Shown: piece by piece, positions 1 to 64,000 of the stretch | Position numbering within the stretch: position 1 is the first letter of the stretch | Layout of the letters: every line of letters begins with the position of its first letter | Assembly: GCA_012026655.1 (NCBI GenBank) | Contig: JAAILG010000635.1 | Span: forward strand, 1 to 64,000 | Source: Hydrolagus affinis | Taxonomy: Eukaryota | Length of the DNA: 64,000 nt | Direction of reading: 5' to 3' | Position numbers and translations under genes: made by a program | The notes under the pieces: generated by a model | Database searches by the model: none | Told to the model about the DNA's origin: nothing | What the model saw: only the letters and a program-made list of their open reading frames with translations

Positions 1-12025: not shown

Positions 12026-15000
12026 TTGGGAATCTTGGGTGGGGTGGGGGTGGAGAAGGGATAGGGGAGAAGAGAGAAAATACATTTACATGTGATGATT
12101 GTGTGTCTATTTTCTTGCAGGTCCAGTGGATTAAGTGGCCTACAATGCTGATTTGTGATTTTCATTAACAATGTTGATGGATACGTTGGGAGCTGGGAGG
12201 GAATACAGTGGGCAGGTGGGTGAATGAATGGATGGATAGGAGAGGGAATGTGAGAGAGAAGAGAAAAGGAAACAGACAAGAAAGAAGGAAAGAGAGGTGA
12301 ATCAATGTCTGCACACATAATTTCCCTAGTATTATTATGGGGGTATGCATCATTCCTGGTGATCTTGGCAAACTAATGGAGATTTCAATCAGACGTTGCG
12401 AGTGCAAAAATGTAAAGATCTCTACAGCTGAAGCTTAAATTATTCTTGAGACAAATCCAAATTCTAATGATGGTTAAGAACAGTTAAGAGCACGTCTGAA
12501 ACAGCAAGTAGTGAGTTTTAATCATGCATGAAATTTTCCTTGCTCGTTTGTTTATGGCACTAAATTCTCAATAACAGCAAGCTGTTTCACTTATACTATG
12601 TTGTGTTTTTTCAACTGCAGTGCACCACAGTGATTTCAGGTGACCTTGTACCCCTTTTGTGCTGTTGTGTGTCCCATTAATCACCCATTAATAGACCATG
12701 GTCACACAACAAAAGCTTCAGAATGTGTTAATAGCCTAGTCATGGAAAGTAAGAAGCAACTGATGTGGCGTCTTTCTTTAATAGCACTGAGTTTGATATT
12801 TAAATCTGTGGGACTTCCCGTAGCTTTTCCTACTATCAAACCTCAATTCTCTTTCTGAAATGACTGAACCGAGATTTTGTTGATTATACAAATTTCCATC
12901 TGTATGTAATGTCCTTATTTTATAGAAAATATGCACAAACAACAATTGTATTGCATATAATCTTACATTTATTTGATTGAAATCTATAAAATTCATCTTC
13001 AGCTATTTTTCTCCTCTCCCCCTTCCTTCTGAAGGCATTTGATTTCGTTTTTTTCTCCTGCTGGGGCACTGGTTGTCCTCCACTACCTTGCCTAAGTGAT
13101 CATTCTTCCTGTGCAATTCTTGACAGGAAATGTCAGCAAGTTATTCGATGATAGGGGGAGGGGGATCGGAGCTGAGCCCCAATCCACCCTCAAATGTCCA
13201 CCCCCAAGAAGGGGTCACTGGATTGCGATCAAAGTAGGGCCATGGATGATTTCCCCTCTCGAAAAAGGTCAAAGCTTGGGTGTTACTTGTCTGTATGGTT
13301 TAGTTTCTTATTGAATTAACTCACAAAAAGGCTATCCATTAAAACTGAATAACCATATCAACAACAACTTGCATTTATACAGCTACCCTCATAGAGGGGT
13401 AGGGTCCCAGAGCATATTGTAGCTAAAATTGTTCAGAACCACGTAGCTGATGACATTATACGAAGTTGCTAATCAAACGGCAATAGTGGAAAGATGAATA
13501 CTGCTTAAGAAAAAATAGAATTTATAGTAATTTGATAAATAATAGACTTTATACCTTTAGGCATTGACTTGCTTTGCATAACAATGAGACTTTATAGCAT
13601 TCCTCTTGTATTTATTCATGCAGTATGTAAATAAAGAAGACTGCTGTTAAAATGATAAGATTTATATAAGGAATGCAATGTAATGCATAAAGTTAGCGAT
13701 AGACATTAATAATTAAGGCTACCAACAATTTCAACTTTTTAAAAAATATGGCAAATAAAATTGTAATTTTGCACTTTTATATATTCAGCATATCTTTAGA
13801 GTAAATGATTTGGTAATAAATAAAAGCAACGAGGTATACAATTGAGTACTTTTCTGAACCCAATTATTTGTGTTGCTTTGAAAGGTGGGAGTTATGGGTG
13901 GGGGGGGGAGGAGTGGCTACATCTTACTTGAATAACTGTGGTAAGGCCTTAGAGATAACTCCATTTAACAAGGGTTGTGAGCAGCTCTCTTATGTCCAAC
14001 AGCTCACCGAGGACCACCACAGAAGTGCACTTCTTTATGAAAAGAGGAAAATGTTAGGTGGACTCAAGGGAAACAACAACTAGCACAAAAATCTCTGCAT
14101 GTTATGTCCAAACCCGTATGTTGAATCAGAATTCCCATGATGGCTACAAAAGGTCAAGGGTTGTTGTCACTGGGTACGAAAGGGGCTGCAAACGCCTCAT
14201 TAGTCTGGAGGCTAATAGAGTACAAGTACAATAGACTTCACATAACTGAATAACTGTGAGTGGATCTCTCCATGAAGTATATACAAGCCCAAATCATTTC
14301 CTACTTGCTGCCAAGAATCAATCCTTGCGTCTGCGTTAACTCTTTACATCCAAGGGAGCAAGGAAAACAATTATTTAAGAGAAATCAAACTGTCTAAATT
14401 TTGCTTGAATCACTGACTTAATCTTCTCCACAGTCAACATTATGTTTGCTTACATTGCAGGCTACAAAGCAGCTTTAAGATTAAAAAAAAATTCTCTTTA
14501 ATAATTGTTAATACTTCGTAACTTACTGCATCTTACGGAAAGAAGTATAAATTCTTGATAACTTGAAATATACTTTCCATTTAGAAAGCAGCAAGTGAAG
14601 GGAGATTTCCATCAATGTTGCTTATCCAAACAACATTCATGAATAGATTCTAACATAATTACCATAATGGTCCTGAGTTTTATTGTATTATAATTCCAAG
14701 TATACTTGATGCAATTCATGACACATGTATTCTATATTTTGCCATTGATCAAAGCCCTGCAGTCATATGGTTATTTTGCAAAAATAAATAAGGCCTTTTT
14801 TGGGGGTGTGGGGGGGCAACCGGGTGACTGACTCATACGGAAACCCATCACTGTGCTTGAGTACCCAAACTAGACTGAGAACACCATGATGATCTACACA
14901 TGGAAACTACCATGTAGAAATGGAATGCACACTCTCTCCTTGGACGGATGTATCCTCTTTCCCTAATTCCAGAGAGCGTTCCAAGGCTTGGGGACCTTAT

Positions 15001-15879
15001 ACAGTGCCTCTCCCCCATTCGCCACACCCCATCACCCATACCGCCTGCCATCACTAGTTGATCATTTGACATCAAGCAAGCACAGGTTCGACTCCTTTCT
15101 CTAAATTTAATCTGATTTAAGCAAATAGACATGCTATTTCCACATGCTGCTTTCAAAATACATATTAATGCATTAAATTTGCATGTATGGGGTGTGGGGA
15201 TGGGGGAGAGGGTAAATATTCTCTTTATTAAGATGTTGATGTTAAATGCAGGGAAATTGAATGTTTTGTGCTCGTTCTTGATATTAAACACACAGGTCAG
15301 TTACAGCTTGCAATAAATGCAGGATGCCTTAACCCCAACCTCAGAAGAGCACTTGCTCCTCATGTACCAATATATTTCCATTTGACCAGCTGTCGCTATA
15401 GCTCCTCAGAGAAAACTTGATCAATTAGAGTCACATTACAGTCAGCGTTTTGCTGCGGACCCATAATCACTGGAGAACTAGTTTGAGATTATTTTACTCC
15501 GCAGCTCTCACAAACTATATTTAAGAAGGCAACATATTTTAATACACCTAACACTGAAATGTTATTCACACCGATCCTCTGTTTAAATGGGTTTGCAGTC
15601 TGTTTCACTCTGATGATAAATTTCAACTCGAAAATCTCCCCGATGTTGACACTGCTGCTATAGACTGTTTTTACGTTGGTCCCTTAATAGCCAACAGAAG
15701 TCAGAAAGTCTCTTAGCTCAGTCAAGGCTGGATTTGAACTCAGAACCCAAAGGTGAAAGGATATTCTTGTAACCCACTGTGCTAACATTAAGCTACAGAG
15801 TATACAAATACACTGCGCAGGCTATAGAAAGGCAATCGATGTTTCCAGATACATACACACTGTTGTTTTACCTATTGAA

Positions 15880-15975
15880 ATAATAATCCTTGCATTTGAT
15901 AACGCACCTTATCATGTTGTTGAAACATCTCAAAGTGCTTCACAGGATATACTGTATATTTTGCAGGCAAAACGG
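15880..15975 (-). mobile_element. SINE 3' tail fragment
   Basis: taataatccttgcatttgata...ctcaaagtgcttcacagga. Confidence 0.75.
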
Positions 15976-16124
15976 AAAAAGTAATAATTGTAATAAATAA
16001 TTTTTCTAAATGACTCTTCTAATATTAACAAGTCATTTTTAAAGCAGTATTTTTAAATATCTAAGGTTATCAGAGCTCCAGCTGACAAGTTGATGCTGGT
16101 GTGTAAAGAATCTCAAAGGAGAAC

Positions 16125-16352
16125 TTGCTATAAGTCAAAAACAAAAGTTGCCGGGGAAACTAAGCAGGTCAGGCAGCATCCATGGAGAAAGGAAAAAGAG
16201 TCAATATTTCGGGTCTACAACCCTTTGTCAGAACTGGGGCTCAGTTTCCTTTCTCCATAGATGCTGCCTGACCTGCTGAGTTTCCCCAGCAACTTTTGTT
16301 TTTGTTTCACATTCCCAGCATCTGTAGTATTTTGTGTTTTGCTATAAGTCAA
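16125..16352. mobile_element. Short palindromic Penelope-like retroelement insertion with 14-bp target-site duplication
   Basis: TTGCTATAAGTCAA at 16125-16138 and 16339-16352. 59-bp inverted arms at 16137-16195 and 16245-16303 with 3 mismatches. Hammerhead-like motif in the loop. Confidence 0.75.
16198..16237 (-). ncRNA. Degenerate minimal type I hammerhead ribozyme motif
   Basis: Minus strand reads AGTT-CTGACAA-AGGGTtgtagACCC-GAAA-TATT-GACT, giving stem I, a CUGANGA-like box, a stem II hairpin, GAAA and a palindromic stem III. G8 is A, so it is probably inactive. Confidence 0.6.
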
Positions 16353-16548
16353 TCCTGCCCCCATTCCCTACAGATCACCTGCCTTTCATGATATGTCAAT
16401 CAACCTGCCTTTGCACCAGAAACAAACACTCAAAGCTGGGAATCTAAAATACAAACAAAACACTACAAATGCACAGCAGCTTGAACAATGTACTAAAGAG
16501 AAAGCTAATTACGTTGAATTCGATAGAATTCATACTATAGATTCCATT

Positions 16549-16849
16549 GGTCCTGTAGCTCAGTGGTTAGAGCACCTGCCTTACAGGCGAGAGACCTGGG
16601 TTCGATTCCAGGCAGGGCAAAATGTTAGGCAAGTTTCCTTACCACAAGCCTGATAATAATCCCTCAAGAAAACAATAATAAATTGGTCATTTCAATCTAC
16701 GACTGTTTGTGGGTCACCGTTGTGCGCAATTGGCTGCCGTGTTTTGCCCACAAATGATACAGTCAATTCACTTTACAATATATTCTGTGAAGCGCTTTGA
16801 GACTTCTAGAAGGCCTGAGAAGCACTATATCAAATGGAAGGATTATTAC
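16549..16849 (+). mobile_element. Full-length tRNA-derived SINE (dominant family)
   Basis: A box TAGCTCAGTGG, B box GGTTCGATTCC, body GGCAAGTTTCCTTAC, core TGTGCGCAATTGGCTGCCG, tail ATATCAAATGGAAGGATTATT. Confidence 0.92.
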
Positions 16850-17194
16850 TGCACAGAAATAGGCCGTGCCAACTATTTTGTTTATATTCCACACCATCCT
16901 CCACCTCTCCTATTCTTCTCTCCCGTACACCTCTCGTCCCCTCTGTTCAGTTGTGTCCTTACATGGGAGCTCAAGCCCAATTGTGTACTAGTCCAATCCA
17001 CACCCTCACATGTTACATGTTTTAGCACTTAACTACAGACTCTTGTTCTTTTGTGGCCTATCTGTATTACAAAGTTAACTGTTTTTGCAGCAACTCATAG
17101 TGCAACCGTGCAGTACAAATCAGTATTAAAACACATTGATTTGATTAATTAAAAATAAGACCATTTAATATGAAGCTCTTTATTACATTGAAAT

Positions 17195-17523
17195 GCTCCT
17201 GTGGCTCAGTGGTTAGAGCACTTGTCTTGCAAGCTGGGGAGACCAAGCTGGGGAGACCTGTGTTCGAATCCAGGCAGGTCATGGCGAAACTTGGGCAAGT
17301 TTCCTTACTCCACACGCCTAATAATAATCCGTCCCCCAAAAAACACAATAATAAAATTGGTAATTTCAATCCACGACTGTTTATGGGACACTGCTGTGCG
17401 CAATTGGCTGCCGCGATTCGCCCACAAATATACAGTCACTTTACAGTATATTATGTGAAGGGCTTTGGGACGTCGATAAGATGTGAAAAGCACTTTATCA
17501 AATGCGAGGATTATTATTATTAT
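17195..17523 (+). mobile_element. Full-length tRNA-derived SINE with a 14-bp internal tandem duplication
   Basis: Same architecture as 16549. CAAGCTGGGGAGAC occurs twice at 17230-17257. (ATT)n tail. Confidence 0.92.
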
Positions 17524-20259
17524 GCTTCAAAGCACTTTGCACAATAAGCTACCTTGAAATGTCATGGCTGTGATAATGGAGCCAAAATAATAATCCTCTA
17601 TCAAACCCATCTTAGACATTGGTTGCAAGTATTAAATCGCCACAAAATTAACAACAAATGTTAATCAGGAGATTGGTGGCCAGGGCAAGCCATCTCAAAA
17701 TAATTTCGGAGAAAATTGCTTGAGAAAAATGAAGATTCAAAATTTATGGAGTTCCGTGGAAAATATAAATCCTCTTATCTGCTCCAAATCACTCAATACC
17801 TGAAAGCAATAGAGAATTGCTCTACCAGTTAGAAGAACACTGTATTTATTCCAAGGGTCTGTTTTTGTAAACCTATCCCTTAAATTCTTCAATATTGTTT
17901 TATTGTCAGTATTTTTGTGCATAAATTCATTTTTATATAGTTTTACGACGAAACAAAACTGTTATGATACACAAAATATGCTCTGCATCATTGCATAAAA
18001 CACTACTGTAATCATAAAAAATAATCAGCGTATTTGACATAGCACCTTTCATTTCTGGAGGATATCTCGAAGCACTTTGCTGGATATACTGTAAAGAGTA
18101 GCGACAGTGCATATTTCTAGATGAAGGTGTAAACCGGGTTGCAGTGGAGGTCAGATTATTTACATTAAACCAAGTTGCTATAAGTCTTTGTTTGATTTCT
18201 TTTTCAGAAATTCCGTCGTTAGGAGTAAAATAGATGGCCACCACAACTCGAAATGGTCTGGTCAGCCCCACAGCATCTTTCTAGTTTCAAATTTTACCAA
18301 CAATGAAAGATCCAACGTGGGACTAGCCTTGCTCCCTCCCCTCTCTTCACACAACATTATACCAGTAGGAGCAATGTAGCAGCTTTACATAGTGAAGGCA
18401 AATTTTAATTTCCACTATTAAAATCGCTGTGTTGATTAACACAGCACTAAGTCATATAACATATCAAAATAATTGTTATTAGCATTGGCTTGGCAACTCC
18501 ACTAACAGCGAATATAAAAGCAGACTCTATATCCACTCTTATGTATATACCCCAGAGAAGTGTCAGAAACACTGCAGATAATTAGTTAAGAGAGGTACAC
18601 TGCATTATGCTTGCTCCTGTAGTGTGTGTACAGAATGAATTCATGATCTGAATTCTTTACCAGTTCTTTGTATCTTAACCCTATGTTTTTTATTCTCCAG
18701 TGACTCTACAGCTTCATAATATACTGCCTGACATGACATTAAATCCATGGTACTTTTTTTTTGATTGAATGAACACACTCCTGACCCTTTGAACATGAGA
18801 AAAACGCCCCTACGTTTACGACTTTGGTTTGTTCCTGCCCTGTTCCTGAAAGCTACTACAATTTGTAATTAAATGGTAGAATAAATAATGTAAACAGGCC
18901 ACAGCCGTTTACTGTTCTTGAAATTTGGCTATGACCATTGTTTTTTCAAGCAACATGTACAAAACTCATCTATTTGTTTTTAGTGACGCACGATTAATAT
19001 CTGTAACATACTGCTATATGACCAATGGTGGAAATGAAACAACAGCTTGATTATTCTTATAATTCCAGTTGTCAGTGTGTTGATTCATTATGAAAGTCTT
19101 TTCAATTAAGTGCTATAATTCCTAAATCTTGTCTTCTGACTGTGTTGCGTTTCTGCATTTTTCACCACTGCACAAATTAAAATCTCTGACAGATTGCTAA
19201 TGAGCTGATGTTGGAATTACTGAATATTCTGTTATCATTTGTCCATTCACAGTTTCTTCACCAGCCCATCTGTGCATGCGATGTAGTGTATTGCAGAGCA
19301 AGCAAGCTGGGGACAGCATCTCCATTTACACCTTGTCCCATCACAAGCCTTGGGGAGAAGCTTTTACTAATTAAACTTTTCAACAAACACAGTGTCAACT
19401 TCTTTGGCTGCAAAGTAGTTGCATTTCTAGATGCATAAATTGTTGGTCATGAATCCACAAGATTAGCACTAATCTCATAAATATTGCTCGTTTTCATCTC
19501 CCAGCTATACATGTTCATTATTGTTTCCTCCACTTACATATTGCAAATTTGCGAAATACTGTACTATAGTTCCGTTCAGAGATTATGTTAACACCACATT
19601 AAATTTAATGAATATTCTCCAAATTATTTGGAAAAAATCATTGTGTTTGAAGACAAGTGCCACTTTTTGTAAGACTGATATTTGAAGTTAAAAAAAATGA
19701 TTTAACTAAATGGGCTATGTTATCATTCACCCAGAGCAAAGTGGAACGTATTGCTAATGTGTCTGGAATCACATTATTAAAATCCCTTATTAAGAAGTAC
19801 GGATAATATTTGAGAATTGTTGCATACAATAAATAAATTTCCAAAGTTTTTTGTCAATAGATGAAGTAGTTAAGTGATTAGAAGCATTGTATTTCCCACT
19901 ATAAAATCATTTTCTCTTTTGAGTGACAGTTCGGAGCACGGAGAAATTTGATAAAGAGCTCCACTATCCAATGGCAAATACAAATGTAATGTTTCAATAT
20001 TATTCATACTGAAACATAGTCTTTAAGAACATGAAAAGGTTTAAGATTGGTCTGATTACTTTAAAGGGGCCATTTTCATAGTAAATTTGAGACAGACTCA
20101 ATTCGCATTGCCTGAGTTTACTTACTCTGCAGCAATGCCAATCAATTGCCAACCCAGCAGCAGGGATTGCTTTACAATTGCATGCCCTCAACCACATTTA
20201 TACTTTTCAGGATAGACTCAATGGCATTTGTGCATTGGATTGACATAACAAAAAAGTAA

Positions 20260-20655
20260 CCCCAGTGACACTGGGAAGACAGCCAAGAAAATGCTTTAAC
20301 GAATTCCAGCAGGTAGTGACATGAGCACCCTCACTGAAATACTTTGATGGCATATATGAAGTCATATATCTGGTGCTGCTTGTTCTCACGGATTGGTTGA
20401 AGTGTTTCTTCAGAATAGCTTTCACTAGCAGATGCCTCTATTATATTTCTTAGAAAAGCAGAACCCGAATTGCATTGTGAATTGAACGAGAAATGTTGGC
20501 GACTGTGCACAACAGTGAGAGATTTCATCAGTACATTTACGGGCCACACAGGTAGAGGTTAAACCTGATCATAAGCCACTAGGTATGGGTTTAAAGGAAA
20601 TCATGGCATTAACTTCATCCGGCCTGTGGAGAATGAAACAGAAAAAATGCAGAGA
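20260..20655 (+). pseudogene. Ty3/Gypsy LTR retrotransposon pol fossil (RT connection and RNase H)
   Basis: Hand translation across frameshifts gives WEDSQENA/NEFQQVVT*APSLKYFD ... IEREMLATVHNSERFHQYIYG/QVEVKPDHKPL, matching the Gypsy motifs APVLxYFD and E(K/R)ELLAIV..ERFHQY.YG..TDHKPL. Confidence 0.8.
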
Positions 20656-20867
20656 GGGGAAAATAGTTTGATTGGCATGGACACTCTTATCAAAAGCCGT
20701 GAAAGTTACCAATATTGTTCAGGGTATAAAAGGAGAAATTGTTTGTTTGTTGATTCATCTCCTCCTAACTTGAGGCCACTAATTTCTCCCATGGTTCAAC
20801 CTGGTTTTGTCCCTCCCTATGCAGAAGACACAAATGTCAATTGTACCACTATCCCAGCTGAGATCAG

Positions 20868-20935
20868 CAAGCGGGGCAGGCTCGATGGGCTGAATGGCCT
20901 ACTCCTACTCCTATATATTATGTTCTTATGTTCTA
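20868..20935 (+). mobile_element. CR1 LINE 3' UTR end
   Basis: caggctcgatgggctgaatggcctactcctactccta followed by (tatgttct)2. Same as the end of the 34205 copy. Confidence 0.75.
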
Positions 20936-21077
20936 ACAAAGGGGAACAATCTGAGGCAAACATAATGCATATGATAGAATTGCAGAATTTATATCTGAAC
21001 CACTAAATTTATAAACTTTGAAAAATCACGTTTTGCAACACATAAATAACAATGTTAGAATCACATTGCCAAACATT

Positions 21078-21258
21078 ATAATAATGGTAATCCTTGCATT
21101 TGATTTACAGTAGCACTTTTCACATCTTCTAGATGTCTCAAAGCACTTCATGGAATATTCTGTAAAGCATATACTTGCGGGCAAAATGTTGCAGCCAATT
21201 GCACACAGCAGTGTCCCACAAACATTCATGGATTGAAATGATCAATTTATTATTTTTT
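21078..21258 (-). mobile_element. 5'-truncated dominant SINE
   Basis: taatccttgcatttgat...gcagccaattgcacacagcagtgtcccacaaaca...ggattgaaatgatcaatttatt. Confidence 0.85.
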
Positions 21259-21261
21259 TGC

Positions 21262-21400
21262 TTAGACTTTCAGCACAGAAACAGGCCATTGAACCCAACT
21301 AGTCCATGCCAGTTTTTATGCTTCACATCACTTTCCATCCCTCCCTAATCCCCTCTCCCGTGGCCCTCCATTCCCTTCTTACTCATGAATACCCTAAACA
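21262..21400 (-). mobile_element. CR1-type LINE 3' end fragment
   Basis: cagcacagaaacaggccattgaacccaactagtccatgcc, similar to 42158. Confidence 0.6.
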
Positions 21401-22439
21401 TTAGACCATATTGGGCTTTACAGATGAAATAACAGCACAGAATAGAGATCTTGTACAAGGAGGTAAAGTCCAAATATCAATTAACATGAGAGCTGAAATG
21501 ATACAATTAGTGCAAACCATGAAAAGTTCAACTAGAGCTAGAGGTGTTATCCTTTGGCAGATTTGCAAGCACAGTGGTACATGAAGCATAGATCCCCAAA
21601 TGTAAAATAACTATTGTGATACATCAAATGCTAGAGTGCTTTTGGTCCAAAATGGGAATAGAATTGCTTGAGTTAAACGATGCTTTGTATCTACCATTAG
21701 TAAATTGCTATTCAAATTTCTTTGAAATTATGGAACTTGAGAACACTAGATGCGAGATTATGATAGCTCATTGAAAGCCTTAATTTACACATCATAGTAT
21801 GCCTGATAATTTTATAATACATAATACATAGGCCACAGTTCACAAGTGAGCAGTTTAAAAATAAATGGTATTCACATTTGATATCGCACCTTATCACATC
21901 AAAATATTTCAGAGCGTTTCACACAGTGAGTTACTTATTTTCCAAATGTTGTGATTGTTATTACAGTACAGTATATAGGTAAATTCAGAAGCTAATCTAT
22001 GGTGGTTGGACCCACAAACAAGAATGAACAATCAATCTCTTTTTTGGTAAATCTGGATTCAGAAGGAAAATTGGTCACAATTTCAGAAAATCAGAACAAT
22101 TTAAATACAGATTAAGACTAATACAGGATAAGGCCTATTGTACCTGCCAGCTCTTTACTTGAAATTTTCATTGATCAAATGTTTATCTAATTCCCTTCCA
22201 AGGGTGATTCACATGTTTGAATTGTCACTTTGACAACATATCCAAATAACTCTTTGAGTAAAATCAATTCTGCTAGCCTCTGCCATTATGCTCCTATGTG
22301 TTGATGCTTTTTTTTTTCAGATTCACCCAATAGTGCGAATATTCTTTCAGTATTTACCCACTCAAAGCTCTTCATAATTCTGAATACTTCTAATACATCT
22401 CTTCTTAACATGATAAATAACGTAATAAATAATGCATAA

Positions 22440-22642
22440 ATAACAGTCTTATTTGAAATGGTGGCAGGAGATCTTTAACATCAAGCAGAGCAGATAGAGT
22501 TCACTTCAAAATCTCAATCAAATGGCAGCACCTCCAAAATCCGTCAATCTCTTAGTTCAGCACTGACACAGTGACTGTCTAGCGCCTTGGGACGTCATCC
22601 TGACGTTAAAGGTGCTTTACAAGTGTAATTCTGTTGTTGTTG
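22440..22642. mobile_element. Degraded DeuSINE-type fragment (-) followed by an L2 3' tail (+)
   Basis: gatctttaacatc...ggcagcacctcc, then gactgtctagcgccttgggacgtc...aaaggtgctttacaagtgtaattc(tgt)n. Confidence 0.55.
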
Positions 22643-22769
22643 TGCTGTCAATTTATTCAAATCAGTACTTAATGTTTGGCAAAGCCGTACCAGGTATTGT
22701 AATCCCCACTTTGAATAGTTTAATGCTCAGCTATCAAAACAACAACTTGCATTTAAGTATGTCACAGAG

Positions 22770-23330
22770 TCTGGTAGCTCAATTATTAGAGCACTCACCT
22801 CACAAGTGAGAGACCTGGGTTCTATTATCGACAGGTTATTGTCATCTGTTATCATCATGTATTTTGCTTGTTGGGTAAGATTCCTTACCCCACATGCTTC
22901 TGTTTACCTTAGCAGTAAGTAGGAACCTGTTGTCAGTGGATTAGTGGATCACTTTTCGGGGATAATAATTCCTTCCAAAAAATCCCCAATAATATGGTAT
23001 GGTCACCATATAGATTTATACCAGCTGCTATGAATATTTTAAGAAGGAGTTTTGTTCTTGGTATACATTCATGCCTCAGGACTTTTCTATGTGCCCCTAT
23101 GTCCTCCCGGCATGAAAGGCGCTCTAGAAATGTAATTTTGTTGTTGTTGTTGTTGTTGTTGCCACTTCAATCTACTTCTTTTTGTGGAACACTGCTGTGC
23201 TTAATTGGCTGCCATGTTTCACCCACAAATATCTAGTCAATTCACTTTACATTTCATTTTGTGAAGTGCTTTGGGACGTCTAGAGAAGATGTGTAAAGCG
23301 CTATATCAAATGCAAGGATTGGATTATTAT
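22770..23330 (+). mobile_element. Longer or older variant of the dominant SINE, interrupted by an L2-type tail
   Basis: tRNA head at 22770-22825, ttgggtaagattccttaccccacatgc, an extra segment, gataataattcc, an insert ending in (TTG)n at 23139-23161, then core and tail at 23180-23330. Confidence 0.7.
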
Positions 23331-23782
23331 ACAATGCCCTTCACTTGGGGTACTGTCTCGGAAAAGTTTAACAATGCTGTGTTAAATTTGATGCCGAGCT
23401 AGTGGGGGGGGGGAACAAGGGAAAATAAATCTATACCAAGAGTAAAACTCCTTCTTAAAATATTCATAGCAGCTGGTAGAAATCTGTATTTTGTCCTTTT
23501 GGATCATTATAATAAACATCAAGATAGCTTCTTAGGATTTCCAATGTGAAGGTTAATGGGTAGGAGCAAACAATAATTATTTCCAAGAGATCGTTGGAGC
23601 CAAATACACTAGATGCCAACAAGTAGCGTAGTGTTTGAAGTATCAGAGAAATTAGCACAAGATATGGTTTGATAGATATACTGGAACATTAACTTCTACG
23701 AAATGGGAAACAAGGATGGCAACAAGCAGTTGTGATATAAATACCAAAGGAGCCTAGATTTTATATAATGACTGCTCCTGAT

Positions 23783-23794
23783 GGACAGACAGAT

Positions 23795-23826
<32 letters not shown>
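23783..23826. repeat. (GACA)n microsatellite
   Basis: Read directly. Confidence 0.9.
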
Positions 23827-24406
23827 GTCATTTCAAGTTAGAAACTGATTTGTCTGCCAGCAACAGCCTTGTGCTGACTTGTGGTAATGAACCTGCTACG
23901 TGCACTCGAGAGACTGTAGCAGCACTAGCATAGAGCAGTAATGAAGTAGTAGAGACAGCAAGGGCAATTTCAAAGAAATAAAGACTCTGTCATGAGTAAT
24001 ATTGATGATAGTCCTGAATGTAAATTTACAGATGAAATGAGAATTAGTAGCATAGCAAGACAGTGATTGTTAAACCTACTAAATAAAGAGATATTTAGAC
24101 TACAGATTTATACAAAGAGAGGATGACCTTCTTCTAGGTGTGGAGTACTCAAGCCATTCACCCTGATCTAATAATTAGGTTAGCTGATTTGTTATCTAAA
24201 ATAAGTTAACATCATGTGTTTTGCTTCAAACATTGGATAGATCTGCAATAAGACTTTTTAGGAGAATGAATTTACACCTATACTTATTTGTGAAAGCTAC
24301 ATATCTTTAGCAATATCACATGTCAACTTGGAGTCAGCCTGAGCGAGCATGCACTTTCAATTGATGCCAGTTTGTATCAATTCGACACGATGTCCATGTT
24401 GAATTG

Positions 24407-24523
24407 GCACTAAAGTTGTAGTATAATTAAGTGGCATCATGTCAATACTGTATCCTGCTCCAGAAGCTGGTTTCAGAAACAAACCTGAATTGATGCCACT
24501 TAATTATACCACACATTTAGTGC
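24407..24523. repeat. Inverted repeat with 33-bp arms and a 51-nt spacer
   Basis: gcactaaagttgtagtataattaagtggcatca / tgatgccacttaattataccacacatttagtgc, 3 mismatches. Confidence 0.85.
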
Positions 24524-24899
24524 GTAGCTGCACTATAACTCCGGTTTTACTGCAGCCAATACAAAGAGAACTTTTAATTGGACTACCCTTGGGCTTTTTA
24601 AATGTTATTAGAGAGTTGGCAGGACTCCCAACTCTTTAATAACTTTAAAAAAAATTAGTCGTCATTTGGCGCCAGTTAACGAAGCTCTGCATATGCGTTT
24701 AGTTGTAGCGCGCAGAGCTGTCTGTTACTTGGACTCACACCTGGGGGATAAAGAAAGAGAGAGAGAGAGAGTCAGAGCAGGTGGTATATCTGCAGCTTCC
24801 ATTCCAAATCACTCCACTATAGGCAAGGTATTGAATCAGTGTCAATCATACACCTGGAGCATGAGATGGACTGAATAAATAAGTGTTAGGTGGCATTGT

Positions 24900-25168
24900 C
24901 AGCAGTCTCCTCATTATTACTCTGCCCCCCCGACCTCTGGAATTCCATCCAGCAGTCCCTCCGCCTCGCCCTCTCCCTGGCATCCTTCAAGTCCCGCCTC
25001 AAGACCCTCCTCTTCGACAGTGCCATCGGTCACCCCCCCTTCCCCTCCCCTGCACCCTCCCCGATCCCAACTCCAACTCGGGTCTGAAACACTGACTGTC
25101 CAGCATCTTGGGACATCCTCCTGACGTGAAAGAAGTTGTACAAATGTAACTTTTTATTATTGTTATTA
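24900..25168 (+). mobile_element. L2-clade LINE 3' end (ORF2 C-terminus and 3' UTR)
   Basis: LWNSIQQSLRLALSLASFKSRLKTLLFDSAI followed by a C-rich UTR and tail. Homologous to 43142-43610. Confidence 0.88.
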
Positions 25169-25584
25169 TATTTGCCTACAAAACCCACAGTAACTACGCA
25201 TTACATTAAATCCTGTCAAACACTTTGAGACGTCCTCCCAACTTGAAGGACAATATGTCAAATGCAAGAATTGATATTACAATTTACAAACTGGCCTGAC
25301 GTTGAATCACATCTGTGGTATATCTACATCTGCAGTATATGTAGAAAATTTACAGGTTGGGCTTGCTTGGAGAACATACATTCACGAGAGCAGTGACATT
25401 CCATTGCTGTGTTGAAGTTAATTTGCAAGTGCTCAGATGTATTGTATAGAGTGCAGTCGTTAATGCTTTCACAAGTATATACTGTGAAGTTTTTGAGTTG
25501 TTGCTTTTGATATGTCTGTCTAGCGTGAAAGGCACTATACCAAATATAAGAATTATTATTTAAGTCATATGAACATCAATATGA

Positions 25585-25743
25585 ATATCCACGACTGTTT
25601 GTAGGACACTGCTGTGCGCAATTGGCTGCCACGTTTCGCCCACAAATATAGTCAATTCACTTTACAGTGTATTCTGTGATGTGCTTTGAGACGCCTAGAA
25701 AACATGAAAAGCGCTATATCAAATGCAAGGATTGTTATTATTA
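25585..25743 (+). mobile_element. 5'-truncated dominant SINE
   Basis: atccacgactgtttgtaggacactgctgtgcgcaattggctgcc...gcgctatatcaaatgcaaggattgttatta. Confidence 0.9.
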
Positions 25744-27268
25744 TCTGAAGTAATCTCTATATGGCTTTTGTGCTTTTAAGCTTTTGCTCTGTTTTCAAGC
25801 ATGATTTTAAAATCTTCCTCCCCCATCCAGCAGGTGTTATCCATAGTTTATGTGAGTACATTTATATTCGCACTATTATAAACAGGTGACTTGCAACTCA
25901 CCGCTTAATCACCATACCTAGCAGGCCAACTAAAAACTAGGTCTAAACCACACTTTGTCTTTAACAATGCAATAACAGTTCAAAACACATCATCCGTACA
26001 TTTTTTCTTGAGGGTGCTGTTATATTCAGGACCTATAAAATACACTGTGCATATGCCTATTGTGATGTACAATTCATAACATAGGGTAAAATGAAATGGT
26101 TTAGAAACAATGCCATCTATGATTGAGAGTTATAATGAGTGTGGGGCATATACTAATCGATGAATGTCACTTATAGCAACTCATTTCACTGTATTCTACA
26201 CAAATGGCAGCATTGTATTTGTCAAGACTATCCACCTGACAGCAGCTTTGCATGTCTGTCAGCACCTTTTTGGAAACTCAATATAATAAAAGTGGTATTC
26301 ACAAGATTTTACTGAGCAAATTACACCTACATGTACAATTTTCTGATGTGTTATGTATTTTAAAATATATTACAACTGATATGTATCGTTGCAGTTAACA
26401 TTTCTTCACATTAACTTTGTTTGATTTTGCAATTACATGACGAGTGAATAATAAGGCAGTAGATCGCCACATATCATTCCCCAAAAGACATTCGTACTGT
26501 GTAATGCACCAACATTACTTATTCCCTTATAATCGTTCATTAAAAACCCATTTAGTAATGCCAGAAATAAATGGTGTTTGCTTAAGAGTAGCTGGTATCA
26601 GAACAAAGGAAACACAATAAACATTTAATCGATTCTCTTGTAATTAAACTAAGTTCTCACTATAGTGAAAGTCAAAGGACTTTCATATGACTTAAATAAT
26701 ATGACTTAAAGTTCATATGACTTAACTAATAATTTGATTGTTTTGACATGTAGTGGAAAATAACTCTTCGATCAACAGAACGGCAGTAAAGTGGTTATTT
26801 TTTCCCATGCACTGAATCAATTGTACTTTTGAGTTTTTAGTTAAAATTGAGTTTAATCCAGTCTATGATGGGTTAGGCATGTTATATTTCTTGTAGGATA
26901 TGACTAATTTTAGGGCGCACGTTCTGAAGCAGCAAAAGTATACCGGATTTAAGTTAACGTGTAGAAATATTCTTGATCTCAAAAGTTTTTTATTTTTTAA
27001 TTTGCTTTAGGGACGTGGATTGAACCAAGTTGAAATTCAATTCCAGCAAAGTCAACATTTTTTAGCCAAATTTTGCCCAGTGTGTGGGGTTTAAAATGGT
27101 GCCATGTGTACTTAGGAAATAGTAATATTGTACTTAGGAATAGTCTGTTTCTTTGGGATGTGTTTGATGTATTTGATGGCCGGAATCATTTGTGGTCATG
27201 CAACCAATTCCCTTGTGGTCTAATGGTCAACTTTCTGACCAGTTGCCTGGAAGTGTGTATGTGTATAT

Positions 27269-27454
27269 ATCCAGGCAGGACAGGGCAAAACCTTGGGCAA
27301 GTTTCCTTACTCCATACTCCTAATAATAATCCCTCCAAAAAGAATCAATAATTTTAAAAAATCGTCATTTCAATCCAGTATATTCTGTGAAGCACTTTGA
27401 AACATCAATAAGATGTGAAAAGCGCTATATCAAATGCAAGGATTATTATTATTA
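27269..27454 (+). mobile_element. Dominant SINE with its core deleted
   Basis: gggcaaaaccttgggcaagtttccttactcc...tttcaatccag is joined directly to tatattctgtgaagc. Confidence 0.85.
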
Positions 27455-28013
27455 TGTGTCCAGTGTTGCATACGTCCAATTTCCCTAGTATCTAGCAGGC
27501 ACTCTTTCTACTGGCACACCAACAATCTTCATTTTGCACATGGATTTCTCAAATGTTGCAGGGTAATACTTATCTGATACCTAGATTTACCTGAATATTA
27601 ATCCAGGATGAGGACAGTGTTGGAGTTTCCTTAGTTTCAGGGTTATGACTTGTTCCTTTCTTGCTTGATTAGGCAGAGAGTAATAATAATAATCCTTGCA
27701 TTTGATATTTGAGAGTAATGCTCATCCAACAAGTACCTGATGTAGTGAATTTAAGATAATGTTATAAAAAGGCAAGCATTGGTGGAAACCTTTATATCAA
27801 AACTTTTCAATAACATAATTTTTAAAGTTTTTTGACATTTAGAAGTGTTATTACTGGTCAAAATGTTTATCAAGGTGAAGAATGGCTGCTGTGGAATGTA
27901 ATCCCTTTTCTGTTTTATCCCTAGGAATAGCATAATGTCCTTTTACAACATGTACAACATGCATCATGCACAATGGTGAATGACTTTAAGTTACCTCTAC
28001 AATATTGTGTCTA

Positions 28014-28318
28014 AGCCCTGTAGCTCAGTGGTTAGAGCACTCGCCTAACAAGTGAGAGACCTCGGTTCAATTCCAGGCAGGGCGAAGCCTTCAGCAAGTT
28101 TCCTTACTCCACATGCCTAATAATAATCCCACAAAAAAAATTGGTGATTTCAATATATGACTGTTTGTGAGACACTGTTATGTGCATTTGGTTGTTGTGT
28201 TTTGCCCACATATATACAGTCAATTCACTTTACAGTGTATTCTGTGAAGTGCTCTGAGACAGCTAGATAATGTGAAAAGCACCATATCAAATGTAAGGAT
28301 TAATATTTTTATTATTAT
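28014..28318 (+). mobile_element. Full-length tRNA-derived SINE
   Basis: A and B boxes, body, core and tail as in 16549. Confidence 0.92.
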
Positions 28319-28380
28319 ACTGTGATTGGGACGTCTTCCCAACATGAAAGGCACTATACAAACACAATTTTGTTGTTGTT
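28319..28380 (+). mobile_element. L2-type 3' tail abutting the SINE
   Basis: ttgggacgtcttcccaacatgaaaggcactatacaaacacaatt(ttg)n. Confidence 0.7.
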
Positions 28381-30840
28381 TTTTCCATTTTTTAACTGCC
28401 TTTCCGTAAAATATTTCTGAATGATACTGTCAGAAAGTACCAGTTGTTCTGTACTTAAAGGTCAGTAAAGACTCTGTAGTTTGCTCCGGGACCATGCCTA
28501 AATGGAATGGAGAAAGCAGCTCATGATAATTTCGTTTAGCAGTCATTGGGGACAGGGTGGGCTTTGTCCTATGTTTCACAGCTGAGTTGGAGCTGACCGG
28601 CCTCAAAGGTTAAAAAAAAGTGTTTCAATTCACTGCACCACTCAGCCCATCATATATCTTTAAGTTCTTTAGAATAATAGGACTGATGTGTGAAATAAAA
28701 TACCTAATTGTCTACAATGCACCACAGTAGCTTAATTGTCAAGTTAAAACACCAATAATACCTACTGAGGAAAACTACAAGAACATGTTACGGACAGAAA
28801 TATTTTTAACCTCAACCTTTAATCGTTTTAAGGCCACCATGTCTCCTTCGCAGCAAAGTAATACAATCTCCGTAAGTAAAATAAATGAAAGGCAAAAATA
28901 ATGAATAACATTTCCTATAATATGATGTCTATTTACATAAATAAGGTAGTTCAGTCAGTGAAGGAAGAAACAGGGATTTGTTTAAAGTTTATGTTACAAT
29001 GTCACTAACTGCACAGAGTGACCATGTCTTGTCACAGCTATAAACTTTTAGTTTATGTAATAAATCATCCAGAAGGAAGGAGATGTCTGCAATAGCAGTT
29101 TTAATAGTAACATAAAAAAGACTTCCATTGACTGTATAACAGCTGTGTCACCTGCACATGGGTGATCCGTTTTTGACACCTTCCCTCAAGAGTATTGCAA
29201 GGATAAACATATTCTGTTCAAACGAGTCCAATGACAGCAAAATTGCCTGCTTGTCTCTAAAAAGACTCTAATAATGTGTACCGAGGGAGAGGTGCATGTT
29301 CTGACAGTAGACTTTTTTCCCCAGTGGAAGTCTGAGAGGTTCAAATTTTCTAGAAACTTTAATCTTCCACAACATAACCAAAATACAAAATATCACAAAT
29401 CATTACAGCTTGACGAAAAATATCCTGGAATAAAACATGTAAGAAAGAATATATTCAGTCAAACAAATCCAGTCGTACGTGCAATGGTAGGGCACTGGCA
29501 CTATGTAGACTAAGTTAAAGAACCAGAATAAAATTCTAGGGACTGACTCTTTTCCCATACTGTAGCCTCTTAAAAATTTAAATGATTACTTTCTTAAGTT
29601 TAAACTGAAGCACATAGTTACAATGGCTGAAAAATGATGGCTGCCAAGAACTGTAGTGTTTATAAAGGCTGCTGTCATCTCCGGAGTGCAATTCGAAATC
29701 TGCTGACATCTATATCTGCTTGAGGTTTAAGTAAGCAAAACAGGTGGTGTTTAGTATTTTCTTTGATGAGTGTAGAATCAGATGCTAAAAAGCATTTTAA
29801 AAATTGACATTTTTGCTAATGCAAGTTAATCATTTAACAAGAAGCAAAATTAAAGTCAATTACAAATGCAAAACTTAAGTAAACCAGGTTTACTTCAATA
29901 TGTTGTAGAAGCACAGTACTGTCCTGTATTATGGATGATTAAATTCTCTAATAAGACTTATTTCAGACTGCAGCAGGGCCAATTTAAGATGTACATTATC
30001 AGCAAGGTTGCAAGATAGTTTCTTTCATTACAAAGGAAAACGCAACAGTTGAGATCGGTTCTAAGATCAAATTGCACATATAATTAAAGTACACAATTAT
30101 TTAAGATGACATTTTTCACATGATAATTTGTAATGTGTGTATGAGTGATATGGAGATGACTTCCAAACAAAGCTTTATCGCTGTACAGTTTGCTTGCTTT
30201 TCTAATAAGACCTGGGACGTGATTTTATATTTTTGTACAGTTGCCAAAGCACTGATTGCAAGCTCAATGCTGCCAAATACAGTTTTGCTCCATCATAAAG
30301 TGAATTGATACTTTATGAATAATTATTGCAGCATGTTAACAAAATGCCATGTGGACCATTCAGAATAGGTGATTCAATTTGCATTGGTAGCCAGACATGC
30401 TTTAAAGCTGCTGCTTATATTTTGGCACAGGAACATCGAGCAGGATGATAGTTGAAGAGGACTACTTATCTCGCTAATAATAAATACCCTCAACAACTGC
30501 TTACTATTTAATTGCCATCTATGCCACGTGGGGTTAAGGGAACTGAACAACAGTTTGCTTTGATTTCACTTGCTGGTTGACAATGGAAATGACATAGTAG
30601 CTCCATGATTGCGCCTCCTTCATTGCGGTTGTATTTATGCCAACAGGTTGACATGCATGTGTCACCAAATTGATGTTGCAGAATAGCAGATGAATCGTTA
30701 ATTCATTTGTCTCTAGTCCTGCTCCCTCCCTGGCTTTGGCACATTAAAACCATCCCGTGGCATTAAGTTGATTTTTAAACCGCCACACATCAAGCTCCTA
30801 AGTAGCTCTTCTGTAACATTTAACAATTCTGCCCATAACT

Positions 30841-31155
30841 GGAGTCCCTTAGCTCAGTGGTTAGAAAATTCGCCTTGCTAGCGAGAGACCTGGATTCGAT
30901 TCCAGACAAGGAGAAACCTTGGGCAAGTTTCCTTTTCTCCACAAGCCTGATAATAATCGCTCCAAAAAAAAACAAGAATAAAATTGGTCATTTCGATCCA
31001 TGACTGTTTCAGGAATGCTGCTGTGCGCAATTGGCTGCCACCGTTTCGCCCACAAATATAGAGTCAATTCATTTTACAGTATTTTCTGTGAAGCGCTTTG
31101 AGACATCTATAAGACATGAAAAGTGCTATATCAAATGCAGAGATTATTATTATTA
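30841..31155 (+). mobile_element. Full-length tRNA-derived SINE
   Basis: ggagtcccttagctcagtggttaga...ttcgattcc...core...(att)n. Confidence 0.92.
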
Positions 31156-31629
31156 CTGCATCAACAGTTCAATGGTATCACAATAGCTAAATCGTGAAAT
31201 TACAGGAAATGGTGAAAAACAAACTAGACCTTGATGCTTGTGATACTGGGTTACGTCTGAGAGGCTACTAGTAAGGGCACAAAGTGTGTCTCCATTCAAG
31301 ATTGAAATTGGGGAGTTGTTTCTCTGTAAATTGAAAAGGTCTGGGTTTAATCTTACATGTTTATTCTCAGTCAATCACTACTGGGTGCTTCAACAGATTG
31401 AGTATCATCGCAAGTATCAACAAAAACAACAAAGGGACTAATGGCAAGTCAGACATGATGTAAACACATCTGATGGCTTCTTCCTCATCAAAATTCCTTC
31501 CTTCCTACAGAAGGCCCTAACATTAAATACCGGTGCCTTGTTGTCGGAATTTTGTGAAGAAATTTGCAGAAACAGAATATCAGTAGTTGCGCAAAACCGT
31601 ATATTAATGCTAGCTCTTAACATTTTAAT

Positions 31630-31743
31630 ATCGGCCACAAAATATGCAGTCAATTCACTTTACAGTATATTCTGTGAAGGGCTTTGAGATGTCTCGAAGA
31701 TGCGATAAGGCGCTAAATCAAATATAAGGATTGTTATTATTGT
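31630..31743 (+). mobile_element. SINE 3' fragment
   Basis: cagtcaattcactttacagtatattctgtgaag...ggattgttattatt. Confidence 0.8.
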
Positions 31744-34204
31744 TTCATCCCTATTGACATATTTGAGCAAAGTCACTAAAATTAGGAACTTGCAGAATTT
31801 TTCATTTTCAAACTTCATTTGCCGTCAGAGTTCATCCCAATAAAATTTGAAACTGTTCAGCAAGGCGTATTTACCAGTGACAAGTAGGGCCAGGAAATTT
31901 CTGACCACTTGGTTAAGATCCAATCGTGAAAAAAAATCATCCTATTCCCTCATGAATTGATCTTTAAAAGTCCTTTGCTGATTACTTTTGGAAATAACAC
32001 AATAACTAGAATTGTATTTTAAGATGTGAGAGAATAACGCTCTCTGTATAAAAAAAGATAATTGAAGTTTTATTTTGATTGGATTAGAGAATTTATAGCT
32101 GAACAAATAATTTTGCTTTATAGATCAGCAAATATTTGTCTTTAATATATAATGGTTGGCATATACTGTACTCTAAAAGGGTGAGGCAAAATTGTACACT
32201 GGAGTGACAAGAGATGTGAGGAATCTACAGTTAACAACGTTAAAGGACAGAACAGCTGAGAAGATTATTGTGAGAAAGGGAATAAAGAGAAACCACAGAA
32301 ATATGACAGGTTGACAGGTGAAACCAGAAGAAAGGATCTTAAGAAGCTCAAAGCAGTGAATTGTAGTGCCTCACAGAAAAAGATGCCTTTGTGGTTTGTT
32401 AAAATTGGAATGATTGTTTTATCATTATATTATTAAACACAGAATTAGGGCTGCTACTTTTCTACTTTTAACACATATTGGCATATACCGGTAAAGACAA
32501 AATGTTTAGAAAAATAATATTTTTGACTGTAAATTGATTTCAAACAATACATTGTATGTCAAATTTTATTTTACTGCACATGCGATATTTGATCCTTGTA
32601 TTTTAAAGTATTTTCTTGTACTTTTGCACCAACTACATAAAATGGTCTTAGAAAAGAAAAGAACACATTATTAGATAATATATGGCTAAAATGTGCCCAA
32701 ATTGGATTTTTTTTCAAGAAAAATTAGATCAGTGTGTGTCCCATTTTACCCCCTCACCAATGTGAGATAAATCAAACAGGAATGAACTGAGCAGAAGTTG
32801 CGACGTGTGCAATTTCAGTGAGAGACTATCAATATCCAGTCATTAAGTGGCATCTCCTGGCAGTCTGGTCCAGGCTCTGAGCATGGTCGTGTGCCTATCT
32901 CCAGATTATAAGGTGTAACACCAGGCAGATGAAGGCAATAATATGCAAAAAAAACAAATAGAATAAATTTACTTACCATTCTACAAAGAAATCAGAAGAA
33001 AGGACTTTATGTTATAGAAGCGAAAATAAAGTATAATGTGTGATTATAGGATTGATATAAGTCTGCTGAGGCCCAACAGTCAGTGCTTTTGCAAGTAAAA
33101 TTCTTTGTCCCCTCCACCCACACTTCTGTTAATAAGTTCAGTGACCGATCCATTTATTATAAATGCCTTAAAGTAATCAAAACAAAAGTTCTATATTTTC
33201 TTTCCTGACTGCAATAATCAAAATGTAAACTATAATTCTATTATATTCACACCAATTTATCAAAAATAAAATGTAGGAGGCATAATTACAATATGTCTCA
33301 TCTGAGATTTAAATATAGTTTATTACCTGTACTTTTGTACAATAATCAAAATTATTCACTAGCTTTTGTTCTTATATATTAGAAGAACATAGGATTAAAT
33401 ATTTTTAAATATTCTCTACTGCTTTGTGATGTTTCTTAATCAAAGCATCTATTTTGTTAAGTACAAAATTCTAGCAACACAGTGTTAATGTCTACACACT
33501 TTCATATACTGTAGTTACATCTTCAATTGCTAAATGTAGTCAAACTTTCACATGAAAATGCATAGACCAATATCCAAATGCATGAATCTCAATCCCTTTT
33601 ACGTCCTTGGAACAATCATGTGATTTCCCCAGGCCATGCTGTACATAAGGCTTTGTTCTGGGGTTGAATCTCAGTTCTTCAGTAGAGGTGGCAGTAGAAG
33701 AACCTGAGCAGATGCAATGAGCCAAATACATCTGCAGGTCAGCCAAATAATTGAAGGACAGGAGTTAGAGAATACTGTATGTTGAGTTGAATTGCATTTA
33801 AAGAATGAGAATGTCCAACGATTCAGAATCTAATATGATTTCTCTTTGTTCAATCTCACAACACAATTGAATTTGACCAAAATAGTACAACAGAAACAAA
33901 AACCTTTAATTTGAGACTGAAGTGTATTTTGCCTTGAATGATTAGATGAAACAGTTTAGTTACTCATCATCACTTGCTTTCCAGGGATTTAAGATAATTC
34001 CTCTCAAGTTAGCCTGTGAAATGGCTATAAAATGAGCAAAATAATAAACAACGCAAAAATACATTTCATTACCCAATTACCGTATCCAACATTTTGTTAC
34101 CATACAATTGGCCATACAATTTGCTACCATACAAATGTCCTTGATTCTACCCAGATGGAGAGGAAGAGTTGGACACAACAATCAAAATAACCTTGCCTTC
34201 TCTA

Positions 34205-34435
34205 ACCCTGAAATCTGGAATTCTCTCCCCCAAAAGGTAGTGGATGCTGAATCCATCCACACCTTCTAGAGTGAAGTTGATAAATTTTTGGTACGTCAGA
34301 ATACTAAGAGATGCGGGATGAAAGCGGGAAATTGGAATTGAAACGATTGGTAGAGATACGGATTAGCCATTATCTAATTAAATGGCGGAACAGGCTTGAC
34401 GGGATGAATGGCCTACTCCTGTCCCTACGTTCTTC
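34205..34435 (+). mobile_element. CR1 LINE 3' end (ORF2 C-terminus and 3' UTR)
   Basis: IWNSLPQKVVDAESIHTF*SEVDKFL followed by aatggcggaacaggcttgacgggatgaatggcctactcctg. Confidence 0.88.
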
Positions 34436-35434
34436 TGGTAGATGTTGGTAGCAAATCTACAAAAACACAATCACAACACTCTACAGTAAATCCTGCTCTG
34501 ATAAATGTAAATGTCTTGTGGCACTATATCAAATGCAAGGATTACCAAGAACAATTTACCAGCTCTGCGTGGAAGTGAAGAAGACTGAGATCAATTTCTC
34601 CACCCACTCTCGGGGAAGTCTACATGGGATTCAAAGGTTGAAACCTGACATGCTGGAGACTAATAGTAGGTCTATCAGCTGTTGGAGAATCTGCAAACAA
34701 CACAATAATGTTCTTTGGAAGAAATATTGAGGCCAGAACCAAAACAAAGAAAAAAAATACAAGAATTTTGTGTAAAATGCTTTTAAAGACAAATGAACCT
34801 GCCTACTGAAAATGCAACTGTAAAGTTCTTAAAGATTAACTGAGTAAACAGTAGATTCAAAGAGCATTTTCCTGGTGTGAAACAACACAAAGTTTTTCTT
34901 TCCCATACCAGAAAAATAACTGAAGTGGCAGAATAGGAGTTTGTTTGCGGCAAAAACTCAGGAAGGTCAATTGACTTGCATGACTAAAGAGTAATGATTT
35001 CCTGTGATTACCCAAACTACTAATATAGCAAATTGTTACAATATATATGAGGGCAGTGTTATTTCTTTGTAATCTATTCTAGTTTGAATTCCTGCAAGAA
35101 CACCACAAATGTACTATTTCAATAATTGTGATAAATACTGAATATTACAAATAACTGTGAGACATTGCAAAAAAAATGGATGGGTGGAAGTGATTGTAAT
35201 GAAAATAATCAGAGTTCAACAAGCAATTAACTGTTCATGCTTTGCTCTCGTGGTTTCTCGTGGTTTATCCCTAGAGCATAGATGACAAGATAGCTTGTTT
35301 CAGTAGCGCTCTGCTGTCTGTACCTCCAACATGTTATCTCATAGAGCTCTTGGACTGAATCAGAGTTCAAACATGAATCCAATTTTAATGTAAGCATTTG
35401 ACTTGTCTGCTCCAATTATGCAGCAAGCTAAACT

Positions 35435-35625
35435 ATAATAATAATAATCGTTGCATTTCATATAGCGCTTTTCATGTCTTCTAGACGTCTCAAAGTGCTT
35501 CACAGAATATACCGTAAAGTTAGTTGACTATATATTTCTGGGTGAATCACAGCAGCCAATTGCTCACAGCAGTGTCCCGCAAACAGTGGTAGATTGGAAA
35601 TACCCAATTGATTCTTGTTTTTGTT
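35435..35625 (-). mobile_element. 5'-truncated dominant SINE
   Basis: (taa)n...atatagcgcttttcatgtcttctagacgtctcaaag...cagccaattgctcacagcagtgtccc. Confidence 0.88.
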
Positions 35626-38504
35626 GGGAGAGGGGGTCGCTGAGAAGGTGGCCTTAAAGCACAGTCAAAGAGGATAGTTTTCAGGCATAATATTTAGTTC
35701 CCTAACCAGCCTTTTGAATCTATTCCAAATAGTCTTTGGTTCCACTTGGAACACAACTGGAATGTGCAGATAAAGGAGATACAGGAAAGCAATAGGAAGT
35801 ATTTAAACTTTTACAGATAACAACCAAAATAAGAATAAGAATAGAATATTTAAGTAAGAAAGTTCCAGTCAAATTTATTCCAGCTTTCCACAAGGCACCT
35901 CTGAATCCATCACGATGACTATTCAAGGCTTTCCTTACCCGGATAATGCCATGATCTGAATTGTCTCCATCAGCAGAGAATCTATTTCCTTCCATAAACC
36001 TATTGCAACAAAGTAAAGCCCAATTTGACAAGCCACTTTCCATTGCCACTAAATCAGAACAAATCATTTATTGGTAAGTAGGGAAACGTAATGATTAGGA
36101 CTTCTGTGAAAATTATTAATAAGCTCATTTTAAATGTTAGATGTTAGATTTGGCGAGAAAATTGGGGAAGGGAATTCAGCAGCTTTCAGAACTGATTAAT
36201 AAATAATTTGTTTGCTAACTTATTTGTATTCAATTTAAAGGAGCCAATTATAATAATGGCCATTTTGTCTCTTGTCTGGTGGCTACTGAAAAATGTACAA
36301 TACAGCATTTTATCAAAACTATGTCGACAATAATAATCATAAAGAAACTCATAATAACCATATACCACATTCAACTAAAGTGTGGCATCATTCTTATTAT
36401 GTTATTACATGTTACATTGATCACAGCAATCATGACTTGCAGTGCAACCACATAGAGACTTGCTGTCACGTTGGATAAGTCACTTACAAATGTAATGTAA
36501 CATTAAGACTATTACATTTGATTGGTGTTAAAACACCTCGGGATTTCAATAAAATTGCATTAAATGTACTGCTAAAATGGCATTATTATTTTCACTATAC
36601 ACTATTTCAGAAACAATGTTTGAGGTTCACCTAATGACTAAGTTGATAATGTCACTTCTCACCCAGCTACACAGCCCCTGGAAAGTCACAAGTTCCACAC
36701 TCAATCTGTGCTTTGTTAACCAAAGTGTGCAAAATAAGCTTCAATGCCTCCAGATTATGAGGGAAAAAATCAACTAGGGTGGTGGATCCTTATCTGGAGG
36801 ATGTAGTCTCCGAGCACTCGACCCACTGCTGTATTCAAAATGAAGTAGATTATTTTATGGAAAATAAGGTAGGAGAAAAAGCTTAGAAGACAAATCTTAT
36901 TTATATGGTGATCTTTAAGTATGTTATTCCAATGATGAATGGACATTCATATAATAGGCAAAGTGATGAGTCTTGGAAGGTTGTTCAGGGTCAGCAAGAA
37001 AAAAAAGTCAATTGTTGAAAATAGAGGCATAATAATGTATTATTTAAGAGAACAAACACATCAGATAGATTTAAAACATTCGAAGATGTTAAGGGAGAAG
37101 GTTGATATTTAGGGTATCAGAATAAAGAGACGAAAGGTTTCACAGGGAGTATATAAGTACACGGCAATGCAGAAACAAGAAATGCAATTGAGCGTATCCT
37201 GCTCACCTCCTCATCCAAATTCTGTTTTAGTTTTGTGTGTGGGGTTTTCTCTTGTCCTAATTAATATTACTCTAAGCCCCGCTGCATCATGAATTAATCC
37301 AATTCTCTTTAGAACTGATTGGCACCAGAAAGCAGTCTACAAGTCAACAGAAATATGAAGAAATTATTCCTGAAGTTTATTTCGCTGCCACTTTAACACA
37401 TGAATGTAACAATGAGAAAAGGTCACCTAGGCCATCCAGCTCATTTAATCACTCGAAATATTATCCAACCATTTTTTATTTTTCTACAGTATTTATAATA
37501 GCTGTCAACGGACTCTCATTCACTGTTTCTCTTTACAAAATACCTCAACATCACTTCATTGATTCTGTTCGTTATTTTTCAAACTTGGATTATGTCTCTC
37601 CTTAACCTTTATTCCAGCAAGGATAGATTTACCTTCCTCAGCCTCTCTCTTGGATAACAAGGTTTTAAGCAAAGTAGCATCAAGAATGTCTGCTGCAAAA
37701 TAAGTAATTGTTGAATTAGATGCACTTGTGGAGAAGTATGTTGAGTGGATCAGGTAAATGATTCAGTTTGATATTTACCAAACGCTGAAGTGAATATGAC
37801 AGACTGTAATCATTAAAGGTGCTGTAAAGGAGACTGATAGTTATTATGGTAAATGGCAGAGACAGTACAGTTTGCAAACTGCAGGTTCTAAAAAAAGAAG
37901 TAAATTGTTATGTAGTTGTAGGACTGAAGTGTACTTGATACAAAGTAGTAATATCAACACTTTAATGTTGCATTGCTGCAGAAGAGAATAATTAAATTGA
38001 GAAGGAATGGGAACAGGAATGGGAGCAGCCGATACTGTAATTTGTTTTAGTGATGCCCTGATAACTTAATAGGGATAGACTTAAGTGAAAAACATGTGGC
38101 TAAAATACTAGAAAATTAGAGCAACATTTGTGTGATATAGTTGCAAAATGTTTAAATAAGAAATTGAGGGGGAAGAAATCATTAGATAAAGAATGATGAA
38201 AAATAAATATTTAAATATTTTATTTATGAACGAGTTGCATATTGAGAAAGTTTTTTTGGGGTCAGCCAAATGTCTAATATATGTGGAAATACATTCCAAT
38301 ACTTAAGTTTATCCAAACTAAACTGAAAGTTCTATAAATTTACACCATCTTCCCATGGAAATTTTCCTGTGCCTGGAATCTCTTCCCTGTTGGATGCTCT
38401 CTGCTTCCTTAATTCCCCAGAGTATTAGGGACAGCTTGGCTAGTGCCAAGGTTTGGGAGGCCCCAGAATGTGTGTTAAGGTCTGCTGGAGTCTAAGCAAC
38501 GAGG

Positions 38505-62402: not shown

Positions 62403-64000
62403 ACAGGGTCCCAATGTGCTCTGTTCGGCTAAAAGGTCCAGAAAGAGACCTGAGAACACGGACTGCTTAAAAAGGACTGAAGATTGCAAGTGTGCGTTCG
62501 TTTCGTTCATTCATTAGGACTGACTCGGGGGCAGAAATGAAATGCAATGCAATGCAACGCGTGAAGAAAAGCTGTAAAAGCCTCTCTGGTGACAGGTAGT
62601 AAGTAGAATATATAACAGGTGACATGTCCCAGGACGATCATGAAATTTACACGCGTTGTCAGCTCAGAGCTTTGGAATGAGCGGCCGGGGCCCCAGCAAA
62701 ACAGCCTGGCATTAATCGCAAACCATTACAGTCCAAAAAAAAACCCAGCCGCTGCCTAGCGCACAGCAATTTGTTTCACTTTTACTGCTAGCAGTTGCCA
62801 ACTAGTAATTACAAACAGAGTTTGGGAAAACGTGACTGACTGACTGACTGAGCTGGATTGTTTACAGCGGATCGAGACCAAACATTGACAGAAAGGATTT
62901 GAGCAAGAAATAAGTAATGAGACGAATATATANNNNNNNNNNNNNNNNNNNNNNNNNNNNNNNNNNNNNNNNNNNNNNNNNNNNNNNNNNNNNNNNNNNN
63001 NNNNNNNNNNNNNNNNNNNNNNNNNNNNNNNNCCCCCCCCCCCCCCCCCCACACACACTCTCAATCCCCCAAAAAAAGTTCACTTGTGTATTTTTTTAAA
63101 AGTAAATAAAAGAAAAGAAAAGATCCAGAGAAGTCACAAGCTGTACAGTTCACAGCCTCCAAGACAAGACACAAGGATGACTGAAATCAAAATGTCAAAA
63201 GTTATATTGTGGCATTCAAGTAATTAGAAAATCCACATATGTATAACTCACACACACATAAAACAAATTAACTCAGCAATTTTTTTTTAAATTCCCTAAA
63301 CATATACCACCGGACTCAACAAAATTCACTTTCTATCTGGAAATATTGTATTATTAATTACACGCAAGTTTAGCCATATAATTAAGAGAAGGGCGCCTTG
63401 TACCCAGTTGCAAATGCAATATAATAAAATTATGTTAATGGTGGTTCTAAACCGGATTATTTTGTGGATAATTAATGATAAGCTTAATAGTAAGAGAGAA
63501 TATTACTTTGTTGGCAAATAGTGTCAATTAAGGTGAAAAGAGGGTTTTCATTCCTGAAACACCCCCCCAACAAAAATAAAAACATTGAGGGGCGGGGAGA
63601 AAATGCCATGAAAACTGATTTTACAGGGCAGGTTACACACACAGGATACTGTGAATTATCTTGCCAGAGTAACCTTTAGACTGAAATAATAGGGAGGGGG
63701 TGGGGGGGGGGGGGGAAAGAAACGTTATATTCAGATGAATATCGCTGGCAGCCTGCAGCTATCTGGTCAGGATCCTAACATAAGCCCTATCCAAAGTATA
63801 CTTATATTTCTGATTGTAACTCGAAAAAAAAACGATGTCTGCAATCTGTGTAAAAATATATCCTCAGTGTAATGTTACACTTGCTCAATCGTGGGGAGGG
63901 GAGGAGTGGGTGTGTGTGTGGGGGGGCGGGGGGGGCGCATAGAAAAATCTTACACAAACTGAGGGTCATTTTATTATTCAAATAAAGATCACAGTCTAAT

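Follow-up and report, generated by a model that had tools for sequence, protein, structure and literature searches.

A stretch of the Hydrolagus affinis genome, analysed here at its full length of 64,000 nt (contig JAAILG010000635.1, positions 1 to 64,000; hereafter the window), carries at positions 16125-16352 a short palindromic insert with a hammerhead-like sequence in its loop. A preliminary description took this insert for a complete non-autonomous, ribozyme-bearing retroelement, and the locus raises the question of whether the palindrome is an element in its own right or a product of the way in which a larger element inserts.

The layout given in that description was largely reproduced. 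A perfect 14-nt direct repeat flanks the insert (16125-16138 and 16339-16352), and the inverted arms, previously given as 59 bp with 3 mismatches, were measured as 60 nt with 3 mismatches (16136-16195 and 16245-16304), enclosing a 49-nt loop (16196-16244). The border between the target site duplication (TSD) and the element can be placed only to within 3 nt at either end, as the last 3 nt of the left TSD copy and the first 3 nt of the right copy also match the element ends; the arm pairing comes to 57 nt once the 3 nt in common with the TSD are excluded, and in a second arm comparison it stretches to 65 nt at 92%. The right arm reaches 37 nt past the paired part (16305-16341), so that the arms are not terminal. 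The hammerhead-like string was found as quoted on the minus strand, from 16235 to 16199, with the core CTGACAA in place of CUGANGA. No second full copy of the insert was found in the 64-kb window. The window holds nine stretches of N, 1,853 nt in total, none of them less than 8 kb from the insert, and the element is untouched by them. A tRNA-Val-headed repeat, likely a common SINE family, lies to the right of the insert on the plus strand (16548-16850), with further copies at 17198-17278, 28014-28085 and 47140-47211 and an opposite-strand piece at about 15876-15956.

BLAST alignment to two natural loci of the same family (L092 and L123) resolved the insert into two copies of one sequence, the pseudo-LTR (pLTR) of a longer element. 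Numbered from the predicted hammerhead cut site, the short arm (16136-16241, sense on the minus strand) runs from −39 to +67 and has no tail, while the long arm (16245-16341, plus strand) runs from +8 to +104, lacks the hammerhead and ends in a 37-nt tail (16305-16341, plus strand). This tail is present on one arm only, and in longer copies it continues into the 5' part of an open reading frame (ORF). The short arm differs from the family majority at 7 of 107 columns and the long arm at 3 of 97. Between them lie 3 nt of filler (16242-16244), forming an arm-arm junction that is specific to this copy, with the 19-mer spanning it occurring once in the genome.

Relatives of the insert are abundant in the assembly (1.11 Gb, eukaryotic). 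A DNA search returned 2,891 candidates, the best 40 of which were scored and showed 85-92% identity over the whole 200 nt. Exact genomic matches numbered 1,929 for an arm 36-mer, 465 for the intact 35-nt hammerhead pattern and 3,374 for a degenerate hammerhead core, as compared to zero for the reversed control in each case. Against these controls the matches cannot be put down to chance. The counts are lower bounds on arms and not on insertions; 1,929 is thus the minimum number of family arms in the genome. Among the best 30 copies, 29 could be parsed, and their junctions were all different, as they also were across 47 two-armed loci sampled separately (see below). Arm lengths in the family range from less than 50 nt up to kilobases. 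Since the junction differs in each copy, the sizes form a continuum and the arms are identical to the pLTR, we conclude that the palindrome is a by-product of insertion.

Individual loci illustrate the range of these structures. A kilobase version (L093:2617-5876) has arms of 2.4 kb and 0.8 kb lying head to head with the tail on one end, and a third pLTR copy is found 1.9 kb beyond the pair. Two insertions situated 8 kb apart on one contig (L253 and L254, G000:C283) have arms with the same coordinates arranged as mirror images, which probably reflects either inverted duplication of the locality or an artefact of assembly. Long fillers were seen in the junctions of L205, L223, L228, L231 and L059, some made of extra short pLTR pieces and some of other repeat DNA, which suggests that templates were switched repeatedly as the ends were joined. 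Another subfamily, which has diverged further (L282, L284, L289, L293, L298, L304 and others), in which stem II/loop II of the ribozyme and the downstream sequence are changed, likewise ends at the 5' border of the ribozyme.

The longer copies point to the parent element. 5' of the hammerhead unit they continue through a pyrimidine-rich sequence of about 280 nt and then reach the end of an ORF. Among 30 loci that contain this endonuclease end of the ORF, 23 have the hammerhead unit in sense orientation within 450 nt downstream; four of the remaining seven are interrupted by a contig end. On the other side, where the tail passes directly into the ORF region, 30 loci that contain the 5' portion of the reverse transcriptase (RT) were examined, and a whole or partial pLTR unit was found in 8, four of them including the hammerhead. 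A 336-aa open piece matched the Pfam GIY-YIG domain (PF01541; 25.3 bits, cut-off 22.6, E = 1.9×10−5), and from the CCHH motif of the endonuclease (EN) a CxxC lying between the positions of GIY and YIG could be read, together with a downstream His. Upstream of it, DKG and YIDD motifs of RT were read in broken frames of L092 and L093, and in the Atlas clusters nearest to the RT piece 44% of the members have RVT_1 (score 0.97). Pfam gave no match on the RT pieces or on a 79-aa EN end, a PDB search with the RT piece returned chance-level matches only, and among the loci examined there was no intact ORF, nor any locus with a pLTR on both sides of one. Because the unit is found on both sides of an ORF with GIY-YIG and RT features, it is identified as the pseudo-LTR of an autonomous, endonuclease-bearing (EN+) Penelope-like element (PLE). 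The preliminary description had suggested a Penelope-like origin and had named a link to a GIY-YIG/RT ORF as a check, and both were borne out.

The RT-EN linker contains a CX4CxxC motif in four loci (L069, L071, L078 and L083). Such a CX2-5CxxC motif is given in PMC8557442 as a mark of Neptune and Nematis that is absent from Penelope and Poseidon. A "Poseidon-type" label that we had considered was dropped on this ground, and the parent has a linker motif of the Neptune type. In four near-full-length loci (L123:445-640, L116, L110 and L127) up to about 200 nt are common to all upstream of the 5' hammerhead; this stretch is unlike the usual 3' UTR, joins at about −31, and may represent an exon lying upstream, a 5' leader that was captured, or the mark of a subfamily. 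Close to the insert itself, 94 nt to its right, 26 nt on the minus strand (16435-16460) are 85-88% like the element tail and are perhaps a decayed fragment of the same Penelope-like family.

To describe the architecture of the family we sampled loci by the arm 36-mer, which selects for neither end of the arm. Starting from the first 100 listed of the 1,929 matches, 90 were fetched (the last three were skipped, as were seven that struck an insertion a second time), and a further four second hits and L254, one of two identical-looking loci, were then dropped, leaving 85 loci with 132 arms. This sample favours young and two-armed copies, and since two arms offer two chances to match, the share of pairs is inflated; some of the "solo" loci are arms of larger inversions, and arm ends, taken from local alignment, are uncertain by a few nt. 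An earlier sample of 90 loci chosen by the intact motif was excluded from the 5'-end counts, as it selects arms that reach −30.

The 3' ends of the arms fall into two groups, at about +60 to +80 and +96 to +113. Head-to-head pairs were found at 47 of the 85 loci and tail-to-tail pairs at none, and in 46/47 pairs a long end was combined with a short one (p = 3×10−13, binomial against 0.5), so that the tail of about 37 nt is present on just one arm in 46/47 two-armed insertions. Both 3' ends are in use among the 38 one-armed copies (22 long, 16 short). TSDs of at least 10 nt with at most one mismatch flank 38/47 pairs, as compared to 5/279 mismatched flank pairs used as control, but only 15/37 one-armed loci (control 2/217); they are mostly 13-15 nt long, with a range of about 10-18 nt. 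The exact TSD of the insert thus has counterparts in most of its two-armed relatives, in line with the earlier view of one discrete insertion. Of the ends that copies might share, the 3' ends do recur in two groups, but the central junction is different in every copy examined.

The two arms of a pair overlap on the template by at least 20 nt in 42/47 cases. The arm reaching further 5' is the tail-less one in 26/47 pairs, as in the insert, and the tailed one in 19, with two ties. Extra bases are present at 29 of the 47 junctions, 14 show an overlap and 4 are flush; the overlaps amount to a few nt, several of them lying on the palindromes of stem I or stem III. Two non-CpG subfamily alleles agree between the arms in 61/68 comparisons (49% in shuffles, 0 of 2000 as high), while CpG decay is common to both arms in 67/93, which is not beyond chance (68% in shuffles, 220 of 2000 as high). 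Shared alleles, combined with CpG decay that agrees no more than by chance, argue for a common template and not for later homogenisation. The median divergence between arms is 3.3%. Primer-template microhomology, although seen at both ends of the insert, was not found as a family rule: among 24 exact TSDs the end trinucleotides are heterogeneous.

At the 5' side, 38/132 arms end at −35 to −29, the 5' border of stem I, and 23 more at −28 to −21, as compared to 3/132 near the cut site (−4 to +4). Ribozyme cleavage as the source of the arm 5' ends was rejected on this count; stalling of RT at the ribozyme was rejected by reasoning, as a stall would fall 3' of the structure. The sequence at the pile-up fits both the consensus of an initiator-like start and that of a splice acceptor. 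In Drosophila Penelope, an intron ends at the 5' end of helix I (Cervera 2014). Two RNA runs, whose source species may not be the host, gave 6,673 and 5,860 reads, most of which map to the pLTR, with the two directions about equally represented; 79-82% of the reads continue into unlike sequence, and no pile-up of read starts was found in these two runs. The reads fit read-through of dispersed copies.

The ribozyme itself presents a different picture in the family and in the insert. The CUGANGA core is kept in 47/68 arms covering the ribozyme and GAAACGTT in 40/68, and the family sequence has an NUH cut site, stems I and II, and a self-complementary palindromic stem III. By these features the family ribozyme is typical of the minimal type I hammerheads that PLE pLTRs carry (cf. 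PMC4209133). Covariation was assessed by eye on 100 listed of the 3,374 core matches: what separates two subfamilies is a U-G to C-G change on one side only, together with a change in the loop, and no common two-sided stem change stood out. In the insert the hammerhead, as the preliminary description called it, is present as a remnant (16199-16235, minus strand), comprising the stem I 5' strand (16235-16232), the core (16231-16225), stem II (16223-16211), GAAA (16210-16207), a 4-nt palindromic stem III (16207-16204), the predicted cut between 16203 and 16202, and the stem I 3' strand (16202-16199). It has lost G8 (G8A at 16226), and the CG of stem III is altered at both bases, all three being CpG-type changes, and its stem III self-duplex is calculated at +1.6 kcal/mol, versus −1.7 for an intact copy. 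A change at the same position, G8C, abolishes activity of the anole ribozyme (PMC11167929). With G8A and a weakened stem III, the insert's ribozyme is predicted to be inactive. The Rfam hammerhead models matched neither the insert nor three loci with an intact motif, so that their silence is uninformative. The long inverted arms fold strongly (MFE −109.5 and −115.7 kcal/mol), and on a transcript of the locus the ribozyme would be boxed inside a long hairpin. We infer that the hammerhead came along as a pLTR passenger, its CpG sites decaying afterwards.

We therefore read the insert, with a probability of roughly 0.7, as two head-to-head, 5'-shortened pLTR copies of an autonomous endonuclease-bearing Penelope-like element, likely made in one event on site and predicted to have been dead on arrival. 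The steps that could produce it are all read from genomic fossils. The GIY-YIG endonuclease would nick both strands about 14 nt apart, and each 3'-OH would prime reverse transcription on element RNA, one at about +105 and the other at about +70, the stretch between the two start sites becoming the tail. Independent priming is suggested because the tail-less arm so often owns the loop, here as well, so that neither arm is a plain copy of the other. Both cDNAs were likely made from one uncleaved RNA, often ending by run-off close to the hammerhead's 5' border; that the template was uncleaved is suggested by the concentration of 5' ends at this border and not at the cut site. Host end joining would then link the two cDNA ends, in the insert with 3 nt of filler, as may be judged from the mixture of extra bases, overlaps and flush joins in the family. 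In LINE-1 twin priming, too, one RNA is primed by the second target strand as well, and an inversion within the TSD results; L1 segments are not known to overlap on the template, whereas the arms described here mostly do.

We tentatively go further, at odds somewhat short of even, and propose that the stumps record the process of integration: one uncleaved RNA would serve both nicks, which prime at two fixed sites, the RT on the outer site would displace the inner cDNA, and both would run off at the RNA 5' end, a start site or splice acceptor, at the 5' border of the hammerhead. Parts of this scheme have been seen in vitro with PAc (Poseidon of Anolis carolinensis), for which PMC11167929 describes cutting and extension of both target strands, two start sites bounding the tail, and use of uncleaved RNA. 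With the PAc protein the two strands were not seen to differ in start site, so that the strict combination of a long with a short end does not follow by itself. In the literature covered by our search, mostly open-access papers, we found no report on PLEs of two-nick priming with one RNA or of long/short pairing.

Other routes to the same structure differ in where the second arm comes from. For related elements self-priming with an antisense template has been proposed (Arkhipova et al. 2013, PMC3846280), in which case the RNA or first cDNA would fold back near the hammerhead, be copied into a hairpin and have one end trimmed by the endonuclease on insertion. Such a fold-back would account for the head-to-head polarity of 47/47 pairs, for the agreement of alleles between arms, and for the 14/47 overlapping junctions, several of them on ribozyme palindromes. 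We nevertheless consider it unlikely, since fold-back of a target-primed cDNA requires the loop to lie in the tailed arm, contrary to 26/47 pairs and to the insert, and since 29/47 junctions contain extra bases and both 3' ends occur among one-armed copies, which is what two start sites would predict. A hairpin that formed away from the chromosome and was trimmed later may still be the source. One RNA per nick, delivered by a protein dimer and possibly paired via the palindromic stem III, would be the simplest source of the template overlap, and it is compatible with the predicted dimer of the anole protein (PMC11167929), with the self-complementary stem III of the family and with the 7/68 allele comparisons that disagree. 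However, two equal RNAs should also produce long/long and short/short pairs, barring an asymmetric dimer, and none was seen in 47; the 10% disagreement, moreover, is close to the level expected from later mutation given the divergence between arms. We therefore hold two RNAs to be improbable, and one RNA is the simplest reading of the allele sharing, although two RNAs would also yield shared alleles if one subfamily dominated at a time.

The complete non-autonomous unit of the preliminary description, retrozyme- or SINE-like and transcribed and copied as a palindrome, is very hard to maintain. Its TSDs, the many copies of similar size (the best 40 of 2,891 candidates) and the existence of PLE-derived non-autonomous retrozymes (10.64898/2026.07.22.740005) made it plausible, but the junction is different in each copy and unique here, sizes are continuous up to kilobases, and longer copies link to the ORF; the similar size follows from fixed 3' starts and the 5' pile-up. 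Retrozymes, in addition, are head-to-tail tandem arrays, the insert is head-to-head, and its ribozyme core is mutated. A DNA-transposon MITE, also raised at the outset, or a miRNA hairpin gene would explain the strong folding of long inverted arms and some weak matches to miRNA families, yet we give this practically no credence: the arms are not terminal, the ends are asymmetric and the TSD length is variable, the sequence continues into an RT and GIY-YIG ORF, and the Rfam miRNA scores are far under gathering (41.7 versus 73 bits).

The architecture of the insert is already published, and the insert is a further instance of a known insertion product. EN+ PLE insertions with an inverted 5'-truncated pLTR, a one-sided tail of 30-40 bp and a TSD are described in PMC3846280 (Pen2a_Av) and PMC8557442, and our family has the same head-to-head inverted pLTRs, tail at one end, short TSD, and pLTR at both ends of the RT-EN ORF. 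Compared with the rotifer examples in these sources, the arms of the insert are only about 100 nt each and enclose no ORF, the TSDs are mostly 13-15 nt as opposed to 8-10 nt, and the origin put forward by the authors is self-priming. As in PAc (PMC11167929), two RT start sites bounding the tail would lie just 3' of a minimal hammerhead, both strands would be cut and extended, and cleavage would be dispensable; the parent here, however, carries the CX4CxxC linker of Neptune/Nematis that Penelope and Poseidon lack, and its tail seems, judging from broken copies, to sit immediately 5' of the first likely start codon, whereas that of PAc lies inside the ORF. Pairing of long with short ends is not reported in the available part of the PAc account.

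With published minimal type I hammerheads the family shares the CUGANGA core, the unpaired base before stem II, G10.1-C11.1, a short stem I and the palindromic 15.2-16.2, as well as the occurrence of mostly solitary copies from truncated PLEs, opposite-strand pairs having been noted there; it differs in a stem II of 5 bp, and the insert in having lost G8 and the stem III CG. The non-LTR retrozymes (10.64898/2026.07.22.740005) are similarly short, non-coding and related to PLE pLTRs, with a type I hammerhead, but they have an intact hammerhead in each tandem unit, in contrast to the single broken hammerhead of one head-to-head pair.

As a single locus the insert has little weight, being one decayed copy among thousands; it also serves as a caution for annotation, since such hairpins resemble MITEs, miRNA precursors or retrozymes and yet are none of these. 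As a population, these insertions put numbers on the open question of how PLEs form inverted, tailed insertions, features that PMC8557442 terms undefined. The clues are the rule of one long and one short end (46/47), the alleles common to both arms, and 5' ends that lie at the ribozyme border and not at the cut site. If the tentative scheme of one uncleaved RNA primed at both nicks is true, a single mechanism would cover the TSD, the inverted pLTR with its one-sided tail, and the great number of hammerhead fragments of about 100-140 nt, and the stumps would show in vivo that the template which is inserted is not set by ribozyme cleavage.
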